Source: Candidatus Heimdallarchaeum endolithica (GTDB lineage Archaea > Asgardarchaeota > Heimdallarchaeia > Heimdallarchaeales > Heimdallarchaeaceae). From it: a stretch of 64,000 nucleotides of DNA. Position numbers and translations under genes: made by a program. The DNA lies in NCBI GenBank assembly GCA_021513715.1, contig CP084167.1, positions 3,232,001 to 3,296,000 of the forward strand. The letters are read 5' to 3'. The notes beneath the pieces are model-generated. The model was given only the letters and a program-made list of their open reading frames with translations, ran no database searches and was not told the origin of the DNA. This document shows positions 1 to 64,000 of the stretch, in pieces; position 1 is the stretch's first letter, and every line of letters starts with the position of its first letter.

Positions 1-314
1 ATTTCTTGAGCTGTCTTTACTGGAAAATCAAGTCCATCAATTTCCATCATAAGAACATGCCCATCTGCATAAATTTCGTCAAGAATTGAAAAAAGCGAAC
101 CAAGTGACGATAAATGTTTTGATACACCATTTTTTAATTTGTTTAAAGAACCTTTTTCTTTTAAGGTTTCGTTAATTTTTTCTATAATGATTGGTCCTAA
201 ATTTTCTAATTTGCTTACAGTATCATTCCATTTTTCAAAATATGTTTGAAATGATTCAATAATCGAGCCTGTTGCATAGGCTAGAGAATCTGTTCTTCTA
301 ATTTTGTTTTTCAT
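1..314 (-). CDS. hypothetical protein, N-terminal part (runs off window edge)
   Basis: ATG at 314 with an upstream GGAG RBS-like motif; frame stays open to position 1 (MKNKIRRTDSLAYATGSIIESF...). Not in the ORF track. Confidence 0.75.
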   Translation of the reverse strand, partial: MKNKIRRTDSLAYATGSIIESFQTYFEKWNDTVSKLENLGPIIIEKINETLKEKGSLNKLKNGVSKHLSSLGSLFSILDEIYADGHVLMMEIDGLDFPVKTAQE

Positions 315-592
315 TTTAAACAGCTCCTAAAAATTGTTTGATGATGAAAAAATGGTAAAAAATGAATGATATTTCAATCATCAGTATTGTTTACTCTTAA
401 TACTAAAAAAAGTTATCTACTTAGGAAAATAGAGAAAATTGAAGTAAAGTTAGAGATTATTAAAATAGCATATTCAAGTATTTCTACAGCTGAAAGGCTA
501 TTTTCAAATTGCTTTCTAGTTTGTTTTATTTGTAGTAGTCAGATAAAAAAGAATTTTTAACAAAAAATGTTAATAATCTAATACTTTTTTAA

Positions 593-1615
593 GTGACACT
601 CATTTTTTCAACCATGCCTACTTCACTAACCCCTGAAGTAAAAGGGAAGGTTCTAGATGTTCAAATATATATAGCCCAAAGTGCAGTTTTAGCTCATAAT
701 ATTCTATTTATTACAGAGCCAAAACCTGGTGCTGCATCACCCAATCATCCTTTTAAAGATACTAAAGCAGCAGATTTTCTTTCAGGAGCTAGTTGTCTTT
801 TCTATCCTCTTTTTGAACTTTCCAAGAGAGGGATTCTAGTTGCACAGAACCATTTATGGTATGAAGATGCAGAACTCGGATATTTTTTGAAAAAAGGGGT
901 TGAAGAGTCAAAGAAATGGGTGAAAGGAGAAGGAAACACAATTTTAGGTACTTTGCTGATGTTTTCTCCCTTAACTATTGGTGTAGCAAACTTTTATGCT
1001 ACAGAAGGAATGAAAACAAATATCCCACTAGATTTAGATGTGGTAACCAAAATAACTGAAAATTTTCTAAAACAATCTAGTAATGTTGATTGTGAAAATC
1101 TAACTGATCTTTTAGTAAAATATGTTTCCAAGAACTTACTTACATCAGATAAAGAAGAAGATGATTTTACTTCTTTTCTTAATATTTACCAGTATGAAAA
1201 TAACAACCTATACGAATATACTAAGTTTTATGAAGAACGAGATTTGATATTCTTTGAACTAGCAAATAGATATAAAATTACAATCAATCAAGGTTATCCA
1301 TTCTTCAAGAAAATATATGAACAAACTGAAGATTTTATACAATCAACTTCTCAGACTTTTCTCTACCTCCTTTCTCTAAAGACAGATACACATATAGCCA
1401 AAAGATTTGGAAATGAAGTAGCGAAGGAAGTAAAAGCTAGAGCAAAGGAAATAATGAAAAAGGATGGACTATTTACTGAAGAAGGAAAAGAATTAATTTC
1501 ACAATTAGACACCTATTTACGAAATTCAAAAGATAGAATAATTAATCCTGGTTCTATCGCCGATTTAACAGCTACTTCCTTGTTTATAGCTATTTTAGAT
1601 GGTTACAGACCATAA
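593..1615 (+). CDS. CitG/MdcB-family triphosphoribosyl-dephospho-CoA synthase-like protein (archaeal type)
   Basis: EPKPG near the N-terminus, GNTILG, DTHIAKRFG, and the C-terminal NPGSIADL family motif. Confidence 0.8.
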   Translation: MTLIFSTMPTSLTPEVKGKVLDVQIYIAQSAVLAHNILFITEPKPGAASPNHPFKDTKAADFLSGASCLFYPLFELSKRGILVAQNHLWYEDAELGYFLKKGVEESKKWVKGEGNTILGTLLMFSPLTIGVANFYATEGMKTNIPLDLDVVTKITENFLKQSSNVDCENLTDLLVKYVSKNLLTSDKEEDDFTSFLNIYQYENNNLYEYTKFYEERDLIFFELANRYKITINQGYPFFKKIYEQTEDFIQSTSQTFLYLLSLKTDTHIAKRFGNEVAKEVKARAKEIMKKDGLFTEEGKELISQLDTYLRNSKDRIINPGSIADLTATSLFIAILDGYRP

Positions 1616-1639
1616 CTTATACCAAAATTTTTTTTTAAC

Positions 1640-2650
1640 TTACATAAGAAAGTTAATGATTTTCTTTAATACATCTTCACTTGATTGCTTAGTCTGGATA
1701 TTTGCAACAATATATCTGTTGACTAGATTTAGAACTATAGACGCAGAATTATGAAAGTTTAATAATTGTATAAGTGATTCACTATTGAATAAATATTCAA
1801 AACCTTTTGTAGAAGCTTGGAAAAGATCAAGTAATGATTTGCTTTTATTATCAAATTTTTCAAGATCAGCGCTTGCCGTTTTTGAAAAAACACTAATTTC
1901 TACTTCTTCGATATTAAAAGAATCGACAAATTTTTGTTTTATTTCTGCTTTTGTCATTATTTTAAATTTCTTTATACTTTCAAAAGCAAAAGCATTTAGT
2001 TTTCTCTCTGCTATTATATGAACAAAAGGAAGAATTATTGAGCTGAAAACATTGCCATTAAAGTTTATATGGTAAGCAATAGATGTAGATAGTTGAAATT
2101 GAGATTTAATTATTTTGTCTATACTTTTTCCTAAAACTTGCATTATTGTAAAATTATCAACATTGTAATTTGGAGAATCAGCCCTTACAAATAATGCTTT
2201 TCCCTCTTTAGAGAATATCCCCCAAGCTAATGGGTCATCTTTTTTATTTAATAGTTTATTAGCTAATTCTATTCCTGTGTATTGAAGGATGTTTTTGCAT
2301 TTTTCTTGGAAAGAAGAGAATGTAGAAACATTTCCTCTGAAATTTTCGATATCTTCCTTGTGATCTTTGAAAAAGTTTGTGGCAATTAAATTTAGTATCT
2401 CTTCAGCATAGTCTCTAGGCATATCTTCCAATACTTGTACTACGAATAAAACAGAATTGTATTTCTTTAAAATAAATTGACTTTCTTGTAACATTACCCT
2501 AGAGATACTTTCTTTAGTTGTTTCCTCTGCAAATTTCATTAAAGCAGTAATTAGACCTCCAACTAAAGCTTCATCTTCTTTAGCATATTCTTTGTAATCA
2601 AAAACTGGTATTCCTTCATTTGTAATAATTAAGATTCTTTTTATTAACAT
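1640..2650 (-). CDS. longin-domain protein with two further putative longin/roadblock modules
   Basis: N-terminal ILIITNEGIPVF..LVGGLITALMKFAEE..FRGNVSTF resembles Asgard longins; two later segments show a similar strand/helix pattern. Confidence 0.6.
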   Translation of the reverse strand: MLIKRILIITNEGIPVFDYKEYAKEDEALVGGLITALMKFAEETTKESISRVMLQESQFILKKYNSVLFVVQVLEDMPRDYAEEILNLIATNFFKDHKEDIENFRGNVSTFSSFQEKCKNILQYTGIELANKLLNKKDDPLAWGIFSKEGKALFVRADSPNYNVDNFTIMQVLGKSIDKIIKSQFQLSTSIAYHINFNGNVFSSIILPFVHIIAERKLNAFAFESIKKFKIMTKAEIKQKFVDSFNIEEVEISVFSKTASADLEKFDNKSKSLLDLFQASTKGFEYLFNSESLIQLLNFHNSASIVLNLVNRYIVANIQTKQSSEDVLKKIINFLM

Positions 2651-2659
2651 CTCTATTCT

Positions 2660-3550
2660 CTAACCTTTTTCAAATTCAATATTTTTTAATGTTTTAACTA
2701 GTTCTTCCATTGTTGGAGGAGTACTAAGAATTTGTTGTTTTTCTATTTCTTTGTAAACATTAATAGTAAAGTCATCTATTGAGTTGATAGGCATTACTTC
2801 TCTAAAGAACGCAAAATCATGATGGTAAAGGGTAACAAAATAGTTTCTAAGTGAAGTATGTTGTAAAGAAATAGAAAAATTACTAGAGCCTATTTTTATT
2901 TTGTTTGGTTCTTCAAGGAGGAAGTCTTTTCTTTGACTTGAAAGCCTTAAAAGGATTGAAATAAAGTTTTTGTTCTCTGGTTTTAGTGTATCATTTGAGC
3001 AGAAAACAATGAATCTTCCCCTTCTTTTTTCTGCAAAGACAATTATAGGGTTATCATCAATAAAAGCGAGTGGGACATATTTCTTTATACCATTTTCTTT
3101 CAAGAAAATAGGGTCATCATTACAAGATATTTCAAAAGCTTTATGACTTGAAAGATTATTTCCCACAAGTTTAGTTTGTTTTGATATCTTTGGAATTCCA
3201 TAATAAACTTTATTTGTTAAAGAAATTCCAAGCTCATCAGTAAAGGCTTCGAACCACCTTCCTAAATCCTGTAAATATTTTGGAGGAGGAATATTCAAAA
3301 TAAGAGTTCCACCAACATCAATAAAATCTATAAGTTCTATAAATTCCTCTCGTAAAAGACGTGTTGTTGGCCTGTTTATAATCAAAATATGTGTTTTTTC
3401 TAAGTTTTTTCTTGTGAGTCCCCCTCTTCTAAATCTCCTACGAATTAAATTAAATTTAACTAAAGCTACATCTTCATCGATACTTTTGTATAATTCCTTA
3501 AGATCCATTTTTTCTTTTAAAGAGAGATCAACAGAACAAAGTCTTTTCAT
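2660..3550 (-). CDS. GIFT (GldG/IFT52)/DUF4350-like domain protein, no signal peptide
   Basis: L..THILIINRPTTRL..EEF..L.DFIDVGGTLIL, ELGISL.N, and PII.....GRFIVFCS...L..EN. Confidence 0.6.
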   Translation of the reverse strand: MKRLCSVDLSLKEKMDLKELYKSIDEDVALVKFNLIRRRFRRGGLTRKNLEKTHILIINRPTTRLLREEFIELIDFIDVGGTLILNIPPPKYLQDLGRWFEAFTDELGISLTNKVYYGIPKISKQTKLVGNNLSSHKAFEISCNDDPIFLKENGIKKYVPLAFIDDNPIIVFAEKRRGRFIVFCSNDTLKPENKNFISILLRLSSQRKDFLLEEPNKIKIGSSNFSISLQHTSLRNYFVTLYHHDFAFFREVMPINSIDDFTINVYKEIEKQQILSTPPTMEELVKTLKNIEFEKG

Positions 3551-3683
3551 TCACTTCTTAATTATTTTTTATGCTTTAAAATTCTTTTGTGATAGAAAAA
3601 CTTCAAAGAGATAGTCTGTTTGTTAAATCTGTCAATTATTAAGTTGATTAAATAAACTTATCAATATCTCTATTTTTGTTATT

Positions 3684-4739
3684 TTGAGAGAGATGAATGA
3701 AGAATATGAGATGGTACTAGCTAATGAAGATCTGGTTATGCTTCTTTTAGGAATTATAGCTTTCATTCTGGCATTTGTAGACTTTTCACAAGCAGCTTTC
3801 TCTTTTCCATCACTTGTATTATTTACACTAGGTTGGGGAATAGAAAGATTTAGAAGGAGACCACTGCCGAAGCAAGTTCTAAAAGCGAAACTGTTCTACC
3901 TTGCTCCTGTAAAAGTAATAAGAAATTATGTTTTATATTTGATAATACTTCTAAACAGTCTCTATTTGTTCAGGTTTGAAAAATCAAACTTTGAGATAAG
4001 AACAGGTTTAATATTTCTTTATTTAGCACTGATAATTGTTTCAATAGTTGAATTAGCAGGAAATGTGAGAATTCCTGATAATCTTATTATTATTCCAGAA
4101 ATTGAGACAGAATCTGTAGAAGTTAAAAAGAAAAAAAGATTTCAAGTTCTATATGGAGCAAAGTTCATTACTTGGATAGTTTTTTCTAGTTTGATTTCAA
4201 TAGGAATTTCTTCACTTAGCATAATATCAATAGTGAATTCGAATAATATAGTTGCAATTGTCCTCTGCTTCTTAATTCTGATACCTGCAGGAGCTACTTA
4301 TTATTATCATTATTATGATGCATTAGTTAAAGAACATTCATTGGATGTTGATTATGTATTAAAGGCTACAGATTACTACTTAGAATCAGAATTACCAGAT
4401 CTTGCTTATGAGTTACTTAATAGCTTTTTAGAAAAAGAACCAAACAATATAGTTGCTTTAGGAAAACTAGCTCTACTTTACTTAAAGGATGGAAAATACA
4501 AAAAGGTGTTGGAGACTACAGGTAAATCTTTAGCATATATTAAAGAGGAAAAGCTAGAAGTACCAAATACTAAAGCGCGAATGTATGTATTTAGAGCATT
4601 GTCTCTAAAAGCTTTAGGCAAATATGAAGAAGCTTACAAATCAGTGAATAAAGCCTTGACAATTAATCCAGATAATAAAGTAGCAAGAAAACTAAGGCGA
4701 GAATTAAGATCAATAGTTAAGAATAAACAAGTAGAGTGA
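3684..4739 (+). CDS. multi-pass membrane protein with C-terminal TPR repeats
   Basis: About 6 hydrophobic segments, then TPR patterns (EPNNIVALGKLA..Y; LGKYEEA..KALTINPDN). Confidence 0.75.
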   Translation: MREMNEEYEMVLANEDLVMLLLGIIAFILAFVDFSQAAFSFPSLVLFTLGWGIERFRRRPLPKQVLKAKLFYLAPVKVIRNYVLYLIILLNSLYLFRFEKSNFEIRTGLIFLYLALIIVSIVELAGNVRIPDNLIIIPEIETESVEVKKKKRFQVLYGAKFITWIVFSSLISIGISSLSIISIVNSNNIVAIVLCFLILIPAGATYYYHYYDALVKEHSLDVDYVLKATDYYLESELPDLAYELLNSFLEKEPNNIVALGKLALLYLKDGKYKKVLETTGKSLAYIKEEKLEVPNTKARMYVFRALSLKALGKYEEAYKSVNKALTINPDNKVARKLRRELRSIVKNKQVE

Positions 4740-4787
4740 ACAAAAGTAAATTTTTTTTATGCTTTTCCTTTTTTTTAGTAGGGGAAA

Positions 4788-5180
4788 ATGACATCAACAA
4801 AATTCTCAGAAGATAAAGAAGTAAAAGAAAAAATCAAATCTCTTGTTCCATTAGATAAAAAATTATCTCCAGTCTTGCCAAAAGATGTTAAAGGTACTGT
4901 CAAGTGTTACATTGATGGGTGCGAAAAACAGTCATACTATACACTTGGTGTGTTATTGCCAAGTGTTTGGTTTACTCAAGAAATAAAACAAAAACTAGTT
5001 CCTGTGATCGTAACATCTTGTTTAGAACACAGAGATGCACTAATTGACAATCTTCCAGAAAAAACTGTTTCTGTTATAATTCGTGATGTTTCAAGAGATT
5101 CTTTCGAAATTGTTTCTGATATGCTTAAACAAGCTTTAATTTCAAAAGAAGATGAATTAACAGTTTTTTATAGTTCTTGA
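4788..5180 (+). CDS. hypothetical protein, possible Zn site
   Basis: 130-aa ORF with CYIDGC and CLEH; 3' end overlaps the convergent helicase gene. Confidence 0.6.
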   Translation: MTSTKFSEDKEVKEKIKSLVPLDKKLSPVLPKDVKGTVKCYIDGCEKQSYYTLGVLLPSVWFTQEIKQKLVPVIVTSCLEHRDALIDNLPEKTVSVIIRDVSRDSFEIVSDMLKQALISKEDELTVFYSS

Positions 5181-7786
5181 TTTTTAGGATTTTCTATTCT
5201 TTTTCCAATATTCTTTGAAGTTTTTTCTATTTCTACTTCTTTCAAAACTGAGGATAGCCTTTTTACCGCTTCTAGACTGTGAACAATTTGATCTAACCAA
5301 GAATAAATATCTCCTGGGTAAACTTGAATGTTTAAATTTTTTCTTATTTCTGTTGATATTCTAGTAGGGTTATATCCGTTTAATCTGTAGTTTACAATAA
5401 TTTTAGAAAAAGTCTTTTCACCACAATCACAAAATGGTTTTTCAGGACAATCACATACAAATATCTCTTTAGTCCATTTTGAAAAAGTATCTAATATGAA
5501 TGAGCTGGGTTTCCTATCTATACCCCACGATTCACCAGAATATAGGTCAAGAATTGCTCCTGAGAAAACACTAGTAGATATTGTTGACTTTAATAACCGT
5601 TCTACTTCTGCTTGTAATCTAGAAGATAAATAAGCAGCAGTGAAAGGTCTAATAGAAACAGCTAAGTCTAACACTAAATCTTCACTTTTGATATTTTTCT
5701 GCCTTCTCTTAATTTCTTGAACTAAACGTAAAGCAAAAGGAGGGGCTAAGAAAGATAGAGAAGTGGCTTTTCCTAATTTTGTAGGATAAATAGTTTTATC
5801 TTTAAATTCAAGCATTTCCATTTTTACTAAATTTTTTACAATGTCACTTAACTTGTTCGTTCTTCCAAGTAAGTTTGAAAATATCATTTTATCTCTTGAA
5901 TCAATTTTAACTTTGGAAACAGCATTGATTATTGCGAGTACTTCTTCTTGCTCTTCTATTGTGTCTAAAACTGGTTCTACGGGTTCTATGGGCTGGGTAA
6001 GTAATTTGAACGCTATTTGCTCTTCTGTTAAATCTTGTCTTGAATAAATTTTTCTTCCTGGTTCTACTAATAAGTAAACTTTACCTTTATCATGAAACCC
6101 AAATCTTCCAGCCCTTCCTAACATTTGATGGAACTCTGCAACTGTTAACCATTCTACTCCCATAGCTAAATTCTCGAAAATAACTAGAGAAGCAGGAAAG
6201 TCTACTCCAGCTCCCAAAGCGATAGTAGTAACAACAGTAGAAAAAGCTCCTGTTTCAAATTTATTTTCTATTTTTTTTCTTTGTGAGTAAGTTAATCCAG
6301 CATGATAATGTGTTGCTCTAACTCCTTTTTTGGTTAATAAACTAGCTATCTTTTCGCATCCTTTCCTCGAATTTGTAAAAACTAAGGTCTGTCCTTTGTA
6401 CCCCATTGAAGACTTTATTCTTTCTTCTTTTCTGCAGAGATCAACTAAAAAATTAATTCTTTGTTCTTCAGAATCAGTAAGGATTACATGTCTTTCTAGA
6501 GGGATAGGACGATCAGTATAAATTACAGGGGTAGAATTTAGTTCCTCTGCTAGTTCTTTAGGATTACCAATTGTTGCTGAAAGATAAATAAATTGAGCCC
6601 TAGGAAAAAGAGCTTTTAATCTAGTGATTAAACCATTTAACCTAAATCCTCTCTCTTTTGCCATTAACATCTGAATTTCATCTATACAAATAGTACCTAC
6701 ATTTCCTAATTCTTTAGCTCTTCCATCTCTAAGAACAAAATCAAGTGCTTCATATGTAGCAACAATAATATCTGATTGTAAACTCCCATCAACAATCGGT
6801 TTTTCAATGTCGGTTACTATTCTACTCATACCTACTTTAATTGAAGTTTTAAAACTGATTTTGCGATATCTTTTTCTAAAATGTTCGTATTTCTGATTTG
6901 TAAGAGCAACTAATGGAGACAAATAGATAAATCTCTTTTTTTCCTTTATAAGATTAGTAATCCCTGCTAGTTCACCTATTAGAGTTTTTCCTGAAGAGGT
7001 TCCAGCTACTATTAACAAATCTTTTTTTTCGAGTAATCCTGATTCTAGTGCAAGCTTTTGAGCTGGAAGAAAATTCTTTACTCCTTCTTTAATCAAAAGA
7101 TCTTTGAATCTTGAAGGAATTGTTTTTAGGTCTTCTACTTTTAATGAAATATCTGGTTTAGAGGCTCGAATAATATCGAATAATGTACTTTCTTTGTCAT
7201 TAATATTTGATTCAACACCCAAAGTTATAGAGTTTAAAACCTCATCTAGAGAACCTTTTCTTCGAGCTTGTTGTTCATAGAATTTTATTATTCCTGCAGA
7301 AAAATTGATTGAAGTTCTTTTTATTTCAGTAATTAACTCTCGTCTAATACACAATTTACAAATACTTTTCCCCTTAAAAAGAACATTCTCTTCTTCACCT
7401 AATTCAGTCCATCTTTGCTTATTTAAACAATATCTGCAAATATTAGCTACCTTTGGCTTTTTTATTTTAAAAGTGTTAAAATATTCAATAAATCCTTTCT
7501 GGTTAAAAGGAAGATCGCTTTTGTCTACAACCAAATATGATGCATTTTTTAGATCCTCTGTTGCTTCTTTAGGGCGTATATACTTTACTGTATTTCTTCC
7601 TAGTTTTAAGTATTTATAAACTCGAAGAAGATTTTTTTCGTAAATGAACTGAAGTCTGCAGTGTGAAACAGCTTTTTTGTCTTTTTTCCCAGAAACATGA
7701 AAATAAATTATATCTGTAGAAAGTTTTTCCTTATTAAAGTTAAATAAAACAGCTATATACGGCTTTGGAATCTTCATTAAAATCAC
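5168..7786 (-). CDS. archaeal-specific Ski2-like SF2 helicase (ASH-Ski2/COG1202-type)
   Basis: GTSSGKT, DEIQ, LSAT and QMLGRAGR motifs; N-terminal CRYC..CKLC and C-terminal CDCPEKPFCDCG clusters. Confidence 0.88.
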   Translation of the reverse strand: MILMKIPKPYIAVLFNFNKEKLSTDIIYFHVSGKKDKKAVSHCRLQFIYEKNLLRVYKYLKLGRNTVKYIRPKEATEDLKNASYLVVDKSDLPFNQKGFIEYFNTFKIKKPKVANICRYCLNKQRWTELGEEENVLFKGKSICKLCIRRELITEIKRTSINFSAGIIKFYEQQARRKGSLDEVLNSITLGVESNINDKESTLFDIIRASKPDISLKVEDLKTIPSRFKDLLIKEGVKNFLPAQKLALESGLLEKKDLLIVAGTSSGKTLIGELAGITNLIKEKKRFIYLSPLVALTNQKYEHFRKRYRKISFKTSIKVGMSRIVTDIEKPIVDGSLQSDIIVATYEALDFVLRDGRAKELGNVGTICIDEIQMLMAKERGFRLNGLITRLKALFPRAQFIYLSATIGNPKELAEELNSTPVIYTDRPIPLERHVILTDSEEQRINFLVDLCRKEERIKSSMGYKGQTLVFTNSRKGCEKIASLLTKKGVRATHYHAGLTYSQRKKIENKFETGAFSTVVTTIALGAGVDFPASLVIFENLAMGVEWLTVAEFHQMLGRAGRFGFHDKGKVYLLVEPGRKIYSRQDLTEEQIAFKLLTQPIEPVEPVLDTIEEQEEVLAIINAVSKVKIDSRDKMIFSNLLGRTNKLSDIVKNLVKMEMLEFKDKTIYPTKLGKATSLSFLAPPFALRLVQEIKRRQKNIKSEDLVLDLAVSIRPFTAAYLSSRLQAEVERLLKSTISTSVFSGAILDLYSGESWGIDRKPSSFILDTFSKWTKEIFVCDCPEKPFCDCGEKTFSKIIVNYRLNGYNPTRISTEIRKNLNIQVYPGDIYSWLDQIVHSLEAVKRLSSVLKEVEIEKTSKNIGKRIENPKNQEL

Positions 7787-7800
7787 AAAAATTGAAAAAA

Positions 7801-8283
7801 TTAATTTTCTAAGAATTTATGTCCACATAAAGGACAAAATTTGACATTAATACTAACTTTTTCTTTACACTGTGGGCATTCTTTAAATAGTGGAGAACCA
7901 CAATATTTACAGAATTTAGTTAGTTTTACTTCTTTTTTACAAGTTGGACACATTACTGTTTTTTTTCCCTTTTGAGTTTCTGTTCCCTTTACTGGAGTAG
8001 AAATTTGCTGTAAAGTTGTTGGAACATATTCTTGATATTTATCTGATGAAGGTGGATAGCTCTCACTTTTTCTAGTTTCTATTTTGCTAATAGTAAGTTT
8101 TGGGTCTATTTTATGAAGAAAATTTTTGATATTTGTGTTAGATTCTGTTGAAAGAGGTTTCCTTTTTTGGGCTAATAGAGCTAGTTTTAGAAACTCCACA
8201 ACATCTTCTTGTTCTGCTCCACAATGAGGGCAGACCTTTAATGATTCTTCAATTTCTTCCCAACAACTTAAACATTTTTTCAC
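7801..8283 (-). CDS. zinc-ribbon (double zinc ribbon) protein
   Basis: Six CxxC pairs, e.g. KFCKYCG and KFCPLCG. Confidence 0.8.
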   Translation of the reverse strand: MKKCLSCWEEIEESLKVCPHCGAEQEDVVEFLKLALLAQKRKPLSTESNTNIKNFLHKIDPKLTISKIETRKSESYPPSSDKYQEYVPTTLQQISTPVKGTETQKGKKTVMCPTCKKEVKLTKFCKYCGSPLFKECPQCKEKVSINVKFCPLCGHKFLEN

Positions 8284-8427
8284 TGCATATCGCCTAATTC
8301 TTCTGTTTCTGAAAAGTCTTACAAGCTTATAAAAGTAGCTATTTTAGTATTTTATTTGGCTTTTTTTGGCAGAGCTAGAATTATCGATAATTATATATAG
8401 AAAAATAATTTCGTTTTCAAGATACAA

Positions 8428-8820
8428 ATGGCCAAGAAAAAAAAGATAAAGTGTAAGAAGTGTGGAGCTGAATGGTTACCAAATGAGGTTGAAACAAAGA
8501 AAGAGTGGAATATGATTAGTCCAATGCCAGATAAGGATGGAAACGTAACCATAACAAGAATGGCATCTTGGAATTGTCCTTCTTGTGGGAAAAATGTGAC
8601 AGGAGCAAAAGGTAAAACAAAAGGCGAATTTAGAGTAGAAGATACACCTAAATATAAAATTGAACATGCTTTGGATTCTGGAAAAGAAATCGATCTTGAA
8701 CAATTGGCTGAAGAAATAGGTTTTAAAGTTGAAAACCTTATTAAAATTATTCCTGCTTATATGAAAAAGAAGGGTCTGAAAGGGGAAATAAAGGGAAAAA
8801 CATTCATTCCAAAGAAGTAG
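8428..8820 (+). CDS. Zn-ribbon/Cren7-like protein with C-terminal winged helix
   Basis: CKKCG..KEWNMISPMPD..G.VTIT.MASWNCPSCG, Lys-rich; C-terminal IDLEQLAEEIG..GLKGEI wHTH-like segment. Confidence 0.55.
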   Translation: MAKKKKIKCKKCGAEWLPNEVETKKEWNMISPMPDKDGNVTITRMASWNCPSCGKNVTGAKGKTKGEFRVEDTPKYKIEHALDSGKEIDLEQLAEEIGFKVENLIKIIPAYMKKKGLKGEIKGKTFIPKK

Positions 8821-8929
8821 ATTATTTTCCATAGTTTTCTTTTTTTTAAATATCAGAATGGCAAAAATTTTTAAAGAGAAAAATAGACAGACGTCTGAAA
8901 ACAAAAAGAAACAATGGAGCAGATAAATT

Positions 8930-9157
8930 ATGACATACACAGCTTTTGATGGGATAATCTCAAAAAATGGATGGCTTGTATTTTGGTTAGTACTCTTTAC
9001 AATATTGACAGTTTTTGGTTTAATATTGGCATATTTGTATTTTAGAACGTCCCAAAATAGAACAAGAAAAGCTACAATATCTATAATACTATTTAATATT
9101 CTTGTTATAGCGTTTGAATTGCAGCTTATTTTTATTAAAATAAATGTTAATTTCTAG
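8930..9157 (+). CDS. small two-TM membrane protein
   Basis: 75 aa, two hydrophobic helices, GGAG upstream. Confidence 0.6.
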   Translation: MTYTAFDGIISKNGWLVFWLVLFTILTVFGLILAYLYFRTSQNRTRKATISIILFNILVIAFELQLIFIKINVNF

Positions 9158-9290
9158 TTTTTTTATTTTTGTCTTTTAAATTTTTAACTTTAGAACTTTT
9201 TTTCCTATCAAGTTAGAATTTCAAAAAGGTTAAATAATCTAAAATGAATTAAGAACAAGATAGCTAGTTATTTAGTGGTAGAATGATACA

Positions 9291-10139
9291 ATGAACTTCT
9301 TTAGTTATTTACCTTATTTAAACAGAGAAAATACAAGCTGGTTATTCAAAAAAAGTGAAAAAATAGAGGAGATTACAGATGAAGATTTCGTCTTTCAACT
9401 AAAGAAAGTTCTGAACTCTGAAACTCTAACTAGCTCACAAAAAAGGAAAATTTGGCAAATCTCAATGGAGAATTTGTTTTTTGGTGAAATGCATCGTAGT
9501 TTCATTTTTACTCCGACATCTAAATTTCTTAAAACAACAGATATAAAGACTGCAATAAACAAAAAACTCCAAGCAATAACTAAAGAAGAGAAGATGGCTT
9601 GTTCTCCTATATATGTATCAATGATGGAAAAAAAACCTTTACACTTTCTTATTTCATTCTCTCTCGAAAAAGCTACAAATTTTGAAAAATTTCTTGAGAT
9701 TCCCTTAAGTAGACATTTGGTTTTTAATATCTTCCCTGAAAAAGGTTTTTGCACTTTTTGGCCGTTAGATAAGGATGTTAAACTTAAAGTTGCATTGAAA
9801 TTAATTAATGATCTCTTCTCTGATACAAAAGAGATTAGAGTAAATGCTCTTCTATTACGCAAGTTTTCTACCCAAGATCAAATGAAAAGGATGGTTATTT
9901 CTACTCCTCCCGAAATAGCGGGTTTTTCTGGTTTAGATACAATAGAATTCTATGGTTCAGATGTGATGTTAGGTTTATCTGGACTAAAAAGAAGACATGA
10001 TGCTAACGTGGAAAAAATTACTAGAGTTGGACCATTAACAGATTTAGAATCTGATAATATAAGGTTAAAAGCAGGGAAAGGTGTGCAAGTAAAAAATTAT
10101 TCTGCTATTGATAAACTTCTTACAGTTGTTAAAACATAA
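9291..10139 (+). CDS. hypothetical protein
   Basis: 282-aa ORF; no secure family assignment. Confidence 0.7.
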   Translation: MNFFSYLPYLNRENTSWLFKKSEKIEEITDEDFVFQLKKVLNSETLTSSQKRKIWQISMENLFFGEMHRSFIFTPTSKFLKTTDIKTAINKKLQAITKEEKMACSPIYVSMMEKKPLHFLISFSLEKATNFEKFLEIPLSRHLVFNIFPEKGFCTFWPLDKDVKLKVALKLINDLFSDTKEIRVNALLLRKFSTQDQMKRMVISTPPEIAGFSGLDTIEFYGSDVMLGLSGLKRRHDANVEKITRVGPLTDLESDNIRLKAGKGVQVKNYSAIDKLLTVVKT

Positions 10140-10202
10140 CCTTTATTTGTTCCGTTCTTTTCTCTTCCTAAAGGTAAACTTGAAAGAAAAGTATAGGCGT
10201 AT

Positions 10203-10220
10203 CGAAAGTTTTTTTATAAA
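10203..10220 (+). promoter_or_regulatory. putative BRE + TATA box for the por operon
   Basis: CGAAAG followed by TTTATAAA, about 37 nt upstream of the porG ATG; AGGAG RBS in between. Confidence 0.5.
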
Positions 10221-10256
10221 ACTACTAAATGTAAAACAAAAAAGGAGTAAGATAAC

Positions 10257-10811
10257 ATGATTGAACTACTTCAAATAAGTAGAGGTGGATCTGGAGGCGT
10301 TACAGGAGCTAAAATTTTAGCTGAAGCTGCAATGTATGAAGGACTAGACTCACAAGCTATCCCTAAATATGGGGCTGAAAGAAGAGGAGCTAAAGTTGAA
10401 GCTTACGTTCGTTTTGACACATCCCCTATAAGGATACACAGTCCAGTCTACAACCCAACACACGCTATGGTATTAGATTCATCACTCATCAAGAGTTTAG
10501 AAATAGACAAAGTTAGTAAAGATGGAATTATTATGATAAATTCCTCTCATATTCCTGATTTTCTTAAAGGAACAAACAGAAAAGTAGCTTACGTTGACGC
10601 TACTAGTATCTCAAAGGAACTAGGTTTAGTCGTAAGTGGTTTCACTCTTACAAACGTAACAATGTTAGGTTGTTTTGCGAAAGCGACAGGAATAATAAAA
10701 ATTGAAAACATAGAAAAAGCAATCGAGAAAACACTAGGCGCGAAAATTGCACCAAAAAATATCGAGGCTGCAAGACGCGCTTATGAAAAAACAAAGGTGG
10801 AAATAGCATGA
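10257..10811 (+). CDS. porG: pyruvate/2-oxoacid:ferredoxin oxidoreductase gamma subunit
   Basis: RGGSGGVT, YGAERRGA, NVTMLG. Confidence 0.92.
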   Translation: MIELLQISRGGSGGVTGAKILAEAAMYEGLDSQAIPKYGAERRGAKVEAYVRFDTSPIRIHSPVYNPTHAMVLDSSLIKSLEIDKVSKDGIIMINSSHIPDFLKGTNRKVAYVDATSISKELGLVVSGFTLTNVTMLGCFAKATGIIKIENIEKAIEKTLGAKIAPKNIEAARRAYEKTKVEIA

Positions 10812-11083
10812 CAGAAAAAGAACCAAGTATGCCAATTTTATATCCAATAGAAGGAGCTGCAGGTTTAACTGGTGATTGGAGAACACAAAGACCAATCGTT
10901 GACCCAGAAAAATGTAAAATGTGTAATATCTGTTGGCAATATTGCCCAGACTTAGCAATAACTGCAGCAAATAAAGATGAAAATAAAGTGATTGTATTTG
11001 ATTATACTTATTGCAAAGGATGTGGAATTTGCGCCAGTGAATGTCCTTTTGGAGCAATTCATATGGAAAAAGAGGTGGACTAA
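10808..11083 (+). CDS. porD: pyruvate/2-oxoacid:ferredoxin oxidoreductase delta subunit (2x[4Fe-4S])
   Basis: TGDWRTQRP and two CxxCxxCxxxCP motifs. Confidence 0.93.
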   Translation: MTEKEPSMPILYPIEGAAGLTGDWRTQRPIVDPEKCKMCNICWQYCPDLAITAANKDENKVIVFDYTYCKGCGICASECPFGAIHMEKEVD

Positions 11084-12214
11084 ATGGCTGAAGAAGTAGT
11101 TATGTTAACGGGTAATCATTCAGTATCTGAAGCAGTAAAGAGAGTTAAACCTGATGTGATTGCTGCATACCCTATAACTCCCCAAACAGCAATTATAGAG
11201 TATTTAAGTAAACTAGTAGATTCTGGGGAAATGGATAGCCATTTTATTAGAGTAGAATCTGAACATTCTGCTTTAGCAGCTGTTGCTGGAGCATCATGGG
11301 CAGGAGCAAGAACTTTTACAGCAACAAGTAGTCAAGGATTACTATATATGGGAGAATGGGTTTTCTGGACAGGTTATGCCCGCTTACCAGTCGTAATGGC
11401 TGTTGTAAATAGATGTTTGGCTCCTGGGTGGAGTATATGGGTAGATTTACAAGACTCGATGGCCTTTAGAGACGCAGGTTGGATACAAATTTACAATAAA
11501 AATAATCAAGAGGTATTTGATACAACAATTCAATCCTACAAAATAGCAGAAAGTAAAGATATAGCTTTACCAGTCATGCCTTGTTTAGATGGATTTGTTC
11601 TCAGCCACACAAGTTCCAAAGTAATTCTAAGTGACCCTGAAGAGGTTTATAATTTTGTTGGAGATTATTCTGATCCAATTATCGAAATTGATACTGGAAA
11701 ACCTTTTGCTTATGGTTCAATTGTTATGCCAGATAAATACAATAAAGATAGAAAAGATCTGATGGAAGCAATGGAAAGAGCTAAAGCTAAAATAAAAGCG
11801 GTAAATAAAGAGTTTTCTGAGACTTTTGGTAGAACTTATGGTAATGGTCTAATAGAAAAATACGGTGATGATGACGCTGATTTAACAATTGTTGGTATTG
11901 GTACAATGGCTGATGAAACACAACAAGCGATTGACATGCTTACTTCAGAGGGTTTAAAAGTAAATTCTGTCAGAGTCAGAACATTTAGACCTTTCCCAAC
12001 AGAAGATATAATTGATATCGCTAAAAAGAATCATAAGTTACTTGTAATCGATAGGTCAGTAAGTTTTGGACATGAAGGACATTTGCAAATGGAAATAGAG
12101 TCAGTACTAAAACGAAATAGCATTGACACTCCTGTCATAGGAAAGGTGATGGGACTAGGCGGAGAAGACGTTCCATATACTCGTATCGCTAAAGTAGCGA
12201 AGGAGAATCTGTGA
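11084..12214 (+). CDS. porA: pyruvate/2-oxoacid:ferredoxin oxidoreductase alpha subunit
   Basis: YPITPQT, VESEHSA, ATSSQGL. Confidence 0.93.
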   Translation: MAEEVVMLTGNHSVSEAVKRVKPDVIAAYPITPQTAIIEYLSKLVDSGEMDSHFIRVESEHSALAAVAGASWAGARTFTATSSQGLLYMGEWVFWTGYARLPVVMAVVNRCLAPGWSIWVDLQDSMAFRDAGWIQIYNKNNQEVFDTTIQSYKIAESKDIALPVMPCLDGFVLSHTSSKVILSDPEEVYNFVGDYSDPIIEIDTGKPFAYGSIVMPDKYNKDRKDLMEAMERAKAKIKAVNKEFSETFGRTYGNGLIEKYGDDDADLTIVGIGTMADETQQAIDMLTSEGLKVNSVRVRTFRPFPTEDIIDIAKKNHKLLVIDRSVSFGHEGHLQMEIESVLKRNSIDTPVIGKVMGLGGEDVPYTRIAKVAKENL

Positions 12215-12215
12215 G

Positions 12216-13127
12216 GTGAAAAGAATGCCAACAACACTTAAAGATTTAATGAATAATCCTAAAGAAGCATTACTTAAAGGTCATTTTGCTTGTGCAGGAT
12301 GCGGAAGCGCTTTAGCTTTTCGCCATGCAATAGGAGCAATAGCTGATAAAGCAGTTGTGGTAATTCCTGCTTGTTGTACATCAGTATATCAAGGATTTGG
12401 AAGAGGAGTAGCTTTTGACGTTCCAACAATAAATGTTGCTTTTGCCTCTTCTGATGCAGTTGCTGCAGGAATCAAACATGCAATGGAGAAAAAAGGAAAA
12501 GAAGCACATGTAGTAGCTTGGGCAGGAGATGGAGGTACAGCAGACATAGGAATCGCTACTCTTATTGGTGCTTGTGATAGACAAGATAACATACTACATA
12601 TAATGTATAGTAATAATGTCTATAGTAACACAGGTGGACAAAGAAGTGGAGACACCCCTATTGGAGCAAGAACAACCACTACACCTTTTGGTAATAAAGC
12701 ACAAAGGAAAATGGTTCCTTTCATAATGATGGCTAATAATGCAAGTTATGTTGCTACAGCTTCAGTAGCCTATATACCTGATCTTGTTGATAAAGTGAAA
12801 AAGGCAATAAGCTATGATGGTTTCAAATTCATTGAAATCGATGCTAGTTGCCCTGTAGCATGGAAATCAGATTCTGCTGACTCTATCAAAGTTGCAAGAT
12901 TAGCTGTAGAAACAGGTGTGTGGCCACTGTTTGAATGGGACAATAAATCAAATAAAGCTGTCTTAAGTAAAAGAGGAAGCAAGTTTAGAAATAAAGAAAA
13001 TAGAAAACCAATTGAAGAATGGTTAAATATTCAAGGAAGATTCAAAGGAATGTCTGATGAAGAGATTAAAAACCTCTATGCTGATGTTGATCGTCAATGG
13101 ACTTTCCTCGAAAAATTCCTAGAATAA
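12216..13127 (+). CDS. porB: pyruvate/2-oxoacid:ferredoxin oxidoreductase beta subunit (TPP-binding)
   Basis: CAGCG, GDGGTADIG, NTGGQRS; substrate specificity (POR vs VOR) cannot be determined. Confidence 0.92.
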   Translation: MKRMPTTLKDLMNNPKEALLKGHFACAGCGSALAFRHAIGAIADKAVVVIPACCTSVYQGFGRGVAFDVPTINVAFASSDAVAAGIKHAMEKKGKEAHVVAWAGDGGTADIGIATLIGACDRQDNILHIMYSNNVYSNTGGQRSGDTPIGARTTTTPFGNKAQRKMVPFIMMANNASYVATASVAYIPDLVDKVKKAISYDGFKFIEIDASCPVAWKSDSADSIKVARLAVETGVWPLFEWDNKSNKAVLSKRGSKFRNKENRKPIEEWLNIQGRFKGMSDEEIKNLYADVDRQWTFLEKFLE

Positions 13128-13186
13128 TTTTTTTTCTATTTACCTTTATCGATGTTTTTTAATAATGATTAGTAAATTTAGTATTA

Positions 13187-13834
13187 GTGTCTAACTTGGA
13201 TAATAATTCTAAAACTGAAGAGCTCTACAGTATGATTGTAGGTTTTATTGAAAGCGCAATAAAGCTAAAAAGCCTACCAAGGCAAGGATGGATTAGAGTA
13301 GGTATTCCGCTATCAGTAGTTGAAAGTGTAGCTGATCACTGCTACAACACAGCAATGTTGTCTTTACTTTTAGTAGACCTACACAACGAACTTTACAAAG
13401 ATGAACAACTTTCTTCAGAACTAGTGATGAGAATCGCTATTGTTCATGATTTACCAGAATGTAAATATCAAGATTTTGATAAACAAGTAGAAATCTTGGT
13501 TGGAAAAGACCATTACCTAGAATTTAAGACGCAGATTCTAACAAATGCAAGCAATGAATTACTTTCACTAATTCTAAATGAAAATGTGAAAGAGTTATGG
13601 AAAAAAACATTAGATGATGTTATTGTTAAGTCCTCAAGAGAAGCTAAATTTGTTAGCTATGTAGATAAATTAGAAGTAATTGTTCAAGCCTTAGCCTATG
13701 AGAAACAGGGTTATAACCCCAGAATTTTTGATGAATATTGGAACACTTCGTTAGACTATCTCAGTTCTTGTACTTTTGAAGTGATAAACAACCTTATTCC
13801 TCAATTAAAACAAGCTAGATTGCAAAACTTCTAG
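13187..13834 (+). CDS. HD-domain 5'-deoxynucleotidase (YfbR/HDDC2 family)
   Basis: LK.LPRQGW, ESVADH, HDLPE, DKLE. Confidence 0.88.
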   Translation: MSNLDNNSKTEELYSMIVGFIESAIKLKSLPRQGWIRVGIPLSVVESVADHCYNTAMLSLLLVDLHNELYKDEQLSSELVMRIAIVHDLPECKYQDFDKQVEILVGKDHYLEFKTQILTNASNELLSLILNENVKELWKKTLDDVIVKSSREAKFVSYVDKLEVIVQALAYEKQGYNPRIFDEYWNTSLDYLSSCTFEVINNLIPQLKQARLQNF

Positions 13835-13955
13835 TTTTTTTTAAATAAATTAAAATGCACTTTTTTCCTTCTTAAATAATTTTAAATAGCAAAAAAGTTT
13901 AATAGTTTTAGATAAAATTTACTTTATAGCTAATTATAACAATTGATGATGAAAC

Positions 13956-15137
13956 ATGGACTTAGAAGATAAATACAACGAACTTCAAGTTTCTCCTTTT
14001 AATATCCCTTTTCTCCGTGATTTAGGAATTAAAGTTGTTGCTATTGTAAACTTCGACATACTCTTCGGTCCAGTCTGTTTTTTGAAAGAACTTTCTAGTT
14101 CATCTTTCGGTAAGAAATTAAAAAAAGTTGATATGTTAGCAGAACTTTATACAGGTTTTGCTAGAACTGATATTGATGTTATTACTACTCTAGATGAGAA
14201 GGTAATTGTGAGCAGTTACACAGAAAAACTGGAAACAAGTGAAGTTACGTCTCTTCTTTTCCTTGTTTGTGTTCCTTCTGCTGATACTGAAAAACTGGTT
14301 CAATATTGTCGTTCTCTAACAAAGAGAATAAAGGGAGAACCTGAAAAATTTAATTCTGCTTTATCCTTTATTATTGAGCAAGAAAGAAAGAAAAGTCATT
14401 CACTAATTATTGAACGAAATGGAACTAGAATAAAAGGATTGAATATTAATGACGCAAGTATTGTGTCAGGTAATGAGTTCTTTAATTTCAATGGTTTTTT
14501 ATTTATTGATTATAACCGTGCAGAAGTAGATGGAAGATTTTTCCCAAAAAGAGTAAATGAAAAAAAGGTTGATTTTAGAGCACTTGTAAAGTTTATTGAC
14601 ACTCAGAAAAATGAAGCTGAATTATCTTTTGGAGAGTTAATCACACTCTACTATAAGGGGTTAGAACTGCTCATTTACTTGCATAACACTGGAGCAATTA
14701 TGGTCGGAACAAAGAAATTGAGATCAAGGATTAATTATAATTTTATCAATAAATGGTTTTTCAATTTTTTTGATGTTTATTTAGGTGTTCATGGAGTTCC
14801 AGAAGAGAAAGGAACACTAGAAACTCTAAAATATTTAGATAGAGAAATCTCTGGAGAACCTAAAAGATTCATTATTTCAGAACTTATAGATTTAATGATT
14901 AATTCAGAGAAATCCACTCCAGAACTTTTAGTTAACCCCTCTTCAATAAGAAAGAGAGGGTGGATAAGTTTAAGGACAGAATATGAACTCTTCTTGGAAT
15001 ATTTAGGACTTTTCAATGGAGAACTTTCAATATATAAAATTTCTCAAGAAATGTCTGTACCCCTTTCCAAAGTTGTAGAGTTTATAATTTTTCTTAAATC
15101 AAGAAACTTACTTGAAGTTTATAAGAAAAAAAGATAA
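13956..15137 (+). CDS. uDENN/NPRL2-like longin protein with C-terminal winged helix
   Basis: AIVNFDILFGP hairpin motif; C-terminal FNGELSIYKISQEMSVPL..V...I..L wHTH. Confidence 0.55.
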   Translation: MDLEDKYNELQVSPFNIPFLRDLGIKVVAIVNFDILFGPVCFLKELSSSSFGKKLKKVDMLAELYTGFARTDIDVITTLDEKVIVSSYTEKLETSEVTSLLFLVCVPSADTEKLVQYCRSLTKRIKGEPEKFNSALSFIIEQERKKSHSLIIERNGTRIKGLNINDASIVSGNEFFNFNGFLFIDYNRAEVDGRFFPKRVNEKKVDFRALVKFIDTQKNEAELSFGELITLYYKGLELLIYLHNTGAIMVGTKKLRSRINYNFINKWFFNFFDVYLGVHGVPEEKGTLETLKYLDREISGEPKRFIISELIDLMINSEKSTPELLVNPSSIRKRGWISLRTEYELFLEYLGLFNGELSIYKISQEMSVPLSKVVEFIIFLKSRNLLEVYKKKR

Positions 15138-15199
15138 AAGAATTTTTATAGTTTGTCGAAATTATTATTAACATTAAAAAAACTTGAAAGTGTAGTATT

Positions 15200-16198
15200 A
15201 TGAGCAGATTTTCTCTTAAACTAGAAATATCAGAACAAGAATTAAATAAAAAAATAGAAACTTTGAAGAAAATATCCGCTCTTATAGCTTCCAAAATACT
15301 AAAAGAACTGAAAATTTATGATTTACTTCAGAGACCTAGATCACCTGAAGAAGTTTTCCACATGAATAATTATGTAGGGCTAGAAAAAGATTTTCATTAC
15401 ATTTTTGAAATTTTAGCTGATATGAAACTCCTAGAAAAACAAGGAGAATTTTATCAAGAAGGACCAACAAGAATTAGTTTAGAGAAAAAATATCAAAATG
15501 AAATATTAGAAGAAAATAATGATATATTTAATTCTATAAACTACCTTTTTGAGAAAATAAATTCAAAATACATAAGCATCTTGAAAGGAGAGCAAGGAAA
15601 ATTAAATACTAAAGAATTAATAAATTTTCTAGATTGTTTATATGGCTCAGAATTCGTATTTATGATAAGAGAACTGTTTTTTAAACAATTAACGACTAGA
15701 GTAAGCATTTTCTCTGAAACTACTAAATTAAATATTTTAAATTGGGGAGTAGGTTCAGGATATGATGCAGTACACATTGCTGATTTTTTCGGTTTAAGAG
15801 CTTCAATTATAAGTATTGAACCTGACAATGAAGTTTACAGAGGAAAAGTATTACAAGATTTGTATGAGATTTATAACCTTGATTTTGTTGAAAGATCTGA
15901 CCTAGAAATTTCACTTTTGTCTGGGACTATTGATCTATTCTTTGGAACAGGAATATTCTTTTTTGAAAATTTTTCTGATACGGTGAAAATTATTAAGAAA
16001 TTACTCAAAGATGAAGGGTTCTTTGCCTTGATTATTAATAAGAATATAGACTTAGCGACAAAATGGGTTTTCTCATTATTTGATAACTATAAAGTTACAG
16101 AAGATACAGACTCCCTTATAGCCAAATTCAAACATAATGGTTTTTCTAGAATAAAATACGTGGGTTTGAATGACAGTTTTGTATTATTGCAAAAATAA
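15200..16198 (+). CDS. wHTH + class I SAM-dependent methyltransferase-like protein
   Basis: ILNWGVGSG motif I variant, ISIEPD, KKLLKDEGFF; N-terminal HTH. Confidence 0.7.
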   Translation: MSRFSLKLEISEQELNKKIETLKKISALIASKILKELKIYDLLQRPRSPEEVFHMNNYVGLEKDFHYIFEILADMKLLEKQGEFYQEGPTRISLEKKYQNEILEENNDIFNSINYLFEKINSKYISILKGEQGKLNTKELINFLDCLYGSEFVFMIRELFFKQLTTRVSIFSETTKLNILNWGVGSGYDAVHIADFFGLRASIISIEPDNEVYRGKVLQDLYEIYNLDFVERSDLEISLLSGTIDLFFGTGIFFFENFSDTVKIIKKLLKDEGFFALIINKNIDLATKWVFSLFDNYKVTEDTDSLIAKFKHNGFSRIKYVGLNDSFVLLQK

Positions 16199-16253
16199 AA
16201 AAATACAAAATGAAATAAAATAAAGTAAAAAAATATTAAATTAATTTTTTATT

Positions 16254-17432
16254 CTATTTCTTTTTTGATTCTCCAAGTTTAGATTTTTCAGCTAACTCTG
16301 GAATTATTTGTAGAAAAGGCGTAATTGAATTTGCAATTGTTGAAAATGCATCCTCCTTAGAGCCTGTAACTATCATTTTATCTATTTCTAAGTTTTGGTA
16401 AATCTCTGGTAATCTTGAAATAATCATTTCTTGGAAGAAGCGGTTATCAGCTTTTGCTAGAGCTTGTATTCTTGCTAAGATACCTTCAGCTTCTGCTTTT
16501 CTAGCTTCTAAAATCATAGCTGCTTCACCTTTTGCTCTAGATTCTAGTTCAAATTGCTTTGCAGCAGCCATTCTACGGATTTTTTCAGCTTCAACGTCAA
16601 CCTCTGATGCAATTTTTCTGTATTTCTCTGCATTAGCTTCGATTTCAACCTTTGTTTGATAGGTTTTAGCTTCTACTTCTGTCCTCTTCTTTTCAAGTTC
16701 TTGAATCTTTATTTCTCTGTCTTTTTGTTTTGTTTCGATGTCTAGCTGTACTCCTTGTCTCTCCATTTCTACTTTTCGTTGAACTTCTAAGTCTCTAAGT
16801 TTAGTGGTTTCTTCCATGTCTGCTTTCTTTAATCTAGCAAGTTTTTCTTGTTCTATTTTCATAATGGCACTGACATTATCTTTTAATTTAGGATCTATAA
16901 TCTCAATTTCTCTAATTTCAACGCTTTCAACTATTAAACCCCAATCTCTTGTTAATGTGTGCAATTCTTTGATTACTGACTCAATTATTGCTTGTCTATC
17001 ACGTATAATCTTTTCTAGTTGCATATTAGCAGTAACAGTCCTAATAATAGATTCTGTAGCATTTTTGATTATATTTTCGACATAAGCAGGAGAGGCTTGG
17101 TCCCATACAACCCTAGCAAAAGCAACTTCTGGGTCAACAACTCTCCAAAAAACAAAAGCAGTTACTGATATCTCTTGAAATTCTCTGCTAACTACTTTTT
17201 CTTTTGCTTCCAAAAAAGTAGATTGTGTAGTTACTGGAATCGTTCTAATCTCATCGATTAAAGGTAAAACCACAGCTTTTCCTCCTTGTCCTGCTCTGAT
17301 AACCTTTCCTCCACGAAAATGAATGACGTAAAAACTAGTATCGAATCTACGATAACGAGATGCGTAAAACATCAATCCAAGAACAACTAAAACAACTATT
17401 CCAATAATTAAATAAACATACCATGCGGCCAT
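16254..17432 (-). CDS. SPFH/flotillin family protein
   Basis: N-terminal TM, band-7 domain, EA-rich coiled coil (KAEAEG). Confidence 0.9.
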   Translation of the reverse strand: MAAWYVYLIIGIVVLVVLGLMFYASRYRRFDTSFYVIHFRGGKVIRAGQGGKAVVLPLIDEIRTIPVTTQSTFLEAKEKVVSREFQEISVTAFVFWRVVDPEVAFARVVWDQASPAYVENIIKNATESIIRTVTANMQLEKIIRDRQAIIESVIKELHTLTRDWGLIVESVEIREIEIIDPKLKDNVSAIMKIEQEKLARLKKADMEETTKLRDLEVQRKVEMERQGVQLDIETKQKDREIKIQELEKKRTEVEAKTYQTKVEIEANAEKYRKIASEVDVEAEKIRRMAAAKQFELESRAKGEAAMILEARKAEAEGILARIQALAKADNRFFQEMIISRLPEIYQNLEIDKMIVTGSKEDAFSTIANSITPFLQIIPELAEKSKLGESKKK

Positions 17433-17611
17433 TTTTCTTTCTCCTCAGTTAGATTCAAGATGTGTTTAGTAATACACTTTTTTAAAGGTATTCAAATAAA
17501 TGGAGTAAGCAAGGATTTAAAAAATTAAAATTTTATTTATTTTCTTTTTTCATATCCTTTTTTACATTTATTTTAAAAATAATTTTACTTTAAAAAGAAA
17601 AAAAAAGAAAT

Positions 17612-18370
17612 TTAAACTCTATCTACTAAATAATTGTTGTTTTTAAAAGCGACTATTCTTACTTTTTCTCCTTTCTTGAATTTATCAAAAGGACTAAAGG
17701 TTTTAGCATGAAGTTTTGTTAACCCTATGTTATGCCCTAAGTCAACTACAATAACTCCTCCTTTAGAATCAACTGAAACAAAAACATCAGCTATTTCACC
17801 AATAAGCTGTTCCCCCTTTGGAATAGGAATAGAAGTAGTTGCAGAAAGTTTTTTCCAAGTTTTTGATAAAATCCAGGCTAAGAAGTAAGGGACAATAAAA
17901 ACACTCACTATACGAATAATTCGTAAACTAAGATAGTCAGAAGAGATTCGAAGTGTAGAAACTCCTAAAATGCCAAAAATAAGGAAATAGGTTGACATTA
18001 AGAGAAATAATGGCGCTGAAGAACGAGTAATATCAATACTTTCAACCACAGCACTTGGAGTTTTGTGAGGTGCAAGGTCAGAAACATCGCCACCATCACT
18101 GGGAACTTCATGATCTCCTATATCATGACTTATATCGTGTCCTCCTATATCATGACTTATATCGTGTCCTCCTATATCATGACTTATATCATGTCCTCCA
18201 AAAGCTTCAGTGATATTTTCAATATTGAGGACGAATGAGAGAATAACAAGTAATGTTCCACTAATTAGTAAAGCTAAAGCTATATTCCATAATATTGTTT
18301 CAAAATTAAGTAAAAATTCTGGATTCAATTTCTTCTTCCTCTTTTTCCTTTTTGAATAAAAATAGGACAT
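17612..18370 (-). CDS. NfeD-like (YqiJ/YuaF-type) membrane protein with His/Asp-rich repeat loop
   Basis: 3 TMs, C-terminal OB-like NfeD domain (LIGE.A.V...KKGEKVRIV), upstream of flotillin; true start may lie downstream of 18370. Confidence 0.8.
   Translation of the reverse strand: MSYFYSKRKKRKKKLNPEFLLNFETILWNIALALLISGTLLVILSFVLNIENITEAFGGHDISHDIGGHDISHDIGGHDISHDIGDHEVPSDGGDVSDLAPHKTPSAVVESIDITRSSAPLFLLMSTYFLIFGILGVSTLRISSDYLSLRIIRIVSVFIVPYFLAWILSKTWKKLSATTSIPIPKGEQLIGEIADVFVSVDSKGGVIVVDLGHNIGLTKLHAKTFSPFDKFKKGEKVRIVAFKNNNYLVDRV
18119..18199. repeat. 3 x 27-bp in-frame tandem repeat encoding GGHDISHDI
   Basis: Unit tatatcatgacttatatcgtgtcctcc at 18119, 18146 and 18173 (third copy has one mismatch). 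Confidence 0.95.
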
Positions 18371-18514
18371 GGTGATTTAAAAATCTTGATAAATAAATTT
18401 TATTAAAAAAAAAAGACTGATTTTTGAAAAGCATCAAAATGAGTTAAAATAAAAAAGTTCATTTGATACATACAACTATTTATCTTAAGAAATAATACAC
18501 TGGATCTGACTTAA

Positions 18515-19906
18515 TTGCATTCTCTAAATGTATGTACAAAAATTTTGGAAGAAAACGGTATAAGCTATTCAATATACAACCTTGATTCTGATTCATTTAA
18601 TATAATAGATTCAAAAGTAAAAAAAAGAATAGAACAGGTAAAACAAATTGCAGAGGATTTAAAATATGTAGTAGGAATAATAGGCGGGTTTGTTCGTGAT
18701 TTGTTGCTGAAAAGACCAAGTAAAGATGTTGATTTTGTGATTATTGAAGGTGAGCTGGAAAAATTAACAGAAGAGATTTCAAGAAGATTAAATGCAAAAA
18801 AAACTATTATTCACAACCAGACCCTAACTACACAGATACGTTTTAGTGACGGAATAATATTTGAGTTCAATGCACCTAGGGTAGAAAGTTATGAACCTTT
18901 ATCTCGTATTCCAAAGGTAAGAAGAGGGACAATAATAGATGATTTAACAAGAAGAGATTTCACAATAAACTCTCTTATTCTCTTTGAAGATAAATATATA
19001 GATATATTTGATGGAAAAAAAGATCTACTTGAAGGAATTATCAGAACTACAAGAGAACCACCAATCGTTTTTGCAGAAGATTATTTGAGGATTTTTAGAG
19101 CACTAAGATTTGCATGCTTATTAGATTTTAAAATAGAAGAGAAAACAAAGAAAGGAATAATAGAGAATGCACATCAACTTAGTTTTGTAGCCAAAGAAAG
19201 AATAATTGAAGAAATAAGATTAACAGCCAAAAAGAATGTAGTTTGCTGTTTTAAGTTAATGACGGAACTAGCAATAATTCATCCTCTTTTCCCTGAATTG
19301 AAAAATGAAAAAATAAGTGATGAGCATATAATTTCTTTAAAATATGAAAAGATAGAAAAAGAACTAGAGATTATTAAACAACAAAAAGAGATTGAATATT
19401 TCCTTTGTTTTTTTGCTTTAATAATGAGAGAACAATTTATTGAAAAAGAAAATTATCTGTCAAGAATTAAATACGAATTAAAAAAATTCAAATTCTCAAA
19501 AAAAGAGATAGAAAAAATTTTAATGATTGTAAAATACTCTAATATTCTAGTACACCACACTTTTTACCCAGCTTCAAAAAAAGAGTTAAGATTATTATTA
19601 AGAGAAATATTTGAAATAAGAAAAGAAGTTATAGCAATAAATATCGCAGAAAATAAAATCCTAAAGAAGAAGAATATTCATTTAGAAAAAATAATAGAAG
19701 AGTTAAGAGAACTAAGTAAAGATGAAGAACTAATTTTTATAAAACCTGCAGTAAGAGGGGATGAATTAATGGAATTAGGAATAAAAAGAATGGAAATAAA
19801 CCAATGTAAAGAATTTTTAATACATGCTTTGATGGATGAACAGCTAGAAAATACAAAAGAAGAATGCATAAAATATATTAAACGATATTATCTGAAGAAT
19901 CAGTAG
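18515..19906 (+). CDS. cca: class II CCA-adding tRNA nucleotidyltransferase / poly(A) polymerase family
   Basis: GGFVRDLLL..DVD, DDLTRRDFTINS, EDYLRIFRALRFA, AKERI..E. Confidence 0.85.
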   Translation: MHSLNVCTKILEENGISYSIYNLDSDSFNIIDSKVKKRIEQVKQIAEDLKYVVGIIGGFVRDLLLKRPSKDVDFVIIEGELEKLTEEISRRLNAKKTIIHNQTLTTQIRFSDGIIFEFNAPRVESYEPLSRIPKVRRGTIIDDLTRRDFTINSLILFEDKYIDIFDGKKDLLEGIIRTTREPPIVFAEDYLRIFRALRFACLLDFKIEEKTKKGIIENAHQLSFVAKERIIEEIRLTAKKNVVCCFKLMTELAIIHPLFPELKNEKISDEHIISLKYEKIEKELEIIKQQKEIEYFLCFFALIMREQFIEKENYLSRIKYELKKFKFSKKEIEKILMIVKYSNILVHHTFYPASKKELRLLLREIFEIRKEVIAINIAENKILKKKNIHLEKIIEELRELSKDEELIFIKPAVRGDELMELGIKRMEINQCKEFLIHALMDEQLENTKEECIKYIKRYYLKNQ

Positions 19907-19966
19907 TTTAAACAAAAATATGTTTTCTATGTTTTTTAAATTAGTATATTAAACCTCTAATCAAAA

Positions 19967-21886
19967 ATGAGATTTTCTGTTTTAAAAAATCCGATAACTT
20001 TTAATAGAGTAAATACTTGGTTTAATAATATGATTAAATATCAATATGATATTTCCAACTACTTAGCAATTGAAACAGCAGGAGGAGTAGATTGGCACCC
20101 AAATGAAACAAAATTAGTTTTTTCTTATAATGCTCCTGGATTATTTCAAATATTTGAAACAAAAGTAAAAGAAGGAATAACAGGAAATGCGATTCAATTA
20201 TCATCAAGCGAAAATCGTAGTACAGATCCTTGTTTCTTAAGTGATGGTACAATAGTTTTTCATAGAGACTTTGGAGGAAATGAGAATTTTCAACTCTTTG
20301 TTCTTACTAATTCAAATAAGGAACAGAAAATAACTTCTGATTATAATGCTAAACATGTTGTTCTATTTGTTTCAGAAAAATACCTATACTATAGGGCAAA
20401 TGTCACAAACAAATCCAAATTTGAAATTTTCAGGCAAAAAATCCCTGTGTTATATAATCAGCCTGAAAGGATTTTTTCTCCAGATAAGGGATTACCTGTT
20501 TCTATACTTACTGAAGACGATAATTTGTGTGCTATTGTTATTTCCTATGGCAATACAAATGAGGAAGTAATATTACTTGATATTAGCGCAGAGAAAGTAA
20601 ATAATTTAACAGAATCTCTCAAAAATGAGAAAAAGGAGACTTATCGTTGGGAGACTGTTCGTTGGATAGATGACTCGCATCTTCTTGTGGCAACTGACTT
20701 TAAAAATGATATTAACAGATTGGGTATCCTAAGTACTAATGGTAATTTTAATGAATTAAACAATTTAGAACAAAAATACGAATTTAATCTTGCTACCTAT
20801 AGGAAAGGGAGTAACAAAACTTATTTTTCTGTTAATAAAGAAGGGTTTGATGAATTATTTTGTTGTGAATTTACAACTAAAGGGGTTAAGAATTTAGAAA
20901 AAATAAACCTTCCTGCAAAGGGGGTAATATTCTATGGAGACACAAGATCGTTTTCTAGAGCTATATCTTTGTCTCATGACTGCAAATTCTTAGCTATTTC
21001 CTTTTCTTCATCAACAATTCCTTCATCACCGTGGCTAATTGACTTAGAAACAAAGAAAGTATGGCCTGCAATTGATGTGAGAACTGCAGGAATACCTTTA
21101 AACTCTTTTGTAGGATGTAAATTGGAAAGATTTTCTAGTTTTGATCAATTGTCTGTTCCTTACTTTATTTACTATCCTACTAAAGAAAAACCAAAAAGTG
21201 GTTTTCCTGTTTTGATACTTGTTCATGGTGGACCAGAATCTCAAATAAGACCTTATTTTAATCCGGTTATACAATTTTTTGTTGCTGCTGGATATGTTGT
21301 AGCAACGCCAAATATTAGAGGAAGCTCAGGATATGGAAGAAAATATATGGATCTTGATAATGTAGAAAAAAGGTTAGATTCAATAAAAGACATTGCATTT
21401 CTCGCTAATGAATTAAAAAAGAATGAGAAAATAGATCCATCAAAGCTAGTTGTCTATGGAGCAAGCTATGGAGGATTTGCAGTTTTATCTTCTTTGACAG
21501 AATACCCTGATATATGGGCTGCAGGAGTGGATATTGTGGGAATATCCAATTTTGTTACTTTTCTACAAAATACAGCTAGTTGGAGAAGAAAATTGCGAGA
21601 AGCTGAATACGGTAGCCTTGAAAAAGACTTGGAAGTACTAAAATCTATTAGTCCTATTAACAAAATAGATAGAATCCAAGCTCCTTTGTTTATTATCCAT
21701 GGAGACAATGATGAACGTGTTCCTCTATCTGAAACATTACAAATGTATGAAAAAATGAAACAAAAAGGATTGAATGTGGCTCTTCTTCGTTTTTCAGATG
21801 AAGGACATGGAATAACAAAATTACCTAATAAAATCAAAGCTTATACTAAAATCCTTGAATGGTTAAATACCTTGCTGAAAAATTAA
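19967..21886 (+). CDS. S9 family peptidase (acylaminoacyl/dipeptidyl peptidase)
   Basis: HGGP, GASYGG, HGDNDERV, DEGHG; likely start 20030. Confidence 0.92.
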   Translation: MRFSVLKNPITFNRVNTWFNNMIKYQYDISNYLAIETAGGVDWHPNETKLVFSYNAPGLFQIFETKVKEGITGNAIQLSSSENRSTDPCFLSDGTIVFHRDFGGNENFQLFVLTNSNKEQKITSDYNAKHVVLFVSEKYLYYRANVTNKSKFEIFRQKIPVLYNQPERIFSPDKGLPVSILTEDDNLCAIVISYGNTNEEVILLDISAEKVNNLTESLKNEKKETYRWETVRWIDDSHLLVATDFKNDINRLGILSTNGNFNELNNLEQKYEFNLATYRKGSNKTYFSVNKEGFDELFCCEFTTKGVKNLEKINLPAKGVIFYGDTRSFSRAISLSHDCKFLAISFSSSTIPSSPWLIDLETKKVWPAIDVRTAGIPLNSFVGCKLERFSSFDQLSVPYFIYYPTKEKPKSGFPVLILVHGGPESQIRPYFNPVIQFFVAAGYVVATPNIRGSSGYGRKYMDLDNVEKRLDSIKDIAFLANELKKNEKIDPSKLVVYGASYGGFAVLSSLTEYPDIWAAGVDIVGISNFVTFLQNTASWRRKLREAEYGSLEKDLEVLKSISPINKIDRIQAPLFIIHGDNDERVPLSETLQMYEKMKQKGLNVALLRFSDEGHGITKLPNKIKAYTKILEWLNTLLKN

Positions 21887-22060
21887 CCTTTCATACTTTT
21901 TTTCTTCTACTACTTTTATGCTTTAGAAATTGATTATTTTTTATGCTTTAAGCGGAAGACTTAAATTTCTTTCGTTTTTATACATTAATGTTATATGACC
22001 GTTTTAGCCGCCTAAACGGCAGAATACGAGTTTTTTTATTTGTTTTTTTAAAAACTTTTT

Positions 22061-22076
22061 CCAAAACTTTTATATA
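22061..22076 (+). promoter_or_regulatory. putative BRE/TATA box for tfb
   Basis: CCAAAAC followed by TTTTATATA. Confidence 0.45.
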
Positions 22077-22249
22077 CTATAATCGCAATTTAAATTACGG
22101 ACACCTAAAGTGGTTATGGCAGATTGGTTCTCTATTTTAGCTAGGAGAAGAAAGTAAAGAAGAGGAAAGAATGTACTAGGGTAGAGGAAGGATTCAAACA
22201 TTAGTAGAATAATATAGAGAATCACACAGAAGCTTTAGTGTTTAAATAG

Positions 22250-23203
22250 GTGATAGAAAGAATGAGTCATAGTAATTCATCTAGTGGATATGAAGAGGAG
22301 CAAATAACATGTCCTGAGTGTGGAAGTACTGATGTGGTATTAGATCAAACAAGAGGAGAGCATATTTGTAGAGAATGTGGAACAGTAGTGGAGGACAAGT
22401 TAATTGATGATGGGCCAGAGTGGAGGGCATTTACTGCAGAAGAGCGTTCAAAACGTTCAAGAGTTGGTTCTCCCACAACAATCACAATTCATGATAAAGG
22501 TTTAAGTACACAGATTGGATGGGAAGACAGAGACGTTTATGGTAAAAAATTATCTCCTAAAAGACGTGCTCAAATTTATCGTCTTCGTAAATGGCAAATA
22601 CGAACAAGAGTGCATAGTTCAATCGATAGAAATCTAGCTTATGCAATGTCTGAACTCGATAGATTAGCTTCTCAATTAGGACTTCCTAGAAGTGTAAATG
22701 AAACAGCTGCAAATATATATAGAAAAGCAATTGAGAAGAGACTGATCAGAGGACGTTCAATAGAAGCAATGATTGGTGCTACAGCCTATGCAGGGGCAAG
22801 AATAAGACGTGTTCCCCGGACTTTAGATGAGATAGCTCGCCATTCCAGAATTTCGAAGAAAGAACTGGGAAGGTGTTACAGGTTAATTATTCGTGAGTTG
22901 AATATTAAAATACCTTTAGCAAACCCAAGAGATTATATTGTACGTTTTGCTGCAGAATTAAGATTGAGTGGGAAGACTTCCCAAAAAGCTGTAGAATTGT
23001 TGGAAAGAGCTAAAGAGCACAATTTAACAGCAGGAAAAGATCCAACAGGTTTAGCTGCTGCAGCAATCTATATAGCTGGAATCACAGAAGGAGAACGAAG
23101 AACTCAAAGGGAAATAGCTGAAACTGCTACTGTAACAGAGGTTACTGTAAGAAACAGGTACAAAGAACTTGTTAGAAAATTAAACATAGAAGTAACAATA
23201 TAA
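22250..23203 (+). CDS. tfb: transcription initiation factor IIB
   Basis: CPECG Zn ribbon, GPEWRAF B-reader, two cyclin repeats, VTEVTVRNRYKEL; alternative ATG at 22262. Confidence 0.98.
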   Translation: MIERMSHSNSSSGYEEEQITCPECGSTDVVLDQTRGEHICRECGTVVEDKLIDDGPEWRAFTAEERSKRSRVGSPTTITIHDKGLSTQIGWEDRDVYGKKLSPKRRAQIYRLRKWQIRTRVHSSIDRNLAYAMSELDRLASQLGLPRSVNETAANIYRKAIEKRLIRGRSIEAMIGATAYAGARIRRVPRTLDEIARHSRISKKELGRCYRLIIRELNIKIPLANPRDYIVRFAAELRLSGKTSQKAVELLERAKEHNLTAGKDPTGLAAAAIYIAGITEGERRTQREIAETATVTEVTVRNRYKELVRKLNIEVTI

Positions 23204-23289
23204 AAGTACAAAACATTCATAATATGTATTTGCTCTTTTTTTCTCTCTCTTTTTTCAAAGAATTTAATAATATAGTTGATTTTCTGTAA

Positions 23290-24831
23290 ATGAGCTTTAT
23301 GACTGAAGAAAATAGAATAGAAAAAATAATAGATGTTTGTCTCCGTCGAGGTTTTGTTAATCAATCTGCTGAAATTTATGGTGGATCTTCTGGTTTTTTT
23401 GATTTGGGGCCATTAGGAACTCTAATGCGCCAAAAATTGGTGGATTTTTGGAGACAACTATTTGTACTTGATAATGATAATATCTTTGAAATTGATGGTT
23501 CTTTACTCCTTCCTGAAAGCGTCTTTAAAGCTTCTGGACATTTAGACTCCTTTGAAGATCCTCTAATTCAATGTAAAAGTTGCAAATCTATGTATCGTGC
23601 AGACCATATAATTGCTCAGAATACAGGAATAAGCGCTGAAGGTTTGTCTTTAGAAGAACTTGATAAAATTGTTGAAGAAAATAAAATTGTCTGTCCAAGT
23701 TGTAAGGGAGAACTTGACAAAGCAAGGCAGTTTAATTTAATGTTTAGTACTGGGATTGGGCCTGTAAGTGGTAATAAAGGTTACCTTAGACCAGAAACAG
23801 CACAAAATATTTTTGTTAACTTTAAACGTTATGCCTCCTTTATGAGGAATAAACTTCCTTTTGGAATTGCACAAGTCGGTAAATCTTTTAGAAATGAGAT
23901 TTCTCCTAGGAACTTTCTCATAAGAGTTAGAGAATTTGAACAAATGGAAATAGAAATGTTCTTTGATCCAGAAATGGCAAATAAGTTTTCTCTTTTTGAT
24001 TTTGTTGAAGATGTTGAAATTAACATTGTTACAAAAGAAATGCAAGAAAAAGAATGGTCCAAACCTCTATCTATGAGTGTTAAAGACGCTGTTGAAAAAA
24101 GAATAATACCTAATCAAGTTATGGGTTACTTTATTGCTATGGAGAGTGAAATGTTACAAGCATTAGGTATCCCTAAAGAATCATTCTGGTTTAGATTTAT
24201 GCTACCGCATGAGACTCCACATTATTCTGGCGGTAATCTTGATCTTGAAGTAAAACTGTCTATTGGAAACGTAGAAATAATAGGGAATGCCTATAGAACT
24301 GATTATGACCTAAAGAAGCATCAAAAAGCTTCTAAATCTACTTTCACAATAGTGTCTAATAACAAGAAAGTTTTACCCCATGTCGTAGAACCATCTATGG
24401 GTGTAGGTAGAATACTTTATACAATTTTGGAATACTGCTATAGAGAAGATGAAAGTAGAACTTGGTCTTGGTTCAAATTTCCAGCATCAATAGCTCCGAT
24501 TGAAATAGCTGTTTTTCCATTAATGAAAAAAGATGGACTTGCAGAATATGCTCAAGATTTACATTTAGACCTTAAGGACGCTGGTTTTGTTTCATTTTAT
24601 GATGATTCAGGAAAAATAGGAAAAAGATATGCACGAGCAGACGAGATTGGGATATTATACTGCATAACTGTGGATTATGAAAGTTTAGAAAAAGATACAG
24701 TAACTATCAGAGATAGAGATTCAACTAAACAAGCAAGAGTACCCATTGAAGACCTTGAAGATGTTTTAGATGCACTTTTAGAAGAAGAATTAACCTTTGA
24801 AGAGCTATTAGAAAACCAGAAAAATAACTAA
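23290..24831 (+). CDS. glyS: glycyl-tRNA synthetase (archaeal/eukaryotic alpha2 type)
   Basis: LRPETAQ, FRNEISPR..RVREFEQME, EPSMG, IGKRYARADEIG. Confidence 0.97.
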   Translation: MSFMTEENRIEKIIDVCLRRGFVNQSAEIYGGSSGFFDLGPLGTLMRQKLVDFWRQLFVLDNDNIFEIDGSLLLPESVFKASGHLDSFEDPLIQCKSCKSMYRADHIIAQNTGISAEGLSLEELDKIVEENKIVCPSCKGELDKARQFNLMFSTGIGPVSGNKGYLRPETAQNIFVNFKRYASFMRNKLPFGIAQVGKSFRNEISPRNFLIRVREFEQMEIEMFFDPEMANKFSLFDFVEDVEINIVTKEMQEKEWSKPLSMSVKDAVEKRIIPNQVMGYFIAMESEMLQALGIPKESFWFRFMLPHETPHYSGGNLDLEVKLSIGNVEIIGNAYRTDYDLKKHQKASKSTFTIVSNNKKVLPHVVEPSMGVGRILYTILEYCYREDESRTWSWFKFPASIAPIEIAVFPLMKKDGLAEYAQDLHLDLKDAGFVSFYDDSGKIGKRYARADEIGILYCITVDYESLEKDTVTIRDRDSTKQARVPIEDLEDVLDALLEEELTFEELLENQKNN

Positions 24832-24900
24832 TAGAGCAATAAACTTAAACCTTAAAAACAATGTAATAAATGTCAAATTGAATTATAGAAAGTGAGTAGA

Positions 24901-25047
24901 ATGACCAAATATATCTGCCAAAATTGTAAAACAGAAATCACACCTAATGATTTAAGACTTCTTCCAGGTGTAAAGTGTCCTAAATGCAGTCATAGAATAT
25001 TAATTAAGAAACGTTCTCTTATTGCCAAACCAGTAAAAGCAAGATAA
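24901..25047 (+). CDS. rpoP: DNA-directed RNA polymerase subunit Rpo12/P
   Basis: Manual translation MTKYICQNCKTEITPNDLRLLPGVKCPKCSHRILIKKRSLIAKPVKAR* (48 aa); below the ORF-track size cutoff. Confidence 0.93.
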   Translation: MTKYICQNCKTEITPNDLRLLPGVKCPKCSHRILIKKRSLIAKPVKAR

Positions 25048-25097
25048 TCTTCTTTTTATCCTTATTTTTTTATTTAGTCTATTTAGTCTATTTTTTA

Positions 25098-26699
25098 TTA
25101 TAGAAGTTCAATGACTTCAGCTTTTACTAGTTTATCAGAAAGAACATCAGTTATTTTGACTTTTGCTATTCTTTTAATAATATCACTTTTATATTCAATA
25201 CTTATTGCAGGTCCGGCATTGATAAAATAACCTATGTAAGTATTCTCTCTTTTGAAATCTCTCTCTGAAATAATAACGGTTGCAGTTTTTCCAACCAATT
25301 TCTTCTTTTTTTCTCTATTGAATGAAATTATAGTTTGTTTTAATTCTTCACGCTTTTTATGTAAGAGATATCTTTCAGGAGGAGAAAAAACTTTCATTTT
25401 GGTAAAAGGGCTGTTAGGAAGAGCTAAGTATTTGTAAACTGTGACTTTATCAGCAACAGACCATAAATGATTTCTTACTACATCGATTGTTTTTTCTAAA
25501 GCTAAAACTGTTTCTCCTGGCAAAGAATGAATGAGATAAATTTGTGGTCTTAAACCTGCCTTTGTTAATAGTTTAGAAGCTTCTATTGCTTTTTTTGGAG
25601 AAGAAGGTCTTCCTAATTTTCTACTTAGATCTTCATCAAAAGTTTCACAACCTATAGATATTGGAGTGTTAGGAAGATATTTACCTAGAATTTCAACTAC
25701 TTGTTTATTTACTAGGGTGGGTTTGACATTTTCAATAATAATAGACCTATTTGGCTTTTCATCTCTTATTTCAGCTAGTTCAGAAAGAAGTTGTTCAATT
25801 GCTTGAGTATTAGGCTCAGGAAAGGATGCAGAAACAACACCACCATCTTTTCCTCTCATATAATCTAAAAACCCAGGTGCAGAAAGAACTATTCTATTTA
25901 CTCCTAAATTGAATAATTCTCTAATCTCTTTTACAATTAGCTCGTGAGGGCGACTAACTGGGGCTCCAAAAGTTGAGGGGACACTGCAAAAGCCACAACC
26001 TGGAGGAATATTAGCTGGGCAGTCTACTAGCTCTACTTCTTTCTCTTCAGAGTCAGAACAAAACCCACAATCAGGACATAGACCTTTTTCCCGCACTAAT
26101 GTTCCTCGTAGAAAGTTTGAACATCCTCTAACAGTTTCTACATAAACTCTAGCAAACCAGTACTCTTCATAGTCTGTAATAGCTCTGGTAGAAGGATAAT
26201 AATTAAAAATGTAATAGTCTGTTGATCTCTTCTCTTTTAAAAGATAAAACCTTCCAATTTTTTCTATTACAAACTGTTCTCTGTAATTTTCTACAAAACT
26301 TTGTATATTAAATTCAGCTTCTATTAACTTATCAAGAAATAATTCACCTTGTCCTTGAACAGCTGCAGTGATTTTTAGCTCGGAGATATGTTTAATATCA
26401 GAAGTAATAGGTCCTCCTACAAAAATCTTGGGTTGCATTACTTCTTCTTTTAGTTTTTTTACTATTTCTCTTATAGCAATTAAGTCTACACTCATTCCAC
26501 TAACTAAAAAGGCATTAAAAGAAGTTAAGTCATAGTTATGATTTTTAGAAAGTAAATCTTCTGCTCTAATTATCTTAGAGTAAATATTTTTGGATTCACA
26601 AATGCCTGCAAGTAGTCTTGGTCCTACTCCAATTACATCTCTTGTAAATTTTCTTTTTCCATCATTTGAAGCAAGAGCATCAATAATTAGAATGTTCAC
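25098..26699 (-). CDS. B12-binding-like radical SAM protein with C-terminal TRAM domain
   Basis: IFVGGP, ETVRGC..(insert)..GCGFC, IGCET, SLPGET, TRAM-like VKITDV at the end. Confidence 0.8.
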   Translation of the reverse strand: MNILIIDALASNDGKRKFTRDVIGVGPRLLAGICESKNIYSKIIRAEDLLSKNHNYDLTSFNAFLVSGMSVDLIAIREIVKKLKEEVMQPKIFVGGPITSDIKHISELKITAAVQGQGELFLDKLIEAEFNIQSFVENYREQFVIEKIGRFYLLKEKRSTDYYIFNYYPSTRAITDYEEYWFARVYVETVRGCSNFLRGTLVREKGLCPDCGFCSDSEEKEVELVDCPANIPPGCGFCSVPSTFGAPVSRPHELIVKEIRELFNLGVNRIVLSAPGFLDYMRGKDGGVVSASFPEPNTQAIEQLLSELAEIRDEKPNRSIIIENVKPTLVNKQVVEILGKYLPNTPISIGCETFDEDLSRKLGRPSSPKKAIEASKLLTKAGLRPQIYLIHSLPGETVLALEKTIDVVRNHLWSVADKVTVYKYLALPNSPFTKMKVFSPPERYLLHKKREELKQTIISFNREKKKKLVGKTATVIISERDFKRENTYIGYFINAGPAISIEYKSDIIKRIAKVKITDVLSDKLVKAEVIELL

Positions 26700-26847
26700 G
26701 ATGGAACAATTTTTTCACATCTTAAAAAGATTAGTTTTGTTAAAGCAATTCAAAAATTAGAATTAAACAGTTTTTAAAATATTCACACTGCTTCTAAAAA
26801 ATAGAAAAAGAAAAACTATTGTTTAATTGTTGTTTTTTTGTATATTA

Positions 26848-28065
26848 TAGTACTTCCGCAATAACTTAGACTATCTCACCTCCATACAAACTTGAGCGTA
26901 AACACCTCAAGGTGAAATAGAGCGTAACAGGTCTTGAGCGTTTCAACAAAGGTTTGTTAGACGGGGGAGTGAAAAAAGGAGGGATAACAGAAGAGCGAAA
27001 ACAAACATATAAAGCGAGGACGAGAAGAGAAAAACAAAGATACAAGAACCTGACGGTGGCATTATTGGTAGTTGTAGAAACACTAATGCTCTTGAGAAGA
27101 CGGTAGGACGTCTCTATACCCCACCGATGACAATAATCGTAGATCTGTTGCTCTGAAGAAATATGCCAACTGATACAAACAAACCAGTCTTTCCGCTTTG
27201 GGAGCCAATAAGCATGCAACATAACTTCTGTAGTTTCACCTTGCACACTTTTCATAGTGTAAGGAACAGAAGTTATTTTACCTGTTTTAGGAAAGTTTTC
27301 CAGGTATGACCTAATCTTCTTATTTTTCCGCGCTCCAATGACGAAAGGAATAGTGTAGGCTTGTAGTAGTTTCACTACTTCAACAGAATAGAAACCTCTA
27401 TCTGCATACAACACCTTTATGTTCCTGTTTTTAAGACTAAACTTGTTGAAGAGCGATTCTAATAGTCCCTCTTTAGAATCAAAAGTTGACACGGGAAATG
27501 CACCTAAAGGAAGAGCACCATAAGGTGATTTGACTGTTGAAACCGTGATATATCGATAAAACCATTCATTTTTATACTGGTGAATATACTCATCTCTTCT
27601 TTTCCCATAATATCGTATGTCCATCGTGTCTACTGCTAGTATTAATGGACTCTTTATTTTCTTCTTTCTTTTCAATAGTTCCCCACACTGCTGAAATGAA
27701 GAGATGAAAACCTCTGATATGCCGTTTATATCCAATTTGTTCAAGTGATAACGTATTGTATCTCCGTCTTTAGTCGAAAATTGTTCAGCTGACTGCTCGA
27801 TAGATGTTTGTTCCACCACTGCTCCCATGACGGTCTTCTTAACCTCTTCTTTTGTTTCTCCTCTTTTCCTCTGTCCTTTGTGTGGAAAATCCATCTTTCT
27901 TATCCAGTGACAAACTTTTATACTTGTTTTCCTATCTTCTCTTGTGGGTTGAAAGCGTTTTTCTAAAAAACTTTTGACCGATTTTAATAAGCTGAAGTTA
28001 GAATTGTTCATATTATTATTGTCGGGCTTTCAACCCATAACTTTTACGATAATTCGGAAGTACTA
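26848..28065 (-). mobile_element. ISH3-family (IS4-like DDE) insertion sequence, apparently intact
   Basis: TIRs TAGTACTTCCG (26848-26858) and CGGAAGTACTA (28055-28065); 6-bp direct repeat ATATTA at 26842-26847 and 28066-28071; GC higher than flanks. Confidence 0.93.
26866..28011 (-). CDS. ISH3-family DDE transposase
   Basis: LAVD, YADRGFY, Y..RWGIETSYR. Confidence 0.92.
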   Translation of the reverse strand: MNNSNFSLLKSVKSFLEKRFQPTREDRKTSIKVCHWIRKMDFPHKGQRKRGETKEEVKKTVMGAVVEQTSIEQSAEQFSTKDGDTIRYHLNKLDINGISEVFISSFQQCGELLKRKKKIKSPLILAVDTMDIRYYGKRRDEYIHQYKNEWFYRYITVSTVKSPYGALPLGAFPVSTFDSKEGLLESLFNKFSLKNRNIKVLYADRGFYSVEVVKLLQAYTIPFVIGARKNKKIRSYLENFPKTGKITSVPYTMKSVQGETTEVMLHAYWLPKRKDWFVCISWHISSEQQIYDYCHRWGIETSYRLLKSISVSTTTNNATVRFLYLCFSLLVLALYVCFRSSVIPPFFTPPSNKPLLKRSRPVTLYFTLRCLRSSLYGGEIV

Positions 28066-28111
28066 ATATTAACAAAAAAATATAAAAAGGATTGAAAGTA
28101 ACTTTTTATGA

Positions 28112-28423
28112 ATGGAAGAAGATTTGTGTCCAGTATGTGGTTTACCTCACGACTTGTGTGTCTGTGAGGGTTTAGCAAAAGAAGTACAGATAATAAGAGT
28201 TTATTTAGAAAAAAGACGATATGGCAAGAATTATACTTGTATATCGGGAATTGATCCAAAAGAAGTTGACCTGGGATCTTTAGCGAAAAAACTTAAGACC
28301 CAGCTTGCGTGTGGAGGAACGTATAAAGATGGAAGAATTGAGTTGCAAGGAGATCACAGATTTAAGATAAAAGATTTGCTTGTAAATGCAGGTTTTCCCG
28401 CTGAAAATATAGAAGTACAATAA
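28112..28423 (+). CDS. translation initiation factor aIF1/SUI1
   Basis: CPVCGLP..LCVCE, LKTQLACGGT, IELQGDHR. Confidence 0.96.
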   Translation: MEEDLCPVCGLPHDLCVCEGLAKEVQIIRVYLEKRRYGKNYTCISGIDPKEVDLGSLAKKLKTQLACGGTYKDGRIELQGDHRFKIKDLLVNAGFPAENIEVQ

Positions 28424-28605
28424 TAATACAATCTCTTTTTTATTTTTATTTTTGTTTTACTGCTCTTTCAGTACAGTTCTTAAAAACAAACAATAGAAGG
28501 AAAATATATGTATAAATTTGAACCAAAATAGTGCAAGTTTAATTTTAAGAAAGCTCTATACTCATATTTTTAAATTGAATAGTATTACTTTTTTTTAGTC
28601 ATAAA

Positions 28606-28866
28606 GTGTTTTCTATGAAGAAGAAAAAGAAAGAAAAAAAAGAAAAGTCAATAAGAGATAGAGTAGAAGTTTGCCCTATCTGTTTCTCAATAGTGAAAAG
28701 ATCTCCACAAATCTTTGATGTTAATAGCACCTTTCACTGTACTAATAGTGATTGTGGTTGGAGTGGTTCTTTTGCTGTTGAAGTGGATATTGATGATTAT
28801 AAGCAGTTTCTTGTAGATAAACAAAAAAATAATGGTGCTAATAAAAATAGTAGAGATGAACCATAA
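28606..28866 (+). CDS. small zinc-finger protein
   Basis: CPIC...CTNSDCGWSG. Confidence 0.65.
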   Translation: MFSMKKKKKEKKEKSIRDRVEVCPICFSIVKRSPQIFDVNSTFHCTNSDCGWSGSFAVEVDIDDYKQFLVDKQKNNGANKNSRDEP

Positions 28867-28908
28867 ATTTATTTGATACTTTAGTATAAAAAGAACAGAG
28901 AGATAAAA

Positions 28909-29745
28909 ATGGACATTGCAATTGTTACTGATACAAGTAGAGCATTACCTCCTAATCTTTACAAATTATATAACATCTACCCTCTAGGTTACTATTTAGA
29001 GGATTACAAAGGTAAAATTTTTGAAGAAAGAGTTAGTGCCCAAGAAGTTCAAACAGAAAAACTTCTTACAATTGCTGAAAAAGATAAAAATGCTCAGTTT
29101 TATTCTCCAACTGTAAAAGACTTTGTTGAATTATATACTTTCTTAGAAGAAGAATTTGATCATATAATTAGTTTTCACTCCTCATTGTTTACTCCAATAG
29201 TTTTTGAAAATGCAATATTAGCAAAAAAAGTGGTCTCTGATATAACTGTTGATATCTTGGATACTTATTCTTTTGAATCATCTTCTGGATTAATTCTAAA
29301 TCAGTTAGCTAAAAAAATCCAAGATGCAGAGTCAATTAATGAAATAAGAAAAGAAAGTTTTTCTCTTCATGCTAGAACACATAGTCAATTATTAACAAAA
29401 AATGATCAATTAAATAAAATAGGATTAAGGAGAGTCACATTTCTTTCAAATATAAAATCAGCTTTTGTTCCTTGGAATCTTTATCTGTTTAAGCAAAGTA
29501 ACTGGGATTTAGCTAAAAACTCTCGTTCAATGAAGTCTCTTCAATCTGAAATGGAAACAAGACTAATCTCTCTGGAAAAATCAAAAGATCTGAAATTCTG
29601 CTATTATTCATCCTCAAAGAAGTTAAACAAAGAAGTAGAGGGACTTTTAGAAAAGTTAGATAATCTATATGTTGAAAAAACACCTCAATCTTTAGTTTCT
29701 TATTTTCTAACTTCAGAATACTCAATGAATATTTCAGTTCTTTAA
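28909..29745 (+). CDS. DegV/FakB family protein, degenerate
   Basis: IAIVTDTS..LP, SPT, DILDT; lacks the GGR and HTG motifs. Confidence 0.75.
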   Translation: MDIAIVTDTSRALPPNLYKLYNIYPLGYYLEDYKGKIFEERVSAQEVQTEKLLTIAEKDKNAQFYSPTVKDFVELYTFLEEEFDHIISFHSSLFTPIVFENAILAKKVVSDITVDILDTYSFESSSGLILNQLAKKIQDAESINEIRKESFSLHARTHSQLLTKNDQLNKIGLRRVTFLSNIKSAFVPWNLYLFKQSNWDLAKNSRSMKSLQSEMETRLISLEKSKDLKFCYYSSSKKLNKEVEGLLEKLDNLYVEKTPQSLVSYFLTSEYSMNISVL

Positions 29746-30539
29746 CTATTTTCTTTAATTATCCTTATTCCATAAAAATTTGCAACATTTTCTGTTGTAA
29801 TATCTGCTAGTTTTTTTGTATCTATTCCCTTTAACATTGCTGCTTTTTTTGCTGATATAGAAATGGCAGCAGGTTCATTTTTTTCTCCTTTTTTTAAACT
29901 ATGATATGGACTATCAGTTTCAAACATTAGTTGTCTTTCAGGGATTAGTGATAGAATCTTTTGGAAGTTTTTTCTATAAACCAAACTTGTAGGGACTGTG
30001 ATGAACCAACCATTATCAACTACTTGTTTAATTTCGTTTTCTGTTCCTGTAAAACAGTGCATTAAGACGTTTTTTAGATTGTATGACTCGATAATGTCAA
30101 TTGCATCAGTTTCAGCAGCTCGAGAATGAATTACTATTGGTTTATTTTTTTCTTCAGCAAGTTCAATAAGACGCTTAAAGAATAATTTTTGTTCTTTTCT
30201 TTTTTCTTCTTCTTTCACCCAATAGTAGTCCAACCCTATTTCGCCAATAGCAACTACAAATTCTAAATTATTTAATAAAAATTCTTCAATTTTTTTGAAT
30301 TTTTCTTCTTCTACTTCTGTTGGTTGCATTCCTATAGATAAGTAAACAACTTGATTCTTTGTTAAAGATAATCCAAATTCAAAGTGATTTGGATTTAAGA
30401 TGCTATTTACAATTATTAATACGTTTTTTGATTTAGCTCGCTGAATAACTCCGTTTATATCTTTTTTAGAGAAAAAGGGAGGGTAAAGATGACAATGTGC
30501 ATCTGCAAAGATTAATTCTTGGTCTGACATATGTTTCAC
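29742..30539 (-). CDS. tatD: TatD family DNase
   Basis: DAHCH, AIGEIGLDY, IHSR, HCFTG, ETDSPY. Confidence 0.93.
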   Translation of the reverse strand: MKHMSDQELIFADAHCHLYPPFFSKKDINGVIQRAKSKNVLIIVNSILNPNHFEFGLSLTKNQVVYLSIGMQPTEVEEEKFKKIEEFLLNNLEFVVAIGEIGLDYYWVKEEEKRKEQKLFFKRLIELAEEKNKPIVIHSRAAETDAIDIIESYNLKNVLMHCFTGTENEIKQVVDNGWFITVPTSLVYRKNFQKILSLIPERQLMFETDSPYHSLKKGEKNEPAAISISAKKAAMLKGIDTKKLADITTENVANFYGIRIIKENS

Positions 30540-31516
30540 TAGTTACAAATTATATCCTTTAGTTTCTTTAGCATTTTGATTCCTCGAATTTCTTGATTAA
30601 AAGCTTCAACAGTAGTTATATCGTGATTAGGAAAAGCTTGTCTGATATATTCTAAGTTAGCTAAATGCTCTTTTCTCCTATTCATACAGTAAGGACAACT
30701 TTTATTTTCTGGGTTTATTTGATTAACAACTATTTCTCTGTTTGGAATATAATGCTCTTTTAATTCTTCAAATAGACGCTCTGACTCAAAAATAGACATA
30801 AGAGTAGGGATTCCTACGATTATAAATTGCGTTTTCTCCTCATCCATTAATGTCTCTCTTGCTACAAGTATTTTCTCTTTTAATTTTTCTAAGTTCTCTA
30901 TTGTTCTGTCTTTTTCTACATTTCCACCAAAAAAAGACTTGATCATTGCCATTGTGTTTGAAATGAATGTCTTCATTTTCAGCATTCTACCAATGAATGA
31001 GTCTAAAAATTCTGGAATGTTAAGTAGTCTCAGTGTGTGCCCAGTGGGTGCAGTATCAAGTACAATTGTATCAAATTCTTCATTATCTGCATATTCAAGG
31101 ATTTTAGCAAAAGAAAGAGCTTCATCCATTCCAGGAGGAGGAATCGATTTTATATCTTGATCTATCCCTCTCATCGCTTCCATTCCAGGAATAGACATTA
31201 GACTTGAAAATTGTTCAGCATCAAAGGAATCTCCTAGAGCTTTTGTTAATTCATCTCCTGTAGATTCAGGGTTGATTTCTAAAGCATATAGCTCTCCTTT
31301 TACACCTTTTACTTTTGTTACAGTTCCAGAAGAAAAATCTAAGTCGAAAGAGTCTGAAATACTATGTGCAGGATCAGTTGAAACTAGTAAAGTTTTCTTT
31401 CCCTCTTCAGCTAGAGCTATTGAAATTGCAGAAGCTATTGATGTTTTTCCTACTCCTCCTTTTCCTCCAACTAAGATGAACTTAAGGTCTTTTTCTAATA
31501 AATCCTTGATTGTCAT
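30539..31516 (-). CDS. Get3/TRC40 (ArsA superfamily) ATPase
   Basis: GGKGGVGKT, STDPAH, DTAPTGH, Met-rich helical insert, CPYC motif; single ATPase domain. Confidence 0.85.
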   Translation of the reverse strand: MTIKDLLEKDLKFILVGGKGGVGKTSIASAISIALAEEGKKTLLVSTDPAHSISDSFDLDFSSGTVTKVKGVKGELYALEINPESTGDELTKALGDSFDAEQFSSLMSIPGMEAMRGIDQDIKSIPPPGMDEALSFAKILEYADNEEFDTIVLDTAPTGHTLRLLNIPEFLDSFIGRMLKMKTFISNTMAMIKSFFGGNVEKDRTIENLEKLKEKILVARETLMDEEKTQFIIVGIPTLMSIFESERLFEELKEHYIPNREIVVNQINPENKSCPYCMNRRKEHLANLEYIRQAFPNHDITTVEAFNQEIRGIKMLKKLKDIICN

Positions 31517-31627
31517 TGTTATAGTTAAAAAATTGACTCTTATTTAAAGATAAATATTAGTGATTGATAGAACTTTTAATCAAAATGAAAAAATCATAAA
31601 AATGAGAATAGACTAAAAAAAACGAAG

Positions 31628-32389
31628 TTATTTTCTGCGTTTTCTTTTCTTAATTTTTCTTTTTTGTTCTTGTTTAGTCTTTTGTGGTTTTTTGACTAAT
31701 GGAGAAATCTTTTTTGAACTTCTTCTTCGTTTATGGATTTTTTGTATAGCGAATAAATCAACAATAATTATAGCTGTAAATACTCCGATTATACCTAGTA
31801 CAAAGAAGAATAAGTTTAACCATTTTTCTGAATCGATAACTTCTACGTTTTCAGGTAAAATGACATGTAATGAATATCTTTGAGAGTATGACTTATACAT
31901 AACACTATTTTCATCATAGTAGTTTATTTCTGTGGCTTCTAAAGTAAAGTTCCCTTCAACTAGTGGTTGAATATAATAAGTGTAAACAAAGCTAGCATTT
32001 ATTTCAACTTGAATATACTTCTGTTTTGTCAAATTAAAAGTTGAAACTGCCCACTCCTCAAAGTTCGGTTCAGTAATGGAAAGATTGTAAGCTGTTCTAT
32101 TTCCAATATTTGTTATATTTAGATCTATCCTTATCCATTGTAAAGGTTCAAGTTCAGTAACATTAATGACTTTCTTTATAGCTAAAAGTGGTCTACTAGG
32201 TAATGTGTCATTTGTGTCATTTATTGCTAAATATGGTCGGTAATAATTTCTTCCTAGTTCCTGTGCTTTTTGAACATTATTATTGTTTATTACAATGTTG
32301 GAACCATTAACAAATGAAGAATTTACAGCTAAAACTAACATCACAATCAATACAAATCGTAAATACTTTCTTTCGGGCATATGTTTCAT
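31628..32389 (-). CDS. TRAP-beta (SSR2)/BatD-like type I membrane protein
   Basis: Signal peptide; Ig-like LLAIKK..NITNIGNRTAYNLSI.E..F..YTYYIQPLVEGNF; one TM, basic tail; many N-x-S/T sequons. Confidence 0.65.
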   Translation of the reverse strand: MKHMPERKYLRFVLIVMLVLAVNSSFVNGSNIVINNNNVQKAQELGRNYYRPYLAINDTNDTLPSRPLLAIKKVINVTELEPLQWIRIDLNITNIGNRTAYNLSITEPNFEEWAVSTFNLTKQKYIQVEINASFVYTYYIQPLVEGNFTLEATEINYYDENSVMYKSYSQRYSLHVILPENVEVIDSEKWLNLFFFVLGIIGVFTAIIIVDLFAIQKIHKRRRSSKKISPLVKKPQKTKQEQKRKIKKRKRRK

Positions 32390-32586
32390 TATCCTTTTAT
32401 TGCTTATGGAGCATGAAATAATCTCGTTTAAATATTTTGCTCTTGGAACTAGAAATAAGGTATGCTTTATTTGTTTTATCCTCTACTTTTTTTCCAATAT
32501 TGTAGTATCCTAATAATTTTTAGAATCAAAGTATTTTATGATAAAAGAACATAGTAACAATTATAAAAAAGTGTATTTGTTTTAAA

Positions 32587-33486
32587 TTGAGAGCAATGAC
32601 TGTTAAAATTCTATGTGATACTAGTGCTGATTTGAATCAACCTAATGATCAAACAATTTATGACCAATATAACATTGGCACTTTTCCAATGCATGTTATT
32701 TTTGGGACAGATGATTATAGAGAGCTAGTTGATATAAAAACCTCAGAATTTAGAAAAAAAATCTATGAAACAGAAGTTCATCCTACTACTTCTCAACCGA
32801 CACAATTTGATATTTTAACACAATTTGAGAATTATGGGAAAGAATATGATGAAATAATTTCTTTTCATATTTCTTCTAAATTAAGTGGAAGTTATTCTAA
32901 TGCTAAAATAGCGAAAAGAATGTACGAAAAATCGAACAAAGAACATGCTAAAGTCTATTTAGTTGATAGTTTACTTGCAAGTTCTGCTTTTGGAATAGTT
33001 GTAGTTAAAGCAGCAAAAATGGCTGAAAAAGGTTTGTCTGGACAAGAAATAGTTGATGAAGTAAATAAATGGAAAAAAAATAACATTGTTGTTTATTTTA
33101 CAGTAGAAAACTTGGAGTGGTTATATCGCGGAGGTAGATTAAGTAAGACTAAATATTATTTAGGTAGTATGTTAAACAAAAAACCAGTATTAACATTAGT
33201 TGATGGAGAAATAGTAAGTGCTAAAACTGTTTCAGGAATAGAAAAAACTTTTGATACAATAATTGATCTCGCTTTTAGCAGATTTCAAGGAGTAGAGCAA
33301 GAAAGATTAATGTTCAACTTAATAGAATTTGACTATAAGGATGTAGTTGAAAACGTAATTCAAAAAACCAAAAATAAGTATCCTGATGCAAAAGAAGGAA
33401 AAGTGTTTGAAATGGGTGGAACAATTGCATCTCATACTGGTCCAAAAACTTTAGGATTTATTGTCTCCAAAGATTTTGATTTTTGA
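32587..33486 (+). CDS. DegV/FakB fatty-acid-binding protein
   Basis: DTSADL, TTSQP, ISSKLSGS, RGGR, HTGP; likely start 32596. Confidence 0.92.
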   Translation: MRAMTVKILCDTSADLNQPNDQTIYDQYNIGTFPMHVIFGTDDYRELVDIKTSEFRKKIYETEVHPTTSQPTQFDILTQFENYGKEYDEIISFHISSKLSGSYSNAKIAKRMYEKSNKEHAKVYLVDSLLASSAFGIVVVKAAKMAEKGLSGQEIVDEVNKWKKNNIVVYFTVENLEWLYRGGRLSKTKYYLGSMLNKKPVLTLVDGEIVSAKTVSGIEKTFDTIIDLAFSRFQGVEQERLMFNLIEFDYKDVVENVIQKTKNKYPDAKEGKVFEMGGTIASHTGPKTLGFIVSKDFDF

Positions 33487-33550
33487 TTTTTTTTGATTTT
33501 CTTTTTTGGAAAAAGATTTATTCAACACATTTTAAGTTAGTTTGAAATAG

Positions 33551-34459
33551 ATGACAATAAAGATTTTGTGTGATACATCAGCTGATCTTGTCTTACATCC
33601 AAATAAGCCATTGTATGATTCTCTAGATGTTGGAATCCTTCCTATGAAGGTTTTCTTTGATAAAAATGATACTTTTTTAGAACAAAAAAATATTAGTAAT
33701 ATACAATTTTATGAATTAATAAAACTATCTCAAACTCAACCTAAAACCTCTCCTCCTGCAGCTGATGATATTTTTAAGGAATTTCAAAGATATGGAAAAG
33801 AATATGATGAGCTGATTTCTTTACACATTTCTAAGGATTTAAGCCATACATATATTAATGCTGTTGAAGCTAAAAAAAGATATTTAAAAACTGAATCAAA
33901 TCCTGCTAGAATAAATATTATTCATAGTGGTGTAGCCAGTCTACCTCTAGGAAAACTAGTGCTCAAAGCAGTTGAACTCAAAAATAAAGGTTATGAAGTT
34001 TCAGAGATTATAAAACAGCTATACTCTTGGAAAGAAAATAGTGTTAAATCTGCTTTTACTGTTAAGGATTTAAACTGGTTATACGAAGGAGGAAGACTAA
34101 CAAGGTCTCAGAAAACAATAGGTACAATACTAAACAAGAAACCGGTGCTCACTTTTGATCATGGAAAAATCAATGTTATAGGTTACTCAACAGGTCTGGA
34201 ACGAACATTGCGATTTATGGTTAAATATCTTATATCCAAGATGGAAGAAGAGAAAATGAATAAACTTACAATGTCTTTTATTACTGCACATAATTTTGGG
34301 TTAATAGACGACTTTTCAAGAGTTATAAAAAAAGAATTTCCAAAAATTAATTTAGGTCCTAAATTTGAGCTAGGTGCAACAATTACTAGTCATACAGGAA
34401 TGGAAACAATAGGTTTTGTAATTTCTCGTGACTTGAAATTAGATACTCTAATAAAATAA
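33551..34459 (+). CDS. DegV/FakB fatty-acid-binding protein
   Basis: DTSADL, KTSPP, EGGR, HTGM. Confidence 0.9.
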   Translation: MTIKILCDTSADLVLHPNKPLYDSLDVGILPMKVFFDKNDTFLEQKNISNIQFYELIKLSQTQPKTSPPAADDIFKEFQRYGKEYDELISLHISKDLSHTYINAVEAKKRYLKTESNPARINIIHSGVASLPLGKLVLKAVELKNKGYEVSEIIKQLYSWKENSVKSAFTVKDLNWLYEGGRLTRSQKTIGTILNKKPVLTFDHGKINVIGYSTGLERTLRFMVKYLISKMEEEKMNKLTMSFITAHNFGLIDDFSRVIKKEFPKINLGPKFELGATITSHTGMETIGFVISRDLKLDTLIK

Positions 34460-34579
34460 TCGGTTCTAACTCTATTTATTGTGAATAGAATATATTTAGA
34501 ATTAGAATTTGCAATTTTTAGGAGCTTTTTTTCTTAAAAAAGATTTAAAAAAAAGTGTTTTATTTACAATTGAAAACAA

Positions 34580-35470
34580 ATGACAGTAAAGATAATGACT
34601 GATAGTGCAGCAGATATTCCTGAATATTTACTAAAGGAGAATGATATATCTACAGTTCCTACAGTAATCAGATTTGGTGATGACGTTTACTATGAAAATA
34701 AAGATATAACATTGGAACGATACTATGAACTCTTTCACACTCATCCAGTTCCTCCTCAAACAGCTAATCCTACTTTAGCTGATGATTTTGAGTTATACAA
34801 AAAACTAGGCGAAGAAGCTGATGAAGTAATAAATATAGTTATTTCTAGTGGTATCTCTGGTTCGTTTAACACTTCTAATGCTGCTTTGAAAATGTATGAA
34901 AAGAGAGTAAAGGATAGTGCAAAAGTATATGTTTTTGATTCTCATTTTGCTACAATGGGTATAGGTGTCCAAGCTCTAAAGGCTGCAGAGATGGCTAAAG
35001 AGGGGTATAATGCAACAGAAATACTTGCAATGTTAGAAGAGTATAGAGAAAAACTAGCTGTTGCTTTTACTGTAGATAATTTAGAGTATCTACACAGAGG
35101 AGGTAGATTGTCTAAATCTAAATTCTGGATAGCAAAATTAGCTGACTTACATCCTGTGATCACTTTTATAGATGGAAAAATGGAAGTAGAAAAAACATCA
35201 AGAGGATACGATAATGCAATGGAAAAAGCTTTTGATCTATCTTGGGAGAAAATAAACAAAGCTAAAAAATTCAATGCTTATATTTGCTACGGAGAAAATA
35301 AAGATCATGCTCTCTATATGAGAGATTATATTCAAGATAAAATAGATGCTGAATATAATATTGAAATATATCAAGTAGGTGCAACAATAATTACACACAC
35401 AGGCCCAGAAGTAAGTGGGATATTGCTTGATCCTTACAATGAAAAGCTCTATAAAGCATCTAATAAATAG
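34580..35470 (+). CDS. DegV/FakB fatty-acid-binding protein
   Basis: TDSAADI, QTANP, ISSGISGS, LHRGGR, HTGP. Confidence 0.92.
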   Translation: MTVKIMTDSAADIPEYLLKENDISTVPTVIRFGDDVYYENKDITLERYYELFHTHPVPPQTANPTLADDFELYKKLGEEADEVINIVISSGISGSFNTSNAALKMYEKRVKDSAKVYVFDSHFATMGIGVQALKAAEMAKEGYNATEILAMLEEYREKLAVAFTVDNLEYLHRGGRLSKSKFWIAKLADLHPVITFIDGKMEVEKTSRGYDNAMEKAFDLSWEKINKAKKFNAYICYGENKDHALYMRDYIQDKIDAEYNIEIYQVGATIITHTGPEVSGILLDPYNEKLYKASNK

Positions 35471-35476
35471 GATTGT

Positions 35477-36205
35477 ATGTTATCCTTTGATGCTTTTTTC
35501 TTTGACTTAGATGGAACATTAATAGATTTCAATCCTAATGAATTTGTGAAAATCTATTTAGGAGCTGCTGCAAGGTATTTCAAGGATTTGATACCAGATA
35601 GTGATTATTTTGTTAAATCAATATTAGATTCAACAAAAGTAATGGAAATGGCAGATACTCCAAAAAAATTAGCGTTATATGATTTCTTTGATGATTTTTG
35701 TCAAAAATTCAATCTTGATTGTTCTACTATAATCCAGAGATTTAGGAATTTTTATAATACTGACTTTAATGTAGTAGAAAAAATTATTCACCCCATCCCA
35801 CATGCTGAAAAAGTTCTTTTATTTATTAGAGACAATTATCCAACAAGTAAAATTGTTTTATCTACTAATCCAGTTTTTCCAGAGGTGGCTATAGTTAAAA
35901 GATTAAACTGGGGGGGATTATCAGAAAATCTATTTGATTATATTACCAACGCTGAGAATAGTTATTATTGTAAAGGTTCTCTAAATTATTGGATAGAACT
36001 AGCAAAAAAACTTAATGTAAAACCTGAAAAAACATTAGTTATAGGGAATGATGGTGCGCGCGATATGATTGCTAAAAAGGCAGGTTTCAAAACTTACTTC
36101 TTAATACAAACAGCTGAAAATGAGCATTCATTGGAAAAGTACCCTCCAGACTATAAAGGGAGTTTAGCATCACTATTGGATTTATTAAACAAAAAGAAAG
36201 ACTAA
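35477..36205 (+). CDS. HAD-superfamily hydrolase
   Basis: FDLDGTL, STNP, IGND...D. Confidence 0.9.
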   Translation: MLSFDAFFFDLDGTLIDFNPNEFVKIYLGAAARYFKDLIPDSDYFVKSILDSTKVMEMADTPKKLALYDFFDDFCQKFNLDCSTIIQRFRNFYNTDFNVVEKIIHPIPHAEKVLLFIRDNYPTSKIVLSTNPVFPEVAIVKRLNWGGLSENLFDYITNAENSYYCKGSLNYWIELAKKLNVKPEKTLVIGNDGARDMIAKKAGFKTYFLIQTAENEHSLEKYPPDYKGSLASLLDLLNKKKD

Positions 36206-36246
36206 TAAGTCCTAAAAATAGCTTTTTCTTAGTTTATTAAATTGGG

Positions 36247-36327
36247 ATTTCATTCGCCTATGATGATGCAACGGTCTGCGATTCGAGAGAAAATGAACGC
36301 TGATGGGCGGGCTGAGGCGAATTAAAT
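36247..36327 (+). ncRNA. box C/D guide sRNA; D guide predicted to direct SSU rRNA Cm1402
   Basis: Box C ATGATGA at 36260-36266, box D CTGA at 36312-36315, 12-bp terminal stem with one mismatch (ATTTCATTCGCC / GGCGAATTAAAT); GC-rich island in an AT-rich spacer. Confidence 0.85.
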
Positions 36328-36362
36328 ATTTTATTTAATTAAAAAAAAAGAAAGATTTTTTC

Positions 36363-38072
36363 TTATTCTTTCACTGTTTCGATAATTTCTTTATATTTGT
36401 AAAAAGCTAGTCTCTTGTGTCCATTTTCTGCTACTAATCCATTTAAATTAGCAGTGATGGTTCTGTCCATTAGAGGGTCACATATAAAACCAGTTATCTT
36501 CTGGTTATTTACTATTATTTCTAGTTGTCTAGCTAATGTTCCCGCTTGAATTCTTTCTCCATACATCATAGGTGAAAAACTAGTTGAACTAATCCACAAA
36601 GTCTTATTGGCTTGTTCTGTCACATTTAGGTATTCATTAAAATTAAGGTCTCTGTCTTGATAAACGTAAATATTAATTATTGCTAAATCAATTGTTGTAG
36701 AGTTCCATAAACCATCAAATAATCCATTGTCAATATCGTCTAATGTTACAGAAACTGCAACTTTTGTTTTATTAGAAAGAGAATGAATTAAGTTCGCTGT
36801 ATTATTTATTGTAAGTGTCCAATCATTGTTAGTTATGCTTTCTTCAGGGTCCATGAAATAAGTTTGAAAAACAATTGGCTGGGGATAGATTACAAGATAA
36901 TCTGGTTCATAATTTTCAACAATCATTTGAGCCTCCATTTCTATTGTTCTACTGTAGTTTTCAAATGACTCGTAGGGATAGCTCCATGAAGCATTTCCAT
37001 AGGCAAAAAGAGCAATTTTTAATCCTTCTGATTTAAGTACGTTAAGCATATTACCAAAAGATGTTTGATTTGCTAGAATAATATCTGTTAGTACATCAAT
37101 AGATACTGTATCTACTCCTAGTTCTTTTATAAGATCAAGTTCAAGAGAAAAAATTTCTTCATAGTTTGAAGGTAAAAAGGTTTGAAAGCTTCCTGTTCTG
37201 AGCGAAACAGCAAAATTGAAGTCATCTCTTTGTGAATATATTGGTTGATAGTTCCTTGAAGTATATTGACTTAAAGATGATAATACTCCCACTCCAATCA
37301 TACTAAATATTATTAAAAATAAGACAATGAAAACAAAGATACCTTTTACTCCATTATTAAGGAAAGTACCTATTCCTCTTTTTTGTTTTTTCTCTTCTAC
37401 TTTTTCTATTCTTTCAAGAAAAACAGTGCTTTTCTTTTTTGAAGCTTTTTCTCCTTTCGCTTTCTTTTCTTTTATTTCTGTTTTAGAAACTTTTTTCTCT
37501 TCTTCTTCTTCTGAATTTTTTATTTTTCCTTTTTCAAATAAATCAATAGGGATTGCTATTGGAATTAATACAAATAGTGGATACCAATAAGCTGTTCCTC
37601 CAGTGAAAAATAGAGCTTCAAGTAGTCCATATGAGATGGAAGGTATTGTTATAATCCAATTTAGAAAACGTGGAAGGTTGAAAGCAGTGTAAGAAGCGAT
37701 CACATTTAGTAATATTAGAGTAGAATACAAAGCCATAAAACTGAAAATTATTCCCCCCATACGTTTTAGAAAATCTGTTTCACTCTTAAAAATGTAGACC
37801 GTAGCAATAATGTTGTTTATTGATAGAAAAAGAAAACCAAAAAAGCCTAGAAAACCTGTAGAAGGTAAGTATAATCTTATGAACCATATGAAAGAAGATA
37901 ACGTTCCGATTGAAATTAGTGCAGATGAAACTAAAGACCAAATAAACTGTTTATCTCTTTTCTTTCTTGAAAAACCCTTGTAAAGTGTTTTTACCACTAT
38001 TATCATATTAAAAATAAATGCGAGAAATATTAGTACTATCGCACCATTTGTCCCAAGTAAAGCTGCCATCAA
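36363..38072 (-). CDS. membrane protein with extracellular glycoside-hydrolase-like TIM barrel
   Basis: About 5-6 N-terminal TMs, charged loop, TM, then LDLIKELGVDTV..GLKI..NGLV..G.KR.AF. Confidence 0.6.
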   Translation of the reverse strand: MMAALLGTNGAIVLIFLAFIFNMIIVVKTLYKGFSRKKRDKQFIWSLVSSALISIGTLSSFIWFIRLYLPSTGFLGFFGFLFLSINNIIATVYIFKSETDFLKRMGGIIFSFMALYSTLILLNVIASYTAFNLPRFLNWIITIPSISYGLLEALFFTGGTAYWYPLFVLIPIAIPIDLFEKGKIKNSEEEEEKKVSKTEIKEKKAKGEKASKKKSTVFLERIEKVEEKKQKRGIGTFLNNGVKGIFVFIVLFLIIFSMIGVGVLSSLSQYTSRNYQPIYSQRDDFNFAVSLRTGSFQTFLPSNYEEIFSLELDLIKELGVDTVSIDVLTDIILANQTSFGNMLNVLKSEGLKIALFAYGNASWSYPYESFENYSRTIEMEAQMIVENYEPDYLVIYPQPIVFQTYFMDPEESITNNDWTLTINNTANLIHSLSNKTKVAVSVTLDDIDNGLFDGLWNSTTIDLAIINIYVYQDRDLNFNEYLNVTEQANKTLWISSTSFSPMMYGERIQAGTLARQLEIIVNNQKITGFICDPLMDRTITANLNGLVAENGHKRLAFYKYKEIIETVKE

Positions 38073-38176
38073 TTTGTTTCTTAGTAAATATCTATTAAAA
38101 TGTTGGGTTTCGCTTCATTTTTAGCCTTTTGAAAAATTTTGGTGCTTAAATAGTACGGTGACAGAGTACACTGAAA

Positions 38177-38551
38177 GTGTTGGCTATGTTCACTTATGAG
38201 CTAGAGGACGAATACTTAACATTCATCAAAGAGAGCATAAAGGAACATGTATTTCAATTACTTGATGAAAATAATGGAAAAATATCTCTAATGAAATTAT
38301 TTGAGAAAATGATTCACATAAATAATCATTATTTGGCTCAGAAATTGAGAATCGATGCAGTATTACAAGAATTAGAACTACAAGGGATAATCGAAATAAA
38401 AAATAGGGAGATAAGAAGATTATCAATGGGAGTGTTTGATGAAACTGGCTTTAAAGAAGAATATGTGAAAAACTTTTATGAAAAGAGAAAAAAAGATGAA
38501 GAAATAAAAGAAATAATTAGAGTTCTTAGCCAAACTATACTTTCAGAATAA
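38177..38551 (+). CDS. hypothetical protein, winged-helix-like
   Basis: VLQELELQGIIEI wing pattern. Confidence 0.55.
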   Translation: MLAMFTYELEDEYLTFIKESIKEHVFQLLDENNGKISLMKLFEKMIHINNHYLAQKLRIDAVLQELELQGIIEIKNREIRRLSMGVFDETGFKEEYVKNFYEKRKKDEEIKEIIRVLSQTILSE

Positions 38552-38608
38552 AAAAAAATTTTTTACTAAAAGTTTTTATTTTGAAATCAGTAATAGTTCT
38601 ATGATATT

Positions 38609-39490
38609 ATGTCTGAAGCAAATATACCTCGAATTGTTCTTGGTTCTGTATTATATCCTTATTTTGAGCGCATTCCACAGGATCATATATTAAAAGATAA
38701 AGAAGAACTTGTTAAACTAGTTGAACGGTGTTACCACGCAGGAGCAAAAGCATTTTTATTTTATCTTTATAATAAAGAAATTGTTGAAATAACAAACAGT
38801 ATTACTGAAAGTATTCCTGATATATTACCAATGTTTCTCATAAAGTTTGACAATATGGATCGCATCTTAAATCTTCTCAAAGAACTCAATAAAAAGCCCT
38901 ACATTTTATTTTTGTCATCAGAGATAAGTGATCAGAGAGATGCAGAACTTATCCAGCGATTTAAGAAAGCTTTAGGTAAGCATGCTGAACATATAGGTAT
39001 ATATTCAAGAGAGCCAATAGGAACAGTTTCGCAGTTAATTACAAGTAATGGAGATATTGAACACTTTCTGATACCTTTTAATTTGTTGGGTTATGGTGTC
39101 CAGAACAGAGCTTTACTTGAAATGATTATAAACTCCTCTGAAAATATTTACTATAGTTCTAATCCTGTAGCTGATGGAAAATTAAAAGTAAGGCAAGCAT
39201 TAGAATACATCTCGAATCATAATATTAAAGGGATTTTGGTAGAATTAGAAGATGAAGAAGATATGCTAGAAACGATAAAGTATGGGCGATATTTCTTAGA
39301 AACAAAAGACTTTTTGCAAATAACGCTTGAATTTGAAGATATCACAGATGTATGTGAGTACTGTGGAATAGGAATGGAAAGATATTACCCACCAAGTAAA
39401 AGCGGGGGAAGTTACTTTTATTGTCCTTCATGTGGTCACACAAAACAAATAACTGAAGTAACATATCAAGAAGATAAAGAAAAAGAATAA
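38609..39490 (+). CDS. aldo/keto-reductase-like TIM barrel with C-terminal Zn ribbon
   Basis: PRIVLGS, LIPFNLLG; CEYC..CPSCG. Confidence 0.55.
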   Translation: MSEANIPRIVLGSVLYPYFERIPQDHILKDKEELVKLVERCYHAGAKAFLFYLYNKEIVEITNSITESIPDILPMFLIKFDNMDRILNLLKELNKKPYILFLSSEISDQRDAELIQRFKKALGKHAEHIGIYSREPIGTVSQLITSNGDIEHFLIPFNLLGYGVQNRALLEMIINSSENIYYSSNPVADGKLKVRQALEYISNHNIKGILVELEDEEDMLETIKYGRYFLETKDFLQITLEFEDITDVCEYCGIGMERYYPPSKSGGSYFYCPSCGHTKQITEVTYQEDKEKE

Positions 39491-39653
39491 TTGAGTAGAA
39501 AAAAAGTCTAGTAGAAATAAAGAAAAAAGTTATCTAAATTCTAGCAAAAAGATATTTTTCTATTTTTTAGTTTATTATTCTTCGATTTAGTTCTGACTAA
39601 TTGATTATATTAATAAAGTACAGTGTTTTCTTGTTGTTAGATAGGAAAAAGCG

Positions 39654-40250
39654 TTGGTAAGTATGGCTAGATGTAAATATTGTTATCGAACAATCCCTGA
39701 TGAAGCAGAATTTTGCCCTTATTGTGGAAAAGAGAGACCTATAAGAAAAATAGTGGGTGAAATTGAGGGAATAACTAAAAAGGTAAAAGCTAAAATAGAA
39801 AAGAGAATTCCTACACTAAGGAAACAAGCTTTAGAGATATTAGAGCGATTGTCATCTAAAGCCAAACAAGCTTCTTTTCCTGGTTTTGTAGATAGATCAA
39901 AAGTTATCACCATTCTAAATGATTTAAAGTCTAAACTAGACGCTGAAACTGATCAATCCAAGATTCGAGAATACTCTGAATGGGCAAATTTGATTGAGCA
40001 GACTATTAGTGGAGAAAATTGTATAATTTGTTATCAACCATTTGATATTCATGATGGTGAGCATTTAGACGTCTCTCTCTGCCCTTCATGTCACTATGCT
40101 GCTCACAATAATCATTTTGAAGCTTGGTTAGATAAAAAAGCTATCTGTCCAATATGTAAGGCTTCAATCTCTAAAAATCAATTGGTTAAAGGGTATATTC
40201 AACTTAAAGAAGGGGAACTTGTTTTTACTTCTTCAGAAAAACAATTTTAA
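39654..40250 (+). CDS. Zn-ribbon + RING-finger protein (putative E3 ligase)
   Basis: CIIC..CPSCHYAAH..H..W....CPIC; N-terminal CKYC/FCPYCG. Confidence 0.75.
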   Translation: MVSMARCKYCYRTIPDEAEFCPYCGKERPIRKIVGEIEGITKKVKAKIEKRIPTLRKQALEILERLSSKAKQASFPGFVDRSKVITILNDLKSKLDAETDQSKIREYSEWANLIEQTISGENCIICYQPFDIHDGEHLDVSLCPSCHYAAHNNHFEAWLDKKAICPICKASISKNQLVKGYIQLKEGELVFTSSEKQF

Positions 40251-40273
40251 ATTCCCTTATTTTTATCCTCTTA

Positions 40274-40879
40274 ATGATAGTTAATAAGTCTGAACTTTCC
40301 AAGATTTTAGTTTCTAATAATATCCTCAAATTTGGTTCTTTTACACTAAAATCAGGGGCTAAAAGCTGGTTTTATGTTGATTTAAGACTCATTCCTTCGA
40401 TTCCTGAAGTGTTCAACTACGTTATTGAATCATATGTTGCAAAAATAAATGAATTAGATACAATAGATGCTGTTGCAGGAATAGCTGTTGCTGGAATACC
40501 TTTTTCCTCTGTAATAGGTTATAAACTTAATCTTCCTTCTTTAATTGTAAGAAAACAATCAAAAGATTATGGATTACAGAAAATGGTTGAAGGGAGGGCA
40601 AAAGAAAAATCAACTATTTTACTTATTGATGATGTAATTACCACTGGAGGAAGTAAAACTCCTGCTATTCTTGCACTTCGAGAGAATAACTATGTTGTAA
40701 AGGACCTTTTAGTACTTATAGATAGAAGTGAAGGAAAAGCAGAAGAATTAAAGAATCAAGGAGTTACAGTCCATTCTGTAGCTAAGATAGAGGAAATTTT
40801 TGAAGAATGCTTGAATTTATCTGATGAAGACATCTCTCCAAATGTTAAAGAAATAATAAGAAATAATTTTAAAAACTAA
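40274..40879 (+). CDS. pyrE: orotate phosphoribosyltransferase
   Basis: FTLKSG, YVDLR, RKQSKDYG, LIDDVITTGGS. Confidence 0.95.
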   Translation: MIVNKSELSKILVSNNILKFGSFTLKSGAKSWFYVDLRLIPSIPEVFNYVIESYVAKINELDTIDAVAGIAVAGIPFSSVIGYKLNLPSLIVRKQSKDYGLQKMVEGRAKEKSTILLIDDVITTGGSKTPAILALRENNYVVKDLLVLIDRSEGKAEELKNQGVTVHSVAKIEEIFEECLNLSDEDISPNVKEIIRNNFKN

Positions 40880-41679
40880 AATCTCACTCTTCTTCTTACT
40901 ACTTCTTTCTGTTTTTCATTGAACATTTTTTGATACTTTTCAGCTTCCTTTTTAGGGTCTGTAGAATAAATAATTGCTCTACCTACATTAACCATAGTCT
41001 TAGCTCCAAAGTGGAAAAAGAGAGAATCAGCACTCCCACCTTGTGCTCCTACTCCAGGAACTAAAGCAATACATCTATCTCCTACCTTCTTCCTGATTAA
41101 AGCTACATCCTCTTTTGATACATGACCTGTAGCTCCAATCACACAACCATCAGAAGAAGCTTCTTTGATCTGATTAGCAATATAAAGATAAAGAGGATTG
41201 CTATCAATTGTTGCTTTTTTCTGGTATTCTGCCTCAGGATTAGACATAAGTGTGAGAACAATTATTCCTAATCCATGTTTATGGGCTGTTAGTGTAGCCT
41301 TTTTCGTGTTTCCTGCAAAAGGAGAAAAAGTAAAAGCATCAAATCCTTCTTCTTTAAACCAGTAAATAGCTGAATCATTAGTTGAACCTATATCTCCAAG
41401 TTTATGATCAATAATAGAAAGCATACCTAAAGAGTGAATAAGTTTGTTTATTTCCTTAACTTCTTCAATTGTTAATCCAATGATATATTGTCTATTAATT
41501 TTTATTACGCTTGCATGTTTTTCTACTGCTTTTATTATGTTTATCATAAACTCTAGTTTTGTCATCTCTTTAGGAATAGTATTTTTTTCTCTTTGATTTT
41601 GTATTGCAGGATCTAAACCTACACACAAATAGCTTTTCTTGATTTTAGCATGTTCCAGATACTTATCTACAAAATTCAT
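40876..41679 (-). CDS. pyrF: orotidine-5'-phosphate decarboxylase
   Basis: LCVGLDP, DHKLGDIGST, PGVGAQGG. Confidence 0.95.
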   Translation of the reverse strand: MNFVDKYLEHAKIKKSYLCVGLDPAIQNQREKNTIPKEMTKLEFMINIIKAVEKHASVIKINRQYIIGLTIEEVKEINKLIHSLGMLSIIDHKLGDIGSTNDSAIYWFKEEGFDAFTFSPFAGNTKKATLTAHKHGLGIIVLTLMSNPEAEYQKKATIDSNPLYLYIANQIKEASSDGCVIGATGHVSKEDVALIRKKVGDRCIALVPGVGAQGGSADSLFFHFGAKTMVNVGRAIIYSTDPKKEAEKYQKMFNEKQKEVVRRRVRF

Positions 41680-41692
41680 TCTTTTATTCCTC

Positions 41693-42886
41693 TTATCTCT
41701 TCAACATTATTTTTCCATCTTTTATAACATATTTGATGTTAGCATATAGTGGAAGATTTTCAAAAGCTGACCATTTAACTTTTGATTTTACCCAGTCTTT
41801 ATCGATAAAAATGGCTTCTTTAAGGTCAGCAATAATTATATTTCCATCTTCTATGCTCGCATTGTTAATATTAAGTAATTTAGAAGGAAAACTATGATAT
41901 GCTTCTATTCCTCTATCCCACGTAATTTCTCCTCTTTTTACTAAACTGAAAACAGAAGGTAATAGCTCTTGCACTCCAGGCATACCACTTAACTTTTTTT
42001 CTTTCTTTTCTTCTACAGTGTGAGGAGAGTGATCAGAGCTTATCATCTCAATTTCACCAGTAGAAAAAGCATCTTTTATTTCTATTCTATCTCCTTCTGA
42101 CCTAAGTGGAGGATTAACTTTCTTTTTCCACTCCTCAATTTCGCTTTTTTCATCAAAAAATATGTAACGAGGACAAGTGTCAACGGTTAGGTTGTTTCTT
42201 TTTGTTACCCTAAGCACACGGAGGGCAAGATAGGAAGAAAGATGAGTAACGTGAAATTTCAATCTTGGGTAAATAGAAGACCAGATACTTATTTGTCTTA
42301 CAGCCTCTCCTTCTGCTTCTGGAGGACGTTGTTTAAGATGATTTTTCTTATTTTTGTTTTCATTTAAAATATCAGGGTCTTCAGCATGAAAAATAACAGG
42401 TTTGTCTGATTCTATGTCTTCAAGAATTGAAAGAGCTTTTTCTATATTTTCCTTATTTATTGAGAGGTTTCCAAAAGATTCAGACATAAATACTTTGTAA
42501 GCATCACATACTTCATCTATTTCTCTTAACTGGTCAATATTTGAGTTAGTTATGGCAGAGGCAACAAGTATATCGATTTGGCTCTTTTTTGCTAGTTCTT
42601 TTTTTATAATGATATTCTTAACTGAATCAGTAATAGGATCAGTATTCGGCATGTCTAAGACTTTAACTACTCCACCGTTTAGTGCAGCAATTGACCCTGA
42701 AACGAAGTCCTCTTTATGTTCGTATCCAGGTTGACGAAAATGAACATGAATATCAATTCCTACAGGTAGTCCAATTAAACCCGTTCCATCAATCTTTAGA
42801 TCTTCTTTAGATTCAATTTCTAAATCTTGAACGTAGAAATCTTTTGTTAAATTGTTCCAACTTTCTATATTTTCTATTTTTATCAA
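41693..42886 (-). CDS. pyrC: dihydroorotase
   Basis: DIHVHFRQPG, MPNT, VNPPLR, SDHSPH. Confidence 0.93.
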   Translation of the reverse strand: MIKIENIESWNNLTKDFYVQDLEIESKEDLKIDGTGLIGLPVGIDIHVHFRQPGYEHKEDFVSGSIAALNGGVVKVLDMPNTDPITDSVKNIIIKKELAKKSQIDILVASAITNSNIDQLREIDEVCDAYKVFMSESFGNLSINKENIEKALSILEDIESDKPVIFHAEDPDILNENKNKKNHLKQRPPEAEGEAVRQISIWSSIYPRLKFHVTHLSSYLALRVLRVTKRNNLTVDTCPRYIFFDEKSEIEEWKKKVNPPLRSEGDRIEIKDAFSTGEIEMISSDHSPHTVEEKKEKKLSGMPGVQELLPSVFSLVKRGEITWDRGIEAYHSFPSKLLNINNASIEDGNIIIADLKEAIFIDKDWVKSKVKWSAFENLPLYANIKYVIKDGKIMLKR

Positions 42887-43741
42887 TCAAATCTCCTCTT
42901 TTCTTCCACTTGGTAAACGAGAATAACTGCCAAAATCAGCTATTCTTTCTAATTGTTCTTTAGAAAAAACAGGCCCGTCGACGCAGATTCTTAGTCCTTC
43001 TGGATCTACAACACAAGCTCCACAAAGACCAAAACCACAACGCATATGTCTATCAGCTAAACTCATTTGTATATCAATAATATAGTTATAATTTCTACAG
43101 ATATCAAACAATATTTTCATCATTTTTTCTGGTCCTGCAGAATATATAACAACGCTTTTCTTATTATCTTGATTTAAATACTCCTTTACCCCTTCAGTAG
43201 GAAAACCTTTTCTTCCATAGCTTCCATCATCAGTAAATGGGAAAAAAACTATTTTTTTTTCTTTTGTCCATTTTTCTAGAAGTTCAACATAAAGCAGTTT
43301 TTCTTTTGTTTTTGCTCCTTCAAAAACAAAGATTTCATCTCGTTCAGTTCTTCCTTTAATTATCTCTTCTATTAAATACTTAAGAGGGGGCATGCCGTAT
43401 CCTCCTCCAACAATAATATGTGTTATTGATTTTTTAATCCGAAAAGCTTTTCCAAAAAACCCTCTTATTCCTACAAGATCTCCTTGTTCAAGTTCAAACA
43501 ATGCTTCTGTTCCTTCTCCAACTTTAGCAACGCAAAGTTCTAGTATCTGGTCTCTAATCCCTGCAACACCTATTGGGAATTCATCTATTCCAGGAACCCA
43601 TAACATAACAAATTGTCCTGGTTTAGGTTTTTTGGGGGTGAAAGGAAGTTTAATAAAAAATGTTCGTGTATCTTCATCTTCTTCTCTTATTTTAACAATC
43701 TTACTCATCTCTGGTTTAGAGTTGTGAAAATACTTAGTCAT
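42887..43741 (-). CDS. pyrK: dihydroorotate dehydrogenase electron transfer subunit
   Basis: PGQFVM, GGGYG, CGFGLCGAC..CVDGPVF. Confidence 0.93.
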   Translation of the reverse strand: MTKYFHNSKPEMSKIVKIREEDEDTRTFFIKLPFTPKKPKPGQFVMLWVPGIDEFPIGVAGIRDQILELCVAKVGEGTEALFELEQGDLVGIRGFFGKAFRIKKSITHIIVGGGYGMPPLKYLIEEIIKGRTERDEIFVFEGAKTKEKLLYVELLEKWTKEKKIVFFPFTDDGSYGRKGFPTEGVKEYLNQDNKKSVVIYSAGPEKMMKILFDICRNYNYIIDIQMSLADRHMRCGFGLCGACVVDPEGLRICVDGPVFSKEQLERIADFGSYSRLPSGRKEEI

Positions 43742-44666
43742 TATGGGCTCCTCCTATTAATTCAGAAATAGACTCTAACTTTTGTTCATTCATGTATTTC
43801 TTTATTTGTTGGATAAATAAGTTAGTTTTATTTTCTGGGTATTTTATTCCTATTGCTGTTCCAACTTCCACTGCCGATGCTCCAGCGAGTAAATATTCTA
43901 TAACATCATATCCTGAATTTATTCCTCCTACACCCACAATAGGGATAATTTCTCCAAAACGTTCGAATAAGTCATAAACGAACCTAATCCCAATTGGTTT
44001 AATTGCTGCTCCAGATAACCCTCCTCTCTTAAAACCTAAAATAGGTTTTTTTGAATATATATCAATAATCATTGCTTTTAGAGTGTTGATTGCCACTAAT
44101 GCCGATGCTCCTCCTCTTATTGCAGCTTCTGCTATTTCAAAAATATCTGTGATGTTGGGAGTAAGTTTAACCCAAATAGGTTTAGAAGTTCTTTTTCTCA
44201 TCTCTTTTGTGATTTTATATACAAGTTGGGGGTCTGTTCCTACTGCTAGTCCCTCTTTTTCAGTATTTGGACATGAAAGATTTAACTCAAAACCAAGAAA
44301 AAGTAGATCATCTAATCCTTCTAATACTTCACTAAATTCTTTAATATTTCCTCCAAATATAGAAACAATAGTAGGAACCTTTTTTTCGATGAGAATCTTT
44401 AATTCTTCTTTGTATAGTTTGTAACCAGGGTTAGCTAGTCCAACAGAGTTAATTGCACTTTTAATCTCATGTAGAAAAAAAACACTAGGATTAGGATTAC
44501 CTTCTCTTTCCTCAATTCCAATACTTTTCGTTATAACTGCTCCAAAACCTGATTTGTAAATTCTGTTTAGTGAAGAATAGGAAGAACCTAACACTCCTGA
44601 AGCCAAAATCAAAGGATTACGTAGTGTTATTTTTCCTATTCTTGTTTCAAGGTTCATCAAAAACAT
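43734..44666 (-). CDS. pyrD: dihydroorotate dehydrogenase 1B catalytic subunit
   Basis: NSVGLANPG, ELNLSCPN, VKLTPN, GGLSG. Confidence 0.95.
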   Translation of the reverse strand: MFLMNLETRIGKITLRNPLILASGVLGSSYSSLNRIYKSGFGAVITKSIGIEEREGNPNPSVFFLHEIKSAINSVGLANPGYKLYKEELKILIEKKVPTIVSIFGGNIKEFSEVLEGLDDLLFLGFELNLSCPNTEKEGLAVGTDPQLVYKITKEMRKRTSKPIWVKLTPNITDIFEIAEAAIRGGASALVAINTLKAMIIDIYSKKPILGFKRGGLSGAAIKPIGIRFVYDLFERFGEIIPIVGVGGINSGYDVIEYLLAGASAVEVGTAIGIKYPENKTNLFIQQIKKYMNEQKLESISELIGGAHND

Positions 44667-44838
44667 TTTGTTTAGCTATTATTAAAATTTTAGAAGAAAC
44701 TATACAAACTTGGATTTAGTAATTTTTTTGATAATAGTTTCACTTAACCTAAAGGAAAGAAAGAAATTTTTCTAATAACAATAAAACATTAATACTGTGA
44801 TGTAAAAGTCCTTTATCTCTCAATATATATTAACTCTG

Positions 44839-45549
44839 GTGAAACAGTTGACACGCATTGCGATCATCTCTGACATACATGGTAATATCTTCGGTCTTAA
44901 AGCATTCTTTGAGGATATTAAAAATAAAAAAATCGATGAAATTATCTGTTTAGGAGATGTTGTAGGTTATTATCCTTATCCAAATGAAGTAATAGAACTA
45001 GTAAGGGATAAATGTACAATAACAATTTTAGGAAATCATGATGCTGGAGTTATAGGTGTTGAACCAGAATTCAATTTTAATGATTATGCTTTAGAAGCTC
45101 TTAACTGGACAAAGAAACATATAAGCGAAGAGAACCTTAATTGGTTAAAAACGCTAAAGAAAAGAGTTCAAATTGTGAGAGATAATAAAAATCTATATCT
45201 TGTTCATGGTTCCCCATATGATGTTTTTGATTATATTTATGTTTATGATGAAAGAGACAAGGAAATGATTTTGGAAACTATAGAGTTTTTAAAAACTGAT
45301 GTTTTGATGGTAGGACATACACATGTTCCAGTAAAAGTAGAATATAATAACGGAAAACTTTTTCTTAATCCTGGTTCAATCGGTCAACCTAGAAATGGAC
45401 ATAAGGGTGCATATTATGCTATTTTAGATACTGAAACTTTTACTGCTGAGTTTTACAGGCTTTTATACGACTTTAGTGAATTACAAGAAAAAGTGATAGA
45501 AGAGGGTTTACCTGAAATTCTTGCAACAAGGTTAGATGAAGGAAGATAA
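44839..45549 (+). CDS. metallophosphoesterase (YfcE/MJ0912-like)
   Basis: SDIHGN, GDVVG, GNHD, GHTH, NPGSIGQPR. Confidence 0.92.
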   Translation: MKQLTRIAIISDIHGNIFGLKAFFEDIKNKKIDEIICLGDVVGYYPYPNEVIELVRDKCTITILGNHDAGVIGVEPEFNFNDYALEALNWTKKHISEENLNWLKTLKKRVQIVRDNKNLYLVHGSPYDVFDYIYVYDERDKEMILETIEFLKTDVLMVGHTHVPVKVEYNNGKLFLNPGSIGQPRNGHKGAYYAILDTETFTAEFYRLLYDFSELQEKVIEEGLPEILATRLDEGR

Positions 45550-45552
45550 TTT

Positions 45553-45954
45553 CTAATAATCGTCAAAGTCGTAAGGTATTAAATCTTCTCCATATTCTTT
45601 TTCCAATTCTCTAAGTTGCGCTTCTTCATTTTCATGATATAAATCGTGAAGGATTACTAAAGCTACTCCTGGAGGAGATCCAATTAAAACACTTAATTCT
45701 CTGTAATCTATTCCAGGATTGTCTGGTATGATATTAGTTTGGACATAACCTTTTAAGTTGGCGTAATTAGCGACACTTCTCACAGCATCAATAAGATCGT
45801 TAATTTTTCCTTGAAAACCAGGAAAATTAACGTGATTTAGTTTGTATTGCTTTATTTTCTCTCTAAATTTTCTTTTTTCTTCCTCTCTTTTTTTTCTAAG
45901 TTCTCTTACTTTCCTTCCTCTATCTTCGTCAATAAAATGCGTTAAATCGACCAT
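45553..45954 (-). CDS. hypothetical protein
   Basis: 133 aa; charged N-terminus, HTH-like NPGIDYRELS. Confidence 0.7.
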   Translation of the reverse strand: MVDLTHFIDEDRGRKVRELRKKREEEKRKFREKIKQYKLNHVNFPGFQGKINDLIDAVRSVANYANLKGYVQTNIIPDNPGIDYRELSVLIGSPPGVALVILHDLYHENEEAQLRELEKEYGEDLIPYDFDDY

Positions 45955-46059
45955 TTTTTTACCCCAGCTATTTCCGACGCTCTAAGTTATAAATCGATAA
46001 TAATAAAAAAAGTTATGTATTGATTTTTTTTCTGAAAGTGAAAGTTTTTTAGAATGTAA

Positions 46060-47559
46060 TTACTTAATCCAACCTTTACTTCTTTTCACTGCTTCATGCC
46101 ATTTTTCTAGCATTTTGTCTTTTTTGTCGGTATCTAGGTGAGGAGTGAATTCAATATCAATAACAAAATTCTTTTCAATATCTATTAAATTCTCCCAGTA
46201 TTCGACTGCTAATCCAGCTAAATAAGCAGCTCCTAAGGCTGTAGTCTCTTTCACTAGTGGACGTTGAACAATAGTTTGAGAAATGTCTGACTGGAATTGG
46301 AGAAGAGGATCGCAATTTGTTACTCCCCCATCAACTCTAAGAACAGGAATATCTTTCCCTGAGTCCTTTTTCATAGCATCTATAACATCTTGAGATTGAT
46401 AAACAATTGACTCAAGACCTGCACGAATAATATGATCCCTTGTTGTAGCTTGGGTTAAACCTATGATTATTCCTCTGGCGAAGGAATCCCAATATGGAGC
46501 TCCTAAACCAACAAAAGCAGGAACTAAATAGACTCCTTCAGTTGATGGAGTACGATTCATTATATCTGTTGTTTGTTTAACATCAGGAAGAATACCAATT
46601 TTATTTTTTAGCCAGTTTAAGAGTGCTCCAGTAATAAATACACTTCCTTCAAGGGCATAAGTTGTTTGATCATTATCTATTTTCCATGCAACTGTAGATA
46701 GTAGGCCGTTTTTTGAGAAAACTATGTCTTTACCAGTATTTTGTAAGAGAAAATTACCTGTACCATAAGTGTTTTTTACAGAACCAGGTTGAAAACATGT
46801 TTGTCCAAAAAGAGCTGCTTGCTGATCTCCAGCAGCTCCAGAAACAGGAATAGAAATTGTAAAGAGCTCTTTCTTTGTTTCACCATAAGTATTTTTATCG
46901 CTTGAAGGTTTAATATCAGGAAGAGCAGAGATAATATCTTTTGGTAAACCAATTATCTCAATAAGTTCATCATCCCAAGTTCCTTTATGAATGTTCATGA
47001 GTAAAGTTCTTGAGGAATTAGAGTAATCTGTAACATGATTACCAGTCAAGTTGTAAATTATCCAAGAATCAATAGTCCCAATTTGTAATCTTCCATCCTT
47101 TAGCATATCTTTTACTTTAGGAACATTATCGATTAACCATCTTATTTTTGTACCAGAAAAATAAGGGTCCAAAACTAGTCCTGTTTTTTTTCTAAAAAGA
47201 TCTGAATAATTTTTCCTTAATTCTTCACAGAAATTAGCTGTTCTCCTACATTGCCAAACAATTGCATTGTGTAACGGTTTACCATTTTCTTTATTCCATG
47301 CAACAATTGTTTCTCTTTGATTTGTTATTCCTATTGCTTTAATTTGAGAAAAATCAAGTTTTTCTTTGTTCACTGCATCTTTAATCACTTTTAAGGTATT
47401 TTCCAAAATCTCTTCTGGATTGTGTTCAACCCACCCTTCATTTGGAAAAATCTGTTGGTGTTCTAAATAGGAGTTAGAAACCTCTAAACCGTTTTTATTA
47501 AATATTATTGCTCTTGTTCCTGTTGTTCCTTGATCAATAGCTAAAATGTATTTATTCAT
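46060..47559 (-). CDS. glpK: glycerol kinase
   Basis: DQGTTGTR, TNQRET, GDQQAALFG, TYGTG, GLGAPYWD. Confidence 0.96.
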   Translation of the reverse strand: MNKYILAIDQGTTGTRAIIFNKNGLEVSNSYLEHQQIFPNEGWVEHNPEEILENTLKVIKDAVNKEKLDFSQIKAIGITNQRETIVAWNKENGKPLHNAIVWQCRRTANFCEELRKNYSDLFRKKTGLVLDPYFSGTKIRWLIDNVPKVKDMLKDGRLQIGTIDSWIIYNLTGNHVTDYSNSSRTLLMNIHKGTWDDELIEIIGLPKDIISALPDIKPSSDKNTYGETKKELFTISIPVSGAAGDQQAALFGQTCFQPGSVKNTYGTGNFLLQNTGKDIVFSKNGLLSTVAWKIDNDQTTYALEGSVFITGALLNWLKNKIGILPDVKQTTDIMNRTPSTEGVYLVPAFVGLGAPYWDSFARGIIIGLTQATTRDHIIRAGLESIVYQSQDVIDAMKKDSGKDIPVLRVDGGVTNCDPLLQFQSDISQTIVQRPLVKETTALGAAYLAGLAVEYWENLIDIEKNFVIDIEFTPHLDTDKKDKMLEKWHEAVKRSKGWIK

Positions 47560-47597
47560 AGGTTTTTTTTGAAGAAAGTATTAATATGTTTTTTGTA

Positions 47598-48830
47598 CTA
47601 TTTTAAAACTACAACTACTTGTTCTTCTATTTCTCCATTTAGAATCTCTTCATTTTGTTCAATTTTATCTTTTTTCTGATTATCTTTTCGCGTGTTAATA
47701 TATTGTCTATTTTTCCATTGGATTGGTTTTCCTAGAACTCCTTGAATTATAGAAATAATAATTATAATAACTGTTATTGTCATTCCAATAGGATGGAAAA
47801 GATAGAAAAATAAGCTACCATCTCCCCTTTTGTGCCAATAACTAAAATAACTTGCTGAAAAGCCAAAATATAATCCCAAATTAAATAATAGATCAATTGA
47901 CCAAACAGGATTATCAACAATGGTTTGTACAACAAAATAAGCAGAGATAAAACTATATGATATCCATAATATGATGAAGAAGATCCTCCAAATAGGAAAA
48001 TTAAGTAACCCTTCAAAAATCACTTTTCTAAATCCTTTATAAAAAGATAGAAAATTATCAGGATACATTCTAGTTGAAACGAGTCTATTTGGTTCTAGAA
48101 AATATATTTTTTGACCAAATTCTTTCACTCTTTTAGCTAGTGCGATATCTTCGATAATAGAGTCTTTTACTGCTTCATGTCCTCCAATTATTTCATAACC
48201 TTTTCTTGTGAAGAGAAGATATTGACCAATTGCCATGTAAGCTCTTTTATTATTTTTATCTATGATATCTTTCATAGGTCCCCCAACAAAATAACTTAAG
48301 AAGAAGTAATAGCCTATCATGTACTCATACCACTTCTTAGCTTTTTGATAAGGAAGCATGGAAACAAGAGTAGATTCAGAACCTAAAAGTTGAAAAATGT
48401 TTATCTTTAATGACCTTTCTTCGTGAAAAGTATCTGCATCAGTAAACAAAAGAATATCTCCTTTTGATTCTTTATAACCCAGATAGCATCCATAGCTTTT
48501 ACCCATCCATCCTCTGGGGACTTCAGAATCAACAATCACCACATCAGCATACTCATTAGCAATTTGAACAGTTGCGTCCTTTGATCCTCCATCAGAAACA
48601 ATAATTTCTATTTTTTCTTTTGGATAATCTAAATTTTTTAAACTTTCCAAACAATTTTTGATATTTCTTTCCTCGTTTAATGTGGGGATGATAATACTAA
48701 CTTTAGGAAGATTTGCATCAGTAACAGGTTTGAGTTGCCAACCTATTGCACTGCCTTTTTGAATCCAGATAAGATAAAGAAGGCAAACAAGAACTAATAA
48801 TAAATATAGCCCATTATACAATAATTTCAT
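47598..48830 (-). CDS. membrane GT2 glycosyltransferase (CrtQ/HpnB-like lipid glycosyltransferase)
   Basis: IIPTLNEE, GWMGK, TDADT, EDIAL, RMY, C-terminal TMs. Confidence 0.85.
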   Translation of the reverse strand: MKLLYNGLYLLLVLVCLLYLIWIQKGSAIGWQLKPVTDANLPKVSIIIPTLNEERNIKNCLESLKNLDYPKEKIEIIVSDGGSKDATVQIANEYADVVIVDSEVPRGWMGKSYGCYLGYKESKGDILLFTDADTFHEERSLKINIFQLLGSESTLVSMLPYQKAKKWYEYMIGYYFFLSYFVGGPMKDIIDKNNKRAYMAIGQYLLFTRKGYEIIGGHEAVKDSIIEDIALAKRVKEFGQKIYFLEPNRLVSTRMYPDNFLSFYKGFRKVIFEGLLNFPIWRIFFIILWISYSFISAYFVVQTIVDNPVWSIDLLFNLGLYFGFSASYFSYWHKRGDGSLFFYLFHPIGMTITVIIIIISIIQGVLGKPIQWKNRQYINTRKDNQKKDKIEQNEEILNGEIEEQVVVVLK

Positions 48831-48937
48831 TTAATATCTTCCCAGTTCAAAGAAAAAACAGTTGTATTTATTTTTTCCTACAAATGTATAAGTGCAGATA
48901 TAAAAAAATTCAAATTTTGCATTTAATTTTGAACATA

Positions 48938-49576
48938 ATGCTGATAATTTTTGATTTAGATGGAACATTGGTTCAGAGTAATATTCTCTATTCTGAAATA
49001 AAAAAAGAACTTAAGGATTTACTTAAAGGAATCATTAGTAAAGAACTATACGAGGAATTTGTTTCTATTCCAAGATCTATTCTTGAAATTTTGAGTTATA
49101 TTTCTAAAAATGATAGTTCTTGTTTTTATAGTAAAAAAGCTTGGGAAATAGTGGAAAACTATGAGATTAAAGGATATGAAAATGCTACTATTCATGATGA
49201 TGTTCTTCCTACTTTAAAGATTCTTAAAGAAAAAGGAGCAACTATAGCCATTTTAACAAATAATTCAAGAAAGTTAACAGATTTTGCTATGAAACAGTTT
49301 AATTTGAATAAATATGTTGATTTTGTTGTAACTAGAGATGATGTTGAAAGAGTCAAACCTGATCCTGAAGGAATCTATAAAATAATGAAAAAGTTCAACA
49401 GAAGTAAGGAAGAAACTCTTTTTATAGGTGATTCTTGGTTAGATGCAGAATCTGCTTTTAATGCAGGAGTGAAGTTTGCTTATTTTGGAAAAGATAGTGG
49501 TGAAACAAGAGAAAAAAAGATTCCTGCTAAAATTGAAATAAATTCAATTAGTGAAGTCTTAAATTTAGGTTTTTGA
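48938..49576 (+). CDS. HAD phosphatase (phosphoglycolate phosphatase-like)
   Basis: FDLDGTL, LTNN, KPDPEG, IGDS..D; start moved from 48884 to the ATG at 48938. Confidence 0.9.
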   Translation: MLIIFDLDGTLVQSNILYSEIKKELKDLLKGIISKELYEEFVSIPRSILEILSYISKNDSSCFYSKKAWEIVENYEIKGYENATIHDDVLPTLKILKEKGATIAILTNNSRKLTDFAMKQFNLNKYVDFVVTRDDVERVKPDPEGIYKIMKKFNRSKEETLFIGDSWLDAESAFNAGVKFAYFGKDSGETREKKIPAKIEINSISEVLNLGF

Positions 49577-49637
49577 ACTTTTATCATTTCTTTTAAAAAC
49601 AAATAAATAGTACTTTGAGATTAGTTTGCTGATATAA

Positions 49638-51422
49638 ATGAAACTCAGATTAATGTTTAGAGGGATTCTAACACTCACTTTTATGTGGGGACTGGTATTT
49701 GCATTAGTATTAGCTGTTGAAGCAATCGTATTTCTTGCAACTGATGGTTCTGTTACAGCTGCTGTAATATTTACTTATCTCCCTGTTGTGATTACTTTAG
49801 GAATACTTTTTCTTCAATTTTTGCTTTCACCATTTTTTATGGACTTAAACCTTCGTTGGTTATATAAGATGACATGGATTCATCCAGAACAACTCCCTCC
49901 TCACTTAGCTAAATTCATTGCAGAACAAGAAGCAAAACATGGTATCTCAATAAAAAAAGTGGGAATGATTCATGACCAAAATCCACAAGCTTTTACTTAT
50001 GGTCATTTCAAGAAAAATGCTCGTGTGGTTCTTTCTGATGGGATATTAAACCTTCTTACTCCAGAAGAACAAGTAGCTGTAGTTGGACATGAACTTGGAC
50101 ATATTGCTCATATGGACTTCTTGTTTATGACAATTGCTGCTGCTGTACCTGTTATTCTCTATACTTTCTATGCTTTTTCAAGAGGCGTTCTAAGAACAAT
50201 GAGATATACTTCTAAAAGTGGAGGAAAAGATTCAGGAAAAGCTGCTGCTGCTATAGGTCTCACAGCTTTTGTTTTTATGGTCATTAGCTATTTGTTTTAT
50301 ATAATAAGTCAATTTTTAGTTCTCTTTTTGAGTAGAGTACGTGAATATTATGCAGATAGTTTTTCTGCAGAAAATACTGGTAACCCTAAAGGTCTTTCTA
50401 CTGCTTTGGTTAAAATAGCCTACGGTATGGTTCAAAGCCAGGCTGCTTATGCAACACAAATGCATGACAAATCTGCCTCAACGAAGGGAAGAGTTAAAGC
50501 TTCTCAACGTTATGGTTTTACAAATGCTATCCGCAGTATGAATATTTTTGATGTTAAAGCAGCTCAAGGTTTAGTAATGTCTGCTTATGCTCAATCTGCT
50601 ACTGCAGAAATTGAACCTGAAATGGTCGTTCGTGCTGCAGCTTGGGATTTAGAAAGCCCATGGGCTACTTACCTTGAACTCCAAAGTACACATCCTCTTG
50701 CAGCAAAAAGATTATTGGCTTTAGACGATATTGCTGAAGAAATGGGATTAAAACGAGCTTATCCGACTTTGGGAGAAGACAAGATTCATGAAACTCTATG
50801 GGATGAATTTTTAGTAGATTTATTTGTCTATTATGCTCTTCCATCTCTAATGCTAATTCTTCCAGCTTTAGGTTCACTAGTTATTCTAGCAGGAATTAAT
50901 CCACTTATTGGTGTAGGAGGAGGCCTCGCATTAGCTGCATTATTGTGGATATGGAGAATTAAGATTAGGTATCCAAAGATCTCTCCTGATTTACCTATAA
51001 TTAACATTATAGATGCTGTTACAGATGTTTCAGATGATAGATACGCTGAAGCATCTCCTGTTAGAGGAAAACCAATTAAACTTGAGGGACTAATAATTGG
51101 AAGAGGACAAGCAGGTTACTATTTCAGTGAAGATATGGTTCTCCAAGATTCAACTGGAATTATTACTTTAGATTATAATCCTGTTTTCAATTTCATGAGA
51201 TGGATAACTGCTTTATTCCGTGTTGAAAAATTGATTGGAAACAGAGTAATAGTCTTTGGTTGGTACAGACGTTCTCCTAAGCCATATGTTATGATAAAGA
51301 AGATGATTAAGCCTGATGGAAAGAAAATAGGTAGCAACTGGGATATAGCCAATTGGTTACTTGTTTTTGTACTCTTGATCGTTGCATTTGTCTTAGTTGT
51401 TTTAGGTTTAGGAATAGTGTAA
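49638..51422 (+). CDS. htpX: HtpX/M48 membrane zinc metalloprotease with C-terminal extension
   Basis: PQAFTYG, HELGH, SRVREYYAD, STHP. Confidence 0.88.
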   Translation: MKLRLMFRGILTLTFMWGLVFALVLAVEAIVFLATDGSVTAAVIFTYLPVVITLGILFLQFLLSPFFMDLNLRWLYKMTWIHPEQLPPHLAKFIAEQEAKHGISIKKVGMIHDQNPQAFTYGHFKKNARVVLSDGILNLLTPEEQVAVVGHELGHIAHMDFLFMTIAAAVPVILYTFYAFSRGVLRTMRYTSKSGGKDSGKAAAAIGLTAFVFMVISYLFYIISQFLVLFLSRVREYYADSFSAENTGNPKGLSTALVKIAYGMVQSQAAYATQMHDKSASTKGRVKASQRYGFTNAIRSMNIFDVKAAQGLVMSAYAQSATAEIEPEMVVRAAAWDLESPWATYLELQSTHPLAAKRLLALDDIAEEMGLKRAYPTLGEDKIHETLWDEFLVDLFVYYALPSLMLILPALGSLVILAGINPLIGVGGGLALAALLWIWRIKIRYPKISPDLPIINIIDAVTDVSDDRYAEASPVRGKPIKLEGLIIGRGQAGYYFSEDMVLQDSTGIITLDYNPVFNFMRWITALFRVEKLIGNRVIVFGWYRRSPKPYVMIKKMIKPDGKKIGSNWDIANWLLVFVLLIVAFVLVVLGLGIV

Positions 51423-51582
51423 TTAATTCCTATCTTTTATATTTCTTTTTTTATTAATTGATATACTTGAGATTTCTCAAGAATCAAACTATTTAGAGGT
51501 AAAAAAAATCAATTAAGTTAGCACAAATAACAGCAAAGTTAAATATGACTATCTTTGAGAATAAAGTAAGATTGGTGAGATT

Positions 51583-52539
51583 ATGTCTGAGGATGAACAA
51601 AAAACTCAAGTTGAAGAAGAGAAAACTGAGGTAGAAGAAGAAAAAGAAGAAACACCCCTAGAAATGTACCAAAAAGCAGGAAAAGTAGCTCACGAAATTC
51701 TTCAAACACTAAAAGAAATGGCTAAACCTGGCGTTAAAGCCATAGATTTAAGTGAAAAAGCAGATGCAATGATAGCTGAGGCAGGAATGAAACCAGCATT
51801 TCCTCTAAATATCGCAATAAATAATCATGCTGCTCATTACACTTGTCCTTGGGAAGATGATTTAATCCTTCAAGAGGGAGACGTTGTAAAAATCGATGTT
51901 GGTGTTCATTATAAGGGCTTTATTGCAGACACAGCTTTAACTGTTGCTTTTGATGATGTCCATAATGACTTAATTAAAGCAAGTAAAGAAGCAACTGAAA
52001 CAGCTGTAAAAGTCATCCGTGTAGGAAATTACACTGGTAAATTAGGAGATTTAATCGAGAATATTATCGAAGGATACGGTTTTTCAACAGTAAAAGAATT
52101 ATCAGGTCATTTACTTATGCCTTACCTTGTTCATGGTCCAAAAACTATACCAAATGTAAGTGGAAGAAAAGGTAACTTGATTTTACAAGATGAAGCCTAT
52201 GCTATCGAAACATTTGCAACCACAGGAGCAGGAGAATCAAAGCCTGACAAGACAAAATTGTACATTGTGAGGCTAGCAGAAGGACGATTTCCACTAAGAA
52301 CAAGAGCTGCAAAGGATGTAAGAAATCTTTTAGATAGAGAATATCACAGAATGCCAGTAGCAACAAGATGGATATATAAAGCCTTAGGACCTGCTAAAGC
52401 AAAAATGGGTATAAGAGAATTAATTAATGTAGGTGCTTTATATCAGTATCATGTACTATCTGATACTTCTGGATCCTTTGTTTCACAACATGAGCATACT
52501 GTTTATATGACTGAGGAAGGACCAGTACAAACTACATAA
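51583..52539 (+). CDS. map: methionine aminopeptidase type II
   Basis: AAHYT, KIDVGVH..G.IADTA, LSGH, AIETF, QHEHT. Confidence 0.95.
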   Translation: MSEDEQKTQVEEEKTEVEEEKEETPLEMYQKAGKVAHEILQTLKEMAKPGVKAIDLSEKADAMIAEAGMKPAFPLNIAINNHAAHYTCPWEDDLILQEGDVVKIDVGVHYKGFIADTALTVAFDDVHNDLIKASKEATETAVKVIRVGNYTGKLGDLIENIIEGYGFSTVKELSGHLLMPYLVHGPKTIPNVSGRKGNLILQDEAYAIETFATTGAGESKPDKTKLYIVRLAEGRFPLRTRAAKDVRNLLDREYHRMPVATRWIYKALGPAKAKMGIRELINVGALYQYHVLSDTSGSFVSQHEHTVYMTEEGPVQTT

Positions 52540-52675
52540 CTATTTTTTTATTTTATTATGTTTATTTTTTGTTTTCAAAGTTAGTTAATTGTTGTATCTT
52601 AATCTAAAACAAACCTTTTTTTACAAACAATAAATCTTTAATATTGAAAAGTTGTAAATGAATGTGTTGATATAA

Positions 52676-53899
52676 TTGACTCTACAAACAAGTGATTTTA
52701 AATTTATAACTTATGAGCCATGTTTTAATAATTACGATATTATATATAGCAAATACTTGGAAGTTTATGAAGAATTCAAGAAACTAGGAGAAGAAAATGT
52801 TAATTTTCGTGTTCTTTCTTACTTCTATGAAGGAATGCTCTATCTTATTAATGGTGATAAGTTCTTTTCAGAAAAAGAATATAAAAAAGCAAACGAGAAC
52901 TATGAGGACGCGCATAAACTGATTACACGTTCTAGAGCTTCAAGAGGAATAGAAAATGATAACATTTGGCTAGAAATGGTTAAATGGATAGCATATTGTG
53001 AATCTTATCTTAATCTTTCAAAAAGTTACCTAGTTAAGGACTTTTCTGAAAAAATAAAACTAATAAAGAAAAGCAAGGTTGCAATAAAAGATTTTGTTGA
53101 AAAAAGAAAATCTGATGAAAACGTTATCTTAAATGTCTATGCAAAAGTAAAAGAAAATTATATCTCTTATATATATTACATAAGTTTGGCGCAAAAATAT
53201 GAGAAAGATACTAGGATGCAGAAAAAAATACTACTTAAAGCGAGAAGAAAACTCCTTTTAGCTGACTTTATCCTTAATCGTTTCAGTGAAGAAATAGATG
53301 ATTTAGATTTCAAAATCGATGAATTAACAAAAATACATATAGTTGAAAGAGCTGAAATGTATTGGAATAAAGGGACTTTACTAATCTCTCAAAGCGACTT
53401 CATGAGTGCTCATAAATATCTTCTTTTAGCGTCACAATATTATGAGCGAGCAAGTAAAGTTTGTTCAGAGTTTATTGAGTTAAGGTTGTATTTAGCACTC
53501 AGTAAAATAACAGAAAGTAGTAGTCTTGAAGCAAAAGCAAATGAACTTTATAGACGTCAAGATCAACCATTGGAAGCAAGTAAGTTATTTGAAAAAGCTT
53601 ATGAAGTTGTTGATGAATCCCTAGGGTTACTCGCTACAATTCATAATGAAGTTTTAATTAACAATATGACAGCTCAAAGATCATATTATGAAGCTCTAGC
53701 ACTTGAAGCAAAAGGTATCTCTCTTTTTGATGAAGAAAAATACAAAGAAGCTATAAATGTTTTTGAGCAATCTATGCAAAAATTAAAAGAAACAGAAAGA
53801 TTAGTTATAGAAGGTAGTTCAGAACATCTACAAGAATATATACGTTTAGCGAAGAATGAGATTGAAGGGTATTTATCTATGGCAAAAACCATGCTTTAA
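52676..53899 (+). CDS. TPR/SNAP-like alpha-solenoid protein
   Basis: Repeated helical motifs (KANENYEDA, ASQYYERA, ASKLFEKA, AINVFEQS). Confidence 0.6.
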   Translation: MTLQTSDFKFITYEPCFNNYDIIYSKYLEVYEEFKKLGEENVNFRVLSYFYEGMLYLINGDKFFSEKEYKKANENYEDAHKLITRSRASRGIENDNIWLEMVKWIAYCESYLNLSKSYLVKDFSEKIKLIKKSKVAIKDFVEKRKSDENVILNVYAKVKENYISYIYYISLAQKYEKDTRMQKKILLKARRKLLLADFILNRFSEEIDDLDFKIDELTKIHIVERAEMYWNKGTLLISQSDFMSAHKYLLLASQYYERASKVCSEFIELRLYLALSKITESSSLEAKANELYRRQDQPLEASKLFEKAYEVVDESLGLLATIHNEVLINNMTAQRSYYEALALEAKGISLFDEEKYKEAINVFEQSMQKLKETERLVIEGSSEHLQEYIRLAKNEIEGYLSMAKTML

Positions 53900-53957
53900 T
53901 ACTCAACTTTTTTTCAATCAATAATCTTTATTTATCTCAATATAAACAATAAGTGTA

Positions 53958-54653
53958 ATGTTGTTTGACGATTTTGAAATAAAGGAGTACTTAGAAAATT
54001 TTTTCTCAAAGAATCTAGCTGCTAAAGATTATCCAGAACCAGACACTGATCTTGATCATAAATTAGTGTGGAATTATAGTGAAAATGAAGATACTTTTTC
54101 AGTACCTCTTGATCCAATAAATGATCCTTACGAATACCTTGGAGTTACAGTAGGTGAGGTTTTTGCTCACCATCGTTTCAAACCAATTGTTTGGCACTTG
54201 TATCTTTTTGGCAATAAAATAAAGAGTTTTGAATGGATTAAATTAAAAGATGGAACTGATTACCTCTTTAATGTTGGAACTTACTCTTTTATTTCTTATA
54301 TCTATGATTTTAAAAGTGGGAAAAGGTTATACAAGAACCCAATAGAAGAGATAAAATCTCAAATAGTTTCACTTAATCTTAAACATGATATTTCTGTAAA
54401 TGATGTAAATGAATTTGTAGATTATTCATTTCCTGAAAACTACAGATGGGGAGAGGTTTCTAGAAACGCTGTAATTGCTCTTATAATTGATAATTTCAAT
54501 AAAGATAAAATAAATGTTAATGTTCTCGGGTTAATTAATCGAGTTTTACACGAATATTCTAGTTATGAACCTGATCAACAACTACTAGAAAGAGTGAAAA
54601 AAGGAGATTCACCTTTTGAACTAGGAACAATCTTTTATAATGATTTTATTTAA
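53958..54653 (+). CDS. hypothetical protein
   Basis: 231-aa ORF; no recognised motif. Confidence 0.7.
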   Translation: MLFDDFEIKEYLENFFSKNLAAKDYPEPDTDLDHKLVWNYSENEDTFSVPLDPINDPYEYLGVTVGEVFAHHRFKPIVWHLYLFGNKIKSFEWIKLKDGTDYLFNVGTYSFISYIYDFKSGKRLYKNPIEEIKSQIVSLNLKHDISVNDVNEFVDYSFPENYRWGEVSRNAVIALIIDNFNKDKINVNVLGLINRVLHEYSSYEPDQQLLERVKKGDSPFELGTIFYNDFI

Positions 54654-54697
54654 AAAAAGAAAAAATTTAACTTATTTTAAATTCTACACCGAATCCT

Positions 54698-54937
54698 CCA
54701 TGACAGTCTTCTTAACCTCTTCTTTTGTTTCCCCTCTTTTCCTCTGTCCTTTGTGCGGAAAATCCATCTTTCTTGTCCAGTGACAAACTTTTATACTATT
54801 TTCCTATCTTCTCTTGTGGGTTGAAAGGGTTTTTCTAAAAAACTTTTGACCGATTTTAATAAGCTGAAGTTAGAATTGTTCATATTATTATTGTCGGGCT
54901 TTCAACCCATAACTTTTACGATAATTCGGAAGTACTA
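54698..54937 (-). mobile_element. truncated remnant of the ISH3-family element (one TIR plus frameshifted transposase 5' end)
   Basis: Matches 27825-28065 with about 7 differences including a 1-bp deletion; ends in CGGAAGTACTA. Confidence 0.93.
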
Positions 54938-54999
54938 CTATTAAACAAAAAATTTATTTATTTACTTACTTATTTTCACAAATTTCTGTATGTGATTAT

Positions 55000-55566
55000 A
55001 TGAAGAGAAAAACATTGTTAAAAATTGGGTTAATTGTTGGATTGTCAGCTATTTTTTCAATAACTAACTTTTCAAACATACAAGCAGTAACATGTTTATT
55101 TGATCAAACGTTTTTCTACCACGGAAATAGAGACTTTAACTACATGACTATCGAAATGAGGATTTTAGTGTGTAGTAACCAACATGTGGAATGTTACGTG
55201 TCCTATTATATACCAGAAAATCAACCACCAGGTATCTGGTTTGAAAAAATAGAATTATGGGTTCGAGGACATTATTGGGAAGTTCCAGATGAACCGATTG
55301 TCCCAGCAAATGCATATGGTGTTTATCAATATGGTTATGCTGAAAGATATGGTGATCTTGAAAAATCAGTTTGGGAAAATGGTCAATTATGTCTAGATAT
55401 TGTCGTTGGACTTAAGTTTCACAATGTGGGTGTAGCTCATTATGCTTCTCAAGCATTATCAATATGGAATTTTAATGGTAGAGCAATAGCATTAATTGCA
55501 TTTGAAGATTTATCAATATTGTCTTATACTGAATTTGAAGGATTAAGAAAAAACGACCCCTACTGA
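55000..55566 (+). CDS. secreted hypothetical protein
   Basis: MKRK plus hydrophobic signal peptide ending IQA; beta-rich, aromatic-rich. Confidence 0.7.
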   Translation: MKRKTLLKIGLIVGLSAIFSITNFSNIQAVTCLFDQTFFYHGNRDFNYMTIEMRILVCSNQHVECYVSYYIPENQPPGIWFEKIELWVRGHYWEVPDEPIVPANAYGVYQYGYAERYGDLEKSVWENGQLCLDIVVGLKFHNVGVAHYASQALSIWNFNGRAIALIAFEDLSILSYTEFEGLRKNDPY

Positions 55567-55648
55567 ATTTGTGAAATTAAGAATTAACGGATAAGAAAAA
55601 TCAATTTAGTAATAAATAAATAAAGGGAAGTAAAGCATTAAAAAAGAG

Positions 55649-56962
55649 ATGGAAGTTGCAAAAATGATACAGAAAACGATGAGAAAAAAAATATACTTTT
55701 TTCTATTCATAAGCTTTTTTTTACGTCTTGTCATGTTAGATGTTATAGCTGATATAGAGCATACAATTTCAAATGTAAATAATTTTAAAGAAACTAAAAT
55801 AACTTCAGAACAAACTCCACTAGTTTTCCATATTCTCTCTCCAACTAATGGACGTACCTACGATAATAAAGTGAAAGTTAGTTACTTTCTTGATCCACTA
55901 GATGCAAATGTGACTTTTTGGTTAAACGACACTCTTCTCTCTGTTTCTAATAATTCATATATTTCTCTTTCTATTAGAGGTGTATATAACTTAACTGGTA
56001 TTGCATCTTATGGTGATAATAATGTTAGTCAAACTGTCTTATTTGTTTTTCTAGTTCCTTTAGACGCAAAATTTAAAGTAACTAATCCTCCTCCCTATCC
56101 TATATATGGTTCTAATAAGAATACGAAGTATTATGTATTTGCTCCTAATGATACTATCTCCCTCCTAGTGAACTTTTCAGAGTTCAGCAAAAATTTTACA
56201 ATAGAGTTGAAAGTATGGAATTTGACACAGGTAGAAAATGAAACATGGATGTATAAACATACTTATGAAAGATTTACTTTAACTTCTGCAAATTATACTT
56301 GGCTGAATCAATCAACAATAAATCTCTTTATTGAACCTATTTTTTCAAATTATACTTTACCTCCTATCATTGATGAGAATGATCCTAGATATTATAGCCC
56401 TGACTTTCCGCCAGAGGATGGATATAGTTATTATTCTATTATGTTCCAAATGTGGTCATCTATAAATTCTGACTATCTTAACTCTACTTATTATTTTGGA
56501 AGAGATTATTATAGTCCTGTTGTCCAAATACTCGATGCTTATAGTTTTAGCGGCTTTTTAAGTGAACCACAAAAGGGTGTAGTTTACCCTCACATAGCTA
56601 TTTTTGACAGTTCTGATATCTTGCTTAACAAAACGGTTATACTTCTTGATGGTCAAAAAATCGCAGATGGTGAGGATTTTTATCGTATCATTAATGGTGA
56701 CTACAGAATCGATCTGTTGCTTGATACTACTCTCTATACTAATGGACAGCATAATCTCACTATATTAACAAGCGATATTTATCACCATTCTACCGTCCAA
56801 ACATTTCTTTTTATTATTTATAATCCTCTTGAAACAACTAACTCTCCTCTTCAAACAACTAGCACTCCTTACTTTCCCTTTATTGGAATAATTTCTACTT
56901 TAGTTTTATATACTATACTACGTTCTCGAAGAAAAAGACAAGATCTTTCTTCTAACCCTTAA
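55649..56962 (+). CDS. cell-surface glycoprotein with Ig-like domains and CTERM-type anchor
   Basis: Signal peptide, ILSPTNG/NGQHNLTI Ig-like motifs, many sequons, Thr-rich linker, TPYF + TM + RSRRKR. Confidence 0.75.
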   Translation: MEVAKMIQKTMRKKIYFFLFISFFLRLVMLDVIADIEHTISNVNNFKETKITSEQTPLVFHILSPTNGRTYDNKVKVSYFLDPLDANVTFWLNDTLLSVSNNSYISLSIRGVYNLTGIASYGDNNVSQTVLFVFLVPLDAKFKVTNPPPYPIYGSNKNTKYYVFAPNDTISLLVNFSEFSKNFTIELKVWNLTQVENETWMYKHTYERFTLTSANYTWLNQSTINLFIEPIFSNYTLPPIIDENDPRYYSPDFPPEDGYSYYSIMFQMWSSINSDYLNSTYYFGRDYYSPVVQILDAYSFSGFLSEPQKGVVYPHIAIFDSSDILLNKTVILLDGQKIADGEDFYRIINGDYRIDLLLDTTLYTNGQHNLTILTSDIYHHSTVQTFLFIIYNPLETTNSPLQTTSTPYFPFIGIISTLVLYTILRSRRKRQDLSSNP

Positions 56963-57218
56963 CTCCTCTTACTTTTTTACTATCTGATTTTTTTTGTAAA
57001 ATGAACTTGTTTTTCGTCTCAATCTACTAAAAGGATATTTTTTCTAGTTTCTACAGTAGATTTGTTATCAACCTTCTTGTCGAGTTCAATGAACATTTAA
57101 TTTATTTTAGTTTAGCTCTTTCTTCTGAATAACTAAAATGAGATTTAAATTTATGTTTAGATATTGATAAGAATTGAGTTGATGTAAATTAAAAAAGAAA
57201 TTAGAAAGGAATGAAAAA

Positions 57219-58193
57219 TTATTTTATCTTTTCTTTTAGAATAGGAAGAATTTGATGAAGATCTCCTACTATTCCGTAGTCACAATATTTGAATATAGAA
57301 GCTCTTTCGTCAGTATTTATTGCTATCAAAGTTTTAGCCTTAACTCCACAGATATGTTGAGGCGCTCCACTAATTCCAGCAGCAATGTATAAATCAGGAG
57401 AAACTGACTGACCAGTTTGGCCTATTTCATAAGTTTCTTCTATCCAATGTAGATCTGTGCAAGCTCTTGTTGCGCCCATTTCTCCTCCAAGCAAATCAGC
57501 TAGTTCTTTAATTATAGCGAATTTTTCTTTTCCACCTACTCCTCTTCCTCCAGCAACAATTATCTTTGCATCTTTAAGATTAACTGTCTTCTTCGCTTTA
57601 AGAATCTCTACACTTTTAACAATTCTATCTTTATCATCGAATGAAACAGTTATTTTTTCTACTTCTGGCTCTTGTCCTTTAGGATTCTCATCTATGAAGA
57701 AAGCACCCGCGCGAGTTGTGATGAATATTTTTTTTCCTATAGATTTCATTTTTACCATAGCTTGATCGTCTCTAACTGGAGTAATAGCTATAAGTTCATC
57801 ACCCTCTAAGATCAAGTCTGTTACTCTTTCAAGACAAGTAGTGTTATAATGAACAGCTAATCTGGGAATGAGGTCTTCTACATTAACTAGTCCTCCACCA
57901 ATAACTACTTTAGGGTCAGCAGTTTTGATAATCTCTAACATGGTTTTTACATAAGCTCGAGAAAGATAAGTAGTCAATTCTGGAGCTTCTACTACAAAGA
58001 CTTTTTTAGCTCCATGTTTACCTAAAGTGGAAATCCATTCATCTTTTGCTTGTTCACAAAGTAGGGCAGCAGAGACATCTCCTAAATGTGTGAAGTTTTT
58101 TACTTTGTTCAGAACTCCTAAAACGTTTTCTTCTATTTCTCCATCCCTGATTAAAGCAAAAACAAGTATTTCAGTCATTTTATGCACCTCCAA
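57219..58193 (-). CDS. etfA: electron transfer flavoprotein alpha subunit
   Basis: GGRGVG, IGQTG, GISGAPQH, AINTD; likely start 58178. Confidence 0.95.
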   Translation of the reverse strand: MEVHKMTEILVFALIRDGEIEENVLGVLNKVKNFTHLGDVSAALLCEQAKDEWISTLGKHGAKKVFVVEAPELTTYLSRAYVKTMLEIIKTADPKVVIGGGLVNVEDLIPRLAVHYNTTCLERVTDLILEGDELIAITPVRDDQAMVKMKSIGKKIFITTRAGAFFIDENPKGQEPEVEKITVSFDDKDRIVKSVEILKAKKTVNLKDAKIIVAGGRGVGGKEKFAIIKELADLLGGEMGATRACTDLHWIEETYEIGQTGQSVSPDLYIAAGISGAPQHICGVKAKTLIAINTDERASIFKYCDYGIVGDLHQILPILKEKIK

Positions 58194-58995
58194 GTTTTAT
58201 ACCGTCTTCTTTCATCTTCTCAAGAAGCTTATTTACCATTTCCTCAGGTTCGCCTTCTGAAATAATGAAGCTTTCTTTCTCAATAACAATATTCTCTAGT
58301 GAAACAACCTTTAGATCAGAACTATCTTTTCCTATATCACTAGCTGAAAGACCTAGATCTTCAAGTGTCCATGTTGGAATTTGAGCTCTTTTCGACATCA
58401 TAATCCCTCGCATTGAGGTATAACGAGGAATAAAATATTCAGAGTCAGAAATGCTGAACAAAGATTGGCCTAAAGGAACTTGAACAATTTCTTTTCCTCC
58501 TTCTAGCACTCTAGAAACAATAAAGGCATTATCCTTCTTTTCAAGTTTTTCAACGTAAAGAACAGAAGGAATGTCTAAAAGCTCTGCAAGCATAGGTGCT
58601 TCAGCGTAGGAAGAAGTAGGCATTACTTGTCCACCAATCATGACTAAATCATATTCCCCAATTTTCTCAAGGATTTTCTGATAAACTTTAGCCATAGTAA
58701 AAGGGTCATGACTAAAAATCTCTTTAGAATTGACAACAATTCCAGAGTTACAACCCATGGCTATTGCTTCTCTAACTGCTTTCTCAGGCTTCATATCTCC
58801 AACACAAACGGCTGTTACAGTTGCACTATCACTATCTTTGAATTTCAAAGCTCCTTCAATAGCGTTCTTGTCAATAGGATTGATAATTAGATCATCAACA
58901 TTGATTTTTGATTCATCAAAATAGTCTATTCCCTCAAGATTGACCTGAGGATCAAGAATTTGACGTATAAACACAACGATATTCATATTAATCAA
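58180..58995 (-). CDS. etfB: electron transfer flavoprotein beta subunit
   Basis: NPID.NAIE.AL, REAIAMG, PRY. Confidence 0.93.
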   Translation of the reverse strand: MINMNIVVFIRQILDPQVNLEGIDYFDESKINVDDLIINPIDKNAIEGALKFKDSDSATVTAVCVGDMKPEKAVREAIAMGCNSGIVVNSKEIFSHDPFTMAKVYQKILEKIGEYDLVMIGGQVMPTSSYAEAPMLAELLDIPSVLYVEKLEKKDNAFIVSRVLEGGKEIVQVPLGQSLFSISDSEYFIPRYTSMRGIMMSKRAQIPTWTLEDLGLSASDIGKDSSDLKVVSLENIVIEKESFIISEGEPEEMVNKLLEKMKEDGIKLGGA

Positions 58996-59217
58996 AAAAT
59001 GAACAAATAAGAATTACAAAAATCTTTCTCTCTGTTATTTTCAACAATGAGAAAAAAAAAAGACATCTCTGGGCTGAAGAATCCCTTTTATAATAATTTA
59101 ACAGTTGGCAATAAATATTTCATATTATTAAAATCATTTTTTCTCCTTTCTTTCAGTATTCTGTTAGAGATATTTAGTAAATCTTTTTAAATAGAAAGAA
59201 TAGTTTTCTCAGATTTT

Positions 59218-60273
59218 ATGAACATTGATAGAAATGAAATAATAAAGATGCAAGAGAAATTAAGCAATCTTATTGGTTGCCCAGGGTATGAAGAAGAAGT
59301 TGCAGAGTTTATATTATCACAATTAAATGATTACGTAGATCGAGCTTGGATTGACCCTCTTGGTAACGTATTAGCTATAAAGAAAGGAACAGTAGAAAAT
59401 GGTATGAAAATTCTTTTAGATGCTCATATGGATGAAGTAGGATTTATGATTTCACATATTGAAGAAAAAGGATTTTTAAGAATAACTCCACTTGGTGGAA
59501 TAGATAAAAGAGTGATGCTTGGCACTCTACTTCAATTTCAGACAGATAACAATGAAAAAATAATTGGAATAGTAGGTTCTCATCCTCCTCACATTACAAA
59601 AAGTGAAGAAAGAGAAAGCGTTCCTGAAATATCAGAAATGTTTGTTGACATTGGTTGTCAATCGAGAGAAGAAGTATTGGCAAAAGGGTTACATGTAGGG
59701 AGTGTTGGAACTTTCTATACAAAATTTGAACAATTAGATGATGAAACTGTAATAGGTAAAGCTTTTGATGATAGAACAGCTTGTAATGTTTTATTACAAG
59801 TTTTAAAAGCTCTTAAAGATGTTGAGCATTCCCATACCATTTTAGCTGTTTTTGCAGTGCAAGAAGAAGTAGGAGGAAGGGGAGCAACAGTTGGAGCTTT
59901 TGAACTTCAACCTACAATAGCTTTAGCTTTAGAAAATACCATCGCAAGTGACGTGGTAGGCGTGCCACCTAACAAGGTAGTTACAAGTATTGGAAATGGA
60001 CCTGCTGTAACAGCGGCTGATAGATCACTTATAACACCAAAAAAGGTACTAAATCGTATTAATCAGGCTGCAGAAAAAGATAACATAAAAACTCAGTATA
60101 AAATGCCCATTTTTGGAGGGTCAGATGGAGGAAGAATAGCTATCACTCGTTCTGGAGTACCTACAGGTGTAGTTAGCGTTCCCTGTCGATATATTCACGG
60201 GCCTGTTGCCATATTAAAAATAAAAGATATAGCAGAAACTATAAAACTAGTTTACAACTTTTGCATAATTTAA
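59218..60273 (+). CDS. M42 family (TET) aminopeptidase
   Basis: AHMDEVG, KAFDDR, QEEVG, RYIH. Confidence 0.93.
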   Translation: MNIDRNEIIKMQEKLSNLIGCPGYEEEVAEFILSQLNDYVDRAWIDPLGNVLAIKKGTVENGMKILLDAHMDEVGFMISHIEEKGFLRITPLGGIDKRVMLGTLLQFQTDNNEKIIGIVGSHPPHITKSEERESVPEISEMFVDIGCQSREEVLAKGLHVGSVGTFYTKFEQLDDETVIGKAFDDRTACNVLLQVLKALKDVEHSHTILAVFAVQEEVGGRGATVGAFELQPTIALALENTIASDVVGVPPNKVVTSIGNGPAVTAADRSLITPKKVLNRINQAAEKDNIKTQYKMPIFGGSDGGRIAITRSGVPTGVVSVPCRYIHGPVAILKIKDIAETIKLVYNFCII

Positions 60274-60303
60274 AAAAAGTAAAAATTTCTTTTTCTTTTT
60301 TCC

Positions 60304-60882
60304 TTATTTATACAATTCTAAATATTCATCAATCAGGATATCCATTAGAATTATGTCATAGTATTTGCCTTCATAAAAGCGAGCCTTTCTCCTTCTACCA
60401 ATGTGTTTGAAACCTAATTTCTCATAAACATGGACAGCTCGTTGATTAAATTCAAAAACCTCGAGTTCTATTCTGTTTAAGTTGAGAATAAGAAAACCAA
60501 ATTTCAAGATACATCTTGTAGCATCGGAGCCATATCCTTTGTTATGATTAGCAGGATTGTGAATAGCTATTCCAAAAACACAAGTCCTATTTATCCAATC
60601 AACATTCATTAAAGAAACGCTACCAAGAAATTCATTTTTTTCCTTCTCGACAATAGCAAAAGTGAATGATAAACGACGATTAGCATCACGATAGATGCTT
60701 TGAATCCACTCTTCCTCTTGTGTTGAACTGTGTGGAATAGGATGACCAAGGTATTGCCTTGTTTCATAAGTATTCCAATGTTTCATTATATCTTTAAGAT
60801 CTGATTTTTCAACAGGTCTAAGTAAAACTTTTTCACCAATAAATGGAGAACCAAAGTCTTTTGAAATTGACATAATAATCAT
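60304..60882 (-). CDS. GNAT N-acetyltransferase, RimJ/RimL family
   Basis: NKGYGS, LNRIEL.V...N.RA..YEKLGF. Confidence 0.9.
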   Translation of the reverse strand: MIIMSISKDFGSPFIGEKVLLRPVEKSDLKDIMKHWNTYETRQYLGHPIPHSSTQEEEWIQSIYRDANRRLSFTFAIVEKEKNEFLGSVSLMNVDWINRTCVFGIAIHNPANHNKGYGSDATRCILKFGFLILNLNRIELEVFEFNQRAVHVYEKLGFKHIGRRRKARFYEGKYYDIILMDILIDEYLELYK

Positions 60883-60965
60883 AAATTGTTCAAAGTTTAA
60901 AAATTTGTCTAATCAAACCTTGTTTCTATAATATTCAGTTCAAAAAAAGAAAAAAAGAAAGAAGG

Positions 60966-61763
60966 TTATTTGATATGAGCTGGTCTATATCCTGCATGTG
61001 CTAGAATACTTGTTGCTTTACCAATGTTGTAATAGTAGTCAGGTAAGAATGTGTCGTGATAGGATGAATATGCAAACAAATGTGAACTTGGGTGAATTTC
61101 AAATTCAATGTGATTTCCTATAACATCAATAATTAAATCTAAATCAGTAAGATACATTAGTGCTTTCCGTACAGCTTTATCTTGTATTTTTTCACAATTG
61201 AATATGTAGTGAAAAGTGTATAAATCTTGTCTATTTTCTTCTGTCTCTCTAATATACCAAAGAAATGTTGGTATGTATAGTTCATCGTATAATAGGAATT
61301 CAATTTCGTGGAAAATAGGCAAAAGTTCATTGTCTGATGCTTCATTATTGTATAAACTCCAGAGTTCTTCAATTAACGAACTAAATTCTTCGTTGTTAGT
61401 ATAAAGTAAGTCTTTAAGGAATAAAAGTGTTTCAAGAATACTATCCCAGGTATCCGAATATGAGCCAACTAGACCGATGTACAAAACTGCTTCGTAATCT
61501 CCTGCAAATATCCTAGTTGCAACAGTGTAAAAGTCTTGAACAACAAGATTCAATCTAATTCCGCACTTAGCTGCATCTCTTTCAATTTGGTCAAAAGCAA
61601 GGTACAAGTCCCTTCCAGTATAATAAGAATCAGCGATTAGTACTTCTATTTCTGGAGGAAGAGGCCTTCTAGCCGCACTAGTTGTAGAGGATATAAACAC
61701 TAAAATCAATAATAATCCACATATTTTAGCTATTTGCTTTTTCGTGTGAATCGTATATATCAA
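60966..61763 (-). CDS. secreted protein built from a circularly permuted family-5 solute-binding domain
   Basis: Signal peptide; KCGIRLNL..GDYE block occurs before the FN..DKAVRKAL..YNIGKA..LAHAGY block. Confidence 0.65.
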   Translation of the reverse strand: MIYTIHTKKQIAKICGLLLILVFISSTTSAARRPLPPEIEVLIADSYYTGRDLYLAFDQIERDAAKCGIRLNLVVQDFYTVATRIFAGDYEAVLYIGLVGSYSDTWDSILETLLFLKDLLYTNNEEFSSLIEELWSLYNNEASDNELLPIFHEIEFLLYDELYIPTFLWYIRETEENRQDLYTFHYIFNCEKIQDKAVRKALMYLTDLDLIIDVIGNHIEFEIHPSSHLFAYSSYHDTFLPDYYYNIGKATSILAHAGYRPAHIK

Positions 61764-61905
61764 GTTTATATACTATTTAAATATTGTTGAGGTTAAAACG
61801 CTGTTATTCAGTAAAATATATATAGATTTTTGAGATAAACATATTTTCTGAAAATAATTTTTTTGATTAAGGAAAAAAGATAGTACAAAACTAAATTTAT
61901 GTCGA

Positions 61906-62403
61906 CTAGCTTTTTTCTTTTTCGAAATTGCTGATTATTTTTTCCAATACTTGTTCTATCTCTATTTTTGATTTAAGAGAAAGGAAATAATAATCAATAT
62001 TGAATTTGTTTGCAATACTTGCCACTTCTTCTTCACTTATTTCATGGAAAGCTTCTAAGTCCTTTTTTGATCCAATAAAAATAATATTCGGTATAAATTT
62101 AAGAGCTTCTGCTACTTCTTTTATCCACTTGTGAACATCTATAAATGAACTCCTTCTAGTGAGATCAAAAACAACAAAAATCACATTGCTACCAATATAG
62201 TATGACTTTCTTATTTCAGTAAATCTTTGTTGAGCAGGTAAATCCCAAAGAGTTAAGTTATATTTTTCACCTTTTATTTCTATAGAATAAGAAGCGATGT
62301 TCTGACCATATTCTTCTTTCCTTACTTCAGTTGTTAGAGTTCTTAGTAACTCTGTTTTTCCTACTCCTGCCTCACCGACGATACAAATCTTAAGATTATG
62401 CAT
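61906..62403 (-). CDS. Rab-like small GTPase (divergent G motifs)
   Basis: GEAGVGKT, LWDLPAQQRF, YY, VFDLT..SF, GSKKD. Confidence 0.85.
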   Translation of the reverse strand: MHNLKICIVGEAGVGKTELLRTLTTEVRKEEYGQNIASYSIEIKGEKYNLTLWDLPAQQRFTEIRKSYYIGSNVIFVVFDLTRRSSFIDVHKWIKEVAEALKFIPNIIFIGSKKDLEAFHEISEEEVASIANKFNIDYYFLSLKSKIEIEQVLEKIISNFEKEKS

Positions 62404-62485
62404 TAATAGATACTTCTTTTTACTACAAAAAAAAGCTTTTGTATCAATTTGTCACCTTGTTTAAATTTTCAAATATGGTTATTTG

Positions 62486-63124
62486 TTATTTTTTTATTCC
62501 TTGAAAAAGGATTGTGAGTATTTCTCTTATGTTCTCTTCAATCTCATTGTTTTCAATTTTAAATCCTTTTTCTAAATATCCTGTTGCTCCTAAAGCTGGT
62601 CTAGAAGAAGATATGAAAAGAAAAGCTAGAGTTTTAGCTCTTACATCTTGTCTTATTTTTCCTTTTTCTTGACATATTCTAAAAAACTCTGTAAGTTTCT
62701 CTAGGGCAATTGTAGATTGGGCAAGTTCTTCGAATATAGGTCTTAATTCAGGATTGTGAAATTCTTTATACAATATAAGTAAAATTTTTCTAAATTTCAA
62801 GGCAAAATTCCAAAATTCAAGACTAACTTTATATAGAGTTTCATAAGGATTTTCTGATAATTCATCAATTTTTTCTCCAAATTGTGTCCACATCTTGTTG
62901 GATAGTTCTATTCCTGTTTTAATTATAGTTTCAAAAATCTCTGTTTTATTTCTAAAATACTTGTAAACCAAAGCTTCTGAAACCCCTTCTTCTTCTGCTA
63001 TATCTTTCATAGTTGTGTAGGCTACTCCTTTTTTAGAAAATAGTTCAATAGCTGTACGCAGAATTCTCTCTTTTCTTTCTTCTTTCTTAAGCCATTTATG
63101 CTCTTCCTTTTTGTTTTTACGCAT
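62486..63124 (-). CDS. TetR/AcrR family regulator
   Basis: ILRTAIELF..G...TTMKDIA...GVS...YKYF..K. Confidence 0.93.
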   Translation of the reverse strand: MRKNKKEEHKWLKKEERKERILRTAIELFSKKGVAYTTMKDIAEEEGVSEALVYKYFRNKTEIFETIIKTGIELSNKMWTQFGEKIDELSENPYETLYKVSLEFWNFALKFRKILLILYKEFHNPELRPIFEELAQSTIALEKLTEFFRICQEKGKIRQDVRAKTLAFLFISSSRPALGATGYLEKGFKIENNEIEENIREILTILFQGIKK

Positions 63125-63132
63125 TTAATCAC

Positions 63133-63156
63133 AAAAGTGAGTATTTACTAACTTTT
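63133..63156. promoter_or_regulatory. putative TetR operator palindrome
   Basis: AAAAGTGAGTA-TT-TACTAACTTTT (10 of 11 arm positions pair) in the spacer between divergent tetR and permease genes. Confidence 0.7.
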
Positions 63157-63226
63157 ATATATTCTTTAATGGATATAAATTTAACTATAAATGAAATACA
63201 ATTTTTGAATCAGTAAAAGAGGAATA

Positions 63227-64000
63227 ATGATGGATTACATTAATAGCTTACTAACAAAGACGTTTAGGCGCAGAATAGGAAAAAATGTAGGAACAATGAT
63301 AGGTATTGCTCTTTCTGTGAGTTTGATGCTAGGAGTACAAATAACAATTACAAGTTTTTCAACTAAAGCTTTGGGCTTTTTTACTGAGGCTATTGGTGAA
63401 AATGATATTATTATTCAAAATTTTGGTTTTCCAATTGAAAATTACCAGGAGATAATAGAAAAAATAGATAACTCTTCCATTCAGTATGCTGCAATAAATT
63501 GGAGAGTTTCTCAAGATGTAGCTGTTTATAACCTTGAGAAAGGTTATCTGGAAAAGGGAGTGAGTTTTGTTGGTGTAGAACTAGATGAGGATCCAATTTT
63601 TGGTAGATTTTATCACCCTGATGGTGAAATAGAATATACAAAAGAAGAGTTAGAACAAATTTTTTCAGATAACACAAGTGTTCTAGTTGGTAAATACTTG
63701 TTCGATGACATGGATTTAAGGATTAATCAAACTATTAAAATTAGAATTGGGGAACTACAAGGATTACAATTTAATTATAAAACTTATGACCTTAAAGTTG
63801 CAGGATATATTGCTGATAAAGAAAAGGGAAAAGAGAGTGGTGGGAGAGTTTTATGGACTTCTATAGATAATATACGTTCAATAATTGGTGTGGGCAATAA
63901 TTCAGTCACTGAAATAAATATCTCTCTCAGTTCTAATCATGATGAACAACCTGTATCAAAAGATTACGCTTGTGAAGTTGAAGCACAGTTAAAAGAAATA
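63227..64000 (+). CDS. MacB/FtsX-type ABC transporter permease, N-terminal part
   Basis: GAGGA RBS, MMDYINSLLTKTFRRRIGKNVGTMIGIALSVSLMLG..; open to the window end; not in the ORF track. Confidence 0.85.
   Translation, partial: MMDYINSLLTKTFRRRIGKNVGTMIGIALSVSLMLGVQITITSFSTKALGFFTEAIGENDIIIQNFGFPIENYQEIIEKIDNSSIQYAAINWRVSQDVAVYNLEKGYLEKGVSFVGVELDEDPIFGRFYHPDGEIEYTKEELEQIFSDNTSVLVGKYLFDDMDLRINQTIKIRIGELQGLQFNYKTYDLKVAGYIADKEKGKESGGRVLWTSIDNIRSIIGVGNNSVTEINISLSSNHDEQPVSKDYACEVEAQLKEI

What the first reader, a model, noticed from the sequence alone, without database searches (positions are those of the whole stretch)
36247..36327. Unannotated box C/D sRNA predicted to guide SSU rRNA Cm1402
Seen: perfect C and D boxes closed by a 12-bp terminal stem. 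The D guide UGAUGGGCGG pairs over 10 nt (with G-U wobble) with the universal decoding-site sequence CCGCCCGUC(A/G), E. coli 1399-1408. The fifth nucleotide upstream of box D (G36307) lands exactly on C1402. Known: this ribose is methylated by the protein RsmI in bacteria and by snoRNA guides in eukaryotes (yeast snR70, human SNORD43). The degenerate D'/C' boxes and long terminal stem look more snoRNA-like than typical compact archaeal sRNAs. The target of the upstream guide (TGCAACGGTCTGCGAT) is unidentified.
Basis: partly seen in the sequence, partly recalled or inferred. Interest (0 to 1): 0.75.

Follow-up and report, generated by a model that had tools for sequence, protein, structure and literature searches.

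The report
Asgard dual-guide rRNA methylation sRNA
This is a real, unannotated small guide RNA of an Asgard archaeon that most likely tells the methylating enzyme where to mark the ribosome at its decoding site (16S C1402) and next to its catalytic centre (23S C2591); it is an ordinary kind of archaeal RNA, and other archaea have guides for C1402 and for the neighbouring 23S position.

Summary
Confirmed. Window 36252-36322 is a box C/D sRNA gene of a Heimdallarchaeum (sister of Ca. H. aukensis). It is conserved in 26 of 31 genomes of the family, with a covarying stem and near-invariant guides. The D guide pairs with the organism's own 16S 1399-1408 (8 Watson-Crick, 2 G-U), and G36307 faces C1402. 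The same guide occurs across Asgard lineages and follows the invariant 16S, not the variable 23S look-alike. Fibrillarin, Nop5 and L7Ae are present; RsmI was not found. The 'unidentified' guide is 36267-36277 and pairs with 23S 2587-2597: C2591 here, C2590 (yeast Cm2959/snR73) in 8 of 26 homologues. Not new in kind: expressed Methanopyrus sR114 and Sulfolobus sR122 carry the same guide, and Pyrococcus has Cm1376 (=1402). One open point: in this family the D guide also fits the 23S A-loop (C2558), and two relatives have shifted to U2555. No expression or methylation data exist. The scan noted this family before in other Asgard genomes.

The parts
36252..36322 (+). box C/D sRNA gene, conserved core (transcript ends not mapped; may begin near 36247)
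36252..36258 (+). 5' arm of the 7-bp terminal stem
   Evidence: pairs 36316-36322; 86% of cells paired and 3 pairs with changes on both sides in 13 homologues
36247..36250 (+). A-U extension of the terminal stem beyond a C-U mismatch (pairs 36324-36327)
   Evidence: not intact in G001
36260..36266 (+). box C (perfect); 36259-36261 is the K-turn bulge
36267..36277 (+). D' guide, pairs own 23S 2587-2597 (E. coli numbering): 9 Watson-Crick + 2 G-U; D'-5 = G36273 faces C2591
36278..36281 (+). box D' (degenerate, GCGA)
   Evidence: position fixed by the hairpin that follows and by G36278-C36298 pairing; same D' in Pyrobaculum sR30
36282..36291 (+). internal 3-bp stem with GNRA tetraloop closing the C'/D' K-turn
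   Evidence: compensatory change in G014, longer stem in G011; replaced by a 4-6 nt K-loop in 7 homologues
36293..36299 (+). box C' (degenerate, AUGAACG)
36300..36311 (+). D guide; 36301-36310 pairs own 16S 1399-1408, D-5 = G36307 faces C1402; weaker second fit to 23S 2554-2564 with G36307 facing C2558
36312..36315 (+). box D (perfect)
36316..36322 (+). 3' arm of the terminal stem, followed by T-rich runs (36329-36361) that could end transcription
   Evidence: termination is inferred
35477..36205 (+). upstream neighbour, HAD-like hydrolase; directly upstream only in this genus
36363..38072 (-). downstream convergent neighbour, 569-aa protein without Pfam match; syntenic in 23 family genomes

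Best explanation
An archaeal-type double-guide box C/D sRNA. L7Ae binds the terminal C/D K-turn and the internal C'/D' K-turn, Nop5 and fibrillarin assemble on them, and each guide pairs with nascent rRNA so that fibrillarin methylates the ribose opposite the fifth nucleotide before the box. The D guide marks 16S C1402 in helix 44 at the P site, doing the job that RsmI does in bacteria. The D' guide marks 23S C2591 at the base of helix 93 (C2590 in some relatives). Shown here: sequence anatomy, complementarity to the organism's own rRNAs, conservation, presence of the three proteins, no RsmI found. Inferred from established C/D rules: transcription, RNP assembly, methylation and the exact nucleotides.
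For: Best target of each guide among own 16S and 23S; tRNAs fit worse; D-guide duplex matched by 5 of 300 shuffled guides. Homologues in 26 of 31 family genomes, guide cores near-invariant while boxes, loop and stem vary, stem covariation. The D' guide matches the lineage's U2594 variant of 23S in all 20 family 23S genes read, and its variable 5' bases mostly keep pairing. The D guide recurs before a CUGA-type box in Asgard families f5, f7, f10, f11, f12, f13, f20 and f31 (6 hits in the backward control over 400 genomes). Where 23S helix 92 was read, these variants fit it far worse (-2 to -15 kcal/mol) than the invariant 16S (-14 to -22), and four genomes have the perfect 16S antisense. Fibrillarin, Nop5 and L7Ae present; RsmI not found in 61 genomes, RsmH not in G000. 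Cm at this site is measured in P. abyssi (Cm1376, PMC7005279) and N. equitans (PMC5389701). The same guide core is in expressed Methanopyrus sR114 and Sulfolobus sR122 (PMC4644070 file 1).
Against: No transcript or methylation data for this organism. The 16S duplex has two G-U pairs and misses the strict 9 Watson-Crick rule; Dennis et al. made no C1402 call for sR114 or sR122. The D' duplex alone is matched by 29 of 300 shuffles, so it rests on conservation. Relatives with an A opposite C1402 (f20 genus g43; Pyrobaculum sR25, PMC6009581) show that this guide can persist without methylating. The two targets lie on different rRNAs whose genes are about 110 kb apart, whereas most archaeal double guides hit two sites within 100 nt of one RNA.
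Confidence: 0.7

Rival explanations
1. Three-site guide: in this family the D guide serves both 16S C1402 and 23S C2558 in the A-loop helix, 33 nt from the D' target, so the RNA is also a classical same-rRNA double guide on domain V. This adds to the best explanation rather than replacing it.
For: Own 23S 2554-2564 pairs over 11 nt with the -5 base on C2558. At the four positions where the two targets differ, the family guide has the only base that pairs with both (G at -2 and -10, U at -8 and -11) in 22-24 of 24 genomes. U at -11 is nearly specific to this family; other Asgard lineages mostly have C, which fits 16S G1408 only. G015 and G021 have a 3-nt insertion giving a 13-bp duplex with the A-loop and U2555 at -5. 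C2558 is a predicted target in Methanopyrus (sR64, alignment position C2832).
Against: 3.8 kcal/mol weaker than the 16S duplex. U at -8 also occurs in Methanopyrus, Sulfolobus and family f5, so it is not a family adaptation. G005, an orthologue with the same D' guide, has lost the A-loop fit (-8.0) and kept 16S (-16.4). Six family 23S genes have A2555, which breaks the -2 pair without any change in the guide in four of them.
Confidence: 0.22
2. The D guide has switched wholly to 23S C2558 and the 16S match is a left-over of the ancestral function.
For: Proximity of C2558 and C2591; more Watson-Crick pairs on 23S than on 16S in G011 and G018, which have A at -2.
Against: G at -10 is kept in all 24 genomes and G at -2 in 22 of 24, although A would give better 23S pairing and the genomes are about 30% G+C; the 16S duplex is the stronger one in every standard-register genome with both read; no RsmI was found to take over C1402.
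Confidence: 0.08
3. The RNA pairs with helix 44 as a folding chaperone, and methylation of C1402 is partial or absent.
For: Only 4 of about 63 Asgard guides found are perfect antisense; one genus and Pyrobaculum sR25 keep a mismatch at the target itself. A second sRNA of this genome (G000:1572784, minus) covers the overlapping 1406-1414 stretch.
Against: In this family the -5 pair is Watson-Crick G-C in all 24 standard-register genomes, and Cm1402 is measured in two archaea.
Confidence: 0.12
4. Not a functional RNA: chance motif or antisense rRNA fragment.
For: Short guides match 5.6 kb of rRNA by chance fairly often; no Rfam family reaches its cut-off.
Against: Family-wide conservation with covariation, synteny, a conserved upstream BRE-TATA in most homologues, complete K-turn geometry, 0.03 expected by chance.
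Confidence: 0.02

Closest known systems
Methanopyrus kandleri sR114 and Sulfolobus acidocaldarius sR122 (Dennis et al. 2015, PMC4644070, additional file 1)
   Same: Expressed archaeal C/D sRNAs with the same guide core, including the U opposite G1405, in the same register to the box; the sR114 guide and box equal those of homologues G002 and G006.
   Different: There the guide stands before box D', here before box D; their second guides are unrelated; the authors listed no target for that guide.
Pyrococcus sR12 of Gaspin et al. 2000, as discussed by Hoeppner and Poole 2012 (PMC3511168)
   Same: Reported archaeal guide for the yeast snR70 site; P. abyssi Cm1376 (= E. coli 1402) is measured (PMC7005279).
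   Different: Sequence not seen here: the Rfam model named sR12 (RF01147) has no C1402 guide in its consensus and does not pick this locus.
Pyrobaculum sR25 / Thermoproteus tenax sR135 (PMC6009581, PMC4644070)
   Same: D-box guide over the same 16S stretch in the same register.
   Different: A opposite C1402, predicted not to methylate; second guide on 16S nearby.
Pyrobaculum calidifontis sR30 and Ignicoccus sR27, sR124 (PMC4644070)
   Same: Guides for 23S alignment position C2864 (= E. coli 2590); sR30 has the same D' box and a C' one base different.
   Different: The sR30 guide is one base longer, so it points at C2590, not C2591; its D guide hits C2606.
Eukaryotic SNORD43/U43/snR70 (RF00221, RF01238, clan CL00059)
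   Same: Same site (yeast Cm1639, human Cm1703) and same register; the consensus guide equals the perfect Asgard variants.
   Different: Guide before D' rather than D, perfect rather than wobbled, single guide; the model does not list this locus at E up to 10 and gives 16.4 bits against a cut-off of 45 for the best Asgard relative.
Eukaryotic SNORD35/U35/snR73 (RF00211, RF01207)
   Same: Target yeast Cm2959 / human Cm4536 = E. coli 2590 (38 nt after Um2921/U2552; table in PMC11542601; equal spacing in yeast is from memory), the site indicated in 8 of 26 family homologues.
   Different: In this genome the five-nucleotide rule gives the next base, C2591; no model match; a separate RNA from the C1402 guide in eukaryotes.

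Membership tests
Archaeal box C/D sRNA (class) | Boxes C and D forming a terminal K-turn closed by a stem | tested here: met
Archaeal box C/D sRNA (class) | Internal C'/D' motif with tandem G-A pairs | tested here: met
   GA kept in D' and C' of all 26 homologues; K-turn or K-loop form
Archaeal box C/D sRNA (class) | 50-70 nt length with two 10-12 nt guides (PMC7994747) | tested here: met
   56-nt C-to-D span, guides 11 and 12 nt
Archaeal box C/D sRNA (class) | Guide complementary to a host RNA with a Watson-Crick pair at position -5 | tested here: met
   G-C at 16S C1402 and at 23S C2591
Archaeal box C/D sRNA (class) | At least 9 consecutive Watson-Crick pairs (strict rule of Dennis et al.) | tested here: inconclusive
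   D' guide has 9; D guide has 6, a G-U, 2 more and a G-U
Archaeal box C/D sRNA (class) | Host encodes L7Ae, Nop5 and fibrillarin | tested here: met
Archaeal box C/D sRNA (class) | Expressed, bound by L7Ae, methylates its target | not testable with these tools
   needs RNA and protein assays
Rfam sR12 (RF01147) | Score above gathering cut-off and shared guides | tested here: not met
   locus not picked; consensus guides differ
SNORD43/snR70 (CL00059) | Guide for the C1402-equivalent in the same register | tested here: met
SNORD43/snR70 (CL00059) | Guide in front of box D' | tested here: not met
   guide is in front of box D here
SNORD43/snR70 (CL00059) | Model score above cut-off | tested here: not met
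SNORD35/snR73 (CL00056) | Targets the 2590-equivalent cytidine | tested here: inconclusive
   C2591 by rule here and in 18 of 26; C2590 in 8 of 26
SNORD35/snR73 (CL00056) | Model score above cut-off | tested here: not met
   not listed

The most novel reading that the evidence does not exclude
In Heimdallarchaeaceae one 12-nt guide is tuned by wobble pairs to serve two ribosomal subunits, 16S C1402 (decoding site) and 23S C2558 (A-loop helix), beside a second guide on 23S C2590/C2591. The family would then catch an ancient decoding-site guide in the act of moving to the peptidyl-transferase centre, a move apparently completed in G015 and G021 (U2555).
Probability: 0.22. Interest if true: 0.55.

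Novelty: new member of a known kind. Interest (0 to 1): 0.3.

Why it matters
Cm1402 is one of very few ribose methylations shared by all three domains, and its loss in yeast raises frameshifting and read-through (PMC2794176). Whether the archaeal and eukaryotic guides for it share ancestry or converged was left open by Hoeppner and Poole (PMC3511168). I found no paper on Asgard C/D guides in the library searched. This RNA fills that gap with a lineage-wide set, but it does not settle ancestry: ten target-dictated bases carry no independent signal, and the guide sits at D here and at D' in eukaryotes. It gives cheap, exact predictions (C1402, C2591 against C2590, C2558) for any Asgard culture or enrichment, and a natural series for asking how guides shift register and change target.

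Tried and rejected
Rfam at gathering thresholds: nothing in the window; only sub-threshold C/D hits of unrelated guides. 23S C2510 as the D-guide target: rejected, own 23S differs there. tRNA targets: weaker, interrupted duplexes. Guide variation as covariation with 23S helix 92: rejected across lineages. Guide variation as covariation with 16S: rejected, 16S 1399-1408 was identical in all 30 loci read plus G333 and G384; 16S was not read for f7, f10-f13 and f20, where invariance is assumed. Small protein: no frame spans the RNA. Sequencing runs: no RNA holder listed; this is no evidence either way. The sigma-70 promoter scan does not apply to archaea. rRNA models found no 16S in five distant genomes; one search failed. 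Naming distant families by protein look-up worked only in part: f10 Baldrarchaeia, f13 Freyarchaeota, f5 unnamed Heimdallarchaeota; that f5 or f7 is Hodarchaeales is a guess. The phylum pattern allowed only transitions at guide positions -5 to -8, so it cannot show that other changes do not occur, and its blanks (most of f20 and f31, all of f6) do not show absence.

Full report
Origin. The window is G000:3232001-3296000 of a single 3.33-Mb contig. Its only congener, G001, has the contig length of CP084166.1, Ca. Heimdallarchaeum aukensis PM71, and the other named hits of the RNA are Heimdallarchaeota MAGs. The organism is therefore a Heimdallarchaeum; that it is Ca. H. endolithica is from memory and was not shown.

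Observation. Box C (36260-36266) and box D (36312-36315) are perfect, and D-5 is G36307. They form a textbook K-turn: stem closed by C36258-G36316, a three-base bulge, two sheared G-A pairs, U-U and G-C. The terminal stem is 7 bp plus a 4-bp A-U extension after a mismatch, not an unbroken 12 bp, and the extension is not intact in the sister species. The unit lies in a 157-nt gap between a HAD hydrolase and a convergent 569-aa gene, is 52% G+C against 24% and 8% in its flanks, and has no spanning reading frame. It is the only perfect C + D + strong-stem unit in the non-coding part of the genome, with 0.03 expected. No Rfam family reaches its cut-off.

Internal anatomy. D' is GCGA (36278-36281), followed by a 3-bp hairpin with a GNRA loop, a three-base bulge and C' (36293-36299), so the internal motif is a second K-turn. 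Homologues confirm it: a compensatory change in G014, a 5-bp stem in G011, and a 4-6 nt K-loop with near-canonical boxes in seven others. The guides are 11 nt (36267-36277) and 12 nt (36300-36311).

Conservation. BLAST and a sequence model found the RNA in 26 of 31 genomes of the family. Guide cores are near-invariant while boxes, loop and stem vary; 86% of stem cells pair, with changes on both sides in three of seven pairs, above all slid controls (the sequences are related, so this is not a probability). The downstream gene is syntenic in 23 genomes. The upstream gene differs in this genus, and most homologues have a clear BRE-TATA about 43 nt before box C, which is not clear in G000 and G001. 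Independent transcription is inferred for the family; read-through from the HAD gene is possible here.

Targets. Against the organism's own rRNAs the best D-guide site is 16S 1399-1408 (-20.1 kcal/mol; 8 Watson-Crick, 2 G-U; G36307 opposite C1402), and the best D'-guide site is 23S 2587-2597 (-16.0; 9 Watson-Crick, 2 G-U; G36273 opposite C2591). Shuffled guides do as well in 5 and 29 of 300 trials, so the D' call rests on conservation: the guide matches the lineage's U2594 variant, present in all 20 family 23S genes read. The D' register is split: 18 homologues point at C2591 and 8 at C2590, the yeast Cm2959/snR73 and human Cm4536/U35 site. Degenerate C'/D' motifs can shift the methylated base in yeast (PMC5389607), but the shift described there lengthens box D', which would move the target away from C2590; C2591 is my best call for this genome.

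The A-loop rival. The D guide also pairs with 23S 2554-2564, -5 on C2558, at -16.3 kcal/mol and 33 nt from the D' target, the usual layout of archaeal double guides. I tested which target the guide follows. A pattern search of 400 Asgard genomes found the same guide before a D box, with a different D' guide, in eight further families, against 6 hits of the backward control. The variants differ from each other at positions -5 to -8 and -11; their consensus, and four genomes outright, are the perfect antisense of 16S 1399-1408. The 23S helix read from the same genomes does not follow them: fits fall to -2 to -8 kcal/mol in G005, G049, G087, G115 and G144-G148 while 16S stays at -14 to -17. So 16S is the family-wide target. 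Within Heimdallarchaeaceae a second use on the A-loop is not excluded: the guide has the base that pairs with both targets at all four discriminating positions, and G015 and G021 carry a 3-nt insertion that gives a 13-bp A-loop duplex aimed at U2555. Against it, the U at -8 is widespread outside the family and G005 has lost the fit. I put it at about 0.2.

Machinery. Fibrillarin and Nop5 are adjacent at about G000:1.424-1.426 Mb and L7Ae-family genes are present. RsmI was not found in G000 or 60 relatives, RsmH not in G000, so a guide RNA is the expected route to Cm1402.

Comparison with what is known. Cm at this position is measured in P. abyssi (Cm1376, PMC7005279) and N. equitans (PMC5389701, guide not found). 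Hoeppner and Poole cite archaeal sR12 as the counterpart of snR70/SNORD43 and leave homology open (PMC3511168); the Rfam model named sR12 has no such guide. Expressed sRNAs with this guide core are Methanopyrus sR114 and Sulfolobus sR122 (lead from earlier notes of this scan, checked here). Pyrobaculum sR25 covers the site with a mismatch at the target, as one Asgard genus does. 23S C2590 is a predicted target of Pyrobaculum sR30, which shares the D' box, and of Ignicoccus sRNAs. The SNORD43 consensus has the perfect guide in the same register but before D'. The RNA works like snR70/SNORD43 with a near-snR73 second guide, and is a member of the archaeal C/D sRNA class, but of no Rfam family. 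Size, symmetry and double guide are archaeal; the 'snoRNA-like' label is not supported.

Verdict. Real, well supported, new member of a known kind. No expression or modification data could be obtained. The scan has noted the C1402 guide, and one homologue with both targets, in other Asgard genomes. Interest 0.3.

Noticed in passing
G000:C1:2868239-2868288 (minus; outside the window); L247-L250: Compact C/D sRNA whose D guide points at 23S A2577 (yeast Am2946/snR71, human U29 site); conserved in G001, G002, G006; its equally conserved D' guide has no convincing rRNA or tRNA target.
   Followed up: partly
G000:C1:1572737-1572784 (minus; outside the window); L256, L257: C/D sRNA with guides on both strands of 16S helix 44: D' points at U1409 and D, by the five-nucleotide rule, at A1493, a decoding adenosine; the exact D guide was found only in G000 and G001. 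Its D' site overlaps that of the RNA studied.
   Followed up: partly
G000:C1:2672672 (minus), 2956878 (plus), 2147880 (plus), about 200779-200830 (plus): Further C/D sRNAs: 23S A1913 (yeast Am2256/snR63) with G1940; 16S U531 (yeast Um578/snR77, mapping from memory); tRNA-Leu and tRNA-Met fits; and one near 200.8 kb. About seven C/D sRNAs were seen in all, several aimed at sites methylated in eukaryotes. No enrichment test was run.
   Followed up: partly
L089 and L090 (G015, G021), RNA at about 1501-1580: Homologues with a 3-nt insertion in the D guide; by rule they now aim at 23S U2555 in the A-loop with a 13-bp duplex and place a mismatch at -5 on 16S.
   Followed up: yes
L231-L233, L244 (G144-G148): Asgard genus whose guide has A opposite C1402, the same mismatch as Pyrobaculum sR25.
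   Followed up: partly
all homologues: Only 4 of about 63 Asgard guides found are perfect antisense; most carry one or two wobble or A-C pairs, fixed per lineage, while the eukaryotic consensus is perfect. Unexplained; a weaker duplex may ease release.
   Followed up: partly
Rfam RF01147: The model named sR12 has no guide for C1402, although sR12 is cited as the snR70 counterpart; possibly a clash of sRNA numbering between studies.
   Followed up: partly
L002 (G000:2131431-2135566) and L001 (G000:2245500-2246977): The 23S match spans 4136 nt against a 2987-position model, so it holds about 1.1 kb of insertions or introns; 16S and 23S genes are unlinked, about 110 kb apart. Several relatives (G008, G010, G012, G022 and others) break off the 23S consensus after A2600, which suggests an intron there.
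   Followed up: no
window 32587-35470 (+): Three similar genes of about 300 aa in tandem before the HAD hydrolase; the third was confirmed as DegV family.
   Followed up: partly
window 36363-38072 (-): 569-aa protein with hydrophobic N-terminal part and no Pfam match, syntenic with the RNA in 23 family genomes.
   Followed up: no
window 30539-31516 (-) and 29742-30539 (-): By eye an ArsA/GET3-type ATPase overlapping by one base a TatD-type gene; not tested.
   Followed up: no
G000:C1:133512, 369808, 2639610, 3323375: A non-coding stretch repeated identically four times, probably part of a mobile element.
   Followed up: no
G061:C310, G077:C798, G176:C68, G235:C263: 23S matches that look bacterial, probably contamination of these bins; left out of the comparison.
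   Followed up: no
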